From Nitrospirota bacterium (GTDB lineage Bacteria; Nitrospirota; UBA9217): a stretch of 64,000 nt of DNA. The position numbers and the translations under genes are program-made. Position 1 is the stretch's first letter; the number at the start of each line of letters is the position of its first letter. Under the pieces are notes generated by a model. It was not told the origin of the DNA. It saw only the letters and a program-made list of their open reading frames with translations, and searched no databases. Location of the stretch: positions 96,001 through 160,000 of the forward strand of contig CAWBNQ010000014.1 in assembly GCA_963790205.1 (NCBI GenBank). Direction: 5' to 3'. Shown here piece after piece: positions 1 through 64,000 of this stretch.

Positions 1-1
1 G

Positions 2-289
2 GGAGAAAAGCCTGAAAACTACATTTCCATTAGCACCGTCCAAGAGGCGTTCAAACGCGCGAAGAAAAAAGCCGGCATCACGAAGCCGGCAAGTTGTCAC
101 ACGCTTCGGCATAGCTTCGCCACACACCTGCTGGAGTCGGGAGCTGATCTGCACTATATTCAGCTTCTGCTCGGCCATGCGTCGGTGAGAACGACCACTA
201 TTTATCTCCACGTGAGCAAAAAGAACCTCTCAAAGATCGTGAGCCCTCTGGACTTAGGCCCCTTCTTAAATCCTCCACAAACCTCGTAG
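2..289 (+). CDS. Tyrosine recombinase/phage integrase family, C-terminal part (5' end outside window)
   Basis: Manual translation of frame +2: [70 protein letters not shown]...; HxLRH, LLGH and catalytic Y motifs; TAG at 287-289. Confidence 0.92.
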
Positions 290-310
290 CCTGCACACGC
301 GACACCCGCG

Positions 311-1504
311 GTGTACACGCGAGATAGCCTACAGATCGAAGTCGCGGACATCTTTCGCCGGTACGGTCCTCTTTACCGGAACGCTCATCCCATGCCCTTG
401 AATCGTCTTCGCGCCATGCGGGCGATCGAGACCTGCCGCACCGCCGACCAAGGCGGTCACGTGGACGAATGCGAGCACTGCGGGACAAAAGTGATCTCGT
501 ACAACTCCTGCAGAAACCGGCATTGCCCCAAGTGCCAGTTCCTTAAAAAAGAGCAGTGGATCGAGGCCCGGGAAGAAGACCTGCTTCCCATTCCTTACTT
601 CCATGTCGTTTTTACCATCCCCGATAAACTCAATCCCCTTGTGCTCCGGAACCAGGAGGCCCTCTACGGGATCCTGTTCAAGGCCGTTTCGGAAACCCTG
701 ACGGAACTCTCGAATACGCAGAAACACTTGGGCGCGGAAATCGGTTTTATCTCGATCCTGCACACCTGGGGACAGAACCTTATGGATCATCCGCATCTCC
801 ACAACATCGTCACCGGCGGCGGATTGTCCAAGGGCGGACGGAAATGGAAATCATGCAAGAATGGCTTTTTCCTTCCCGTCAAGGTCATGTCGAAACTCTT
901 TCGGGGGAAGTTTCTCGCTTATCTGAAAAAACTCCGTGCCGAGAACAAACTTGTCTACCCCGGCGTCGTAAGCCATCTTGCGTCGCCGGGAGTTTTCAAG
1001 GCCTTCATCGCCGATTTGTACAAGAAGCAGTGGGTCGTCTATTGTAAGCCGCCGTTCGACGGAACAAAAGGCGTTCTTGAGTATCTCGGCAGATACACCC
1101 ACCGTATCGCGATCAGCAATCACCGGCTCGTGAAGATGATGGACGACAAGATCTCCTTCCGGTGGCGCGACTACGCGGACAGCAACAAAAGCAAGATCAT
1201 GACCGTGGACGCCGATGAGTTCATCCGGCGGTTCCTGCTTCATGTCCTGCCCGACCGGTTTGTCAAAATCAGGCATTACGGTCTGTTGGGAAACAGATGC
1301 CGCAGAAAGAAACTCGACCAATGCAGAGAGCTTCTGGCCTGCGTTGATCAGAACGAGGCGGAGCAGAAGACTGAGACGTGGCAGGAAGCTTTGCTCAGGA
1401 TCGCCGGCATTGACGTGGCCAAATGCCCTGCCTGCGGCGAACGCAGAATGCGCACAATCGAGATCATGCAGCCCGCGCGCTGCAAAGGACCGCCGCGAAT
1501 ATGA
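311..1504 (+). CDS. IS91-family (Y2 HUH, rolling-circle) transposase with N-terminal Zn finger
   Basis: CRT...C-x2-C...SCRNRHCPKC Zn finger, HUH motif HPHLH, YLGRYTHR Y2 motif, IRHYGLL. Confidence 0.95.
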   Translation: MYTRDSLQIEVADIFRRYGPLYRNAHPMPLNRLRAMRAIETCRTADQGGHVDECEHCGTKVISYNSCRNRHCPKCQFLKKEQWIEAREEDLLPIPYFHVVFTIPDKLNPLVLRNQEALYGILFKAVSETLTELSNTQKHLGAEIGFISILHTWGQNLMDHPHLHNIVTGGGLSKGGRKWKSCKNGFFLPVKVMSKLFRGKFLAYLKKLRAENKLVYPGVVSHLASPGVFKAFIADLYKKQWVVYCKPPFDGTKGVLEYLGRYTHRIAISNHRLVKMMDDKISFRWRDYADSNKSKIMTVDADEFIRRFLLHVLPDRFVKIRHYGLLGNRCRRKKLDQCRELLACVDQNEAEQKTETWQEALLRIAGIDVAKCPACGERRMRTIEIMQPARCKGPPRI

Positions 1505-1762
1505 TTACCACAAGCACTGAAATGAACAACCCGACTCCGACATCCATCCCCGAAAAAAGTCACGTCTTTCGCAACGATACCCTATTGCCCAAAAGCCCTT
1601 TTTCCTGTATAGTCTTTTACGAAAGGGGCTTGCGGAGCAGTCCGGAATCGCCGCTTTTCACCCGAACAAGTCTCACGCCCCTGCCAATGCTGTCTCCGCG
1701 GACTTCGTTTTAAGCTGACAAATCATTTGAAATCCCATAGCGACGTGGCGCGCAACGGCTTA

Positions 1763-1817
1763 GTCCAACCAGCTTCTTTCTGAATAAAGCGTTCAGAAAG
1801 AAGCCTTAACATTAACT
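1763..1817 (+). other. Hairpin/attC-like end of the IS91-recombinase element
   Basis: GTCCAAC (1763-1769), perfect 13-bp inverted repeat GCTTCTTTCTGAA/TTCAGAAAGAAGC (1772-1784, 1792-1804), degenerate R'-like ATTAACT (1811-1817). Confidence 0.5.
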
Positions 1818-1860
1818 CGCAAAGTACAGACAAAGAAGGAACGAAGGACCGGATCGCTTA

Positions 1861-2412
1861 ATGTCAATTAAGAAGAAAAGTATAGAGATCATAAAGACAA
1901 GAGAGTTACTGCGCGTTAACTCACTTCATAAGCCCATTTCTAATAGAAACAAGAGCGCACGTATAATCATAGCGTCACTTTTCTTCCTTATAATTATGTC
2001 GTTCTTCCTTTGGACAAATCACAGCCGTCTCGATTTGCTGCTGCCGATCTGGGGCATGCTCATCGTACTTTACGGTACTGTACTCTTTGTTATTTCTATC
2101 TGGAGCAACAAATTAGGCCAACCATTGATAATTACAGAAAGCGGTATTGTCGGGCCGAATGTTGCGGAATTTTGGGAAGATATCGAATGTTATAGCTGGG
2201 AAAACTTTACAGGAGCCTCAAAAATATTCGGACCCAAAGTCTTTACAGCTTGTGAAGGCATCTGCCTTAAGATTAAAAACAAAGGTATATTTCCGCGGAC
2301 CTTGGACGGACATGGACATACTAAATTTGCGCAATACCTAATTTTCTTCTCGCCCGAACAAATAGCCGCAGCTGAAGAAATCTTTAATCTACACGGCGTT
2401 AAAAAAGCGTAA
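1861..2412 (+). CDS. Hypothetical membrane protein (two TM helices), probable integron cassette gene
   Basis: 183-aa AT-rich ORF with two hydrophobic segments, immediately followed by an attC-like site. Confidence 0.75.
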   Translation: MSIKKKSIEIIKTRELLRVNSLHKPISNRNKSARIIIASLFFLIIMSFFLWTNHSRLDLLLPIWGMLIVLYGTVLFVISIWSNKLGQPLIITESGIVGPNVAEFWEDIECYSWENFTGASKIFGPKVFTACEGICLKIKNKGIFPRTLDGHGHTKFAQYLIFFSPEQIAAAEEIFNLHGVKKA

Positions 2413-2429
2413 TGAGGGCTAATACGACC

Positions 2430-2489
2430 GGTCAACCTGGCGGTCCACAGCGACGCGCCAGAAGGCGGCGCGTGACCGCCGCGTTGGCT
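2430..2489 (+). other. attC recombination site
   Basis: GGTCAAC ... GCGGTCCAC ... GTGACCGC ... GTTGGCT; imperfect palindrome with extrahelical base, AAC/GTT cores, 60 bp. Confidence 0.8.
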
Positions 2490-2512
2490 TTTATAGAATT
2501 AAGGAAAAGGAT

Positions 2513-2923
2513 ATGCAAGAATATTTCGAATATTTAGAAAAAAATTTCCCAATAATAAATGGCGAAGTCAGCATTGAATCGGTTGACCATTTATCCGCCA
2601 ATAAAATTATCAATAGGGCAAAAAAAATAACATCGTTGATACCTGCACTTAAATCCAGCAATAATACTTCTATTTTTAATCACTGTGCTTCATTATCACT
2701 TAGTGGGGACCGAGCAGATTGTTGGGCGTATGGCTGTAGGAAAAATCATCTGAACCAGTTGTCGATTATAGCAGCCCTTTATAGTGACAAAATTAACATA
2801 AATAACTTTTTTTCATTTTATCATCCACATAATATTACTGATGATGATTCTGTTAAGCAATCTTTTTATGACGATATTTCTCTCATATATTTTATTAGAC
2901 CATTACTAATACAAACGCACTAA
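2513..2923 (+). pseudogene. AT-rich cassette gene truncated by an IS630 end
   Basis: RBS-like AAGGA before ATG; last codons (IQTH*) come from the IS630 terminal repeat starting at 2909. Confidence 0.65.
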
Positions 2924-3124
2924 GTAATGTTACAAAGTCGCCTGACTTTGTGCTTTGACCACGAGTCAAGCGTCCTTTGGACCGTTGCCCAGATTGCGTC
3001 AAGGTTATCGAACCACCGGTTGGTAGTTGATTCATAGCGAATCTGGCGCCATATGCGCTCCTGCATATTCAAGGCAGGCTGATATGGTGGTAAGTACACA
3101 ATCCGGAGTCGTTTATGCTTTCTG
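2909..3124 (-). mobile_element. IS630-family element remnant (3' end of transposase plus terminal IR)
   Basis: Near-identical to the end of the IS630 copy starting at 26226 (ATACAAACGCACTAAGTAATG...; two mismatches noticed); encodes ...YLPPYQPALNMQERIWRQIR... Confidence 0.9.
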
Positions 3125-3151
3125 GGAACCGATAGGGTCACGTCTTGTAAC

Positions 3152-3180
3152 TTGACAATTGCGTTGCGCTGTGATATCGT
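3152..3180 (+). promoter_or_regulatory. Sigma70-type promoter for the RAYT gene (likely leaderless mRNA)
   Basis: TTGACA-17 bp-TATCGT with TG extension; ATG follows 9 bp later with no Shine-Dalgarno. Confidence 0.6.
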
Positions 3181-3189
3181 CGCTACATT

Positions 3190-4062
3190 ATGGCCCGTCC
3201 CCTTCGCATAGAGTATCCCGGTGCTGTTTACCACGTCACCTCCCGCGGGAATGAAAAGAAGCCCGTCTTCAAGGACGAGCAGGACCGCTTGAACTTCCTC
3301 AATACCCTCCAGCACGCCGGCAAACACTACAACTGGATCTGCCACGCCTACTGCCTCATGACCAACCATTACCATCTCCTCATCGAGACCCCGGACGGCA
3401 ATCTATCCATCGGCATGAGACAACTGAACGGCGTCTACACGCAGCTCTTTAACAATTGGCATGGCAGGACCGGTCACCTGTTCCAGGGACGATACAAAGC
3501 CATTCTGATCCAGAAGGACAGCCATCTCCTTGAGGTTTGCCGGTATGTGGTCCTGAATCCTGTACGGGCCAAGATGGTTGAGACGCCGGAGGGGTATCGC
3601 TGGTCTAGCTACCTGGCTACGGCGGGCAGAACAAAGCCCCATCCGTGCCTCACCACAGACTGGGTATTGGGCCAATTCAGCGGGAAGCGGGGCAAGGCGG
3701 AGCAAGAATACCGGCAGTTCGTCAAATGGGGGATCGGCAAACAATCCGTCTGGACCGACGTGCGGGGCCAGACGATACTCGGTGAAGAAGATTTTGCAGA
3801 CCGCTTTATAGATCATCTCAGGAAGCATAAAGAGGTGCCCGAGATCACCCGGAGTCAAAAATACCTGAAGAGGCCGGCCCTGGAAAAGCTGTTTTCGGAA
3901 GACATTTTGCGGAATAAGCGCAAGCGGGACCGGCGCATAGCCGATGCGGTAAAACGCCATGGGTATCTTCAGAGAGAGATCGCGGACCATCTGCAATTGA
4001 ACTATGCAACCGTCAGCAGGTTGGTGAGCGCTCAAGAGCAAATATCAAATAACAAGACGTGA
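3190..4062 (+). CDS. REP-associated tyrosine transposase (Y1_Tnp/RAYT-like) with C-terminal HTH
   Basis: MARPLRIEYPGAVYHVTSRGN, AYCLMTNHYHLL (HUH), GHLFQGRY, YVVLNPVRA, YRWSSY; C-terminal QREIADHLQLNYATVSRL helix-turn-helix. Confidence 0.93.
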   Translation: MARPLRIEYPGAVYHVTSRGNEKKPVFKDEQDRLNFLNTLQHAGKHYNWICHAYCLMTNHYHLLIETPDGNLSIGMRQLNGVYTQLFNNWHGRTGHLFQGRYKAILIQKDSHLLEVCRYVVLNPVRAKMVETPEGYRWSSYLATAGRTKPHPCLTTDWVLGQFSGKRGKAEQEYRQFVKWGIGKQSVWTDVRGQTILGEEDFADRFIDHLRKHKEVPEITRSQKYLKRPALEKLFSEDILRNKRKRDRRIADAVKRHGYLQREIADHLQLNYATVSRLVSAQEQISNNKT

Positions 4063-4119
4063 CCCTATGCTATGGATTCCCACGTGACCGGCGCGTTCGG
4101 CTTTCCCTCTGAGGATCAG

Positions 4120-4714
4120 ATGACTATGAATGCAAGAGAAAAAAGAAACATGCTCATGACGGTGTTTGATGCGCTGCCATCAATGGTTTTTGTGGTCGGT
4201 CGACCAGGATGTGAGGATTCAAGAGTACAATGCGGCGGCTTCTGCCCTCTTGACAGCCGAAAGGAAGACCGTCCTGAAGCGGCGAGCCGGCGAAATACTG
4301 CACTGTATACATTCGAGAGAAGTGCGGGAGGGGTGCGGCGGGTCTCCGTTCTGCAAGGACTGTATTATCAGGAATTCCGTCACGGAAGCCTTCCAGGGGG
4401 ACCGTGTTATCCGCCGTCGCGCAAGAATGGAACTCATCCGGGATACAGGAACGATAGAGATGTACGCACTGATCACCGCTTCTCTCTTTTCCTTCCAGGA
4501 CAGGCAACTTGTGTTGCTCGTGATTGAGGACATCAGTGAGATAGCAGAGCTTTATCGGATGATACCTATTTGTTCTGTCTGCAGAAAAGTGCGAGACGAT
4601 AAGGAGTCCTGGATGCAGGTCGAGGCCTATTTCCAGAATAATTGGGGCGTCGACTTCTCGCATGGTCTTTGCCCGGACTGTTATAAGACCGAAAAGGACA
4701 AACTGCACAGCTGA
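4120..4714 (+). pseudogene. PAS-domain protein with C-terminal CxxC...SHGLCPDC motif, frameshifted
   Basis: VFDALPSMVFVV | DQDVRIQEYNAAA join if one copy of the tandem GGTC (4194-4201) is removed; IPICSVCRKVRDD...FSHGLCPDC tail. Confidence 0.8.
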
Positions 4715-4742
4715 GTTTTTCGTTCCTGGAATAAAAACGCGC

Positions 4743-5537
4743 CTATCTCCCCTTCCGCTTCTCCGCCGTGCGTTTCAGTATCTCCACCATCTGCCCGTGA
4801 ATGATGCCGTTGCTCGCCAGGACCTCGTCGCCAAATATATCGAACGTGTTGTCCCTGAGGTCCGTTACCCTGCCTCCGGCCTCAAGCACGATAAGGCTTC
4901 CCGCGGCCACGTCCCAGGGCTTGAGTTTGAGTTCCCAGAAACCGTCGAATCGTCCGGCGGCCACGGAGCAGAGGTCGAGGGCCGCCGAACCGTCGCGGCG
5001 GACCTCCTGGGAGGCCATGAGCAGGCCGTGAAAGTAATCCAGGTTGTTTTTCTCGCTCACCTTGCGGTCATAGGGGAAACCCGTGGCCAGCAGGCTTTGT
5101 ATGAGCGCGTCCACGGTCGACACCTTGATCCGTTTCCCGTTCAGATACGCGCCCTGCCCCTTCTGCGCCGTGAAAAGCTCGTCCCGCATGGGGTCGTAGA
5201 CAACGCCGGTGATGACGTCGCCCTCGCGCTCGAGCGCAATGGACACGGAAAAACAGGGATAGCCGTGCGCGTAGTTCGTGGTGCCGTCGAGGGGATCGAT
5301 GATCCAGGTATAGCCGGACCCGTTGCGTATCGTGGTTTCCTCCTCGGCAATGATGCCGTGCTCGGGAAAGGACGCGCGCAGCGTCTCGACCACCGCGCGT
5401 TCGGAGCGCGTGTCCATCTCGGTGACCAGGTTGATGTCGCCCTTATAGGTGATCTCCCGCGTGCCGTGGATATTCTCTTTCAATATCCCGCCCGCCTTGC
5501 GGGCCGCTTCGCCGGCAACGGCCAAAAAGTCCTTCAT
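4743..5537 (-). CDS. suhB: Inositol monophosphatase family protein
   Basis: WIIDPLDGTTNYAHG and WDVAAGSLIV motifs; RBS GAGGAGG before MKDFLAVA. Confidence 0.92.
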   Translation of the reverse strand: MKDFLAVAGEAARKAGGILKENIHGTREITYKGDINLVTEMDTRSERAVVETLRASFPEHGIIAEEETTIRNGSGYTWIIDPLDGTTNYAHGYPCFSVSIALEREGDVITGVVYDPMRDELFTAQKGQGAYLNGKRIKVSTVDALIQSLLATGFPYDRKVSEKNNLDYFHGLLMASQEVRRDGSAALDLCSVAAGRFDGFWELKLKPWDVAAGSLIVLEAGGRVTDLRDNTFDIFGDEVLASNGIIHGQMVEILKRTAEKRKGR

Positions 5538-5782
5538 GCATCCTCCTCGAAATGTCAAAACTAACCACAGAGGTCACGGAGAAATCATCAGGGCCAAAAG
5601 GTTAAGGGTCCTTTACCGGCCTCCTCTGTGTCCTTTTACTTCAGTATTTTTTTGTTTTTATATTCTTCACGTTTTCAAGAATGGTCTTCCTGTCAAGTCA
5701 CTTGAGCCCGCAGAGCATTCTCCGTGCTCTCTGTGTCGTGCTTTGTCTCTCATGAAAGTATCGGCAGTACTGGCTGATCTAA

Positions 5783-7115
5783 CAGTTTGCTGAAAAAGTC
5801 CTTTTCAAACGTGATGTAAATGCGTATAGTGGCGCAACGGCAGTTGACAAGGAGGCCACATGCGCGGTGAAAACGAGATTCAGAGCGGGATGTTCAGTTA
5901 CTTTTCTCCTGAACAGCGTGTCCCGGCCCAGCATCCTCTGCGGGCGATCAAAGCCCATGCGGATACGGTTCTTGCAGAGCTTTCGCCGGTCTTCGACTCC
6001 ATGTACAGCAACATGGGGCGGCCGTCGATCCCGCCGGAGAGGCTGCTGAAATCCCAGCTCTTGATCGCCCTGTACTCGGTGCGTTCCGAAACCCAGTTCT
6101 GCGAAATGGTGGATTATAACATTCTCTTCCGCTGGTTTTTGGATATGGACCTGGAAGAGTCGTCCTTCGATCCCACGACGTTCACGAAGAACCGGGATCG
6201 GCTTCTGGAACATCGGGTGGCCGTGAAGTTTTTTGATCGTGTGGTTAACATCGCCCGGAAAGGCGGGCTGCTCTCGGATGATCATTTTACGGTGGACGGC
6301 AGCCTTATTGAGGCCTGCGCCAGTCTGAAGAGCTTCCGTCCCAAGGACGAGGACCCTTCGGACCGCCCGACGACGGACGATGATCCGGGAAATCCCACGG
6401 TGAACTTTCGGGGTGAGAAACGGTCGAACAAGACTCATGCTTCTACCACTGATCCCGAGTCTCGTTTGATGAAGAAGAGCGCGGGCAAGGAGGCTAAGCT
6501 TTCTTTCGGCGCCCATGCCTTGATGGAGAACCGAAACGGCCTGCTGGTCGACATCACCGTTACCCCGGCAACGGGTGATGCGGAACGGGAGGCGGCCAAG
6601 GATATGCTTACCCGTCAGGCGCGGAAACGCGTTAAACCCAAGACCATCGGTGCCGATAAGGGCTACGATACCCAGGGCTTTGTTGAGGCCATGCGGGGCA
6701 GAGAGATCACGCCGCATGTTGCGGCCAACACCGAAAGAAGAGGCGGCTCTGCCATAGATGGACGCACCACGCGGCACGAAGGATACAACATCAGCCAGCG
6801 AATCCGAAAACGGGTGGAAGAGATCTTCGGATGGCTCAAGAGCATCGGCGGTTTCAGGCGGACACGGTACAAGGGAAGAGATCGAACCCACCTTCAAGCC
6901 TTGTTCGTCGGAGCTGCATACAACCTGCTGCGAATAGTAAATATCCAACGGCGAACTGCGGCTGCTACATAGCAAAAGCGCAGTAGAATCCCGATAATGG
7001 GTGCCGAAAGGCGATCTTGAATGAGCTACAAAGTGTGTCATAGGCTTTGCAGTAGGATAAAAATCAAGCTCCGAATAGAATTTTTTAAACTGAAGGCCAC
7101 TTTTTCAGCGGCCTG
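5783..7115 (+). mobile_element. IS5-family insertion sequence, apparently intact
   Basis: IRs CAGTTTGCTGAAAAAGT / ACTTTTTCAGCGGCCTG; CTAA target duplication at 5779-5782 and 7116-7119. Confidence 0.9.
5860..6972 (+). CDS. IS5-family DDE transposase
   Basis: GRPSIPPE, VDGSLIEA, ADKGYD, RKRVEEIFGWLK motifs. Confidence 0.95.
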   Translation: MRGENEIQSGMFSYFSPEQRVPAQHPLRAIKAHADTVLAELSPVFDSMYSNMGRPSIPPERLLKSQLLIALYSVRSETQFCEMVDYNILFRWFLDMDLEESSFDPTTFTKNRDRLLEHRVAVKFFDRVVNIARKGGLLSDDHFTVDGSLIEACASLKSFRPKDEDPSDRPTTDDDPGNPTVNFRGEKRSNKTHASTTDPESRLMKKSAGKEAKLSFGAHALMENRNGLLVDITVTPATGDAEREAAKDMLTRQARKRVKPKTIGADKGYDTQGFVEAMRGREITPHVAANTERRGGSAIDGRTTRHEGYNISQRIRKRVEEIFGWLKSIGGFRRTRYKGRDRTHLQALFVGAAYNLLRIVNIQRRTAAAT

Positions 7116-7152
7116 CTAAGGCGCTGATAGTACCATACTTCGCCCGGACCTC

Positions 7153-7190
7153 AAAAAACAAAAAGGGCAAGGCTTGCAGGCCTTACCCTT
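7153..7190 (-). terminator. Rho-independent terminator downstream of the small XRE gene
   Basis: Minus strand AAGGGTAAGGC-CTGCAA-GCCTTGCCCTT followed by a T-rich tract. Confidence 0.65.
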
Positions 7191-7241
7191 CATCTAGACG
7201 ATCCGAAGCGACTGCGTGAAGAGCTCAAAACGGTTTCCGGT

Positions 7242-7430
7242 CTACTGGACGATCCGTTCCATCTCAACGCCGAGGTAATCCGCCAGAAGCTTCACGGTAC
7301 GGGGCTTCGTGGTGACCCCTTTCAGCGTTCTTGAGACCGTTACTTTGTGCATGCCGAGTTTGTCCGCGATCTCCGTGTAGCTCAATCCCTTTTCCAAGCG
7401 CTTTCTCTCAAGAACATCTATTTTATACAT
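7242..7430 (-). CDS. Small XRE/Cro-like HTH regulator
   Basis: GLSYTEIADKLGMHKVTVSRTLKG...TVKLLADYLGV; RBS GAGG. Confidence 0.85.
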   Translation of the reverse strand: MYKIDVLERKRLEKGLSYTEIADKLGMHKVTVSRTLKGVTTKPRTVKLLADYLGVEMERIVQ

Positions 7431-7607
7431 GGCGTTCCCTCTCTTCCAAGGTTGTTCCTGCAGGACCGATCAAGATAAGAACTGGAAATAATCTAAAGTT
7501 ATAGTTATTACTATAGCACAAACATGTGCATTTTAAAACAGGAAGAAAAAAATATTTTGCAACTATTTGTTGACTTGGCAAAGGAAGCAGGGTATATATC
7601 GTCTTAT

Positions 7608-7859
7608 ATGACCCTTGCTGAAAAATTGAAAAAGCTGCGGGAGGGGAAAAAGTTGTCCATGAGCCAGGTGGCGCGTCTGTCGGAACGCGCCGAAGACCGC
7701 CGCGGAAGGATCACCCAGGGCTATATTTCCCGCCTCGAATCCGGCAAAGAGACGAACCCGAGCCTGATGAAACTGCTGACGCTGTGCCGCATTTATACCG
7801 TCCAGCCGGACGAACTCTTCGTAACAAACAACCGAAAAAAAACCCGGAAGAGCAGATAA
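7608..7859 (+). CDS. XRE-family HTH regulator
   Basis: MTLAEKLKKLREGKKLSMSQVA...ITQGYISRLESGKETNPSL; preceded by TTGACT-17 bp-TATATA, no SD. Confidence 0.85.
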   Translation: MTLAEKLKKLREGKKLSMSQVARLSERAEDRRGRITQGYISRLESGKETNPSLMKLLTLCRIYTVQPDELFVTNNRKKTRKSR

Positions 7860-7882
7860 ATCGATCCCCCGCCGCCAGAATG

Positions 7883-8719
7883 CTACCGGGCCGTCCAGCG
7901 ATGCGGTATATGGCAGGACTTGCAGTGTTTTGTGGAAGCATGGACCGGCTTGATCATCAACACCTCGCGGGTATGGCACCGCAGGCAGTCATCATCGCTC
8001 GGTTTGATCCGGGCATGAGGCTTGTGACATTCATAGCAGTTTAACCGCGCCATCGGGACCCGGTCCGGGAACGAGGCCTTTGCCGATTTACGGTGGCAGG
8101 ACAGGCAGCGGTTCCGGTCCGGTATGAACGGTTCCGGCTTTCTCGGAGAAAAAACGTGACACCGGAGGCACGAGATCTCTTCCATCCCGACCCCGTGTAT
8201 TTTCCAGTTTTTATGACAGCGCAGGCAGGCCTTCTCCTCCGGCTTGAAGGCGTGCACCTTGCTGCTGTGGCAGTCTTTGCAGACGAGTTTCTCCATGAAC
8301 ACATGCCGGGCGTGGCCGCTCGACTTGTTCACCGTGAGCGATCCCTGTGCCGCATCGTCCCAGTGGCACTTCGTACAGGTCTTCCAGGGGGTCTCGTTGC
8401 CATGGGGCTCCGGTGTTTTCCGGTCCGTGGTAAAAATGAATTTGACCAGCAGCCTGTTCTGTTCGATCAAACCGAGTTGGTGGCAGTCCTGGCACACGAT
8501 GTTCCGATGGCCGGAAAGCTTCCAAGCCGTATAGGCATCCTCCATCAGATGACAGCTGTTGCAGAACTCGGGGTTTTTCTGTATATAGTTGTAGTACCGG
8601 ACGGCAAGCACGATGCCCAATACCGAGATGATGAGCATCAGGGAGATAAGAACGGCCTTGTCTCTCGGGCTCAGCCCCCGTTCCAGTTTGTCGAATAGTT
8701 TGGAGATTATCTTATACAT
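7883..8719 (-). CDS. Membrane-anchored decaheme c-type cytochrome (NapC/NirT-like N-terminus)
   Basis: N-terminal TM helix and 10 CxxCH motifs counted in the translation. Confidence 0.9.
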   Translation of the reverse strand: MYKIISKLFDKLERGLSPRDKAVLISLMLIISVLGIVLAVRYYNYIQKNPEFCNSCHLMEDAYTAWKLSGHRNIVCQDCHQLGLIEQNRLLVKFIFTTDRKTPEPHGNETPWKTCTKCHWDDAAQGSLTVNKSSGHARHVFMEKLVCKDCHSSKVHAFKPEEKACLRCHKNWKIHGVGMEEISCLRCHVFSPRKPEPFIPDRNRCLSCHRKSAKASFPDRVPMARLNCYECHKPHARIKPSDDDCLRCHTREVLMIKPVHASTKHCKSCHIPHRWTAR

Positions 8720-8785
8720 GGCGAATAATCAGGAGTCGGTATACTGTAGACGGTATACAAAACTATGCCGCCTGCTGTCTACGGC

Positions 8786-9820
<1,035 letters not shown>

Positions 9821-9829
9821 GAAATAAGT

Positions 9830-9952
9830 CCGTCATTCCCGCCCCTGCTTCAATCATGCTGGGGCAGGCTCCCGCGGGAATCCAGCAGCTTCGTTGAAAC
9901 AACAACGAAAAAGTCCAAAGCCGCCGGATTCCGGGTCAAGCCCGGAATGACA
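9830..9952. repeat. REP-like palindromic element (GTCATTCCCG...GGAATCCAG / GGATTCCGGGTCAAGCCCGGAATGAC)
   Basis: Inverted ends GTCATTCC/GGAATGAC; related short copies at ~11120-11145 and 13025-13051. Confidence 0.7.
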
Positions 9953-9969
9953 CCTTTGCTATACTTTTC

Positions 9970-11082
9970 TTACCGTTCCACCACGATCCTGAGCATTCTC
10001 CGGAGCGGCTCTGCCGCGCCCCACAGGAGCTGGTCCCCGCAGGTGAAGGCATTCAAGAACGTCGGTCCCATGTTCATCTTGCGGAGCCGCCCCACCGGCA
10101 CGGTCAGGGTACCCGTTACCGCCGCAGGGGTAAGTTCCTGGACCGTTCTGTCGCGCTGGTTCGGGACGACCTTGGCCCACTGATTGTGCTTCGCAATCAT
10201 GTCAGTGATCTCGTTCAGCGGCACGTCCCTGGTCATCTTGATCGTAAGCGCCTGGCTGTGGCAGCGCATGGCGCCCACGCGTACGCAGGTGCCGTCGATG
10301 GGGATCGGCTTGTCCTCGCGGCCCAGGATCTTGTTCGTCTCGGCCTGGCCTTTCCACTCTTCCCTGCTCTGGCCGTTCTCGAGCTGCTTGTCGATCCAGG
10401 GAATGACAGAGCCTGCCAAAGGCGCGCCGAAAAACTCTTTAGGATAGGCATCGGAGCGGATATGGTCCGACACCGCGCGGTCGATCTCCAGGATCGCGCC
10501 TGCCGGGTCGTCCAGGAGGCTTTTTACCGCTCCATGGACCGAACCCATTTGTTTCAACAGTTCGCGCATGTTGTTCGCGCCCGCGCCCGAGGCCGCCTGG
10601 TAGGTCATGGCGCTCATCCATTCCACAAGCCCGCGCTCGTACAGGCCGCCCAGGGCCATGAGCATGAGCGACACGGTGCAATTGCCGCCGATGTAGTTCT
10701 TGACGCCCTTTGCCAGGCCGTTCTTGATGACGTTCAGATTGACCGGATCGAGGATGATGATGGAATCGTTCGTCATGCGAAGGGTAGACGCGGCATCGAT
10801 CCAGTAGCCCTTCCAGCCCGCTTCACGCAGCCTGGGGTACACCTCGGTCGTGTACTCTCCTCCTTGACAGGAGACGATGATCTCCATCGACTTCAGCTCA
10901 TTGACGTTCTTTGCGTCTTTGAGCGCCGGGACATCCTTGCCGATCTTCGGCCCCCTGCCGCCCACGTTCGAGGTGGTGAAGAACACCGGATCGATAAAAT
11001 TAAAATCCTTTTCCTCGTTCATGCGGCCCATGAGCACCGAGCCCACCATGCCGCGCCAACCGATAAAACCCACTCGCATCAT
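9970..11082 (-). CDS. asd: Aspartate-semialdehyde dehydrogenase (E. coli/proteobacterial long type)
   Basis: [46 protein letters not shown]. Confidence 0.95.
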
Positions 11083-11156
11083 TGCCTAGCTCCTGATCAA
11101 GATTTTTACTTTCACGTCTGCCGTCCGGGCTTGACCGGGGACCGGAAACTTTTGCT

Positions 11157-11825
11157 TCAGACGGGCTTTCGAATGACCCCTAATTTCCCGTGCATCACCT
11201 GTCCGGGCCGATTCAATTCCTTCATGAATTCCTTATATGCCTGATCCGATCCATCCCACCGCATATGCAAGGGATCGCAGTCGTCCACGATCATAATCCC
11301 GCCCGGGCTCAGCATTTCATACAGTTCGGGCAGGGACTTTTTTATAGGCCGGTACAGGTCGACATCCAGCAGGATAAAGGACAGGGGGCCCAGGGCGGCG
11401 ACATCGAATTTATTGATGTCTGCTTCGAACGAACGGACCCGGTCGATGTCGTTCGACCGCATGGTCCCGTCGAACCATTTCTTCTTATTCACTTGAAACC
11501 GCTTGAACAGCTTTTCACTTTTCCCCCGGTTCGCCACTTCATACCGGACATCATCGACGACAAAGCCGGAAAACGTATCAATGGTGTAGTAGGCCTTTTC
11601 GATATTCTGGCAGGTCATGTACTTATTGAGAAATATTGTTGTTAATCCATTCGCGCATCCAACTTCCGCAATCGAACCCGCGATGTGTTTGGTCTCCTCC
11701 ATGCATTGACACAGGAAGCATAATTGGGGGGGAGTAAAATTATAGAGATATTTCGGGAAAAAATACCGCCTGAGAGGAGTATGGAACAGTATTTCCCTCG
11801 TCAACTTTTGAAAGCTTGCAATCAT
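11157..11825 (-). CDS. TylF/MycF-like O-methyltransferase
   Basis: GSIAEVGCANG, DTFSGF, LDVDLY, PGGIMIVDD. Confidence 0.8.
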   Translation of the reverse strand: MIASFQKLTREILFHTPLRRYFFPKYLYNFTPPQLCFLCQCMEETKHIAGSIAEVGCANGLTTIFLNKYMTCQNIEKAYYTIDTFSGFVVDDVRYEVANRGKSEKLFKRFQVNKKKWFDGTMRSNDIDRVRSFEADINKFDVAALGPLSFILLDVDLYRPIKKSLPELYEMLSPGGIMIVDDCDPLHMRWDGSDQAYKEFMKELNRPGQVMHGKLGVIRKPV

Positions 11826-11921
11826 TCGGGCCTCTTCCTTCTAAAATCTGCTCGCATCATTGCATTGCTCCTGCTTTTTATATTTTTACTACGAGCTATG
11901 AACTCGGAAATATGAACTGCC

Positions 11922-12998
11922 TTAAACCATCCCCGCCACCATGTCCCCTACTTCGGTTGTGGACATGCCCATCTTCCCGGCGGCCTGGCTCTTCATCTTC
12001 TTCATCGTCGATATCATGGCCGCCTCGATCGCCTGCGCGGACTTCGTTTCGCCGAGCGAGTCGAGCATCATCATCGCCGCCCCGATCGCCGCCATGGGAT
12101 TGATCACCTTCTGGCCCGCGTACTTCGGCGCGCTGCCGCCCATGGGCTCGAACATGGAAACGCCCTCGGGGTTGATGTTCCCGCCGGACGCAACGCCCAG
12201 ACCGCCCTGGATCATGGCGCCGAGGTCGGTGATGATGTCGCCGAAGAGGTTCTCCGTGACCGCCACGTCGAACCATTCGGGGTTCTTCACGAACCACATG
12301 TTCGCGGCATCGATGTGGTTGTAGTCGCGCTTGAGCTCGGGATACTGCTTCGCGCCCATCTCTTCGAACGCGCGGTACCAGAGGTCGCCGCAATGGGTCA
12401 GCACGTTCCGCTTGTGGATGAGCGTGATCGGCTTTGCCGCGTACTGCGGGTCCTTGGCATTGCGCTTCTTTTTCAGTTCAAAGGCATACTTGAGACAGCG
12501 GTCCACCGTGCGACGGTCGTAGACCATGAGCTGTGTCGCGATCTCCTCGGTCGTACCCACGCGGGTTGCACCGCCGTGGCCCGTGTAAATGCCGCCCGTG
12601 TTCTCGCGGATCACCACGAAATCGATGTCCTCGGGTCTCTTGTCCTTGAGCGGGGTCTCGACGTTGGGATAGAGCTTCACCGGCCGGAGATTGATGTACT
12701 GGTCGAGGGCAAAGCGTATCTTGAGCAGGATCCCTGCTTCGAGGATGCCGGGTTTCACGCCGGGATGCCCGATGGCGCCGAGGAACATTGAGTCGAACTT
12801 TTTGAATTCGGCGATCGCGCTGTCGGGAAGCGTTTCCCCGGTCTTTAAGTAGCGCGCGGCGCCGAAGTCGAACTCGCTGAACTCGAGTTTGAACCCGTTC
12901 TTTGCGGCGGAGGCCTTGACGACTTTTACCGCTTCTCGAACGACCTCGGGGCCGGTCCCGTCCCCGGGGATCAATGCGATCTTGTAGGTCTTTGCCAT
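11922..12998 (-). CDS. leuB: 3-isopropylmalate dehydrogenase
   Basis: IPGDGTGPEV, NLRPVK, NLFGDIITDL, FEPMGGSAP; located in leu operon. Confidence 0.9.
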   Translation of the reverse strand: MAKTYKIALIPGDGTGPEVVREAVKVVKASAAKNGFKLEFSEFDFGAARYLKTGETLPDSAIAEFKKFDSMFLGAIGHPGVKPGILEAGILLKIRFALDQYINLRPVKLYPNVETPLKDKRPEDIDFVVIRENTGGIYTGHGGATRVGTTEEIATQLMVYDRRTVDRCLKYAFELKKKRNAKDPQYAAKPITLIHKRNVLTHCGDLWYRAFEEMGAKQYPELKRDYNHIDAANMWFVKNPEWFDVAVTENLFGDIITDLGAMIQGGLGVASGGNINPEGVSMFEPMGGSAPKYAGQKVINPMAAIGAAMMMLDSLGETKSAQAIEAAMISTMKKMKSQAAGKMGMSTTEVGDMVAGMV

Positions 12999-13077
12999 GA
13001 ATGAAGGTTCCTTTCAGAAAATTCCGTCATTCCCGCTTTCCTGGAATGACGAACTATATACATACCAAGAGACGAAC

Positions 13078-13308
13078 CTATCGTTTCCTCGCGCTGCAGT
13101 TGTTGGTCCGCATCTCACTACACCCTTTGTCTCCGGGAATAAAATCGAGCGAGCAACCGTTCTCCGGGGAATCGCCGGCCCCCTTGTCCTCATACAGCGA
13201 ACGGTCAAGGTTCATCGAGTGATAAACGCAGGTATCGCAGTGCGGATCGTCGGTCTGCTGCTGTTTGCGGGGTTGCAGTGCTTTCATCAACTTGAAACAC
13301 GCTGTCAA
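13078..13308 (-). CDS. Small Cys-rich hypothetical protein (start uncertain)
   Basis: CDTC...GCSL...GCSE...NCS pattern; co-oriented and fills the leuD-leuB gap. Confidence 0.45.
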   Translation of the reverse strand: MTACFKLMKALQPRKQQQTDDPHCDTCVYHSMNLDRSLYEDKGAGDSPENGCSLDFIPGDKGCSEMRTNNCSARKR

Positions 13309-13806
13309 TTACAGGCCTGCCTTCTTCTTCGTATATGCCATAAGACCGCCTGCCGCGATGAGTTCCTGCATGAACGGCGGCACGGGGGCCACCCTGAACA
13401 TTTTATTCGACGTAAGATTACGGACCACTCCCGCATCCGCATCCACCTCGATCTGGTCGCCTTCTTTGATGCCGTCAACGGCCTCCGCGCTCTCGAAGAT
13501 CGGGAGCCCCATATTGAAGCAGTTCCGGTAGAAGATCCGTGCAAAGCTCTTGGCCACGACGCAGGACACGCCTGCGGCCTTGATCGCTATCGGCGCATGC
13601 TCGCGGGACGAGCCGCACCCGAAGTTCTTCTCGGCAACGATGATGTCCCCGGGCTTCATTTTCTTCACGAAGTCGGGGTTGGTCGAGTCTTCCATGCAGT
13701 GCTTTGCCAGTTCTTTCGGTTCCGAGGTGTTCAGATACCGCGCCGGAACGATCGCGTCCGTGTCGATGTCGGCCCCGAATTTCCATGCATTGCCTTTGAA
13801 TTTCAT
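13309..13806 (-). CDS. leuD: 3-isopropylmalate dehydratase small subunit
   Basis: DIDTDAIVPARYL, NFGCGSSREHAP, SFARIFYRN. Confidence 0.95.
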   Translation of the reverse strand: MKFKGNAWKFGADIDTDAIVPARYLNTSEPKELAKHCMEDSTNPDFVKKMKPGDIIVAEKNFGCGSSREHAPIAIKAAGVSCVVAKSFARIFYRNCFNMGLPIFESAEAVDGIKEGDQIEVDADAGVVRNLTSNKMFRVAPVPPFMQELIAAGGLMAYTKKKAGL

Positions 13807-13870
13807 GTGATAACCTCGTATGTTCAAACCGTTCAAACAGTTTAAACCGTTTAAACCGCTTGAACCATTT

Positions 13871-15130
13871 TTATTTCAATTCTTCGGGTCTTCCGATCCT
13901 GCCGAGCACCGCAGACGCCGCCGCTATGGCCGGGTTTGACAGATAGACCTCGCTCTTGGGATGGCCCATCCTGCCCACGAAGTTCCGGTTCGTGGTGCTT
14001 ATGGAACGCTCGCCGGACGCCAGAATACCCATGTGGCCGCCCAGGCACGGGCCGCATGTCGGCGTGCTGAATGCGGCACCCGCATCAATAAATACGTCCA
14101 CAAGGCCTTCGCGAATGCACTGTTTGTAGACCGCTTGCGTGGCCGGGATCACGATCATACGCACGTAGGGATGGACCTTGTGCCCTTTGATGACCTTGGC
14201 CGCCTCGCGCATGTCCTCGATCCGGCCGTTCGTGCAGGAGCCCACAACGGACTGGTCGATATTGATCGCCGCAAGCTGGCTCACGGGCTTTACGTTCTCC
14301 GGCAGGTGCGGGCAGGCGATCTGCGGCTCCATGCCGGTCAGGTCGTACTCGCGCACGTCCGCGTAGTTCGCCTTCTTGTCGCTCTTGTAAAACTTATACT
14401 TGCGCCGTGCGCGCTTCGACACATATTTCTCGGTGATCTCATCGGGCTCGATGATGCCGTTCTTGCCCCCTGCTTCGATCGCCATGTTGCAGATCGTGAG
14501 CCTGCCGGACATGGGGAGTTTTTTGATCACCTCACCGGTAAACTCCATGGCCCGGTACAGTGCGCCATCCACACCGATGTCGCCGATGGTCTTGAGAATG
14601 ATGTCCTTGCCGCCGACCCACGTGCCGAGTTTTCCCTTGTAGATGAACTTCATGCTCTCCGGCACCTTGAACCAGGCCTCGCCGGTGATCATGGCCGCTG
14701 CCACGTCCGTGCTGCCCACGCCCGTCGAGAATGCGCCCAGGCCGCCGTAGGTGCAGGTGTGGCTGTCCGCGCCGATCACCACGTCGCCGGGGACCACGAT
14801 CCCCTGCTCCGGAAGGAGCGCGTGCTCCACGCCCATCCGGCCGACCTCGAAGTAGAGCGAGAGGGCATGCTCCCGCGCGAACTGACGAAGCAGGCTGCAC
14901 TGTTCGGCGGACGCAATGTCCTTGTTCGGCGCGAAGTGGTCGGGAATAAGCGCGATCCGGTCGGGATCGAACACCTTTTTGGCGCCTGCGGCGCGGAACT
15001 CCTTGATCGCGATGGGCGCGGTGATGTCGTTCGCGAGCACCAGGTCCAGTTTCGCGTTGATCAGTTCTCCCGGAACGACTTCTTTTTTGCCGCAGTGAGC
15101 GGCGAGTATCTTTTCCGTTATGGTCATCAT
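13871..15130 (-). CDS. leuC: 3-isopropylmalate dehydratase large subunit
   Basis: [28 protein letters not shown]. Confidence 0.95.
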
Positions 15131-15196
15131 AGATTTTTGAATATACAATATCCCCTGTTCAGATTCAACTGTTTTCTGGTTTTGTTTTTACCCTAC

Positions 15197-16729
15197 TTAG
15201 CTGCTCTTGCCTTTGCCTTTTTTCCAGTGTTCCAGTTTGTTCAAAGCATTCACGTACGCCTTGGCGCTTGCTATGATGATGTCCGTGTCCGCGCCGTGGC
15301 CTGCAACCTTTTTGCCGCCTTCTTCGACCTTCACGGTCACTTCACCCTGCGCGTCCGTACCGCCGGTGATTCCCTTCACGAGATAGGCCTCGAGCTTGCT
15401 TTTGGTGCCCGTCATCGCCGCGATCGTCCGGTATACCGCATCCACCGGTCCGTCTCCGGTACCCGTCTGCTTTACGAGCTTTCCATCCACCGCCATCTCG
15501 ACGGTTGCCGAAGGTGTTATTCCCGTCCCGCTCTCGGCACGGAGGTTCTTGAGCACATACACCTCGGTGATGTGCTTGACCTTGTCGGAAATAAGGGCCT
15601 CGATGTCCTCATCGTAGACTTCTTTTTTCTTGTCCGCCAGGCCGAGGAACGCCTCATACACCTTCTCAAACTCAGCGTCCGGCAGGTCGCTTCCGAGCTC
15701 TGCGATACGGTGTTTAAGGGCATGCCGCCCGGAACGGGCGGTCAATATAATGGAGGAGCCGCCTGCGCCGACGTCCGCGGGATCTATGATCTCGTAGGTC
15801 GATCGTTCCTTCAAGACGCCATCCTGATGAATGCCGGACGAGTGGGCGAAGGCGTTCGCGCCTACGATCGCCTTGTTCGGCTGTATCATGATGCCCGTGA
15901 TCGACGACACCAGCCGCGATGCGCGCATGAGCTCCTTGGCATTAATGTTCGTGTCGGCGTTGAAATAGGCTCGTCGCTGGCGCAGCGCCATGACGACCTC
16001 TTCCATCGCGGTGTTCCCGGCGCGCTCGCCGATGCCATTGATCGTACATTCTACCTGGGTTGCGCCGTTCTTGACTCCCGCGAGCGCATTGGCGGTGGCC
16101 ATGCCCAGGTCGTTATGGCAATGAACGGATAGGGTAACCTTTTCCGCACCCGGCACGTTTTCCCTGATTCCGCGGATAAGTGCCCCATACTCCTCGGGAT
16201 AGGTATAGCCGGTCGTATCGGGAATATTGACGACGGTAGCGCCGGCCTTGATCACCGCATCTACCATGCGGTAGAGAAAAGCGGGTTCCGCACGGCCCGC
16301 GTCCTCGGCGTAGAACTCCATATCGCCTACGAATTTACGGGCGAGCTTTACCGCGGCAATTGCGCGTTCCAACGCCTCTTCCCGGCTGATCCGCAATTTG
16401 TGCTGAAGATGGCTTTCGGAAACGCCGATCCCGGTATGGATCCGGGGCCGTTTGGCCGTTTTGAGCGCATCGGCCGCGACTTCAATGTCTTTTGCAATGG
16501 CGCGAGACAGGGCGCATACCACAGCGGCATCGCCTACCTCTTCGCCGATTTTTCGCACACTCTCGAAATCACCGGGGCTCGAGATCGGGAATCCGGCTTC
16601 GATAACGTCGACGCCGAGACGGACGAGTTGCCTGGCAATCTCGATCTTTTCCGCAGTGTTCATGCTCGCGCCCGGGGACTGTTCCCCGTCGCGGAGCGTC
16701 GTGTCGAATATTTTGATGATGGTGCTCAT
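15197..16729 (-). CDS. leuA: 2-isopropylmalate synthase
   Basis: [43 protein letters not shown]. Confidence 0.96.
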
Positions 16730-16896
16730 AGGTTCCTCCACGTCATGCTGCGAGAGCCTGACGCATGGTGCAGCTTTGTGAAACGGCACAGAAGTTCAGA
16801 AGATGGGAAGATAAGAAGATGGGGAAATGGCGGGAGAGTGGGCAAAACTTCTCATTTTCTCAACTTCGCAGCTTCCTTAATTGCTTTACCTTCTTG

Positions 16897-17646
16897 CTAG
16901 GCAGCGGCCGGCTTCCGTCTCCTGATCAGTTTGTACAGCGCCTCGGCTATACCGATCAAAACGTAGGAGATGGATACCAGGAACAGGACGAGCGCGGGAT
17001 GGTATGCCACAACTGCCAGAAATGCAGCCATGACGACCAGCAGCCCGAAGGGCCGGCGTTGCTTCAGGTTTGCTTCCTTCAGGCTGTGGTACGTGATGTT
17101 GCTCACCATGAGCCCCGCGAGAAGGAACGTCAGCGCCAGCACCCAGTAATCCTTCCCTACGGCGTCAGCGAGCCGCGCGAGGTTCAGGTGTTCGAGGATA
17201 TCAATGAAATCCTGGTAGGCGAGCACCGTGGTCGCGATCACGAGCGCCGAGGCCGGGATCGGCAGTCCCGAAAAGTGTTTTTTCTCCGTACTGCCCATCT
17301 GGACATTGAACCGCGCAAGCCGGAGCGCCCCGCAGGCAACGAGGAAAAAAGACCCCAGCCATCCAATGCGGCCGAAGGAGGAAAGCGTCCAGGTGTAGAC
17401 GAGGACGCCCGGCGCGACGCCGAAGGATATCACGTCGGCAAGCGAGTCGATCTCAATGCCGAAGCGCGTTGCCGTGTGAGTCATCCTCGCGACCCACCCG
17501 TCGAGTGCGTCAAAAACCGAGGCGATCAGGATGGCCCACGCGGCCCGTTCATAATCCGAGTTCAGCGACGCGATGATCGAATAAAACCCGGCGAACATGC
17601 TCGACAGCGTGATAAGGTTGGGGAGCACGTATATCCCTTTTCTCAT
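16897..17646 (-). CDS. pssA: CDP-diacylglycerol-serine O-phosphatidyltransferase
   Basis: DALDGWVAR...DSLADVISFGVAP, ALRLARFN, FSGLPIP; ATGA overlap with psd. Confidence 0.93.
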   Translation of the reverse strand: MRKGIYVLPNLITLSSMFAGFYSIIASLNSDYERAAWAILIASVFDALDGWVARMTHTATRFGIEIDSLADVISFGVAPGVLVYTWTLSSFGRIGWLGSFFLVACGALRLARFNVQMGSTEKKHFSGLPIPASALVIATTVLAYQDFIDILEHLNLARLADAVGKDYWVLALTFLLAGLMVSNITYHSLKEANLKQRRPFGLLVVMAAFLAVVAYHPALVLFLVSISYVLIGIAEALYKLIRRRKPAAA

Positions 17647-18287
17647 TTGAGCACCCCGATGACGTCCCGCGCCCCTTTGATCCTGTCGCCGACCTTCACT
17701 CTGAGTTCGGTTTCCTTCGGGAGGAAAAGGTCCACCCGCGAACCGAACCGGATCAGGCCGTAGCGCTCGCCCGCCTTGACCGCATCTCCGGGCTTGGCGT
17801 AGCACACGATGCGGCGTGCAATCAACCCGGCGATTTGTTTGACGAGTACCTTCCGTTTTCCGTTCGCAATGACCATTGCCGTCTGCTCGTTTTCCAGAGA
17901 GGCCTTATCGACCGAGGCCACGTGAAATCTGCCGGGGTTGTATTTGACGAGTTCAACGTCCCCTCCGCACGGCGCACGGTTCACGTGCACATTGAACACG
18001 GAAAGAAAAATGCTGACCTGCTTCACGTCCTGCTTCAGGTAATCGGGCTCGTAGATGTCCTTGATCACGATCACACGCCCGTCAGCCGGCGAAACCACGA
18101 TGTCCTTGCCCTGGGGGACCGTCCGCTCGGGGTCCCGGAAAAAGAACAGGACGAAAAGCGTCAGCACCAGCGCGGCAACGCCGGCATCCTTCCCTCCCAG
18201 CGCAAAGAGAAGGACCGTGGCGATTGCGAGAGGGACGATAAACGGCCAGCCTTCGGCAGCCACGGGTATTCCGTAGTTTTTCATCAT
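17643..18287 (-). CDS. psd: Phosphatidylserine decarboxylase proenzyme
   Basis: FFRDPER, SPADG, IFLSVFNVHVNRAP, RFGSRVD. Confidence 0.93.
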   Translation of the reverse strand: MMKNYGIPVAAEGWPFIVPLAIATVLLFALGGKDAGVAALVLTLFVLFFFRDPERTVPQGKDIVVSPADGRVIVIKDIYEPDYLKQDVKQVSIFLSVFNVHVNRAPCGGDVELVKYNPGRFHVASVDKASLENEQTAMVIANGKRKVLVKQIAGLIARRIVCYAKPGDAVKAGERYGLIRFGSRVDLFLPKETELRVKVGDRIKGARDVIGVLK

Positions 18288-18300
18288 ATCGAAAACCTTT

Positions 18301-18443
18301 TCACCACAGAGAACACCGAGAGATGCTAAAGCAAAAGGATAAAACGTATCCGCAGATTTCGCAGATACTATATTTGAGAAAACAGCTACGGACTAACATA
18401 GCCATTCTCTGTGTCTCTGTGTCTCTGTGACCTCTGTGGTTCA
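18301..18443. repeat. CACAGAG/CTCTGTG-type palindromic intergenic repeat
   Basis: ACCACAGAGAACACCGAG...CTCTGTGTCTCTGTGACCTCTGTGGT; related copies at ~5564-5740 and 61933-62057. Confidence 0.7.
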
Positions 18444-18452
18444 TTCCTGGAA

Positions 18453-19508
<1,056 letters not shown>

Positions 19509-20144
19509 TTACTTCAATTTACTTTTCAGCTCTTCATCGGCAAAGATCTGGTCGATCGCGCCCGTCAGTGCGTCGGAAAGCGCCTTTTCCACAAAATCGG
19601 ACGAGAAAGCGACGTTCTGGCGCTCCATCCTGCTGTCGACGTTCAGCACCCGGATGATTTTCTTCTGCGCCAGGTCCGCCACGGAGATGCGAAGCTGCAC
19701 CTCCGCCGTGTAGGTCGTGTTCGCAAACCGAGACCTGGTATCCACCCAGAGTTTTTTGACCTCGCCGCTGATAAGAAGGTCCGCCCCGTTCGCGGGGAGT
19801 CCGGCTTCGGTCAGGTCCCATGCAGGAAAGTCCTTTTCCGCGATCCCGCGCGCCTTGAGCGCGCTTTTCAGGGCCGCCGTCACTCTGTCGACTGCTATGC
19901 CCTGCACCACCAGATCGTTCACCTGATCACTCGATTCAAGGGAGCGCTTTCCTATGACCGACGCGACTTTTCCGCGATCATCCCGAAAGGGACTTACGCC
20001 GACGGTCGCCTTTACGGCCCCGGCGCCAGCGCCCTGCGGCGGCTGGTACTGAAAATCAACAAGAAGAGGACCTTGATGCACGCAGGCCGACAAAAAAACT
20101 GCCAGCACGATTGCGCCCCCGATGTGTCTGTATGAATATCTCAT
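19509..20144 (-). CDS. Lipoprotein (YajG-like)
   Basis: Lipobox FLSAC after a hydrophobic signal peptide; VSPFRDDR motif; RBS AAGGAG. Confidence 0.75.
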   Translation of the reverse strand: MRYSYRHIGGAIVLAVFLSACVHQGPLLVDFQYQPPQGAGAGAVKATVGVSPFRDDRGKVASVIGKRSLESSDQVNDLVVQGIAVDRVTAALKSALKARGIAEKDFPAWDLTEAGLPANGADLLISGEVKKLWVDTRSRFANTTYTAEVQLRISVADLAQKKIIRVLNVDSRMERQNVAFSSDFVEKALSDALTGAIDQIFADEELKSKLK

Positions 20145-20173
20145 GCCGTTCTCTCCTTCCGTTCTCGTTGGTT

Positions 20174-20647
20174 TTACTCCCGGGTAATGGCCACCTTGCC
20201 GGTCCGGACGATCTCTTTGATGCCGATGGGCCGGAGGAGCTCGATGATCGCCGCGATCTTCTTCTCGTCTCCCGTTATCTGGAACGTATAACTTTTTTGA
20301 GAGGAGTCGACGACGCGGGCGCGGAAGATATCGGCGATCCTGAGCGCCTCGGCCCGGTGCTCGGTCGGGGCATTGACCTTGATGAGGCACATCTCCCGCT
20401 CAACGTATTCCGTGTCGGCAAGGTCCGTCACCTTGATGACGTCAATGAGCTTGTTGAGCTGCTTGACGATCTGCTCCAGGATGCGCTCGTCCCCCTCCGT
20501 AACAATCGTCATCTGCGAGATCGTGGGATCGAGCGTGGGGCCGATCGAGATGGTCTCGATATTGAACCCCCTGCCGGAAAACAGCCCCGAGACCCGGGAC
20601 AGCACGCCGAATTTGTTTTCAACCAGGACCGATATGATATGTTTCAT
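20174..20647 (-). CDS. ilvN: Acetolactate synthase small subunit
   Basis: [38 protein letters not shown]. Confidence 0.95.
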
Positions 20648-20754
20648 CGTTTGCCCGCCTTAGCTTCATTGATCGTAGTTTTATTCCGCATTCCGGCTGC
20701 ACCCGGCCTTTTCGAGTGGAACCGCGAGAGCAGGGCGCATTCCGCAATCCGAAA

Positions 20755-22494
20755 TTACTTAACGGCTTTCAACTTCTTCTCTTCTTTTTTCTTCTCTTCC
20801 CCGAAGAGCATCTCGTTGATGGATGCGCCTGCCGGCACCATGGGGAAGACTTTCTCGTACCGTGCGGTGATGAAGTCCATGAACACGGTCCTCTTCGCTT
20901 TAAGGGCCTCTTTGAGCACGGGCACCACATCCACGGGCTTTGCCGCGCGCAAGCCGATGGCGCCGTAGGCCTCGGCCAGCTTCACGAAGTCAGGCGTGCT
21001 CCCGAGGTCCGTAGAAGAGTAGCGTTCGGAGTAGAACAACTCCTGCCACTGCCGCACCATGCCGAGATACCGGTTGTTCAGGATCGCGACCTTGACCGGG
21101 ATATTGTTCTCCACCGATGTGGCAAGCTCCTGGATATTCATCTGGATGCTGCCGTCGCCGGAAATGCTGAATACCTCCCGGCCCGGATTGGCAACCTTCG
21201 CGCCGATGGCTGCCGGGAACCCGTACCCCATGGTCCCGAGCCCGCCGGACGTGCACCAGTTCCTGGGCTTATCGAACTTATAGTACTGCGCGGCCCACAT
21301 CTGGTGCTGGCCCACGTCGGTCACGATGATCGCGTCACCGCGGGTGATCTCGTAGAGCTTCTCAACCACGAACTGCGGTTTAATGACGTCATCGGCATAT
21401 TCGTACGTAAGCGGCCGTTCTTCGCGCCAAGTCTCGATCTGCTTGAGCCAGCTTTTGCGGATCTGGTCCCAGGGTTCTTTGATATGGCGGAGTTCCTTGT
21501 TGAGGTCCACCATTACATGTTTCACGTCGCCTACGATCGGGATGTCCACTCGCACGTTCTTCCGGATCGAGGTCGGGTCGACATCGATATGGATGATCTT
21601 GGCCTGAGGCGCAAAACCCTCCACCTTGCCGGTCACCCGGTCGTCGAACCGCGCGCCGATGGCGACGATCAGGTCCGAGTTGTGAATCGACATGTTGGCA
21701 TAGTAGGTCCCGTGCATGCCGAGCATGCCGAGCGACAGCGGATGCGTGCCCGGGAACCCGCCGATGCCCATGAGGGTATGGGTCACGGGGATCTTCGTGA
21801 TCTCGGCAAACTCGAGGATCTCCGCTGCAGCGTTCGAGAGGATGACGCCGCCGCCGATATAGGCCACGGGCTTCTTTGCCTTGGCAATTGCCTCTGCCGC
21901 CTGTTTGATCTGCCACTTGTTGCCGAAGACCGTGGGATTATAGCTCCTGATCTCGACCTTCTCGGGATAATGGAACTCTGCCTTGTTCGTCACCACATCC
22001 CTCGGAAGGTCGATAAGGACCGGTCCCGGCCGGCCTGTCGAGGCCAGATAGAACGCCTCCTTGACGGTCTGCGCGAGGTCCTTCACGTCCTTGACGAGGA
22101 AATTATACTTGGTGCAGGGGCGCGTGATGCCGACGATGTCCGCTTCCTGGAACGCATCGTTGCCGATCAGGGCCGTGGGCACCTGGCCGGTAAAGACCAC
22201 GATCGGGATGGAATCCATATATGCCGTGGCAAGGGCGGTGACCACGTTCGTGGCGCCCGGGCCTGAGGTCACGAGGGCAACGCCGACCCTGCCCGTGGAC
22301 CTGGCATAGCCGTCCGCCATATGGACCCCTCCCTGCTCGTGCCGCGGCAGGATCATGCGGACGTCCTTCTGCTCGTAGAATACGTCGAAGATCTTGAGCA
22401 CGACCCCTCCGGGATAGCAGAAGAGCGTGTCTACTTTCTCCTTTTTCAGGCACTCGAGGAGTATTTCAGCACCGGTAATCTCTTTCGTGGACAT
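20755..22494 (-). CDS. ilvB: Acetolactate synthase large subunit
   Basis: [30 protein letters not shown]. Confidence 0.96.
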
Positions 22495-22605
22495 GTTTAC
22501 ACCCTTTTAAAATCTGGAAGTTGAGAAGATCCGAAGTCGGGAAGATGGGAACGGTAGCTTTTGTATCATAATCTTCCCGGCTTCCCAATTTCGTAACGTC
22601 CGTTT

Positions 22606-24258
22606 TTATGCTTTTACGATCGCTCCGGTATTGGCGGACGTAACAACCTTTGCATACCGGGCGAGCCAGCCCGACTTTATTTTCGGTTCCCGCGGCTTCC
22701 ATTTTGCCAGCCGCTTCCTGATCTCCGTGCCGGATAATTTTACTTCCAGCTTTCGACCCGGGATATCGAGAACGATCTTGTCCCCGTTCCGCACGATCGC
22801 GATCGGCCCGCCCTCCGCAGCCTCGGGCGAGATGTGTCCGATGCACGGGCCGCGCGTACCGCCCGAGAACCTTCCGTCGGTCAACAGCACAACCGATTCG
22901 CCGAGCCCCATGCCGGAGATGGCCGACGTGGGGGAGAGCATCTCGCGCATGCCCGGCCCGCCTTTGGGCCCTTCATAGCGGATCACGACTACCTGTCCCG
23001 CCTTGATCCTGTTCGCGAGGATGGCCTTCATGGACTCTTCTTCGGAATCGAACACGACGGCCGTCCCCTCGAACTTTTTCATGGTGTCGCTCACCGCCGT
23101 CTGCTTCACCACGCAGCCGTTCGGCGCAAGGTTGCCCTTGAGCACCGCGATCCCGCCCTCTTTGTGATAGGCGTTTTTCAAGGTCCGGATGACATCATCG
23201 TTCCCGACCTTGCCTGCCTTTGCGTGGTCGATGATCGATCTGCCGCTCACCGTGCGCGAAGGCTTGAGCACCTTGGTGAAACGGGATAATACTCCCGGTA
23301 TGCCGCCTGCCGCATCCAGGTCCTCCATATAGGTGGGACCTCCGGGCAGCATGTTGCACAGGTGCGGCGTCGTACGGCTGATTTTATCAAACGTGTCGAT
23401 CGATAATTCGATACCTGCTTCATGCGCAATGGCCGGGATATGGAGCGTGGTATTCGTCGAGCCGCCGAGCGCCATGTCGATCCGGATGGCGTTCTCGAAG
23501 GCGTTCTTCGTCATGATCTTGCGCGGGGTGAGCCCTTCCTTCACCATGCTGACGATCCGTTTGCCGCTGTCAAAGGCGATCCGCCGTTTTTCTCCCGATA
23601 CCGCGAGCGCGGTGGCGCATCCGGGAAGGCTCATGCCGAGCGACTCCGTGACACAGGCCATGGTGTTCGCCGTGTACATCCCCTGGCACGAACCAGGACC
23701 CGGACAGGCGCAGACCTCAAGCTCGGCAAGGTCGGCCTCGGACATTTCTCCTTTTCGCACCTTGCCTACGGCCTCGAACGCACTGATAAGGTTCACGCGG
23801 TTCCCGCGATACTTGCCCGAGTACATGGCGCCGGCGGTCACTACGATCGTCGGGATGTCGAGTCGCGCCGCCGCCATGAGCATGCCCGGCGTGATCTTGT
23901 CGCAGTTCGTGAGCAGCACGAGTCCGTCAAAGGCATGGGCCATGGCCACGGACTCCACCATGTCCGCGATCAATTCGCGGGAGGGCAGCGAATAATGCAT
24001 GCCCATGTGCCCCATGGCAATGCCGTCGCAGATGCCGGGCAGCCCGAAGAACAGCGGCCACCCGCCGCCGGTATGCACGCCTTTCTCTATGAAGCGCTCG
24101 AGGTCGCGCATGCCGATGTGGCCGGGAATGAGGTCGTTCCAGCTCGTGGCAATGCCGATCATCGGCTTGCCGAGTTCGCCCCGGGTGATGCCCGTGGCAA
24201 ATAAAAGAGACCTGTGCGGCGCCCGCTCCAGGCCTTTTTTGATCCTGTCGCTTCTCAA
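22606..24258 (-). CDS. ilvD: Dihydroxy-acid dehydratase
   Basis: [34 protein letters not shown] start with GAGGAG RBS. Confidence 0.96.
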
Positions 24259-24289
24259 GAATTAAGTACTCCTCTTGTAGTAACGTTCG

Positions 24290-24410
24290 AACGGCGCCGG
24301 TAAAAGCTGCCTGTCAAGGGGCGCGATTCCAGACAAATGAGGCGTACCGAAAAGTACGCCGTAGAGGAAGAACGCCGCTCATCACTGCAAGGGACTTTTT
24401 ACGGACCGTT
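24290..24410. repeat. MITE-like palindromic element
   Basis: Imperfect terminal IRs AACGGCGCCGGTAAAAG / CTTTTTACGGACCGTT and internal hairpin GGCGTAC-CGAAAA-GTACGCC. Confidence 0.55.
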
Positions 24411-24506
24411 AATTGTTATTTTTAACATAGATACGGGAACAGAGTCAATAAAAAAATCCCCCCTTACTCTTCATCGTAAAGAGGGATTTCTCTTCTCCGA
24501 ATGGGC

Positions 24507-24542
24507 AAAAAACACAAAAGGCAAGGTTTTTCACCTTGCCTT
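24507..24542 (-). terminator. Rho-independent terminator after the DUF465 gene
   Basis: AAGGCAAGGT/ACCTTGCCTT stem followed by a T-rich tract on the minus strand. Confidence 0.7.
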
Positions 24543-24549
24543 CTTGCTG

Positions 24550-24786
24550 TCAGGCCTGACCGACTTTCGAGCGCCTGATGATTTCCATCATTCTGTCTTT
24601 TGCGGCCAGTTTCAGTTTCTGTATTCTCTTCCGCTCCACTTCTTCCTCAGGGGTGAGGTACCGATGGGTTTCAAAACTCATCAGCGTGTTTTCCAGCTGC
24701 CGGTGTTCCTGTTCCCATTTTTGGAACTCTGAATCCTCCACCCTGAGTTTTTCTACAAGTACTTCTTCCCTTACCTCCACATTCAT
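24550..24786 (-). CDS. DUF465/YdcH-like coiled-coil protein
   Basis: EHRQLE...YLTPEEEVERKRIQKLKLAAKDRM; RBS AGGAGG. Confidence 0.8.
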   Translation of the reverse strand: MNVEVREEVLVEKLRVEDSEFQKWEQEHRQLENTLMSFETHRYLTPEEEVERKRIQKLKLAAKDRMMEIIRRSKVGQA

Positions 24787-24911
24787 ATTTCGGCCCTCCT
24801 TTAGGGATTAAAGTCAACGAGAGGCTGAAACACATCTTTTATGCTATGAAAACAGTATCACATTTATAATAAAAAGGCAAGAAGTTCCATTGGTCGGAAA
24901 ATAGAGAGTTT

Positions 24912-25406
24912 CTATGCCGCCTGAGCCAGATCCTCAAGCGCCTTTTGCTCCAGGGCCATGATCACCGCGTCCTCCGTCGGCGAGTCGTAGTAATCCCTCC
25001 GGACGAAGGTGCCGGTAAAACCGAGACCCGAATAGAGCTTCTGGGCCGTTGTATTCGATGCCCTGACTTCGAGAAAAGCCCGTCGGGCGCCTTTGGCGTA
25101 GGCGTCCTTGATTGCATCAAGCACGAGCTGCCGGGCGATCCCGTGCCGCCGGTGCTCCCGAGCAACGGCGAGGTTCAGGAGGTGCATCTCATCCTCGACA
25201 AGCCAGTAGATGATGTAGCCCGTCACCATGCGCGGCGCAGCGCTCGCGAGCGACACAAGGAGCGTTGAGACCCCGGGACTGCGGAATTCGGACAGGAAGA
25301 GATTCCTCGACCAAGGCATGCTGAACGAGGCCTGCTCGATGGCAAGGACCTGGTCGATATCTTCCTTCTTCATGACGGCTATCACGATGTCTGTCTTTTT
25401 TCCCAC
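24912..25406 (-). CDS. rimI: Ribosomal protein alanine N-acetyltransferase
   Basis: IEQASFSMPW, HLLNLAV, LEVRASN, RRDYY...EDA; next to tsaB. Confidence 0.9.
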   Translation of the reverse strand: MGKKTDIVIAVMKKEDIDQVLAIEQASFSMPWSRNLFLSEFRSPGVSTLLVSLASAAPRMVTGYIIYWLVEDEMHLLNLAVAREHRRHGIARQLVLDAIKDAYAKGARRAFLEVRASNTTAQKLYSGLGFTGTFVRRDYYDSPTEDAVIMALEQKALEDLAQAA

Positions 25407-26077
25407 GCCACCTCGGCCTCCGGCCTGCGGATGTACAGCGGAGTCAGGCTGTCCGGGTCAATCTGCTTTCCGTTGTTGATCATGTCGAGGCCACGTTCAG
25501 CCACGGTCGCGGCGGAAGGCAGGGCCGCGGAAAGCGGCGCGAACAGGGCCGCAGTGCCGAACTGTTTCTCGATTTCCCGGCGGTAGAGGTGCGCGGCCTC
25601 GCCGGTGAAAAGGGTCTTTCTGGATATTTTTTCGGCAAGCCCTCGAATTGGTATCGTCATCTCCGGCATGACCTGTGTAAAAGCCGCTCCGTCGAAGGTA
25701 TAGAGCGCCGCATATACCTCGTTCTTTCGCGCATCGAGCATGGGGCACACGGGGTAGGCGGCATAAGGCAGGTTCCAGGCAAGCGCCTGGAGCGTGGGCA
25801 CGGCGGCGACCGGTTTGCCCGTGGCAAACGCGAGCCCCTTGACCGTGGAGAGGCCGATCCTGAGTCCGGTGAACGAACCCGGCCCGATGGCGACGGCAAA
25901 GCCCCCGAAGTCGGCTATCCTAAGCCCCGTGTCCTTGAGCACCCGGTCCACGGTGGACATCAACCGTTCGGAGTGCGTGACTTCGATGTTCAGGCTGTAC
26001 TGCGCGATGACCCCGTCATCTGATACGATGGCCACGCTGCCGGTCTTGGTCGAGGTCTCGATACCGAGGATGTACAT
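25382..26077 (-). CDS. tsaB: tRNA threonylcarbamoyladenosine biosynthesis protein
   Basis: LGIETST, HSERL, GPGSFTGLRIG, DARKNEVY, PLYIR. Confidence 0.95.
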   Translation of the reverse strand: MYILGIETSTKTGSVAIVSDDGVIAQYSLNIEVTHSERLMSTVDRVLKDTGLRIADFGGFAVAIGPGSFTGLRIGLSTVKGLAFATGKPVAAVPTLQALAWNLPYAAYPVCPMLDARKNEVYAALYTFDGAAFTQVMPEMTIPIRGLAEKISRKTLFTGEAAHLYRREIEKQFGTAALFAPLSAALPSAATVAERGLDMINNGKQIDPDSLTPLYIRRPEAEVAWEKRQTS

Positions 26078-26117
26078 GGTCGATACCTTACCGTAAAAGG
26101 TCTTTCATGTCAAAAGC

Positions 26118-26176
26118 AAAAAACGCCGCCGTGAGGGGCGCGTTTCTCAGCGACCCTCTCGACGGCTTGGTTAGAA
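26118..26176 (-). other. attC recombination site (terminal site of a cassette array)
   Basis: Minus strand TTCTAAC-CAA-GCCGTCGAGAGGG...CCCCTCACGGC-GGC-GTTTTTT. Confidence 0.75.
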
Positions 26177-27106
26177 TTTTCACATGAGGCATTCAGGGTT
26201 TTACTTGTTTCCAGTCGCAATGCTAATACAAACGCACTAAGTAATGTTACAAAGTCGCCTGACTTTGTGCTTTGACCACGAGTCAAGCGTCCTTTGGACC
26301 GTTGCCCAGATTGCGTCAAGGTTATCAAACCACCGGTTGGTAGTTGATTCATAGCGAATCTGGCGCCATATGCGTTCCTGCATATTCAAGGCAGGCTGAT
26401 ATGGTGGTAAGTACACAATCCGGAGTCGTTTATGCTTTCTGAGAAACTCCCGGATTGGGTCACCCCTATGCCAACGAGCTCGGTCAACATACAGCCAGAT
26501 AGTGTAGCCACGAAGCTGGCTATAAAGGTGCCGCAGCACTTTGAGAAAACCTTCTCGGTTGCCACGTTCCGTTTGGATGACGCCGGCACGAGCCAGAAGA
26601 GGAGCCACCCAGCCGGAAACATTCAAACGTTTCTGATGCTGGCTGGTTGTCGGCACTTTCAACCGTTTCCCGATGAGCGCCCAGCCGCGGCCAAGCCGAG
26701 GGTGCAGAGTAAAACCGCATTCGTCCTGAAAAACCACAGTTTCTTTAGGACCCAGCGTTTTGAGTTTTTTTTAGGCTCCTGGCAAACTTCTTCGCGTCTT
26801 CTGCCTTTGCCTGGAGATAAACGTGATTGGCTCGCTTTAACCGATACCCAAGTTGATGCATCCAGTATTGGGCCTGACGGACTTTCAGCTTTATCCCGAA
26901 CTGGCGCTGTAAATGAGTTGCCAAAGTGGGGCCATCCCATCGAATACGATTTAAGCCGAACTTCTGGGGCGATTCCTCCAGTTGAAGCTCTAGCTGAGCT
27001 ACGATCTTAGGAGTCATCCGAACTGGACGGCCTGACTGCTTTTTCGGGACAAGGGCTTCTACTCCGTCCTTGTTTACCGCCCGCGTCCAGCGGTTTACGT
27101 TCATCC

Positions 27107-28316
27107 GGACCTGCCCCCCGAAAATAGTGCCATTTCCGATTAGAGTGTGACATAATATCTCACTCGAAAAGGAGGCACCAGATGAAGCAAGGCAAGTACT
27201 CGGAGGAGCAGATTGTCAAAATTTTAAAAGAGGCAGATGCAGGGATAAAGATCCCCGAGCTCTGCCGCAAATACGGATTCAGCGACGCCACCTATTACAA
27301 CTGGAAAGCAAAATACGGCGGCATGGGCGTCAGCGAGGTGAGGCGCCTCAAGCAGCTCGAGGACGAGAACCGACGTTTGAAGCAGATCGTAGCCGATCTG
27401 ACGCTTGATAACCAGGCACTGAAAGCGGTAGTAACAAAAAACTTCTAACGCCCAAGGCACGGCGGGATGCCGCAGCCTATATCAAAGACTGCTTTGGGCT
27501 GAGTGATCGCCGCGCCAGCCGCCTCGTGGACCTGAGCCGGAACACCCTGCGGTACAAACGGAAACCGGATAAGGACGAAGCACTTCGTACCAGGATGAAG
27601 GAGCTGGCAGCGCAACGCAAACGATATGGTTGCCGCCGGCTCCATAAGTATCTTAAACGCGAAGGTCTGGTCGTAAACAAGAAGCGAACGGAGCGCATTT
27701 ATCGGGAGGAAAACCTCAAAATTCGGGTCCGCAGAAGAAAGAAGCTGGCAGCTCAGGCTCGAATAGAACTTCCCAAGGCAGAGCGGCCGAATCAACTCTG
27801 GGCCATGGACTTTCTTCAGGATGCGCTGCATAACGGGCGAAGGTTTCGGGCGCTTCCGATCATTGATACGTTTACAAGAGAATGTTTCTGGATTGAAGTA
27901 GATACATCGATCGGCGGTAAGCGGGTAGCACAGGTCCTGACCCGGATATCGGCAATTCACGGCCTTCCCGAGCAGATCGTTGTTGATAATGGCCCTGAGT
28001 TCATCAGCAACGCGCTGGATGCGTGGGCATATGAGCGCGGGATCAAGCTACAGTTCATTCGTCCGGGCAAGCCGGTTGATAATTGCTACATGGAGAGCTT
28101 TAACGGCAGATTCCGCGACGAATGTCTGAACGAAAACTGGTTCATGAGCTTGGATCATGCACGAAAGATCATCGAGAATTGGCGGGTCGATTACATGCAG
28201 GTTCGTCTCCACAGCTCTTTAAACGACCTGACGCCTGCTGAATTCAAGCTGCAAGAATTGTCAAAGATCGGTCAAAACCTCTAATTGCAAGTGGCACTAC
28301 AAAGGGGGGTAGCTCA
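27107..28316 (+). mobile_element. IS3-family (IS407-group-like) insertion sequence
   Basis: Imperfect IRs (CCCCCC...TAGTGCCA / TGGCACTA...GGGGGG...CA); ATCC direct repeats at 27103-27106 and 28317-28320. Confidence 0.9.
27182..28284 (+). CDS. IS3 transposase OrfAB (-1 programmed frameshift at AAAAAAC near 27436-27442)
   Basis: OrfA 27182-27448 (YSEEQI...LEDENRRLK); OrfB WAMDF, VDNGPEF, ESFNGRFRDECLN. Confidence 0.93.
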
Positions 28317-28508
28317 ATCCGGGTCTGGCCTAGGACTTCTGAGATCCACCCCGGTCGTTGACCCTCCATTACCAAGAGGAGGGTAGCTATCTTTATGCCG
28401 ATCCAAGCTCCTGGCACCTTCTCTGCGAGGGCCAGCAATTGCTCTTTGGACACCTTTATTGGGCTTGCAGGGGATGTTTTCATGCCCCCAGAATAACATA
28501 AAGTATGG

Positions 28509-29279
28509 TTAAAGTGTAACAATATTTACTGCGTTTGTATTAGTGGCCTCATCTGTGCCAGGTGGCAACAATTCAACTTCTCCAGCCATTTCATGAAACT
28601 CAATCTTACGTTCTTCGTGTAGACGACGCAGGAGACGTGTGAAATACGGTTTGCCCTTGTAACCAGTCCATTTTAGAAGGTCGGCAGCACGAACTCTTGA
28701 GGTTGATGAAGCAAGTAGTAGAAGAACTTGACTCCGAAGAGGCAGCTCGGGATTAAGGACTCGGCGTATCTCGCCGGATTGCCACACAAGTGGTAGACGA
28801 CGTTCGGCAAGTTCAGTTACGACGGTTTGAGCTTCACCGGTGCTGACGGCGTGATAAACTCGAACGAGTTCGGCAAGTATCCAACTAGAAATAGAAACGA
28901 CAGCAGAACTGTCCATAAAATCCGGATCTACATCACCACCAACATGGCCGACATTCCGATTATTGCGAATTTCATATAGCGCAGGAAGAAGACGTGGAAT
29001 CAGTATTTGAAAACTTCGAGGTACACCTGCGTTGTTTTCCAGTCTTCGACACGCATCGAGAAAGTTTGGCGGCTTTACTGGTGAAGCAGCATAAGAACCA
29101 CGAGCGTGACCGTCTAGTATTGTGTAAACGATCTCGCAAAAGCGCCCACCCGACAGTTCTGCAGAAGTCCAGCGGCGCTCCGAGAAATTTGAAGTGATCT
29201 GCTTGAACTCAGCTAAAAGTGGCGTTCGAAGGCCATCGGGAATACCTGACAACGCTGTATGTCGCGTTACTGTGCTCAC
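28509..29279 (-). CDS. HEPN/Abi-C-like protein with C-terminal winged helix; last residues replaced by IS630 sequence
   Basis: GRFCE...LYEIRNNRNVGH (RxxxxH-type); native C-terminus SIATGNK* reconstructed at 26201-26223. Confidence 0.75.
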   Translation of the reverse strand: MSTVTRHTALSGIPDGLRTPLLAEFKQITSNFSERRWTSAELSGGRFCEIVYTILDGHARGSYAASPVKPPNFLDACRRLENNAGVPRSFQILIPRLLPALYEIRNNRNVGHVGGDVDPDFMDSSAVVSISSWILAELVRVYHAVSTGEAQTVVTELAERRLPLVWQSGEIRRVLNPELPLRSQVLLLLASSTSRVRAADLLKWTGYKGKPYFTRLLRRLHEERKIEFHEMAGEVELLPPGTDEATNTNAVNIVTL

Positions 29280-29731
29280 AGTGCGCTCTTTCCTTCATCG
29301 GTCACAAAGAATTGCTTTCCATCCTTCTGACAGTATCCTTTAGTGACGTTCTGTTTTAGGCAATCTGTTGGATTACCGAGACGCTTCTGGTTGGCATCGT
29401 TAAGGGCCTTGGTTACGTCGCTCGTCGAAAGTCGGTTCTGTCCCTTTGCTTCTAGCCAAACGGCAGTTGCCAGAAACTTCTTCACTTGTTTCGTGGTTGC
29501 GTTCTTCTCCTGAAGGAACGCGGGGAGCGTCTTCTTAGCGATAGCGTTGTCTTTTCCCATAGGCTTGCGATCACTATCAGCGACATCAGATTCACCTGAG
29601 GCGGGCGCGAGTTGCACCAGTTTTTCGGCTTGCGCTAAAATCTTGTCAAGCTGTTTGGCAACCCAATCCTGTTCGCCTTGCCCTGAAAAAGTAATCTGGC
29701 CAATCTTGATATCTATTTTCGATTCGCTCAT
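29276..29731 (-). CDS. Hypothetical protein with probable C-terminal winged-helix domain
   Basis: Strong RBS GAGGAGG; LSTSDVTKAL...GNPTDCL...KGY...FFVTDEG; GTGA overlap with the downstream gene. Confidence 0.8.
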   Translation of the reverse strand: MSESKIDIKIGQITFSGQGEQDWVAKQLDKILAQAEKLVQLAPASGESDVADSDRKPMGKDNAIAKKTLPAFLQEKNATTKQVKKFLATAVWLEAKGQNRLSTSDVTKALNDANQKRLGNPTDCLKQNVTKGYCQKDGKQFFVTDEGKSAL

Positions 29732-29752
29732 TTTCTCCTCCTCTTTTTTGGA

Positions 29753-29808
29753 TTCTAACGCGGAGTTCACACGCCGCGAAGCGGTCGGCGTGGAACGACA
29801 AGTTAACA
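29753..29808 (-). other. attC recombination site
   Basis: Minus strand TGTTAAC-TTGTCG-TTCCACGCCG...CGGCGTGTGAA-CTCCGC-GTTAGAA, directly after a stop codon. Confidence 0.82.
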
Positions 29809-29810
29809 TT

Positions 29811-30218
29811 TTATTTTTCGTATCGCTTGATTACGGTTTCAATTGCCTCTTTGACCTTTGGATCATTCATTGTAGTAGGATTTGCTTTTCGATAAGCAAC
29901 AACCTTACCCATAAGTTTGTTTGTTGCACTTTCATTTTGAGGTAGTAGGCTGACATACAATGGCCTATTAACCAAACCGCTCCAATGCTCAATCAGCTCG
30001 GTATCAAGATCCGATTCAAGTTGTCTTTCCACGCCGCTCATATCATCAGACTTCAGCATTTCAAGTTTTCTCATGGTGAGATATGAGTCTCCTATTGATG
30101 CTTGATAGGCGCGATAAGCATATCCATAGCCCCAGCCGATGAATCCTCCAATCACGAAAGTTCCGCAAATTATCAAGAGACATAAAATACCAATGAGTAT
30201 CTTTCTTGATTTTTTCAT
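29811..30218 (-). CDS. Hypothetical membrane-anchored protein, cassette gene
   Basis: MKKSRKILIGILCLLIICG TM segment; RBS GAGG; AT-rich; followed by attC. Confidence 0.75.
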   Translation of the reverse strand: MKKSRKILIGILCLLIICGTFVIGGFIGWGYGYAYRAYQASIGDSYLTMRKLEMLKSDDMSGVERQLESDLDTELIEHWSGLVNRPLYVSLLPQNESATNKLMGKVVAYRKANPTTMNDPKVKEAIETVIKRYEK

Positions 30219-30252
30219 AAACACCTCATCGAGTTCTCGGGTTATTGAGTAG

Positions 30253-30603
30253 TTACAGATAGGCATCTAATACTAGATGCTTTTCCAGTTTTGTTCCTTT
30301 AACATTCCCGTATCGAATGAACCACAGCCTTTTCTCCGGGTTCCATCTGCCTTTCGCCGCCTTCGCGGACTCTTTCAGATCCTTTTCAGCGTATCCGATC
30401 CTCACGGGTACAAGGTCGTTGTCGCCGAGTTTCCGCGCCGACGGGGTCCATGCTGTTTTTTCGACAATGAGTTCCACGGTCTTGAATCTCATGCGGCTCG
30501 CCTCGTCGTACCGGTAGCGCACGCAGACAAGCGCCTCGCCGTGTTCCGCAAGCAGCTTCTTCGTCCCCTTTTGCCCCGGTTTCAGTTTCAGCCGCGTTAT
30601 CGT
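30253..30603 (-). CDS. Conserved hypothetical protein (start codon unclear, ACG where ATG is expected)
   Basis: TRLKLKPGQKGTKKL...LVCVRYRYD...KTVELIV...GRWNPEKRLW, a plausible protein sequence. Confidence 0.65.
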   Translation of the reverse strand, partial: TITRLKLKPGQKGTKKLLAEHGEALVCVRYRYDEASRMRFKTVELIVEKTAWTPSARKLGDNDLVPVRIGYAEKDLKESAKAAKGRWNPEKRLWFIRYGNVKGTKLEKHLVLDAYL

Positions 30604-30827
30604 TGTTTGATCCGTTAGCGCCGTTAAGACAGTCCAGAGTTCTAAGTTCCGAGTGAAAATAGGGTTTCTTGTTGTGATGCACAAAAACCAGTCTTGCGTT
30701 CAAATCCTAAAGCGCGTCTTCAACTGCCTTGGTTCAAACTGCTGCTGCTTCGTGCACAGATGGCGGGTAATTCTACTATGGATGGATGCTGTGATTGGAA
30801 GTAGGTCCGGGATGGGCCTCCCGCCCC

Positions 30828-31224
30828 CTATGGTTCTTTTATCATATATCCCCGCTTGTGCCCCTCAGTGTCCGCACGATGCGCCGCGAGTTCCGTGGAA
30901 ATAGAGTCCATTTTTTTCTCCATGTGCTCCTCAACACGGTCCAGCTTCTCGGAAAGCATTTGGTGCCCTTCGGCTACGAGCTGGAGCTTGTGCTGGAAAT
31001 CCTCGGAGAGAATGAGCTACATGGTGCCGAAAGTCCTCATTGACGTCTTTTCGGAGTTGTCCAAGCTTTGCGTCGATTTTTGTGTCGAATTGACCAAATT
31101 TAGCATCGATTTTCTCGTCAAATTGTCCGAGTTTTGCGGTGGCCTCTCCTTCAAATCGTCCCAACCTGGCATCAACGACGTTTGACACCAACTGTTCTAT
31201 CCGTTTGAAATCGTTTTCTTCCAT
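30828..31224 (-). pseudogene. Coiled-coil protein with 11-aa repeats, frameshifted near 31014
   Basis: AKLGQFDEKID/AKFGQFDTKID/AKLGQLRKDVN repeats; second frame continues ILSEDFQHKLQLVAEGHQML...AAHRADTEGH...EP*. Confidence 0.7.
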
Positions 31225-31374
31225 AGAAAAGTCCATCTCCTTGGCAGGATGCGTCGATTATACGGGAGCGAGTTTTTTTGTCAAGGGCTTCGATGGGGTT
31301 ATTTTGGGGGGAGGCCTTTTACTTCAGTTCGGAGTGCAAAGTTCGGAGTTCGGAGTCCAGAATACCGCCACGAT

Positions 31375-32256
31375 TCATTTCAAATATTTATCAAAAAAAT
31401 CCCCCACCCGTTTTTCGTACGCGCTGCCCGCGGCAGCGAATGTGGCCCCATGGTCCGCGTTGGGAATGATCCAGAGCTCTTTCGGTTCTCCTGCCGCTGC
31501 ATAAAGTTTTCGCCCGTTCTCTGCCGGGACAAGCCGGTCTCCGTCGCCCGCGATAATGAAAACCGGGGTTGGAGATATGTCCTTGATCACGCTCACCGGC
31601 GATATGTTGTCGATCCCTGTTTGAAAATACAGCTCATACCCGAGGACAGAGAGGTTTAAAAAAGGGAAAGAAGGCAAATGATAAAAACCCGTGATTGCGG
31701 TCCAGGCCTGGTCGCGCAGGCTGGTAAAGGCGCTGTCAACAACGATCGCGGAGAATGCATGGGTCCGCGCCGCGGCAAGGATCGCCGAGGAAGCTCCCAT
31801 GGAGAACCCGTAGATCCCGATGCGCTTCGGGTCGGCCTCGGGACGGACTTTGAGAAAATCGAGCGCAGCGGCAATGTCCCTTTGCTCATGATGGCCGAGC
31901 GATGACCGACTGCCGCTGCTCTCGCCGTGGGCCCGAAAATCGAAGAGAAGAACGAAGTATCCCCGCCGTGAGAGCACGACGGCAAGCTCGGTGAAGTCTG
32001 ATTTGTTTGCGCCCAAGCCATGACAAATAATAATAACCGGCGCTTTTGAAGCAGGATGCGCGGGTTTGACGAACCAGCCTTTTAACGTTATGCCGTCCTC
32101 GCTCGAAAAAGATACTATTTCATAATCGGCCCGATAGGCGGATGGAGGGATATGGAGCGGATATTTCGGCGGATGGGTGTTGGCGTAAACAAGGATGAAG
32201 GGAAGAATGACGATGATAAGGGCGAGACCGAGGATGATCTTCATGGCGATTTTCAT
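31375..32256 (-). CDS. Alpha/beta hydrolase with N-terminal TM anchor
   Basis: HGLG, FDFRAHGES, GFSMG nucleophile elbow, GDGD, ADHG. Confidence 0.9.
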   Translation of the reverse strand: MKIAMKIILGLALIIVILPFILVYANTHPPKYPLHIPPSAYRADYEIVSFSSEDGITLKGWFVKPAHPASKAPVIIICHGLGANKSDFTELAVVLSRRGYFVLLFDFRAHGESSGSRSSLGHHEQRDIAAALDFLKVRPEADPKRIGIYGFSMGASSAILAAARTHAFSAIVVDSAFTSLRDQAWTAITGFYHLPSFPFLNLSVLGYELYFQTGIDNISPVSVIKDISPTPVFIIAGDGDRLVPAENGRKLYAAAGEPKELWIIPNADHGATFAAAGSAYEKRVGDFFDKYLK

Positions 32257-32453
32257 GAGTTACTATGGTTGATACGCTTGCCGTCACCCTCGCCCCTTTG
32301 GGGAGAGGGCCGGGCCTGCACCCAGCGTTTACGAGCCTGTGGCCGGTGTTTAAGAGTGCGCTGCGCTAATACAGGCCATGCGAGCGTAGCCTGCTCTTGC
32401 GAAGCGCGGCCATAAACGAGTGCAGAGTGCAATCTGCATTCCGCAATGCCTCA

Positions 32454-33185
32454 TCAATCCCATTCGAGGTGGAAGCTGTTCGTCTTCTTCATCCTTGTAG
32501 CGAGCTTTTCCGCGGTCCGGGGTCCGTGCGCCAGGACATCGGGCGCGAATGCCTTTATTTGTTGTGCAAAGGCCCTCATGTTGCCGGGCGGCTTGATGAA
32601 CCGCGCCTCGAGCCAGTCCGAACCCGCACCCGTGATCACAAAGGTCCCCCGCTGCTGTTGTTTCTTGAGCCAGGCGATGATCGCTTTGGTATCCAGCCGG
32701 TAGTTCGGCGCCTCGGTCATCCGGATCTTCAGAATGTCGTAGGAATTGTTGCCCTTGACCACGGTAACGAGGTCGGGCAGGTCTCCGTAGCTTTTGTGGC
32801 TCCTGAAGATCAGGTATCCTTTTACCCGAAGCCCCGCCCGGAAGGAAGCGATGAGTTCCTCGGCATTTTTTGTGCGCACGCTGAAGCCGGCAAGCTTCTC
32901 TTTTTCAAATCCCTTTTCACCCTTCAGGTTCTCGGAGGGAACGACCACGGACACGAAGAAAGGCTCCGCTTCCGAGCCCGCGGCGCTTTCAACCTTCGCG
33001 ACCAGGTCGGCAGGGAAACCGAGTTCCTTGCGCTGCTCCGGCGTGAGTACCTCGCGCCTGGGCCTTACGATCTTCGGCAGCTCTGTTTTCCTGGGAGGCT
33101 CAATGGGCTTCTCGGCCGAACACGCGGCAGTGAGTGAAATGAAAATAATGCCCAAAACAAGATATCTACCAGCCGTAGCGGACAT
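32454..33185 (-). CDS. DUF4253-like lipoprotein
   Basis: Lipobox TAAC; C-terminal GAGSDWLE...FAPDV...LEWD. Confidence 0.75.
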   Translation of the reverse strand: MSATAGRYLVLGIIFISLTAACSAEKPIEPPRKTELPKIVRPRREVLTPEQRKELGFPADLVAKVESAAGSEAEPFFVSVVVPSENLKGEKGFEKEKLAGFSVRTKNAEELIASFRAGLRVKGYLIFRSHKSYGDLPDLVTVVKGNNSYDILKIRMTEAPNYRLDTKAIIAWLKKQQQRGTFVITGAGSDWLEARFIKPPGNMRAFAQQIKAFAPDVLAHGPRTAEKLATRMKKTNSFHLEWD

Positions 33186-33465
33186 CAAAATGCCTGAACT
33201 CTCCTTTATAAGGCTCCCATCCAAGGTCCACCTTCGTTACGCGCGCGCCCGGCGGGCCTTTGTAGCACCAGGCCACGAGCTCCTCGACCTTTTTCTTTTC
33301 GCCTTCGAACAACGCCTCGACGCCGCCGTCCGGAAGGTTCCTGACCCAGCCTCCCACGCCGAGTTGTAACGCCTTTTCCCTCGTGCTGGCACGGAAGAAG
33401 ACGCCCTGGACCTGACCCTGGATAATGACGTGAGCGCGAAGATTTTCTGATTTGCGGTCCTTCAC
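33166..33465 (-). CDS. acyP: Acylphosphatase
   Basis: GQVQGVFFR, GWVRNLPDG, GPPGARV. Confidence 0.92.
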   Translation of the reverse strand: MKDRKSENLRAHVIIQGQVQGVFFRASTREKALQLGVGGWVRNLPDGGVEALFEGEKKKVEELVAWCYKGPPGARVTKVDLGWEPYKGEFRHFDVRYGW

Positions 33466-33667
33466 GCGTTACACCCTCGTTGAAGAAGGCCTTAGTACTA
33501 AGGAATTAAATTCTTCTCAAAACGGAAAAAATTTTCTCCAAAGCTTGCTAAGCTCGCAAAGAAAGACCATACCTTTTAGTTTTTAAAACCAGGAGTTAAT
33601 GATTTCCTTTGCGTCCTTTGCGAGAGACGCCTTTTGGTTTTATCTTTTTATCTTTGGTTCCAGTCTT

Positions 33668-35104
33668 TCAGCGCCTTGGCCCTCTGTTGCTCGCCCCTTG
33701 CCCGCGGCCCTTGGACCCCGGCCTCGCTCCCCGTGCCGGTCCTTTGCTTCCCGTGTACGTACTTTTGTTCGGCCGCGGTCCGGAGCTCGGCCTTCGGCCC
33801 TCATTGCTCATCCCACGAGTCGGCCCCTTGCTTCCCGCGTACGTACTTTTGTTCGGCCGCGGTCCGGAGCTCGGCCTTCGGCCCTCAAAGCTCGTTCCCC
33901 TTTCGGGCCCCCTGCCGCTGAATCCCTGGCCGGGCCTGCTTCTGTTTTCTGATTTCCACGTGCCGGCTCCGGTTGGTCGGCCTGTTGCCGGTCTTGTCGA
34001 TGCTCCGTAGGTCCTGACAGTTCGAGGACCGGGGCCGGCTGTACGCGCCCGGCGTTCCTCAGGCCTTGGCTTGCGTCCTGTCCAGGTGCTTCGGCTTCCC
34101 TCGAAAGCCGGTTTCCTGTTCTCCGGCCTGCGACCAGGGCTTTCCCGCGTGGTTGAAACTTCTCTGTGGTCGCTTCGGCCTGCTTCGCTCTGTCTCGGCC
34201 GCACACCCTGGCCCGGCCTTGCGCGCTGGTTCTTTCTCAAACCTTCCCGCGTATCCTGCATGACCCTTGCCCCTGGGCGTCCGACCCGTCCTGCGGCCGC
34301 CGGTCTTCGCCTCACGTCTTCTTCTGTTTTCGCTGCTTTGATCACCGGCTTATACACCCTGACCTGCTGACCGCTGTCATCGGTCTTCATCGCCGTTTCA
34401 CGCAGCGCATTCACTTCGTCAAGCGTCAGATGCCGGAATTTTCCCTCAGGGAGATCGCCGAGCGAGAGCGAGCCGGTCTTGATCCTTTTAAGCTTGATCA
34501 CCGAACGCCCCACGTGGTCGAACATGCGGCGTACCTGGCGCTTCCGTCCCTCGTGGATCGTGATCTCGACCCAGGAGTTGGCTTCTTCCTTCCGGATCTT
34601 TTTAATCCTCGCGGGCGCTGTCTTGCCGTCCTGGAGGAACACGCCCTTTTCGAGCATGTCGATCATGCCGTCTTCGAGCACTCCTTTGACCTTTGCCAAA
34701 TAGGTCTTCGGAAACTCATGCTTCGGGTGCGTGATCAGGTGCGCAAAGTCTCCGTCATTCGTCAGGAGCAGCAGCCCCTCGGTGTTATAGTCCAGCCGCC
34801 CTACGGGGTACACGCGGGTCTTGACGCCTTTCAAAAGATGCTCCACTGTGGGCCGCCCCTCGGGGTCGGACATGGTCGTGACGAACCCGGCCGGCTTGTT
34901 CAGCATGATATACGTCGGCGGCTGCTGGGGATTGATGAGTTTGCCGTCGACCTTGATGTGGTCCTTGGAGGCATCGGCCTTGGTCCCGAGCTCGGTCACC
35001 ACCTTGCCGTTCACGCGCACGCGCCCCTCGGTGATGAGCTCTTCCGCGGCGCGGCGCGAGGTCACTCCAGCGGCTGATATGATTTTCTGTATACGTTCTA
35101 ACAT
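33668..35104 (-). CDS. rluB: 23S rRNA pseudouridine synthase (RluB/RsuA family) with long Arg/Gly/Pro-rich tail
   Basis: S4 domain ERIQKI...SRRAAE, VGRLDYNTEGLLLLTNDG, EGRKRQVRRM. Confidence 0.9.
   Translation of the reverse strand: MLERIQKIISAAGVTSRRAAEELITEGRVRVNGKVVTELGTKADASKDHIKVDGKLINPQQPPTYIMLNKPAGFVTTMSDPEGRPTVEHLLKGVKTRVYPVGRLDYNTEGLLLLTNDGDFAHLITHPKHEFPKTYLAKVKGVLEDGMIDMLEKGVFLQDGKTAPARIKKIRKEEANSWVEITIHEGRKRQVRRMFDHVGRSVIKLKRIKTGSLSLGDLPEGKFRHLTLDEVNALRETAMKTDDSGQQVRVYKPVIKAAKTEEDVRRRPAAAGRVGRPGARVMQDTREGLRKNQRARPGQGVRPRQSEAGRSDHREVSTTRESPGRRPENRKPAFEGSRSTWTGRKPRPEERRARTAGPGPRTVRTYGASTRPATGRPTGAGTWKSENRSRPGQGFSGRGPERGTSFEGRRPSSGPRPNKSTYAGSKGPTRGMSNEGRRPSSGPRPNKSTYTGSKGPARGARPGSKGRGQGASNRGPRR
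33741..33887. repeat. 84-bp-period tandem duplication inside the rluB tail
   Basis: Two copies encoding EGRRPSSGPRPNKSTY(A/T)GSKGP. Confidence 0.9.
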
Positions 35105-35168
35105 GTGTTCCTTTCGCGGATCAAACCATAATTTTTCTCATTATACAAGTAATGAGGGGTAAAAGCAA

Positions 35169-35669
35169 TTACGGCAGGATCCGGGCAAGAAATAGTTCCC
35201 GCGTACCGGCGTCGTGCAGTCCTTCCTCATCTTCAACAGGGAGCGAGGGGAAACTTCTCATCACCGCCTCTGCAAACAGCCCTGTCGAGCGGCCCACGGA
35301 TGTTCCCGAGGTCGAGAAAAGTTCGGCTCCGCGCACGCCGCAGCTCGGGGACCGGGCCTTGAACACGAACCCGCGGAGACCGGATTGTTCCATCTCCCGC
35401 ACCTTGATTCCGATCCAGCGCGTAAGCTCATCGGTCCGGTCTATTCTCGTTTCGATGGTGATCAGGCGCGGCTTTACGGCATCGCCAACCAGTTGCATCG
35501 GTTCCCTCGGCACCGGCATGCCGGATTCGACCTCGGGACAGATCGGCACCCATTCGACGCTGCGGCCGAAGGTGTCAAGAATATATTCATCAAGTTTGTT
35601 CCCGCCGTCATACCGGACGTTATTGCCGAGAAGACAGGAGCTGATGCCAATCTTGATTTTTTTTGACAC
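35169..35669 (-). CDS. DUF523 / 2-thiouracil desulfurase family protein
   Basis: ISSCLLG.NVRYDG, CPEVE.GM.VPRE, KARSPSCG. Confidence 0.88.
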   Translation of the reverse strand: MSKKIKIGISSCLLGNNVRYDGGNKLDEYILDTFGRSVEWVPICPEVESGMPVPREPMQLVGDAVKPRLITIETRIDRTDELTRWIGIKVREMEQSGLRGFVFKARSPSCGVRGAELFSTSGTSVGRSTGLFAEAVMRSFPSLPVEDEEGLHDAGTRELFLARILP

Positions 35670-35714
35670 GGTTCTCTGCCTTTCAACGGAACATACAGCG
35701 CCGGGCAAGCGGCC

Positions 35715-36917
35715 TCAGCACACGGGATACCTTCCCTCGCTCAATTCCCTGCAGAACCTTCCGATGGCCGAGAATTCATGCGCAATGATCTCCTCGGCCT
35801 GTTGGGCAACGTCCCGTATCTTCAGCCCGCGCTGGAGCGCGATCTGCGCCGCGGCCATCTGCGGCCGGTCGATCGGCGCGCCGATCCTGCTCACGAGATA
35901 GACGTATACTTCGCGCGCGCCGTCGATCCTGCTGTAGAGCTTCTCCGCGATCCGGTGCGAGAGCACGTTGTAGATCTTTCCGACATGGCTTACGGGATTT
36001 TTCCCGGCAGCCGCCTCGGTGCCCAGGGGCCGGTTCACCGGGATCAGCCCGTTCACGCGGTTGCCGCGGCCCACCTGCCCCGAATCCGCGTCCTCGGCCG
36101 AGGTGCCGAGGAGGCTCAGGTACACACCACCCAGCCCCCTGCCGGCCTCATCGAGCGTATTGAAATGAATGCGGACATTCCTGAATCCCGGGAACCGCCC
36201 GACGACTTTCTGCATCTCCCGGTGGAGGACGTCTTTCCGCTCAAAATACTCTTGCTCGGACCTGACGTACTTGCAGATGAGCGGCATGGCAACCGTGAGG
36301 TCGAGGTCCGTTCCCGTGCGCACGCCCATGACCTTGATGTCCTCTCCGGTCTCGGGGTGCTTCTTCTTGAACGGCGCGGCGTTCAGGCGACGTTCCAGCT
36401 CGAGGACCATGCGCTCGGTGGGGCTCAGCGGGAAATACCCCACTGCAGCGGAAGTATCGTTCGCGCTCTTGACAACGCCGGGGCGGGAAAAAATGTCCGT
36501 CAGTTCCTCGGACCCGGGCGCAAGCACGACCCGGTATTTCACGTGCTTCTCCGGGTCGATGAAGCGCATGTTCTTTTTGAGCCAGTTCTTCGCCGCGTCC
36601 ACGGCAATGTCCGCCACCGGGACCTTTTTCCCGCCGACCGTGAAAGTGGCCCGGTCGCCGATGATCAGCTCCATGGGCTTCCGGACCTTCCCCCCGCCGA
36701 AGCGTTTCTCCGTGCTCCCCGCGGCAAGCATCCCCTTGTCAGTATTGTGGTGGAGGATCGTCCCGAATTCCCTGAGGTATTCACGGCACAGCGCCAGGGA
36801 AACAGCTTCCATCATGGAATCGCAGAGAGAATCAGGGTGCCCGATCCCCTTTCGCTCGACGATCTCGACCCGCTGGTCAATGACCGATTTCCCCTTGAAA
36901 GGTTCGATAACGATCAT
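35715..36917 (-). CDS. Methionine adenosyltransferase, archaeal type
   Basis: VERKGIGHPD, LHHNTDK, NDTS, GEDIKVMG, GTSAE.ADSGQVGRGNR, GKNPVSHVGKIYN. Confidence 0.92.
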   Translation of the reverse strand: MIVIEPFKGKSVIDQRVEIVERKGIGHPDSLCDSMMEAVSLALCREYLREFGTILHHNTDKGMLAAGSTEKRFGGGKVRKPMELIIGDRATFTVGGKKVPVADIAVDAAKNWLKKNMRFIDPEKHVKYRVVLAPGSEELTDIFSRPGVVKSANDTSAAVGYFPLSPTERMVLELERRLNAAPFKKKHPETGEDIKVMGVRTGTDLDLTVAMPLICKYVRSEQEYFERKDVLHREMQKVVGRFPGFRNVRIHFNTLDEAGRGLGGVYLSLLGTSAEDADSGQVGRGNRVNGLIPVNRPLGTEAAAGKNPVSHVGKIYNVLSHRIAEKLYSRIDGAREVYVYLVSRIGAPIDRPQMAAAQIALQRGLKIRDVAQQAEEIIAHEFSAIGRFCRELSEGRYPVC

Positions 36918-36967
36918 AGGTGAAGTTTAGCATAAACCGGCAGGATGATTTTGACGCCATGACGAGA

Positions 36968-37312
36968 TCAACAGGTTATATGAAGGGCCGCGATGACGCG
37001 CTCTTTCTTCCCCTGCAAAGCGTTGTATAGCTCAACCGCTTTTGTCGTCCTTTCGACTCTGGCCTCGATCCCCTGAGATGCAATATATGCCAGGACTTCC
37101 TTCGGCACCGCCATGACGCCGTCGTATCCTGTTCCTATAATGAGGCTGTCCGGGTGCTCTTTCAGGGCGTCAGCGATGTCTTCAGAGTGAAGACGGTGTC
37201 CTTCTTTCCGCCGCCACGATGCATCCACGCGGTCGCTGTAGATGATGACATCCGACGTGTATGCGCGCCCCTCGATCACAATGCGTCCGAATGAGTAGGA
37301 ATCGATCTTCAT
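36968..37312 (-). CDS. Mth938/DUF498-like protein
   Basis: IDSYSFG.I.I.G..Y.SDVII, IIGTG, ALHITC. Confidence 0.88.
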   Translation of the reverse strand: MKIDSYSFGRIVIEGRAYTSDVIIYSDRVDASWRRKEGHRLHSEDIADALKEHPDSLIIGTGYDGVMAVPKEVLAYIASQGIEARVERTTKAVELYNALQGKKERVIAALHITC

Positions 37313-37404
37313 ACTGTCCCCGCCGGCATAGCCGGCATTCCCGGCTTCAGCCTGACAACGATTATACTTCAATTATATATGCCGAAATGAAAATGGTCGG
37401 CGGT

Positions 37405-38229
37405 TCATCCGTTCGTCTCTTTCAGATAAACCCCGGGGATTCCCGGCCAGGTCAAGAACCCGGCGGCACCGGAAGGCAGCCGCTCATGGCTTCCCACAAC
37501 CAGGACACCGCGGGCATTGAGCTTGTCTCGCAAGCGTGCGAGTACTTCGTGCTGCAGTTCTTCATCAAAGTAAGTAAATGCCAGGTTCCTGCAGAGAATG
37601 AGGTGAAACATCTCCTCCGGGCCGGCCCTCCGGATGTCCTGCACGAGAAAGGAAACAGATCCGCGTTCTTCTTCCTTTATGCAATAGAGCTCTCTCCGCC
37701 GGACGAATGCCCGGGCCGTCCACTCCAACGGAAGGCCAGCGAGACTGCTTGAAGCGTAACAGCCCTCCCGTGCGCGTTCGATCATGTTTTCATCCGCGTC
37801 GGTTGCCAATATCCTGACCTTGAGGGACGGGAAGCGACGGCCTGTGCCCTGGCCCCACAGGACCGCAAGCGTGTAGGGCTCTTCTCCGGAGGCGCAGCCG
37901 ATGCTCCAGCACCGGAGCTCGTTGTTGCCCCGCGCGATCGCGTCCTCGGACAATTTCACGAGGACGACCTGTTCGAGAGACCGGAATACTTCCCGGTCGC
38001 GATAAAAGCGAGAGATCGTGACGCGGCAGAGGGAGTCGAGCACTGCCCTTTCATCAGCGCTGTTTTCGAGGAACGAGCAATAAGCCGCGATGTCCGGCAG
38101 CCCGAGTTCGCGCAAACGACGGTCGATGCGCTTGCAGACCTGTCCGCGGACCTTCCGGAACCCATCCCATCGCATGCGGAGCCGGGGGAGCGTGCTTTGG
38201 AGGAATTCGATACAATCGTGGTCCTTCAT
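37405..38229 (-). CDS. CheR-type SAM-dependent methyltransferase (orphan)
   Basis: TISRFYRD, WSIGCASGEEPYT, ILCRN, GSHE. Confidence 0.88.
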   Translation of the reverse strand: MKDHDCIEFLQSTLPRLRMRWDGFRKVRGQVCKRIDRRLRELGLPDIAAYCSFLENSADERAVLDSLCRVTISRFYRDREVFRSLEQVVLVKLSEDAIARGNNELRCWSIGCASGEEPYTLAVLWGQGTGRRFPSLKVRILATDADENMIERAREGCYASSSLAGLPLEWTARAFVRRRELYCIKEEERGSVSFLVQDIRRAGPEEMFHLILCRNLAFTYFDEELQHEVLARLRDKLNARGVLVVGSHERLPSGAAGFLTWPGIPGVYLKETNG

Positions 38230-38274
38230 AATGAGACCATCCCCGGAAGAGCACGCGTCTGCTTTGTCGACTGT

Positions 38275-39165
38275 TTACACGTCGAGCCAGAGCCCCAGGC
38301 TGATGTAGCTCTCGGTATACTGGAAAAACTCCCCGATCGGCGGACGGCCACGATACCATTCGATGCCGACTCGCCAGGTCCGGCCGCCCGAGCGGGCCAC
38401 GAGGCCCATTTGGAGCGCCGTATCAATGCGCCAGTCTCTCTCCTCCATGGCGGACGCGTCCACTGCGCCGTACCATCCTTTGCAGTGTTCACGAGGGCCC
38501 GGGCAGGATTCATACTCCAGACCCGCCTCGCCCCTGCCGGGCTTCATGAGCTCATGGTTCCCAAGCTGGTAGCCCCAGCCCCCCTCGGCATAGGTCCTCC
38601 AGTGGTCACCCAGGGGAACGCTGACGCCGGCGGAAAGTTCATGCCGTGTGTACCCGATCCGCGCGCGTCCGGTCCTCTCCAGGTATTCATCGCCCACGTG
38701 GCTCGAGTCGTGGAGCGCGCCGAACTTGAACGCGGTCCCGCTGGAGCGGCCTGTCGTAATGAGCAGCCCATACCGCCCGTCCCACCCGATGTTATCGAGC
38801 GAATGGTCCGCGTCGAACTGTGCGTTGAACCCTCCCAAAAGGTCCACCTGCCATGCCCGGTCACTCGTACCGGACGGGTCGACACGTACGATGCCGAACT
38901 GTCCTCCCGCACGAAGAGCAACGCGGCTGCCGCCCGAATCGGGGATCGCGGTGTCCGTAAAGCTGAGCCACTGAACGCCGAACCCGACGCGCTGGGGGTC
39001 GGCAAGGGAGGGGGGATAGAGGTTTCCGGGGGGAAGAAAGATGACGCTGCCCCCAGGGGCCTCATCGGAAGAATAGGCGGGTGCCGCAAAAAACAGCAGC
39101 ATGCTGATCAGCGAAAGGTGCCGGAGCCGTCGCATGAAGCTGATCAAGAAGGCACGTTGAAGCAT
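38275..39165 (-). CDS. Exported beta-strand-rich protein (DUF1207-like)
   Basis: Signal peptide, LYPPSLADP, HDSSHVGDE, C-terminal GLWLDV. Confidence 0.75.
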   Translation of the reverse strand: MLQRAFLISFMRRLRHLSLISMLLFFAAPAYSSDEAPGGSVIFLPPGNLYPPSLADPQRVGFGVQWLSFTDTAIPDSGGSRVALRAGGQFGIVRVDPSGTSDRAWQVDLLGGFNAQFDADHSLDNIGWDGRYGLLITTGRSSGTAFKFGALHDSSHVGDEYLERTGRARIGYTRHELSAGVSVPLGDHWRTYAEGGWGYQLGNHELMKPGRGEAGLEYESCPGPREHCKGWYGAVDASAMEERDWRIDTALQMGLVARSGGRTWRVGIEWYRGRPPIGEFFQYTESYISLGLWLDV

Positions 39166-39450
39166 GAGGCTTCTCCAGTACGAACTGCCCGGTTGCCCGG
39201 TCCGGGAAGGGGCCCCTGCGAACAAAAGACGCTCCTTCGCGCTCAAAAACGTCAACAACAATCAGGAAGATATCTTATGCATCTCGAGTCCTGCAACGGT
39301 TTGGAGGAAAGCGACTTTATTTAAGAATACTATATTTATGGACAAATTTTGAGAACGGATGCTAAAAAAGTTTTTCGGATGCAGCGAAAAGGTCTTTACT
39401 ATCGCAATCCATTATGGTCTCATCGTTGCCTCTTATGATAGAATCATCAC

Positions 39451-40208
39451 ATGGAGCGATACGGAACCGACAACCGCGTCATCCTGGGGCTCATCTTCAC
39501 CACCTCGCTCACGAGCCTTTCCTACGAGATCGCCCTCCTGCGGGTCTTTTCCATCTCCCTCCGGTATCATTTCGCGTTCATGGTCATCAGCATCGCCATG
39601 CTTGGCATCGGCGCCAGCGGGACCGCTCTCTCGCTCTTTTCCGGCCTGAAGGACCTGCGCAGGGTCTATGCGGCGGACCTTTTGGGTGCGGGCTTCGGAG
39701 CGCTGGCCATGGTCTGGCTTCTCTTCCTCGGCGGACCCGAGACAAGCGTGTTCCTCATCTCAGCGCTCCTGGCAACAGGACTTCTTTACCGGCCCACTGC
39801 CTGGAAGGCCCGGTCGATCTCACTGCTCTTAATTGCCGTGGACCTGGTCGTCTTTTTCCTCCATCCCGCTTTCATCCAGCCCATGATATCGCCTTATAAA
39901 CCCTTTGCCCTCGTCATGCAGTTTCCCGGCGCGGAGCGCCTCGGCTCGGCGTACAGCCCCTACGCGCGTGTGGACCTTTTAAGAGCCCTGTCGTAAGGTT
40001 CGCGCCGGGTCTGAGCTTTACCTATCTCGAACCGCTGCCGGAGCAGACGGGCATTGCCGTCGATGCAGGCGACATCTACGCCATAACCGACGAGGCGGAC
40101 AAAGGCAGGCTCGCCTTCATCCGCTCCCTGCCCTCCAGCCTGCCTTATCTGTTGGGCAAAAATGAGGACATGCTTATCATCGAGCCGAAAGCCGGACTCG
40201 CCTTGCTC
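39451..40208 (+). pseudogene. Spermidine-synthase-like membrane protein remnant
   Basis: YEIALLRVFSI...YHFAFMVISIAMLG; VYAADLLGAG; frameshift near 39978 into FKSPVVRFAPGLS...; truncated near 40208. Confidence 0.75.
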
Positions 40209-40517
40209 ACGGCCATGAGCGCGACCACGTAGGGCTGCGAGATGGTCTGGCCTTCCCCGATCGGCAGGGGATGGTCTTCATATACCCGGTCCCGGTATGC
40301 TGCATCCACGAACAAATGCCTCGGCACCTTGCCCATCACATTGAGGAGCACAGGGTCCTTCAATTCCCTCACCCTGATGTCCAGCTCGACCATCTGTTTT
40401 CCTTTTGAGATCATACTGGTCCCCGGCCGATGAAAGGGTCAGGGAAAGGAGGAGCGTAAGGGACAGAGCCGGAATCCGCAGGAACTTTTTCAGTGATATA
40501 ACCACGGGACATTTCAC
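40205..40517 (-). pseudogene. pcm: Protein-L-isoaspartate O-methyltransferase N-terminal remnant
   Basis: QMVELDI...[10 protein letters not shown]...[21 protein letters not shown] then truncated; frameshift after the signal-peptide segment. Confidence 0.85.
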
Positions 40518-40648
40518 CTCCTTGATCCAATTATGACATATTGAGGCGAAGACATGGGGAAAAAGCCTTTGACACAGATTCTCCCGTGAAGAGCGCTGTA
40601 CGATTACCTGCTATAATTATGTTGTAGGCCTTGCGAAGAGGTGACATC

Positions 40649-41563
40649 ATGAAGATACTGCTCGCCACGGACGGCTCCGAATACTCGGAAAGAGCGGCAC
40701 AATTCCTGACCCGGATGAATTGGTCCCCGGATGACTCCCTCACGGTTTTTCACGCCGTATACTCGGTCCCGTTTCAGCATGACGAGAAGTTTCATTACGA
40801 CACGCTCAAGGAGATCAAAAAAGTCATCGCGCCCAGGATTCTCGATTCGGCGCTGGCAATCCTGAAGCCCGTCGAGGCGAAACTCAGCGTGGAGATCGAA
40901 GAATTTTCCCCGGGCAGATGCACTCCCGATCAATGCATCGTGAGAGCTGCCGACTCATCGGGTAGCGACCTCATCGTCATGGGTGCGCGCGGGGTCAAGG
41001 GGATCGCCTCGGTCTTTCTCGGGAGTGTGACGAGGCTTGTCGCGATCAAGGCATCCGTACCGGTCCTTGTGGTAAAACCTGCGGCGCGTCCGAATCCCGA
41101 TGCCATGAAAATCCTTTTTGCGGTTGACGGTTCCGCCTCTTCCCAGACCGCCGGAGGGTTCCTTGCTTCCATTCCCCTCTCTGATGCGACCGAGGTAACG
41201 ATATTGCACGTCGTCTCGTCCGGTTTCTCCGATATCCCGGAACGATTTGTCCTGGAAATCGATGATCGTGTCAAGGAGGTTGTTGCGAAAACGAGAGAAC
41301 GGGAATTTGAAGGTTCCGAAAACATCCTGGAACAAAGCCGGGAATCCCTGGGCAAACGATTCCGGAACATATCCGTGCTCTCAAAGGTCGGAGATCCGTC
41401 AGCAGAGATACTCAATACCGCCGAGGCCATGGAGGCGGACATGATCGCTGTCGGCTGCAGGGGGTTAAGGGGAATGAAAGGAGTCATGGGAAGCGTGTCG
41501 AGAAATGTCCTTACCCATGCGAAATGTTCAGTCCTGATCGGAAAAACATGCCAGGAGTCATAG
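40649..41563 (+). CDS. Universal stress protein (tandem USP domains)
   Basis: KILLATDGS, LIVMGARG...LGSV, KILFAVDGS, MGSVSRNV. Confidence 0.93.
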   Translation: MKILLATDGSEYSERAAQFLTRMNWSPDDSLTVFHAVYSVPFQHDEKFHYDTLKEIKKVIAPRILDSALAILKPVEAKLSVEIEEFSPGRCTPDQCIVRAADSSGSDLIVMGARGVKGIASVFLGSVTRLVAIKASVPVLVVKPAARPNPDAMKILFAVDGSASSQTAGGFLASIPLSDATEVTILHVVSSGFSDIPERFVLEIDDRVKEVVAKTREREFEGSENILEQSRESLGKRFRNISVLSKVGDPSAEILNTAEAMEADMIAVGCRGLRGMKGVMGSVSRNVLTHAKCSVLIGKTCQES

Positions 41564-41720
41564 TAAGGGAATCACCTGCGGGATGTCATTGAGAGGGACC
41601 GGGGATCACGGATAAGTGGATGCCCTTGCTTCTTCAGGCGATATCATGCTTTGAGAAGATCAAAAAAAACACGCACACCCCTCCCTCCGTGCATGACCTC
41701 GGGTAACTGGTTCCCGGTCC

Positions 41721-41972
41721 TTACGACTCGACTGAGCACATGTCATTGTCGCCGAACTGGCAATCATCGGGCAGCACGGCCTGTTCGCCATGTCCCTTGA
41801 TCGAGCTCTTGATCGCCTGGAACGCCCCCTGCTCCGCGTGAAGAATCTCAGAAGTGACCGGTTCCATCTCACGGGGCGCTTCACCCTCGTCCCTGAACGC
41901 CCTCACTTCATAGGCCTCGGTAAGCGTTTCCCGTGTCGGCACTTTTTCGGATATCTTTGCAAACAGTTTCAT
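41721..41972 (-). CDS. Small hypothetical protein
   Basis: 83-aa ORF with strong RBS AAGGAGG. Confidence 0.55.
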   Translation of the reverse strand: MKLFAKISEKVPTRETLTEAYEVRAFRDEGEAPREMEPVTSEILHAEQGAFQAIKSSIKGHGEQAVLPDDCQFGDNDMCSVES

Positions 41973-42140
41973 GTCCCTCGCCTCCTTTCTTTCAGGTTGG
42001 CTATTACCTTAATTATAGCACTCTGAGCAGAAAGTATTCGCCGCTTCGTGAGAGGATATCCAGCGAAGGGAGCGCATAAAGGCCGTGGCGAGAACATTCC
42101 ATTCCCCAGGCATCTCCGCATTGATCACGGAAAGAGGGAG

Positions 42141-42795
42141 TCACGCTGCTGCACGGCGCCGGAAATCCTGGAGGAGCCGTGTCACATCCGCATCGGTCAC
42201 CTGTCTAAAATCCTCGTAGAAATTGCCGACAGCCATGAAATCCCCGGGCATGGCCAGACAAACAAAGACGTCTACCATCCTTTGCAGTTCCGCTGCGGGA
42301 TAGGGAGGGGCAACCGGAACGGCGACTATGAGCTTCCCGACCTGTTCGCGCTTCAGCATCTCCACAGCCGCCTTCCTTCATGGTAGCGCCGGTAGCAACG
42401 CCGTCGTCCACGAGAATAACGGTTTTACTCCGCAGGTCCGCGAGCTTTTGGCCGCTTCGGTACAGCTGCCGCCGGGCGGTCTCCTCACGCTGTCGTGCCG
42501 GTCTCGCCGCGCAGATAATCCTTTGTGACTTCAACCGATGCAACAACATCTTCGTTATAGACAATGCTGCCGGTTTCGGGAATTGCACCTACGGCAAGCT
42601 CGGGCTGCCAGGGGTGTCCTATTTCCCGGACAATAAGGACGTCCAGAGGGGCTTTGAGGCGATTCGCGATCTCGGCCCCGGTGACGACCCCGCCCCGGGG
42701 AAGCGCGAGAACGAGAAAGTCGCGCTGTCCGGCATAGTCTTTGATTTTTTCAGCCAGTTGCGTTCCGGCATCTTTTTTGTCTTTGAACGTCTCAA
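42141..42795 (-). pseudogene. Phosphoribosyltransferase family protein, multiply frameshifted
   Basis: Fragments FKDKKDAG..LA, VLALPRGGV, PELAVGA, VILVDDGVATGATM, AVPVAP, AVGNFYEDFRQVTD in different frames. Confidence 0.85.
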
Positions 42796-42975
42796 TTCTC
42801 CTGATCTAATCTTATCAAATAAGCTTCTGGATCGCGATCCTTCTATACGAACAACAGCAAGTCGCGGATTATAAGTATTAATTGCTTTTCAGAAAAGTTA
42901 TCACAAAAGTCAAGCGACTAAAGTACTAACAAGGCGATCGTTCCTCGTTTCCCTGCCCCTCTTTAACATCACCAC

Positions 42976-43004
42976 TTGACAAGGTGTGGTATATTAAATA
43001 GTAA
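42976..43004 (+). promoter_or_regulatory. Sigma70-type promoter region upstream of the candidate ncRNA
   Basis: TTGACA at 42976-42981 and extended -10 TGGTATATT at 42987-42995 (alternative -10 TAGTAA at 17-bp spacing). Confidence 0.55.
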
Positions 43005-43306
43005 GGCGTTGCCGGACTGACACTGAGAAGTGTTAAACGTATCTTTAACTTTCGTTGAGGGCCTTAAGCTCCACAACCCGGCGTGATCCGGAAACGGCAA
43101 ACGGCAGTCCGTGAGGATTGTTAAAGTGCCGGTTTGCAGGTCACCAAAGATTGGAAAGCGGAAAGCCCCTGAGGCCGAAGGAGAATTTGGCGAAGGAAAC
43201 GAACCACCTCAGGATTTGCGAGAGCTGATCCCAGAAGTGATCGTGGATCTTACCGAATATCCCGAGGTTCAACGGAATGATTAAGATGCGGGTCCAAAGC
43301 AGCGCC
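43005..43306 (+). ncRNA. Candidate large structured noncoding RNA, family not recognised
   Basis: No ORF in the track; 5'/3' ends pair (GGCGTTGC/GCAGCGCC, GGACT/GGTCC, CGTATCTT/AAGATGCG, TTTCGTTGA/TCAACGGAA); several GNRA-capped hairpins; flanked by promoter and terminator. Confidence 0.72.
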
Positions 43307-43321
43307 GTATTTATTGTTAAA

Positions 43322-43365
43322 AACGAAAGCCGGCAGGGGACGAATCCCTGCCGGCTTTTTTCGTT
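43322..43365 (+). terminator. Strong rho-independent terminator (possibly bidirectional)
   Basis: AAAGCCGGCAGGG-GACGAAT-CCCTGCCGGCTTTTTT. Confidence 0.9.
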
Positions 43366-43466
43366 CCCTCATCAAGGAAACCCTTCGCATCGTTATGCTA
43401 GAGGATAAAAAACGCCGCTCATGTTCAGTAAGCGGCGTCCCTGTTGCTCCTTGAGCATCAGCGTGA

Positions 43467-43865
43467 TTATGATTTCTTCTGTCCGGTCTGGGAGGCCTTC
43501 AATGCCGCCAGGTACTTGCGCTTGTTTTCGAGGACCTCGGATTTCAATACCGACGCGTCCCTGTTCACCAGGCGCTCGACCGGGCGGTTGTTCATGAAAT
43601 GCTCGCGAACGATCTCGGGCACATCGGTCTTCTGCACTCCCGAGTACCACACGCCGTCCGGATAGACAACCATGTTCGGACCGCGTTCGCAGAGACCGAG
43701 CGAGCCCGATGCGGTCACGTGGATCTCGTCGGCAAGGCCGGTTTTGCCGAGTTCGGCGCGGAGCGCTTCGAGGACTTCCTTGCTCCCCTGGTTGGTGCAG
43801 CTCGGGGCTTTCGGGTCCGGCTTCTCCTGCGTACAGAGGTAGACATGATAACGGAACGGTTCCAT
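43467..43865 (-). CDS. Thioredoxin-like (2Fe-2S) ferredoxin
   Basis: HVYLC...SC...GSLGLCERGPNMVVYPDGVWY...EIVREH; one usual Cys appears as Ser. Confidence 0.85.
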   Translation of the reverse strand: MEPFRYHVYLCTQEKPDPKAPSCTNQGSKEVLEALRAELGKTGLADEIHVTASGSLGLCERGPNMVVYPDGVWYSGVQKTDVPEIVREHFMNNRPVERLVNRDASVLKSEVLENKRKYLAALKASQTGQKKS

Positions 43866-44109
43866 TGTGCTCCTCCTCGAAATAAGAATTATTCCACGCA
43901 AAACAGTAGCACAAACAACTGAAAAAGACAATTGGCGGATGGAACGGTAAGCACCATTGCGCCGGACCGTGAACAGGTCCCCGGTTGAAAGGGAATGCGT
44001 TTGATACACCTGCAAACGTGCGCGTTGGCTGAAGCGGGACAACTATCGATTACCTATTGAAAGGTACGGGGAAGGACTCACCGCTGATTTCACCGGTTGA
44101 TTTCGGTCA

Positions 44110-45228
44110 CTATGTCCGCTTCCCGGTCTCAGGCCGGTGAATATTCAGAAACCATCGGTCAAGCAATACACGCCGGGAAAACCATCTGCTTTTCATGAGC
44201 CTGCGGCTCATGAAACGTCTCGCCGCCTGAGGCAGTATCGAAGGAGTCGTATCGCCTTTGCCGAAACGCTCTGCTAACAGGAGCGGATATCGTAAAAGAC
44301 TGTTGCGTTGATAATCCCCGGCAGCGGAAAGGATGACATCTGTCGCCGTCAAGGCGGACTCTACTGCCGGCTGGATTCCCTCGCCGCTTTTAGGATATGC
44401 CAGGCCGGCTGAATCCCCGATGAGCATCACACCGTCATCAACCAGGGTTTGGGATGCGCCTTTGTACAGCATATAGGCATGACCCCTGAAGTTGCGGGGG
44501 GTATTCACCGGGATTCTCTTCCTCTCTTTCAGATAATCAAAGAATGATCTCACCTGCTCCGCAACGTCAGCGCTGTCTTCACGACCCAGCCCTATATTGA
44601 GAAAATTCCCTTTTCGAAAACACCATCCATACCCCTTCAGGTCCTCGCAAAAGAAAAGCTCGGGAGTGTCTCCCGCCACTTGGCAATCGCGCTGCTCCGA
44701 CTCATCCATCTCAAATTCCACTTCCTGGGCGATCACCGCCGGTGCGTTTCGCTCCCGGTTCCCCCTGAGGAGCCTTGAAACGGGACAGAAATGGCCTCCA
44801 GCGCCGATCACCAACGGGGTCTTCACGTCATCATTGACGATCCAGGCGCCTTTTTCCCGCTCCATGGTCTTGAGGGGTTCTCCAAGCCGCAGACGCGCGC
44901 CGCTGCGCTGAAGAAGGTAGTTGTCGAATTCAGAGCGGCGGATGCCGTAGCTGACCGTGCTTTCGTACCGTGTAACGACCTCCGCCCCCCCGATCATGCT
45001 GGTCTTAAATCCGCTGATGTATTGCAGCACCCGTTCCCGGGAATATTCGTCCTTGTCCAACTGCAGGAGGCCTGTGGTTGTAGGCGTGATCCAGCCGGCG
45101 CAGACCTTGTCCCGCGGGAACGTACTTCTATCGAGGACCAATACGTCCAGGCCGCGGTTTCTCAGCTTCCAGGCGAGCGTGGAGCCCGCGGGGCCGCCGC
45201 CGACGATGAGAACGTCACACGAGTCCAT
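44110..45228 (-). CDS. FAD-dependent oxidoreductase, geranylgeranyl reductase family
   Basis: VGGGPAGS, FPRDKVCAG, GYGWCF, GDSAGL...SGEGI. Confidence 0.9.
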   Translation of the reverse strand: MDSCDVLIVGGGPAGSTLAWKLRNRGLDVLVLDRSTFPRDKVCAGWITPTTTGLLQLDKDEYSRERVLQYISGFKTSMIGGAEVVTRYESTVSYGIRRSEFDNYLLQRSGARLRLGEPLKTMEREKGAWIVNDDVKTPLVIGAGGHFCPVSRLLRGNRERNAPAVIAQEVEFEMDESEQRDCQVAGDTPELFFCEDLKGYGWCFRKGNFLNIGLGREDSADVAEQVRSFFDYLKERKRIPVNTPRNFRGHAYMLYKGASQTLVDDGVMLIGDSAGLAYPKSGEGIQPAVESALTATDVILSAAGDYQRNSLLRYPLLLAERFGKGDTTPSILPQAARRFMSRRLMKSRWFSRRVLLDRWFLNIHRPETGKRT

Positions 45229-45238
45229 GTTCCCTCCT

Positions 45239-46489
45239 TCAGCTACGCGCCTCTGTATACAGATGGGCCCTTGTCCAGGGAAGATCGTTGTTGTCCGGAT
45301 GTGCAAAGACCACCTGGAAGAGCTGGAGATTGCCGGCAGTAAAGGACGCAACGGACCCGGCAAGATACAGCCGCCACAAGCGCAGAAACTTCTGATCGAA
45401 CATCGTGCCTATTCGGTCCCTCGAATGTTCGAATCTCTCGAGCCAGTGCTCCAGCGTTTTCGCATAATGCAGCCGAAGGTTTTCAACATCGAGGATGGAA
45501 AGCCCGGAAGGCTCGAATATCTCCATCATCTCCCGCAGAGTAGGCGGGTAGGCGCCGGGAAATATGCGCTGTTCGATCCAGGGGTTCATCGGCTCCGCCC
45601 TGTTTCGTCCTATGGAGTGTATGAGCCCTCTCCCGTTCTCCGTCAAAGAGCGTCGTATGACCTGGCCGAGCTCTCGGTAATACCGGGCGCCCACGTGTTC
45701 CAGCATCCCGATGGACACGAAGACGTTGAATCTGCCCGACATGTTCCGGTAATCATCCTCGATATATTCCACCACGTTGCCCAGCCCTTCCGCTTTCGCT
45801 TGTTCACGGGCGCTGATCACCTGCTGATGAGAAATATTATAGGCTTTTACCCTGACCCCGTAATGCCTGGCCATGTGGAGCGCCAGGGTCCCCCATCCGC
45901 ACCCCGCTTCCACAACCGTTTCCCCGGGCCTGAGCCTCAGCTTTTTGCACACATGGTCCATCTTGGCGATCTGGGCCTCTTCCAGCGTAGCAGCGGGCGC
46001 CGGGAAATAGGCGCACGTATACTGCATTCGTTCATCAAGCCAAAGCCGGTAAAAATCGTTGCCGATATCGTAGTGATCATGGATGTTGTCTCTCGATCCG
46101 CTCAACGTGTTCAACCGGGGCCGGCTGATGATCTTTGTTCTGTAGGCGTCGACCAGACCTCCTCTGGTTGCCGTCAACATGCTCTTGAATATGGAATCCA
46201 GGACCTCGACCAGATCCCCTTCTACATCGATGTTCCCCTCGCTGTAAGCGTCGCCGAAGTAAAGTTCGGGATGGACAAGAAATCGCAGCAGTGTTTGTCG
46301 ATCGCGGAAAATAATCGTGCCGACAGATTTCCCCTTTGCCGAATAGATCTTGCCGCCGTTCCTCATAACCATGGTGACAGGAGGGTCGCCCAAGTGCGCC
46401 ATCTCTCTGCGGAGAAGCCACTTCTCAATTTCGAATAGTCCGTCAAACCCGAAGATGCCGAGGTCTTTGGCTTTAACTGATTCGTCCAT
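45239..46489 (-). CDS. cfa: Cyclopropane-fatty-acyl-phospholipid synthase family methyltransferase
   Basis: HYDIGNDFY, YTCAYF, EAGCGWG, SIGMLEHVG, IFPG, HYAKTL. Confidence 0.9.
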   Translation of the reverse strand: MDESVKAKDLGIFGFDGLFEIEKWLLRREMAHLGDPPVTMVMRNGGKIYSAKGKSVGTIIFRDRQTLLRFLVHPELYFGDAYSEGNIDVEGDLVEVLDSIFKSMLTATRGGLVDAYRTKIISRPRLNTLSGSRDNIHDHYDIGNDFYRLWLDERMQYTCAYFPAPAATLEEAQIAKMDHVCKKLRLRPGETVVEAGCGWGTLALHMARHYGVRVKAYNISHQQVISAREQAKAEGLGNVVEYIEDDYRNMSGRFNVFVSIGMLEHVGARYYRELGQVIRRSLTENGRGLIHSIGRNRAEPMNPWIEQRIFPGAYPPTLREMMEIFEPSGLSILDVENLRLHYAKTLEHWLERFEHSRDRIGTMFDQKFLRLWRLYLAGSVASFTAGNLQLFQVVFAHPDNNDLPWTRAHLYTEARS

Positions 46490-46749
46490 TTTTCTCTCCC
46501 TCATGTAAAGCGTCAGAAGTTTCAATGTAACTTAGTGCATTTTTGGGAGTACCTCACTTCATTACTATAAATATAATAGGTATTTAAGCCTTGTCAACCC
46601 CGCACCCCTCATAAATACGGCATTCCCAAAGCGACCTGGTATAATCACAGAGTAGCACTATCTATCTATGCGTTTTTTGCCTCTTCATCGTATGGGGTAA
46701 GTTACCCGGTCGAGCAAAAGCTATCCTCAGGAAGAACGTCAGGGAAAAG

Positions 46750-47925
46750 ATGGAACAAAACGCTTCCAAGACTCTGGTCCGGAATGTCATGTTTGAATTT
46801 GCCGATCTTACCGGGCTGGTATCAACACGGGTAGCGCCGCGGCGCTACTTATGGACCGACGCGTTTGCCGTCTGCAACTTCCTGGAGCTTTTTCGTCAAA
46901 CGAATGATGAGCAATACAAGCAGCTCGCCCTGCGGCTCGTCGATCAGGTCCATCACATACTCGGACGACACCGTGACGATGACCCGCGAACCGGATGGAT
47001 CAGCGCTCTCGATGAAAGAGAAGGCGCACTACACCCCACACGGGGCGGGTTACGGATCGGCAAGAGGATGAACGAACGCAGACCCGATGAACCTTATGAC
47101 GAACAACGGGAATGGGACCAGGACGGACAGTACTATCATTACCTCACGAAATGGATGCACGCTCTTAGCCGGGTGAGCCGGGTCACGGGAGATCCGACCT
47201 ACAACAGGTGGGCGATCGAGCTTGCGAAAACGGCGCATGCCGGGTTTACCTACGCTCCGTCCCCCGGCGGCCGAAAACGCATGTACTGGAAGATGAGCAT
47301 TGACCTCTCCTATCCGCTCGTAGCATCGATGGGACATCACGATCCTCTCGACGGACTCATCACGTACCTCCACCTGCAGGCGACCGCGTCAAAAGCCTCC
47401 GATAAATCGGCACGGTTCGACCTCAGCGCAGAGATTACGGACATGGCCGCTATGTGTGAAGGAAAAAGATGGGAAACAGACGACCCCCTTGGCCTTGGCG
47501 AGCTCTTGAGTACCGCATACAAACTGGCTCAATTGATACTCATCGAAGGTCTTGTGCAGACCGACCTTCTGGATGCTCTCTTGAGTTCATCCCTGGTTAG
47601 TTTACAGGCCTCTGCGGGCAGGGACCTCTTGAAGCTTCCTGCCCGATACCGGCTTGCATTCCGGGAGTTGGGATTGTCTATCGGATTGCACGCGATCGAG
47701 AGGTTGCAAGGACTGATCAAACAAACTCCAGGCGATTTCAACGGGAAACCTCGTCTGCTTTCGCGGACCGAAAGCCTGATGCAGTATACACCTCTCAGTG
47801 ACAGTATCAAGACGTATTGGCTTGACCCCTCCAACAGACAAGCGAGCGAATGGATGGCGCATCGTGATATCAATATGGTCATGCTGGCAACCAGTCTGGC
47901 CCCCGAGGGGTATCTCTCCCTGTGA
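46750..47925 (+). CDS. Conserved hypothetical protein, probable alpha/alpha-barrel (six-hairpin glycosidase-like)
   Basis: RYLWTDAFAV, DGQYYHYLTKWM, HRDINMVMLATSL; 391-aa ORF. Confidence 0.75.
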   Translation: MEQNASKTLVRNVMFEFADLTGLVSTRVAPRRYLWTDAFAVCNFLELFRQTNDEQYKQLALRLVDQVHHILGRHRDDDPRTGWISALDEREGALHPTRGGLRIGKRMNERRPDEPYDEQREWDQDGQYYHYLTKWMHALSRVSRVTGDPTYNRWAIELAKTAHAGFTYAPSPGGRKRMYWKMSIDLSYPLVASMGHHDPLDGLITYLHLQATASKASDKSARFDLSAEITDMAAMCEGKRWETDDPLGLGELLSTAYKLAQLILIEGLVQTDLLDALLSSSLVSLQASAGRDLLKLPARYRLAFRELGLSIGLHAIERLQGLIKQTPGDFNGKPRLLSRTESLMQYTPLSDSIKTYWLDPSNRQASEWMAHRDINMVMLATSLAPEGYLSL

Positions 47926-47970
47926 TATGACAGTGGAGCCGCAGGCGACCAGCCGCGACCGGAGAACACG

Positions 47971-49149
47971 ATGATCACCGTCAAGGACATAGAGCAGGCG
48001 CAGAAGAACATCGGACAGTTTATCCACCGGACCCCGCTCATCCCCTCGAATTCCTTGAGCTTCCTCTCGGGCGCCGGCGTGTACCTGAAGCTGGAGAACC
48101 TGCAGAAAACGGGCTCCTTCAAGGTGCGGGGCGCGTTCAACAAGCTCGTCAAGGTGAAGGACCAACGCGTGATCGCCGCGTCCATGGGGAACCATGCCCA
48201 GGCCGTGGCCTATGCGGCCGCCAAGCTCGGCAAACACGCCGTGATCGTGATGCCCGAGACCGCGTCCCTGGTCAAGCAGGAGGCGACGAAGGGATACGGC
48301 GCCGAGGTCGTGCTTTGCGGCGAGCACTTCAGCGACGCCCTGGACCATGCCCACGGCAGGAAGGACGCCCTGTTCATCCATCCCTTTGATGACGACGACG
48401 TGATCGCCGGCCAGGGCACGGTCGGCCTGGAGATCGGAGAGGAACTCCGCGGGATCGACGTTGTCCTGGTCCCCGTCGGAGGCGGCGGGCTCCTTGCGGG
48501 AACTGCCGCGGCCGTCAAGGCGCTCTCTCCGTCGACGAAGATCATCGGCGTTCAGGCGGCATCAGCAGTCTCGGCCTGCGTTTCCTTTGGAGAGCACAAG
48601 GTCTGCGAGCGGGTCCCCGGACCGACCATCGCCGACGGTATCGCAGTGGGCAGGGTGGGCGAGCGGACCCTTGCGCTCATGGCTGCCCACGTGGACGCCA
48701 TGCTCTTCGTGGACGAGGACGCCATCGCCCGCGCGGTCCTGCTGTTCCTGGAGCGGAAGAAGCTCGTTGTCGAGGGCGCCGGGGCCGTGCCCCTGGCAGC
48801 GCTCCTGGAGAACGCGGACCGCTTTCGCGGCAAACGGGTCGTCCTGGTGGTGAGCGGCGGGAACATCGACTTCACGCTCGTGGACCGGATCATCCTGAAA
48901 GGCCTGGTGACCTCCCATCGCATCGGCGTGTTCTCGGTGGTCCTCGACGACGTGGCCGGGAGCCTCCACGCGGTCACCGGGGTCCTCGGAGCGCAGAAGG
49001 CGAACATCCTCGACGTGGCCCATGTCCGGCTGGACCGCGACGTGCCCATCGGCAGGACCAAGGTGGTCTTCACCGTCGAAGTACGCGGGAAGGACCATCT
49101 CGCCGGGGTCTTCACAGCGCTTCGGGACAAAGGGTACAAAGTCGATTGA
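47971..49149 (+). CDS. ilvA: Threonine ammonia-lyase with C-terminal ACT domain
   Basis: KLENLQKTGSFKVRGA, SMGNHAQ, VGGGGL, SGGNID. Confidence 0.92.
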   Translation: MITVKDIEQAQKNIGQFIHRTPLIPSNSLSFLSGAGVYLKLENLQKTGSFKVRGAFNKLVKVKDQRVIAASMGNHAQAVAYAAAKLGKHAVIVMPETASLVKQEATKGYGAEVVLCGEHFSDALDHAHGRKDALFIHPFDDDDVIAGQGTVGLEIGEELRGIDVVLVPVGGGGLLAGTAAAVKALSPSTKIIGVQAASAVSACVSFGEHKVCERVPGPTIADGIAVGRVGERTLALMAAHVDAMLFVDEDAIARAVLLFLERKKLVVEGAGAVPLAALLENADRFRGKRVVLVVSGGNIDFTLVDRIILKGLVTSHRIGVFSVVLDDVAGSLHAVTGVLGAQKANILDVAHVRLDRDVPIGRTKVVFTVEVRGKDHLAGVFTALRDKGYKVD

Positions 49150-49192
49150 GTATGAGAGCGTTCATTTGTGGACGTTTTTCCCGAAGGCCGCG

Positions 49193-49936
49193 TTAATACA
49201 GTTTACGGCATGGTGTCCCCGCTTTTTCGAACGCGGCTCTTAATTCCTCGCCTTTCTCAAGAAAGAAATCCTCATCCAGCGCCCATGTCATTCCGTGTTT
49301 CTTATATGCCCAATCGGCATAATGGTAATTGTACCGGTCGATCAGAACATGGTCCACCCTGCCCTTGAGCATGTCCACAAGCCCCTCGGCATGGGGAAGC
49401 AGGGGCGCGATCATGACAAAGGTCGGGATCCCCTCTGCATGAAGAATTCCCAATGCCTCGACCCGCGCAGCGGCAGGCGGAGCGCCCGGTTCGAATATCC
49501 TCCGCACCTTCTCATCGGCAGTGGTTATGGTGAATCCGACCTCAACGTTCGTTGATCTCTTCAGGATCGCAAGGTCCCGCAGGACCAGGGGAGATTTTGT
49601 CTGGATCGTGATTGGCCACCCTTGTTCAACGAGGATTTCGAGGCACCTCCTGGTGAGCAAATACTTTTTTTCCAGGGGTTGATATGCATCGCACACCCCG
49701 CTTATCCAGACCCGTCCCTTCTTCTTTTTCTTCACCTCCCGGGCCAGGAGTTCGGCAGCGTTTATTTTTACATCGACGAACGCTCCCCACGGCTCCCGGT
49801 GCCCGGTAAATCTCTTCATGAACTTTGCGTAGCAGTAGACGCAGCCATGCTGGCATCCCACATAGGCATTCAAGGCAAAGTCATAGATCTGAGATTTCGA
49901 GAGGATGGCCTTTGCTTCGATCTCTTTGACGATCAT
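49193..49936 (-). CDS. Radical SAM protein (SplB-like/Rv2578c-type)
   Basis: YVGCQHGCVYCYA CxxxCxxC, DAYQPLE, QTKS.LV.RD, FEPGAP. Confidence 0.88.
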   Translation of the reverse strand: MIVKEIEAKAILSKSQIYDFALNAYVGCQHGCVYCYAKFMKRFTGHREPWGAFVDVKINAAELLAREVKKKKKGRVWISGVCDAYQPLEKKYLLTRRCLEILVEQGWPITIQTKSPLVLRDLAILKRSTNVEVGFTITTADEKVRRIFEPGAPPAAARVEALGILHAEGIPTFVMIAPLLPHAEGLVDMLKGRVDHVLIDRYNYHYADWAYKKHGMTWALDEDFFLEKGEELRAAFEKAGTPCRKLY

Positions 49937-50081
49937 GGCTTATTATACAGCAGGAGCACGAGGGGGGGAAAGGTCAAATCAAGTAAATGAAACTTAAACC
50001 CGATGACCCGTTGCTCCTCCCGCCTGAAAAGAAGGATACAGTCCATGCTTTCCATGATATACTGCCCGACAAGGTTGCGAT

Positions 50082-50566
50082 ATGGAGAAGATCAGCAAGA
50101 CCCGGAAGAAAGAGCAGGCCTTGTCCGCCCAGGATCTGAGAGAAAACTCGTAAAATTGCCCGGGGAGCAGCCCGGGAAGATCGCGCTTCCCGAAGAGGTT
50201 ATAAGCGCCGTTACTCAGGCGAAAACGATCAAGAAACACGGGGCACGCAAGAGGCAGATGCAGTATATCGGCGTCTTGATGCGCAAAATCGATGCAACGC
50301 CGATTCAGGAAGCCATACAGAACCTGGAAGAGGGTCACCGCAGGCAGGCTGAACTGCACAAGCAAGTGGAGCACTGGAGGGATGAACTGGTACGCGGGAA
50401 CGATGCATTGATCGGGGAGATTGTGCGTGCCTTGCCCGATGCCGGGAAGGAGCAATTAACGGATCTCGTCAAGAAGGCCAGGGAAGAGCTGAGAAAAACG
50501 AAGCCTTTTCCCGCCCCGGCCCGCGCTTTGTTTCGGTATCTTCATAAATCTGATCAACGGCCATAG
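50082..50566 (+). pseudogene. yjgA: Ribosome-associated YjgA/DarP homologue with a 1-bp frameshift
   Basis: MEKISKTRKKEQALSAQDL | KLVKL...ARKRQMQYIGVLMR...EHWRDEL...RALFRYL; one extra A in the run near 50143-50146 restores the frame. Confidence 0.8.
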
Positions 50567-50712
50567 TCGATCGACTATCGACTGTTTCGTCTCCCTGCAC
50601 ACCGTCGCTTTTAAGCCGTTTTTTCAGTCCTGCTTTCCAGATCCATCGGTGATTTTCTAGAGAAAAAGAGAAAATCAAATATTAAAGACCTTACCCTAGA
50701 GATGCTTCTTAT

Positions 50713-51981
50713 TCACCGCGCGTTTTCCTTGTCATGAGGTTTTCTGGTCAGGAGCCCCGGCAAAAATAACGCCAACAGGGTGTATGTCAGGAACAGGTAA
50801 TACCCCGGCTGCAGCGAAGTGCCGTTCGTCGTTAAGATCTCAAGATCCCGGCTTGCCGAACTTACTTGATCGAGCTGACTGGTAATAATCCCGTTCATTC
50901 CGATATAGGCCATAAATATGGCAACCACCATGACATCGGCCATTGACCATTTCCCGGATTTCAAGACAAAAAACCTGATGAACGGGTTCTCCCGTGAACG
51001 GTGATAATTGTAATAATATCCCAAAGACGAGGCTATTTTGAACAGCGGGAAAAAAATACTGAAGGTAATCAGCAAGACCCCGACAAATTTCATCTGAAGA
51101 TCCTTATAGCTGATCAAAACCCTGAATACATCCAGAACGCTTTTGCTCCGGAAATACAAGACCTGGTCCTCAAAATGGACGGGATGCCCCATCAACTCAA
51201 AACTCATGTGTGAGACTTTTGCTTCCAGATCGATCATGGGCGTGGTTACGCCGGCTGTCAGCAACAGGACCAGGGACAGGATGATGAGTGCAAAACGGGC
51301 GGGGGTCAGGGGTCGCCTGCTGAAACCGGACAACGCAAAAAGGACGACCTGCAGAAGGATCAACAGGATGGCCTCTTTCCGTATCATGTCCTGCCCGGCC
51401 GAAATTTCCTTATTGAGTCTGGTCCTCGCGCTTTCGATATCCTTGGAACCGGTCCGAAGAAGAATGCGGCCCAGTTGGGATGCGTTCCGGGTATCAACGG
51501 TTTGGTCCAAATAGTGTTTAAGCCATTTCTTCAGCATGGCCTTTATCTGGCCGCTTGTTTTCGATTTCGTCAGCTCATGCATGACGGCATCCGTATATTC
51601 AGGAATGTCTTTTTTTAAATCTTCCGGGTTGATAAAAATATCTATAAGCGATTGTTTGAGCCCACCCCCTTCCCTCATTTTCTGTTCGACTTTATCAATA
51701 AGCGTATTCAACAGGACTTCGACATGTTTTCGGATTTCCCGCTCGTCCGTTTTTGACAAATACAGTTTGTCGATCTCCTCGGCAAGAATTACACTTATTT
51801 GTCGTTTCCATTCTTCAACATTAAAAAGACCGTATTTGACATGGTTGAGTTCGGCATAATCATTTTTGTTCTTTTGGTTAAAAATTGAATTTGAAATAAT
51901 TTGCTGGCATAAAATGACCGATGCGATGACGATCATTGAGAATGAAAACAATTTGAGCAGTTTTACAATAGTGGCTTTCAT
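50713..51981 (-). CDS. Paraquat-inducible protein A-like membrane protein
   Basis: FSIFFPLFK, KSGKWSMADVMVVAI, PGYYLF. Confidence 0.8.
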   Translation of the reverse strand: MKATIVKLLKLFSFSMIVIASVILCQQIISNSIFNQKNKNDYAELNHVKYGLFNVEEWKRQISVILAEEIDKLYLSKTDEREIRKHVEVLLNTLIDKVEQKMREGGGLKQSLIDIFINPEDLKKDIPEYTDAVMHELTKSKTSGQIKAMLKKWLKHYLDQTVDTRNASQLGRILLRTGSKDIESARTRLNKEISAGQDMIRKEAILLILLQVVLFALSGFSRRPLTPARFALIILSLVLLLTAGVTTPMIDLEAKVSHMSFELMGHPVHFEDQVLYFRSKSVLDVFRVLISYKDLQMKFVGVLLITFSIFFPLFKIASSLGYYYNYHRSRENPFIRFFVLKSGKWSMADVMVVAIFMAYIGMNGIITSQLDQVSSASRDLEILTTNGTSLQPGYYLFLTYTLLALFLPGLLTRKPHDKENAR

Positions 51982-52101
51982 CGTAGTGGCTTGGGAGGAA
52001 GTTCCGGGCTCACGGCCCGTAGTCGTGTATAAAACTTTTTTCGTACGTACAGCATCCTCGTGCTGTACGTCTGCACCCTTGTGACGGGCAATGCTTACGT
52101 T

Positions 52102-52290
52102 TCAATTATACATCGATAAGAGGTTTGCGGAGAGAAGGGGCGCGTTGGCGCCCTGCAATGCCGCATGGAGAAATCTCCCCGACGGGTCGCTGCTGGCACC
52201 TGTCAGCGCCCCGGTCGTGGCGTTGATCGTATAGACGCAGACATTGTCGGAAAAGAGTTTCGTTGCATAGGCAAACTTCGGCACCGCCTT
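52102..52290 (-). pseudogene. Beta-propeller (lactonase-like) fragment
   Basis: KFAYA...NVCVYTINATTGALT...DPSGRFL repeat-like residues; no intact gene. Confidence 0.5.
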
Positions 52291-52322
52291 CAAGGCCCTG
52301 CTTCCATGGGTCAGGGCCAGCG

Positions 52323-52608
52323 CTATCGGCCCGGGCTGCCCGAGGTCTTGCCTCGGGACCGGTGGCATATGCCTTCGTCGTCTTCTTCCCGTATCCGCTT
52401 GATCAGCCTCCGCATCTGCCGATCTCCAAGACCGATAAGGCCTGCTGCCTCCGCCCAGGTGATCTTTTCGTCTAATGCCTGATGAATGAGGTGAAGGCAT
52501 TTTGCTTCCCTTCTGCTCATCGTGATCATGTCCTTTTCCGCCACAATGCCCTCCCTGTATGGTCAGGCATTATAACTGGGGATAGGACATTATTATTTTG
52601 GGATTACA
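52323..52608 (-). mobile_element. ISNCY-like transposase 5' remnant with terminal repeat
   Basis: ITMSRRE...EAAGLIGLGDRQMRRLIKRIREE...HRSRGK HTH; end sequence TGTAATCCCAAAATAATAATGTCC on the minus strand. Confidence 0.7.
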
Positions 52609-52808
52609 GGAGATATCGTCGGAAAGAGTATGGAGCAGAGGGCAAGAGGATCTTCAATGCGGAATGGCGAATCGGGTCTGCTACGAAGTAAGATAGAATC
52701 TGATATAATCAAACATAAGTACGACAGACAACTGGTAGTCGAGAAGCGGGATGGAACCATGATCTGCAAAAGTAGAGCATTTTGATGCATTTTTGAGGAG
52801 ACACTGTC

Positions 52809-53651
52809 ATGAATCCTGCACAATTTTGTCCCATATCCAAACTTGACAAGCTGCTTTTGGCCACGGACCGCTCCACATTCAGCGAAGGAGCTGTGAGAGA
52901 AGCAATAGACTTCGCAAAGAGGTGTTCAAGCTGGCTCTATGTAATGGCTGTTATGGAATCAAACCCTGAATATGAGACCATCGGCGCCAATGTTTTTGAT
53001 AAAGAAGAGAAAGAAGCGATGGCATACCTTGAAACCGTAAAAGCACGGGCTGTGCAAGAAGGGGTGTCCTGTTCTACCATTTTACGCGAGGGGGTGACCC
53101 CGCATCAACTGATCACCGATGAGGCCGTCGAGAAAAAGGTTGACATGATCGTCATCGGCAGGCGCGGCCGCAGCGGTTTGATGAAGGTGTTGATGGGCAG
53201 CGTGGCCGCAAAAGTCATCGGCCATGCGCCGTGCAAGGTCCTCGTCGTCCCCCGGGCTGCACGGATCGAATGCAGGAATATATTGGTTGCCACGGACGGC
53301 TCGGCGCACAGTATCGCCGCTGCCGCGGAGGCGATCGGAATTGCAAAACGCTGCGGAAGTACTATTATCGCCGTGTCCACAATGTACGTTGAAGAAGGTT
53401 TCGATGAAGCAAAAGCAAATGTCGGCGCCGTCGTTGAGATGGCCCGGAAGGAAGGCATTCCCGTGGAAGCATTGACCCCGGCGGGCAGGTCTCACGAGGT
53501 CATCGTCGAAACCGCGGGCGGCAGGGGCGTTGATTTGATCGTCATGGGGACCTATGGGAAAACAGGACTCAAGAAAATTCTCATGGGAAGCTCAACGGAA
53601 AAAGTCATCGGCCATGCGAATTGCGCCGTTCTGGTTGTCAGGGCGCAGTAA
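52809..53651 (+). CDS. Universal stress protein (tandem USP domains)
   Basis: LLLATDRS, IGRRGR...MGSVA, ILVATDGS, MGSSTEKV. Confidence 0.93.
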   Translation: MNPAQFCPISKLDKLLLATDRSTFSEGAVREAIDFAKRCSSWLYVMAVMESNPEYETIGANVFDKEEKEAMAYLETVKARAVQEGVSCSTILREGVTPHQLITDEAVEKKVDMIVIGRRGRSGLMKVLMGSVAAKVIGHAPCKVLVVPRAARIECRNILVATDGSAHSIAAAAEAIGIAKRCGSTIIAVSTMYVEEGFDEAKANVGAVVEMARKEGIPVEALTPAGRSHEVIVETAGGRGVDLIVMGTYGKTGLKKILMGSSTEKVIGHANCAVLVVRAQ

Positions 53652-53685
53652 ACCTCGTATTCTCTATTTGTAAAAGGAGTGGAGG

Positions 53686-54615
53686 ATGCCGCAACGTTCG
53701 ATTTTAGTTGCCGACGACATTGAGAATCAGACCGACTCCGGTAAAAGACGTTCGCAAGCTATACGGAAGACTGCTTCTTTTCTGGCCCAACGGCTCAAAA
53801 CCGGCATCGACTTACTTTATGTGGAAGATCTGAAAGCTTATCCCTTGAGCAAGCTCGGTTCATTCCGTTTCCCGGCATGGCACTTTTCGCATCAGGAAGG
53901 GCTCGAGCAGATAGGCAGGCAATTTCCCGTACCGGTTTCCTGTTCCGTAAAAAGCGGTTCTCCTGCGGAAGAGATCCTGAAGGTACTGCGTTCCAAGTCG
54001 TCCCCGGAGCTTGTTATCGTGGGAACACAGGGCCGGAAAGGAGTGAAGCGTTTGCTCATCGGCAGTGTTGCGGAAGAAGTCGTCCGTCATTCCAGGCGGC
54101 CGGTGATGGTGATCGGACCGATAGCTCAGGAAACGGACCGGGACATCTCCGGCCAGAAGCAGCTTAAAATGCTCGTGCCGACCGACCTCGGGAAAAACAG
54201 CCGGGCAGCCGAGCAATATGCGCTGTCTCTTGCAAAGCGCATGGGTGCGAGAGTGACCCTGTTTCATTGCCTGTGGGACAGCATCCATGCAATTATGGTC
54301 AGTACTGCATACTCCGGGATGGCCGCATTTAATATCGATGGAATTATCGCCGAGTCACGGGAGGATGCCTTTAATGCCATGAAACGGAAAACCGGTTTTT
54401 TTCAGAAACACGGCGTGCCCTGTGATTACAAAATCGAAGACAAGTCGATAACTTCCGCGTGTGCGGTGCATCAGGAGTGTGGAAGCGGCTATTCGATCGT
54501 GGTCATGGGAACTCATGGAAGGAATGCCTTGCTCAATGCTTTTTTCGGAAGCACGGCGCGGGAATCGATCCTGAACGCAACGATCCCGATAATCATCGTG
54601 CATTCCGGAAGATAA
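53686..54615 (+). CDS. Universal stress protein (tandem USP domains)
   Basis: VGTQGRKG...IGSVAEEV, LVPTDLG, MGTHGR...FGSTA. Confidence 0.9.
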   Translation: MPQRSILVADDIENQTDSGKRRSQAIRKTASFLAQRLKTGIDLLYVEDLKAYPLSKLGSFRFPAWHFSHQEGLEQIGRQFPVPVSCSVKSGSPAEEILKVLRSKSSPELVIVGTQGRKGVKRLLIGSVAEEVVRHSRRPVMVIGPIAQETDRDISGQKQLKMLVPTDLGKNSRAAEQYALSLAKRMGARVTLFHCLWDSIHAIMVSTAYSGMAAFNIDGIIAESREDAFNAMKRKTGFFQKHGVPCDYKIEDKSITSACAVHQECGSGYSIVVMGTHGRNALLNAFFGSTARESILNATIPIIIVHSGR

Positions 54616-54705
54616 GGATTCTTTTTTGCACATCCCCTTCGCGACCTGGAACGAAATTTTTTCGAAGGAAATTTTGCACGTGACGCTTTCCTGCCCAATC
54701 AATGT

Positions 54706-55025
54706 TCATTTCTTCCCCACCGGCATGAGATAGAGCGGCTGCTCCCGTCCAGGAAGATGCAGAACGGCCCTCACCTCCTCATCATGGAACGCTCCGATGA
54801 CCACGGTCCCGAGCTCCAGGGACACGGCCTGAAGAAGGACGTTCTGTGCGGCGTAGCCCGCCTCCTGATCGGCTGAGGTAGCTTTATGGAACCCCGGGTA
54901 TCGTCCTCAGCGCTATTCATGACAGGGAGAACGTTTGTTGATAAAAAGATCGTGAGGAAAGAGGAAAACAAAAGCAGAGATAAAAGCTTCGTGGGGAGCA
55001 CCTCGAGTAGTTGTGGATGCAGGCA
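54706..55025 (-). pseudogene. SagB/ThcOx-type nitroreductase remnant with a large internal deletion
   Basis: Manual translation: N-terminal ...GSIKLPQP abuts C-terminal EAGYAAQNVLLQAVSLELGTVVIGAFHDEEV...PLYLMPVGKK*. Confidence 0.8.
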
Positions 55026-55203
55026 TAAGGATATTGTAGCATGACCTTGCCGTCTTGGGCTTGGAGATGGCCGCAAAACTTCTTCCTGTTTGCGGCACGA
55101 GTGACTCTGTTCTATAATCGTGCATAGAAGCACTTCATGAACAATCGTCACCTAAGCGCAGGAAATTACATTTCCCCGTATCTCAGTAATGAAAGGTCTT
55201 TGT

Positions 55204-55455
55204 ATGCACACCGAACGGATCGACGTCATATCCTACGCAGGCCGCAAGGGCGACGAGCGTCCCAAGACTTTCATCCTCCGGGGGCTCCGCATCGACATCG
55301 TGGAAATCATAGAACGCTGGATCGAAGAAGGGTCCGAAGACAGGGTGCGAAAACGCTACTTCAGGGTAAAGGGAAGCGACGGCAACACGCACCGGATCTA
55401 TTACGACGAGGACATCCTTGAATGGTATTACGCATCACAACATCCAAAGAAATAG
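55204..55455 (+). CDS. Small conserved hypothetical protein
   Basis: YAGRKGDERP...WIE...RYFRVK...IYYD...W. Confidence 0.7.
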   Translation: MHTERIDVISYAGRKGDERPKTFILRGLRIDIVEIIERWIEEGSEDRVRKRYFRVKGSDGNTHRIYYDEDILEWYYASQHPKK

Positions 55456-56108
55456 TAACAGCGCTCGGGGAAAAGTATCCGGGCAGGTTCTCCGCAGAAC
55501 TCGGCATTGACCTGTCTTCGGAGCGCTCGCCGGAGATCTTCAGGTGGTTCCTTGCGTCCGTGCTCTTCGGCGCGCGCATATCGGAGAGCATCGTAGAAAA
55601 GACCTTCCGTGAGTTCGATGCCCGGGGCATCGTGTCGCCGGAGACCATCCTTCATACCGGCTGGGACGGCCTCGTGGCGATCCTCGATGCGGGCGGCTAC
55701 GTGCGGTACGACTTCAAGACCGCGACAAAGCTTTTGGACCTGTGCAAAGCGCTGACAGAGAACTATCATGCCGAACTCGCGAATCTCCACACTGCGGCAA
55801 TTGACCCAAATGACCTCGAACAGAGGCTCAAGGCGCTTGCCAAAGGCATCGGAGACGTGACCGTGAACATCTTCCTCAGGGAGATGCGCGGCATCTGGAA
55901 AAAGGCAAATCCCCTTCCCTCGGACCTTGTGGTCATGGCGGCAAAGGAAAGGGGCATCGTCCCGAAGACCGTCAAGGACCGGGCAAAGGTCCTCCAACTC
56001 CTGACGGATGCGTGGAAAGAAACGGGTATGAAGAAAAAGGATTTTCCGGACTTTGAGGCGGCCCTGGTGAGGGCGGGAATAGAACTGCGGAGGAAAAAGC
56101 GGATCTGA
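55422..56108 (+). CDS. HhH-GPD/DNA glycosylase-like protein
   Basis: WFLASVLFGARISE, GGYVRYD, KGIGDVTVNIFLRE helix-hairpin-helix-like motif. Confidence 0.75.
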   Translation: MVLRITTSKEIVTALGEKYPGRFSAELGIDLSSERSPEIFRWFLASVLFGARISESIVEKTFREFDARGIVSPETILHTGWDGLVAILDAGGYVRYDFKTATKLLDLCKALTENYHAELANLHTAAIDPNDLEQRLKALAKGIGDVTVNIFLREMRGIWKKANPLPSDLVVMAAKERGIVPKTVKDRAKVLQLLTDAWKETGMKKKDFPDFEAALVRAGIELRRKKRI

Positions 56109-56333
56109 TAATAGATTTTTTGCCGGAGAGATGTAGTGTGCTGCTGATTTGATCGATACGTCTTCAGGCGCCCTTCAAATCGACTTCGACAAAACCAAAT
56201 CTGCCGGAAAGACGCAAAGACTCAAGGAAATTCGAGAATCGTTTTGATTTAGTTCGCACCCTGAGATTAAAGTCTTTCTTAGAGTCTTGGCGCCGTCGTG
56301 GCGAGTATTGATTGCGGATCAACAGTACCCGCA

Positions 56334-59030
56334 TCATATCGTCAGCGTGAACATCCCCATCAACTGCTCATTGCTCAGCTCCGTGATCCATGCCTCGGAC
56401 CCGGACTGGATGACGTCGTTCGACAGCTTCATTTTTCCCTCGATCATCTGATCGATCTTCTCCTCAATGGTCCCCTTGGTGATGAACTTGTGAACGATCA
56501 CATTCTTTTTCTGGCCGATCCTGAAGGCCCGGTCGGTTGCCTGGTTCTCAACAGCCGGGTTCCACCACCGGTCAAAGTGAATAACATGGTTTGCCGCGGT
56601 AAGATTGAGCCCCACGCCCCCGGCCTTGAGGGACAGCACCATATAGGGCGCATAGTCCTCATCCTGAAAACGCGCCACAATCTCTTTCCTTTTTCCGACC
56701 GGCGTGCCGCCATGCAGCACGAGCCCCTGCCTCCCGAATATTCCTGTCAGAAATTCTGAAAGCGGGCCCGTGATCTCCCTGAACTGGGTGAACACCAGGA
56801 CGCGTTCCCGTTTTTCATGGATCGTTTCGCAGATCTCGCGCAGCCGGCTGAATTTGCCGCTGTCGCTCTCGTCGTACAGCCCGGTCCCGAGATACTGGTC
56901 CGGGTGATTGCAGAGCTGTTTGAACTTCATGAGCGAACTTAAGATGAGCCCTTTTCTCTGGATGCCCTCCGCGCTTTCGATGGTCTTCCTGAGATCGTCC
57001 ACCAGCTTCTGATAGAGCACTGCCTGCCTTCTGCTTAACAACGACCAGATCTTCATCTCCACCTTGTCCGGCAGATCGGAGATGACCGTTTTGTCCGTCT
57101 TGAGCCGCCGGAGAATGTAGGGGCTGATGACCTTCCTGAGACGCGCATATCCTTCATGGTCTTTGGCCAGGTTCTTGGAGAATTTACTGAACTCCTTGCT
57201 GCTCCCGAGAAGCCCGGGGTTGATGAAGTCGAACAAAGACCAGAGATCGGACAGCCGGTTCTCCACGGGCGTCCCGGTCATGACAATGCGGTTGACGGAC
57301 TTCAGTTTTTTGACCGCCCTGGTCTGTTTGGTGCCGGGATTTTTGATCGCCTGGGCCTCGTCGAGGATAACGTACTTCCACTCATAGGTATGGAGCCATT
57401 CGTACTTTTGCACCATTGAGTAGGTCGTGATCACGAGATCGAGTTTGTCCAACTCATAAGCTTCTTTCAGCTCCACCGTATTGGAATCGTTTCCAGCGGG
57501 GTGAGCGGTATAGAACGTAATATCCGGCGCGAACTTCATGAGCTCACTCGCCCAGTTTGAGAGCAGAGATGCGGGAATCACGAGGAGACTGGCGCCGCGC
57601 TCTCCCCGGTGCTTCAACAGGTGAAGAAGCGCAAGGACCTGCACGGTCTTGCCGAGCCCCATGTCATCGGCAAGGCACATGCCGAACCTCAGGGAATGCA
57701 GAAAAGCGAGCCAGTTCAAGCCCTTTTCCTGATAGGGCCTGAGTTTCGCTTTGAACGAAGGGCTTATTGTTACCGACTCGACCAGGTCAGGATGGCGCAT
57801 CTTCGCCATGACCGATTCAAGCCATTGGCCCCGCGTAACGGATACCGCCGTGTCGGTTCCGGCAATATCCAGCAGCAACTTGGGGTTCATTTGAAACCGG
57901 AGCGCGTCGCGGAACGTAATCCCCCCGCCTCTGGCAAGCTTACGCGCCCTTTCGTAGGCATCGAGGGTTTGGCGCAGCTTTTCGGGGTCAACTGACACCC
58001 AGCGGTTCTTGATCAGAGCGAGCCCTTCCGCGGAGTCAAGAAGACGTTGGGCCTCCTCGAAGGAAACCGGAGTATCCTCAAGGTGCAACCCGATATCAAA
58101 ACTGAGCAATGCATCCATCCCTACCGTAGAAGGCTGGTTATCGCCCAGGGAGATACTGACTTTCAGGCTCGATGACCCGCTCTTCCACCAGTCGGGGATG
58201 CGGCACAGGATGCCCGATCGCTCGTACAGGGGAATTTCTTGCAGGAAGGCGTAGGCCTCTTTCGCAGACCAGGCCAGGGGATGGAACAGCTCTCCGCTCT
58301 CCAAAAGCCCTGCTATGAGCGCGCTCTCCTTCGCGGCGCGATGAACGGTCGAGAGCAGGTCGAGAAGCTTCTTGTTGTCGTTGCCGTGCTCGGTCAGCGC
58401 GTGCTTCAGGGGTAGATGCCGCGACTTGCCTTGTTTGTTCAACTCTGTTGTGTAGGTGGCCAGAAAAGAAAACGGAGCATCCTCACGCTTGTTGTCCACC
58501 AGATGGAAGAATACGCGTCCGACGAGGTGGACATCGGGGCTGTATTGTTGTATGAACTCCTCGACCGTACCCTTGTACCGTCTGATCTCACTGCGAAACT
58601 CGTCGTGGAGCCGCTGCCAGAGGTCATCCAGCACCACCCTGCTCAGGTACTCGGCGCCGGTCATCAGAGGCACGGATGCAAGCGCGTGTTCCCGCTCCTC
58701 GCCGCTGAGCTTGACAGAGACCTCATCACGGATGGATTCAAGGTCCGGAGTCTGTCTGAGCTTGCTGGCGAAAAGACCACAGAACCCGCGCAAAAAATGG
58801 AGTGACGGGGAAAGAGAGACGGAGGTGTCGCGGAATCCAAGAAAAAGAAAAGCGCCGTCCGGATTTTCCGAGAACCGTTTGAACAGTTCCCGCTCAAGCA
58901 GGCTTTTACTCTTGTCGAAGGGCTCTCGTGTCTCCAGCCACTCCAGCCGCACAGTACCGACAGGCATGATAACTGCCTGCAATTCCTGGTTCTCGGATGC
59001 AGCCTTACGATGTTTACCGACCAGGTTCAT
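56334..59030 (-). CDS. SNF2-family helicase/ATPase
   Basis: LADDMGLGKT, DEAQ, TGTPVEN, RVLVFTQF, DRWWNPAVENQATDRAFRIGQ. Confidence 0.95.
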   Translation of the reverse strand: MNLVGKHRKAASENQELQAVIMPVGTVRLEWLETREPFDKSKSLLERELFKRFSENPDGAFLFLGFRDTSVSLSPSLHFLRGFCGLFASKLRQTPDLESIRDEVSVKLSGEEREHALASVPLMTGAEYLSRVVLDDLWQRLHDEFRSEIRRYKGTVEEFIQQYSPDVHLVGRVFFHLVDNKREDAPFSFLATYTTELNKQGKSRHLPLKHALTEHGNDNKKLLDLLSTVHRAAKESALIAGLLESGELFHPLAWSAKEAYAFLQEIPLYERSGILCRIPDWWKSGSSSLKVSISLGDNQPSTVGMDALLSFDIGLHLEDTPVSFEEAQRLLDSAEGLALIKNRWVSVDPEKLRQTLDAYERARKLARGGGITFRDALRFQMNPKLLLDIAGTDTAVSVTRGQWLESVMAKMRHPDLVESVTISPSFKAKLRPYQEKGLNWLAFLHSLRFGMCLADDMGLGKTVQVLALLHLLKHRGERGASLLVIPASLLSNWASELMKFAPDITFYTAHPAGNDSNTVELKEAYELDKLDLVITTYSMVQKYEWLHTYEWKYVILDEAQAIKNPGTKQTRAVKKLKSVNRIVMTGTPVENRLSDLWSLFDFINPGLLGSSKEFSKFSKNLAKDHEGYARLRKVISPYILRRLKTDKTVISDLPDKVEMKIWSLLSRRQAVLYQKLVDDLRKTIESAEGIQRKGLILSSLMKFKQLCNHPDQYLGTGLYDESDSGKFSRLREICETIHEKRERVLVFTQFREITGPLSEFLTGIFGRQGLVLHGGTPVGKRKEIVARFQDEDYAPYMVLSLKAGGVGLNLTAANHVIHFDRWWNPAVENQATDRAFRIGQKKNVIVHKFITKGTIEEKIDQMIEGKMKLSNDVIQSGSEAWITELSNEQLMGMFTLTI

Positions 59031-59349
59031 AGCAGCACACAACCTTTATTCTAAAAAACATTTAGACACACCCTGCACTCGTTTATGGCCGCGCTTTCGC
59101 AAGAGCAGGCCACGCATGCACACCTGCATTCGCGGTTCCACTCATAAAACACGGGTGCAGGCTCGTAAGCGCTGGGCGCAGGCGGAAAAATCGGATCAAC
59201 ATCTGATAAGGGCGGATAACAATAGACAATGAAACCCTCGCCAAAAAGGTGAGTCTCCCTTCCATTAAAAATCCGATTTTATCCGGTTCTTATCAGATTT
59301 GAACCGTGTCAAAAACCGTTTTTAGGTTTATTTATATGTAATAACCGAT

Positions 59350-59382
59350 AAAAAAACCCCGAGTCTTTACAAAACTCAGGGT
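59350..59382 (-). terminator. Probable rho-independent terminator
   Basis: Minus strand CCCTGAGT...ACTCGGGG followed by T8. Confidence 0.6.
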
Positions 59383-59424
59383 GTTCAATTCAGCCATAGG
59401 TGAGGTTACCTCATGCGACAGCCC

Positions 59425-59610
59425 TCACTGTTCCCTCTTCGCCAGCCACTCCTTGAGCCTCGGACACTTCTTCTTCGCGCGATTGTCAATACAGTCGCCG
59501 CAGATAGTCATGTCCGGGCTGCACGGGACAAAGCCGTCCGAACCGTGTGCGTTCGCCGCGTTCCTGATCTTCGCGCTGCGCGCTTTTTCGATACTGGTTA
59601 CTTTCGGCAT
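59425..59610 (-). CDS. Small Cys-rich hypothetical protein
   Basis: 61 aa with C...CGDC...C; co-oriented after guaB and followed by a terminator. Confidence 0.55.
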   Translation of the reverse strand: MPKVTSIEKARSAKIRNAANAHGSDGFVPCSPDMTICGDCIDNRAKKKCPRLKEWLAKREQ

Positions 59611-59685
59611 GTTAAAATATTTTCATGACACGGGGCTGCCCCTACGATGTTCAATCCGCGATCCGAAATCCGCATTCCGCAATCG

Positions 59686-61170
<1,485 letters not shown>

Positions 61171-61280
61171 TTAATGCAAGCACGATCCATGATAAGCAAC
61201 ATTTGAATGCGCCATCATACATCCTGCATCGTAATTTACTAATTTACCACATTAAGAACAAAACCTCAAGGAAAACCGGA

Positions 61281-61919
61281 TTATTCAAACCCGGATTGCT
61301 TGTTCAGGAAAGGGTTTTCGCGGCGCTCCTCGCCAATCGTGGAACCGGGTCCGTGGCCGGAAAAGACCTTGGTGTCGTCCGGCAGGGTCATGAGGTTCTT
61401 CTTGATGGAATGGAGCAGGGTCATAAGGTCCCCGCCCGGAAAATCGGTCCTGCCGATGGAGCCGGCAAAGAGCGCGTCGCCGGTAAAGACCATGCCCTGT
61501 TCGAGCAGGCTGATGCCGCCCGGAGTATGGCCGGGCGTGTGCAGGACTTTCAGCGATACCTCTCCGGCAATGATCACGTCGCCGTGCTTCACGTATCGGT
61601 CGGCCGGCGGAGAGGACGGGGAATTCATCCCGAAAGCCGCGGATTGCTTCGAAGCAGAGGCGAGGAACGGCGCGTCCCCGGCGTGGATCAGGAGCTCGGC
61701 GCCCGTGGCTTCCTTGACGGCCTTGTTCGCGCCCACGTGGTCAAAGTGGCCGTGGGTGTTCACGATGTACTTGACCTTGAGGCCCTTGTCCTTGATCACC
61801 TTGAGGATGTCCCCTGCGTCGTCGCCGGGATCGATCACGATGGCGTCCATGGTCTTCTCGTCCGCGAGGATGAAACAGTTCACCTGGAGCGGGCCGACGA
61901 CGAGTCGAATTAAGATCAT
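61281..61919 (-). CDS. MBL-fold metallo-hydrolase (glyoxalase II-like)
   Basis: THGHFDHVG, TPGHTPG, GDALF.GSIGRTD, GHG. Confidence 0.92.
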   Translation of the reverse strand: MILIRLVVGPLQVNCFILADEKTMDAIVIDPGDDAGDILKVIKDKGLKVKYIVNTHGHFDHVGANKAVKEATGAELLIHAGDAPFLASASKQSAAFGMNSPSSPPADRYVKHGDVIIAGEVSLKVLHTPGHTPGGISLLEQGMVFTGDALFAGSIGRTDFPGGDLMTLLHSIKKNLMTLPDDTKVFSGHGPGSTIGEERRENPFLNKQSGFE

Positions 61920-61925
61920 AAATAC

Positions 61926-62591
61926 CTACTTTCGCCACAGAGAGCACGGAGGAAAGGCTGCATACAATGAAGATGGCCGGGGAATCAAACAACCATTTCC
62001 CATTATCATGCTTTGCCTGGCATATTACTTACGTTTTTCTCTGCGGGCTCTGTGGTTGATGTTCTTTTCCAACTCCAGCAGCCTCTTCTTCATCCCGAGC
62101 CCGCCCGAGAACCCGCCCAGCGTACCTGCCGAGCTGATCACCCGGTGTCAGGGGATGATGATCGGGACGGGATTGGCCCCCATCGCTTGGCCCACGGCCC
62201 TGCTGGCCCGCGAATTCCCGATCCGCCTGGCAATCCACGCGTAGGACCTTGTCTCGCCGTAGGGAATCTCTGCCGCCGCCTTCCAGACTGCCTGCTGGAA
62301 GCACGTATAATAACGCAGATCGAGCGGGAGGTCAAATGACACCAGTTCGCCGGAGAAGTATGCCCCGAGCAGCTTGGCCGCCTTTTCCAGCATCTTCATA
62401 CTCCCTCTCCCTTCGCGGGAGACGGTTGGTGTGAGGGGGGATGTCGCGCTGTCCAGTTCCTGCTGCACAGCACGTTTGCTCTGCCGGGGGAGGGCGATCA
62501 TCACGATCCCCTTTTCCGACACCGCCACACCCGCCCATCCGAGGGGGCTCCGAAAAACAACGCTTCTTATTCCGCATTCTGAATTCCGCAT
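61926..62591 (-). CDS. ogt: Methylated-DNA-[protein]-cysteine S-methyltransferase with in-frame TGA at the catalytic Cys (probable selenocysteine)
   Basis: IPYGETRSY, RAVGQAMGANPVPIIIP-TGA(62148-62150)-HRVISSAGTLGGFSGGLGMKKRLLELE; frame stays open to TAG at 61926. Confidence 0.8.
62115..62134 (-). promoter_or_regulatory. Putative bacterial SECIS element
   Basis: GCUCGGC-AGGUAC-GCUGGGC hairpin starting 13 nt after the UGA. Confidence 0.65.
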
Positions 62592-62597
62592 TCCGAA

Positions 62598-64000
62598 TTA
62601 CCCCCGCGTTTTCCTTCTCACCATTCCCCAGATGAACTCCAATTCCTCGCTCTTCATAAGCCACATGGCCGCGATATAGAAGAAAATGCTGACCGCCATG
62701 CCGCCGCCGAGCATGCCCATCTTATACAACGAATTTCCGCCGTGTTCCCATACTGGGTTTTTGCTGATCCACCAGCCGATCACGCCGATGGCCAGGGACG
62801 CGGGAATAATTTTAACCAGGGACCGCAGAATGCGGCCGGCATCGATCCTGCCGATCTTTTTCCTGAGTTGGATGGTGAGCAGGCTGATATTCAGCATGGC
62901 GGTGAGCGAGGTGGCGAGCGCAAGGCCGCCGTGGGCAAGCGGCGTCTTGAAGACGAAGAAGGCGCTCAGCGCGATGTTGGTACAGAACGCAAGGAGCGCG
63001 ATGACGACCGGTGTTCGCGTGTCCTGGAGAGCGTAGAATGCCTGGACCACGATGCGGACCCCGGCAAAGGCCCAGAGCCCCACGGCGTAGCAGAGGAGCG
63101 CGAGCGCGACGCCCTGCGTCGAGTTGTGATCGAACCGGCCGCGTTCAAGCAGGATATTCACGATCGGGATACGGAGCGTGATAAGGCCTGCCATGGCAGG
63201 AAACATGATGAAGAACACCAGCCGCAACCCAAAGGAGAATGTTTCCCGGAACTCATTCATCTCCCGCCGTGCTGCCTGGACCGACATGGATGGAAGCACC
63301 GCGGTTGCGATGGCGATGCCGAAGATACCGAGGGGAAAATGGATGAATCGCATACCGTAATACAGATAAGCGATGCTGCCGGTCGCCAGGAACGACGCAA
63401 AGATGGTCGATACGAAAATATTAAGCTGGTTCACCGAGGAGCTCAGGAACACCGGCAGCACTAGCAGGCCTATCCTTTTCACGCCCGGGTGGGAAGGCGT
63501 GAACTCCGGCCGCATCCGCATGCCCTGTTTTTTAAGACCCGGCACCTGGATCAGAAACTGGCACATGCCGCCCAATACCACGCCGACGGCAACCCCGAGG
63601 ATGGGCTGGGGCAAGAACCGAATGCTCAATACTATGGCGCTGATCGTCATAACGTTCAACATCACCGGAGAAAGAGCGGGAGTGAGAAAATAACGGAGCG
63701 AATTGAGCATACCCATGGCCAGCGCGGCGAGGCCGATGAAAAGAAGATAAGGGAACATAAGCCGCGTGAGCGTCACCCCGAGGAGGAACTTGTCCTCATT
63801 CCCGGCCTTGTGCACCCAGCCGTAGGCGATAACGTTGACCACATAAGGCGCGAATACAATACCGAGGCCGGTCAGGACGATGAGAATCACGAGCAGCCGG
63901 GCAAAGACCGCATTGGCAAGGTGGAGTGCGCTCTCCTTCGATTCCTTGGTGAGTGTTTCGGTAAAAACGGGAATGAACGCCGCTGACATGGAGCCTTCGG
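62598..64000 (-). CDS. murJ: Lipid II flippase (5' end outside window)
   Basis: EGSMSAAFIPVF, MFPYL, FPLGIFGIAIATAVLP, FYALQDTRTP, GGLALATS. Confidence 0.93.
   Translation of the reverse strand, partial: EGSMSAAFIPVFTETLTKESKESALHLANAVFARLLVILIVLTGLGIVFAPYVVNVIAYGWVHKAGNEDKFLLGVTLTRLMFPYLLFIGLAALAMGMLNSLRYFLTPALSPVMLNVMTISAIVLSIRFLPQPILGVAVGVVLGGMCQFLIQVPGLKKQGMRMRPEFTPSHPGVKRIGLLVLPVFLSSSVNQLNIFVSTIFASFLATGSIAYLYYGMRFIHFPLGIFGIAIATAVLPSMSVQAARREMNEFRETFSFGLRLVFFIMFPAMAGLITLRIPIVNILLERGRFDHNSTQGVALALLCYAVGLWAFAGVRIVVQAFYALQDTRTPVVIALLAFCTNIALSAFFVFKTPLAHGGLALATSLTAMLNISLLTIQLRKKIGRIDAGRILRSLVKIIPASLAIGVIGWWISKNPVWEHGGNSLYKMGMLGGGMAVSIFFYIAAMWLMKSEELEFIWGMVRRKTRG

Follow-up and report, generated by a model that had tools for sequence, protein, structure and literature searches.

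The locus and its neighbourhood

The window, i.e. the whole stretch of 64,000 nucleotides that was analysed, contains between two minus-strand genes an interval (42976–43365) with which no open reading frame of 60 aa or more overlaps. The original prediction, which placed a stand-alone structured RNA in this interval, was right about the absence of reading frames and about the orientation of both neighbours. The left one is a phosphoribosyltransferase gene (42141–42805) that diverges from the RNA and is read in three frames; its two frame changes are due to a pseudogene or to an assembly error. The right one, a ferredoxin-like gene (43467–43865; Pfam Suc_Fer-like, E 1.5e-4, below the cut-off), converges on the RNA, and both genes lie outside it. 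Relatives of the phosphoribosyltransferase also flank several of the other non-A copies described below (L041, L085, L094, L446). An identical stretch of ~85 nt, probably the end of an insertion sequence, was seen at seven places of the genome (C1:606412, 804672, 293087; C3:519662, 528188, 567523, 1074035).

The RNA body, about 302 nt in length, occupies 43003–43308 of the plus strand, as outlined by the alignments, the covariation and the RNA contigs of relatives, and represents the subfamily that we call type B. It is preceded by an extended -10 promoter element (42987–42995, plus strand), from which a start at 43002–43003 is predicted. This part of the proposed promoter stood. The TTGACA at 42976–42981 (plus strand), which had been read as its -35 element, lies at a fixed spacing of 8 nt from the extended -10 and not 17, and therefore is not a normal -35; the promoter scan made no call at this pair of elements in the window copy. 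Downstream lies a bidirectional intrinsic terminator (43326–43361) with the 13-bp stem expected from the original prediction (43326–43358) and T-runs on both strands.

The folding energy of the RNA body is -117.3 kcal/mol (z -5.3), and none of 100 shuffled sequences was as stable; the minus strand of the body folded with z -3.7, and with DNA parameters z was -2.0. The cmscan search against Rfam 15 gave no match at the gathering score in the whole window. At E ≤ 10 the matches in the window were confined to the terminator or the flanks and were at chance level, and at E ≤ 1 there were none in six loci with other copies of the family.

Distribution of the family

The BLAST search with the stretch that encodes the RNA found relatives in 11 of 36 genomes of the same family and in none of 24 genomes from other families. 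The window copy is one member of a multi-copy family whose core, boxA-led member lies elsewhere in the genome, beyond the view of the original prediction: the source genome has three copies in all, and the two others, on contig C3, are 61% and 65% identical to the window copy. A covariance model built from 11 copies matched 55 of the 64 genomes of the host family, with at most five copies found per genome, and none of 123 Nitrospirota genomes that belong to other families. The syntenic locus beside pabB held full copies in seven of the nine genomes that the model had missed, and it also yielded copies in two genomes otherwise known only for type B. Overall, full-length copies are present in 62 of the 64 host-family genomes; of the remaining two, one (71% complete) has a 3' fragment and the other (68% complete) yielded nothing. 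A sequence profile of type A matched all 27 family genomes sampled. The aligned set comprises 89 copies of 229–335 nt, 51 of type A and 38 others (non-A), and 15 metagenome stretches carry further type B copies, 13 of them full length and two cut by contig ends.

Outside the family the searches were made with sequence-led models, which may miss relatives that keep only the fold. The type A profile gave weak partial matches (E 0.003–0.045) in 6 of the 123 genomes of other families, and inspection of all six revealed coding DNA without the terminal stem; weak partial matches were also obtained in 2 of 151 genomes of another phylum. A pattern combining boxA and stem was matched in 51 of 63 family genomes vs. 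86 of 337 others, and none of the 20 outside matches inspected was similar to the RNA. In a pattern scan of 11 of the 64 parts of a genome collection 2 of 118 loci were true copies, and a partial scan of viral contigs gave no true copy among 120 loci. A strict type A pattern had no match in viral contigs. No copies were found in phage and plasmid records.

Type A, a core gene led by boxA

Type A is present in one copy per genome in 47 of 49 genomes. Of the 51 copies, 49 are in head-to-head orientation to a pabB/trpE-like gene, the downstream gene being variable. In the type A tree, copies from one host genus tend to fall together (16 label changes, 35.9 after shuffling). An SMC-like ATPase gene (L017:11000-12907) between pabB and tmk is a constant neighbour of the locus; within the family the ATPase is 48–60% identical, and the value for one other family is about 25%.

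The upstream and downstream signals set type A apart from the other copies. An extended -10 element was found in 50 of the 51 copies, 43–72 nt upstream in all but one. Of the 51 type A copies, 38 carry a boxA-like word no more than 60 nt upstream, and in 49 a run of at least five U residues begins directly after the terminal stem; among the 38 other copies the counts are 1 and 3, respectively. The same boxA word lies in the genome's rRNA leader, about 30 nt after the promoter, and it fits the Bacillus subtilis boxA consensus as given in the accessible part of PMC13753749. NusB and Rho are encoded in the genome, and the combination of these genes with a boxA soon after the promoter, which characterizes boxA-antiterminated transcripts, was found for type A only. 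From this arrangement of sequences we infer that the boxA of type A would load NusB-S10.

The pabB locus carries tandem sets, of three copies in genome G001 and of two copies each in the source genome (G000), G002, G005 and G014, which suggests that it is the place where paralogues arise. The tandem arrays at L018:11693-12885 (G001), L114:2990-3697 (G005) and L410 (G014) are diverged, and those of G001 and G005 have a separate promoter-like element for each copy.

Type B, sporadic copies with upstream signals

Type B copies, including the one in the window, are sporadic and their neighbourhoods differ from locus to locus. In 20 of the 38 non-A copies the extended -10 lies 6–9 nt before the RNA and predicts a start at the stem, and most type B copies, as in the window, have a separate hairpin terminator. 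The word TTGAC(A) is placed exactly 8 nt before the extended -10 in all 20 loci that have both, in both subfamilies; genome-wide, the spacing has its peak at 17 nt. This word is possibly the half-site of a regulator.

A further conserved site at about -83 (42915–42930 in the window) is loosely palindromic and is kept in type B whichever way the upstream gene points. It is likely a regulator site. It also loosely resembles the sigma-54 promoter consensus, read on the minus strand. The site was not found upstream of lexA or recA, and no strong second site was seen in the genome. It forms the left edge, fairly sharp at 42915–42919, of a module common to type B copies.

No recurring partner was found among the flanking ORFs (87 and 31 scanned, of 119 and 38 listed), and four of these ORFs, at four loci, are of transposase type. 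Across genera, likeness is 72–91% among type B copies and 61–78% among type A copies from the same genomes, an order that is often reversed inside a single genus. Since type B is more alike across genera than type A of the same genomes, it has likely moved sideways between genera.

A conserved fold, predicted to be Y-shaped

Types A and B were folded separately and gave the same Y plan, in which the terminal stem P1 is followed by P2 (with a small hairpin at its side), P3 and P4 and then by a three-way junction with two long irregular arms. On the plus strand of the window P1 is formed by 43004–43012 with 43299–43307 (alignments and covariation), P2 by 43015–43018 with 43291–43295, the small hairpin P2a by 43019–43034, P3 by 43038–43045 with 43283–43290 and P4 by 43050–43058 with 43269–43277. 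The four helices by which the ends zip together had been foreseen at these positions and hold in 83–98% of alignment cells in 21 related copies; on the 5' side of the trunk (43015–43058) 83–93% of cells are paired in 21 copies. The left arm (43059–43168) and the right arm (43174–43268), both on the plus strand, are long irregular rods tipped by a GUGA-capped hairpin (43103–43122) and a GAGA-capped hairpin (43213–43230), respectively. The hairpins 43019–43034 and 43103–43122, also part of the original prediction, are paired in 88% and 89% of cells.

The inner part of the predicted fold had to be redrawn. CCG-GAAA-CGG, CCGGCGU/GUGCCGG, GGUCAC/GUGAUC (43237) and CCUGAGG/CCUCAGG are paired in only 57–73% of cells, as counted in the eight most distant type B copies, and instead of nested multi-way junctions the conserved inner fold has two long arms off one three-way junction. 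By the same count the helices 43083/43144, 43091/43135 and 43103/43122 of the left arm hold at 90, 80 and 78%. The right-arm helices hold at 56–88% each in such copies, and so the correction of this arm is less firm and leans on type A. GNRA caps, such as the original prediction had seen on hairpins of the window copy, are a trait of type B (52 of 158 predicted loops) and are nearly absent from type A (3 of 190).

The pairing is accompanied by compensatory changes in both alignments. With alignments made from sequence only, 88.0% of type A cells are paired (81.9 in shuffled and at most 42.7 in slid controls) and 54 of 89 pairs show two-sided change vs. 33.1 in shuffled data, and in type B the values are 89.2% and 40 of 103 pairs vs. 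20.2, all of them scored on the same alignments from which the structures were derived and with kin that are not independent. The pairing scores were reached by none of 500 shuffles in either subfamily. The excess of G-U over A-C cells (353:157 and 245:74) is as expected for an RNA on the plus strand. In a crude mutual-information ranking, pairs of the model make up 7 of the top 45 in type A and 3 of the top 45 in type B. The 15 metagenome copies are close relatives and added no signal (7 vs. 4.2 two-sided pairs, a value reached by 31 of 500 shuffles).

P1 has at least seven of its eight pairs in 88 of 89 copies, and its sequence is nearly fixed, so that covariation is uninformative for such an invariant helix. 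P3 is AU-rich and weakly paired in type A (71% of cells) and 93% paired in type B. The length of the left arm varies, and the short variants are made by trimming it: it is shortened in the variants of 229–266 nt overall, and in those of 229–249 nt (L053, L055, L056, L062, L089, L015, L087, L099) the trunk and the right arm were seen to be intact. A 7-nt loop at the left tip is conserved in 46 of 51 type A copies, and loop sequences differ between the subfamilies. In a simple scan (not R-scape) neither alignment showed a pseudoknot or loop-loop pair backed by compensatory change, and across the 89 copies no inner core or single-stranded segment is conserved in both subfamilies.

Presence in RNA libraries

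The stretch of the RNA or a part of it occurs in 20 of the 23 sequencing runs listed, with 13 recorded as RNA, from 11 studies. None of the listed runs contains half of the sampled words, and therefore the sequences stem from relatives. RNA contigs lie on 43002–43306 of the window copy in four of four RNA runs, which were chosen because they contain it. For the C3 locus, which was not used in picking the runs, contigs were found on both paralogues in three of four other runs, and run X20 had nothing there. In one run the summed depth reached as much as 25,095 for type A and 2,514 for the third copy, and nothing was found on the intervening gene, although such empty flanks may mean only that the genes of the relatives are too divergent. 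Taken together, the contigs, which come from metatranscriptomes of relatives, represent each of the three copy types. Strand, ends and level are not given by contigs of this kind.

The contig pieces listed for the window copy stop at 43301–43306, and a type A contig has its last base precisely at the 3' end of the stem, which hints weakly at P1 as the end of the mature RNA. In contig 22 of run X13 the 3' end of a C3-type paralogue is joined directly to the predicted start of a window-type copy (43002); this is either a close tandem arrangement in some strain or a chimera made by ligation, which would mark both RNA ends. No circular joint of the RNA ends was present among the contigs listed.

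The central proposal of a stand-alone, trans-acting large non-coding RNA and possibly a new class is supported by homologues with compensatory changes, by a promoter and terminator of its own in changing contexts, by the RNA-library contigs and by the absence of an Rfam match. In our judgement this is very probably a real, expressed family of structured RNAs.

Comparison with known RNA classes

The source genome has separate genes for 6S RNA, RNase P RNA, tmRNA and SRP RNA, and canonical 6S is present in 18 of the 19 family genomes searched. The by-eye statement that the RNA lacks the signatures of these four and of common riboswitches was upheld by motif and Rfam tests. Signature motifs for the intron, RNase P, SRP and tRNA-like tests were scored over the 89 copies: none contains the P4 consensus of RNase P, the helix-8 motif of SRP RNA (present in the genome's own SRP RNA), the T-loop and CCA of tRNA-like molecules or the core motifs of group I and II introns. 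Additionally, ARAGORN found nothing in the window, and the copies are intergenic with their own promoter. A riboswitch or 5' leader was rejected on the grounds that the downstream genes vary in identity and direction. The 6S/Ms1/CoRP rod with a central bubble does not agree with the three-way fork of both subfamilies and the paired P3 of type B.

A CsrB/RsmZ sponge was dismissed, since GGA is not enriched (7.9 vs. 7.0 and 7.8 vs. 6.8 expected), and CsrA was not found in the source genome, which is 98% complete. For retrons, omegaRNA/HEARO and bridge RNA no recurring reverse transcriptase, IscB/TnpB or IS110 recombinase was present among the flanking ORFs scanned, and type A faces pabB. OLE, ROOL, GOLLD and raiA were set aside, as the simple scan showed no covarying pseudoknots or kissing loops in either alignment. 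A profile search against the genome's 16S, 23S and 5S rRNA showed no similarity, and shared 10–12-mers are only scattered. Short likenesses seen by eye to 16S, 5S and 23S rRNA, SRP helix 8, group I/II cores and the Ro site of Y RNA did not hold.

Two known RNAs share parts of the architecture. The large (7S-type) SRP RNA is about 300 nt long and has paired ends, a small 5' hairpin and a trunk forking into two arms. The new RNA resembles it in all these respects; unlike it, the new RNA has no helix-8 motif and has far longer arms, and it exists beside a separate SRP RNA. Bacterial Y RNA, like the new RNA, has a conserved stem made of its 5' and 3' ends, with U residues after it. However, the new RNA is at least twice its size and has no tRNA-like part, and Ro60 (TROVE) is encoded in 1 of 64 family genomes and not in the source genome, so a Y RNA was rejected.

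Possible function

We consider it rather probable that the RNA is a stable scaffold or decoy, which would act by its shape on a protein machine via the near-invariant terminal stem. Action by shape is proposed because the molecule is almost fully paired and has no conserved single-stranded seed, fixed downstream gene or linked enzyme, and a protein handle because sequence conservation concentrates at the terminal stem and the side hairpin. On this model, transcription of type A would resemble that of an rRNA operon, starting from the extended -10 and passing through a boxA that would load NusB-S10 against Rho; closure of the terminal stem would bring it to a stop at the U-run, and the leader of 43–72 nt would be trimmed off. 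Tandem duplication at the pabB locus would have given rise to paralogues. Type B would have lost boxA and leader and would start with the stem; it would have acquired a separate terminator and a regulator site upstream, and a likely movement between genera would have made it a condition-controlled extra copy. The mature RNA, almost wholly double-stranded with its ends tucked in, would therefore be abundant and slow to decay, and a protein partner would meet it at the terminal stem, the small hairpin and the tip of the right arm. RNA polymerase (in the manner of Ms1/CoRP) and the ribosome are our leading guesses for this partner; the guess of a polymerase decoy is weakened by the canonical 6S that the family keeps.

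A fuller and clearly less likely version is that of a housekeeping stable RNA which one lineage would have added to rRNA, tRNA, SRP RNA, RNase P RNA, tmRNA and 6S. It would combine rRNA-type antitermination, its own terminal stem of 300-nt range as terminator, a role in the ribosome or RNA polymerase as a structural component or as a ligand for storage, and horizontally spread, condition-swapped paralogues.

The polymerase partner can be stated as a specific form of the scaffold or decoy explanation, namely as a second, forked mimic of promoter DNA that stores core enzyme or holoenzyme, and we regard this as possible but not likely. Ms1, CoRP and 6S are likewise stand-alone, lineage-restricted, abundant structured RNAs of a few hundred nucleotides; paired ends, deep RNA contigs and the AU-rich, weakly paired P3 of type A agree with this, as does the size of Ms1 (~300 nt in the accessible part of PMC11077062). 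The same part of that source proposes one type of polymerase-binding RNA per species, however, and the new RNA coexists with canonical 6S in the genome and the family. It is a forked Y and not a rod with a bubble, and the type B P3 leaves no conserved open bubble. The absence of a sequence or covariance-model match to the Rfam families of Ms1, CoRP and 6S also speaks against this possibility, and the new RNA differs from them in its several paralogues per genome and its boxA lead.

Less likely again is an RNA that associates with or mimics the ribosome under rRNA-type control, in storage, assembly or quality control. The near-universal, single-copy core gene and the promoter-then-boxA layout, which is that of the genome's rRNA leader, argue for it. 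However, the role of boxA may be no more than to protect an untranslated RNA from Rho, type B has none, and the RNA has no similarity to the genome's rRNAs, which are full length. As far as the accessible part of PMC13753749 goes, boxA is known before rRNA, suhB and CRISPR operons; unlike in those leaders, the boxA of type A precedes a single RNA of ~310 nt.

An RNA-only machine, whether a ribozyme or, in the manner of OLE, ROOL or GOLLD, a multimer that assembles itself, is doubtful. The original prediction had compared the RNA with OLE, ROOL, raiA and ribozymes, and this likeness turned out to be weak because the fold is a plain Y without a covariation-backed pseudoknot or loop-loop pair and no inner core is common to the subfamilies. 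Like OLE, ROOL, GOLLD and raiA the RNA is large, supported by covariation and without an obvious catalytic signature, and ROOL, in the accessible part of PMC12286853, likewise has no known protein partner. Purine-rich internal loops, the GNRA tips of type B, the conserved left-tip loop of type A and the lack of a linked protein gene would also fit. Contrastingly, the new RNA is smaller than OLE, ROOL and GOLLD, it is a chromosomal core gene without a phage or tRNA-island link, and its conservation lies in the terminal helix and not in a junction core; its loops differ between the subfamilies, and the short intron and RNase P motifs are absent from all copies.

An Hfq-dependent base-pairing sRNA, or a double-stranded precursor of small regulatory RNAs, is improbable: Hfq and extra Hfq-like genes are present, the 3' end is U-rich and the long helices could be RNase III substrates, but nearly all of the molecule is paired, without a single-stranded segment conserved across the subfamilies, and RNA contigs span the whole body. 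An extra Hfq-like domain pair (G000:C11:119724-120237) occurs in most family genomes and in some other families. Least probable of all is a selfish or mobile element with an RNA moved in trans, to which the varied places, cross-genus likeness and sharp left edge of type B and its few copies near transposases would point, but not the single-copy type A beside pabB with a tree that follows host genera, the absence of a linked reverse transcriptase, nuclease or recombinase and of copies in the phage, plasmid and viral collections as far as searched, or the low copy number found per genome.

Implications

Our verdict is that this family is a new class of large bacterial RNA that matches no catalogued RNA family. 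No description of it was found in the literature, as judged by titles and the beginnings of abstracts. In their accessible parts, the main texts of PMC11109978 and PMC8632094 do not mention Nitrospir*, and the readable supplement of the latter holds no match; the accessible part of the preprint 10.64898/2026.10.21.760802 does not name the RNA, although its cluster database may hold an unnamed cluster.

A boxA before a single small RNA gene and a terminator formed from ends 300 nt apart would each be notable alone. The 89 aligned natural variants, the structure model and the two regulatory designs provide a resource that can be used in vitro without culture. So far, few bacterial RNA classes larger than 250 nt are known, and those that are understood are ribozymes or parts of core machines. 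Since the new RNA occurs in nearly all genomes of its family, has diversified into paralogues and seems to be strongly transcribed, it likely does a core job in these bacteria.
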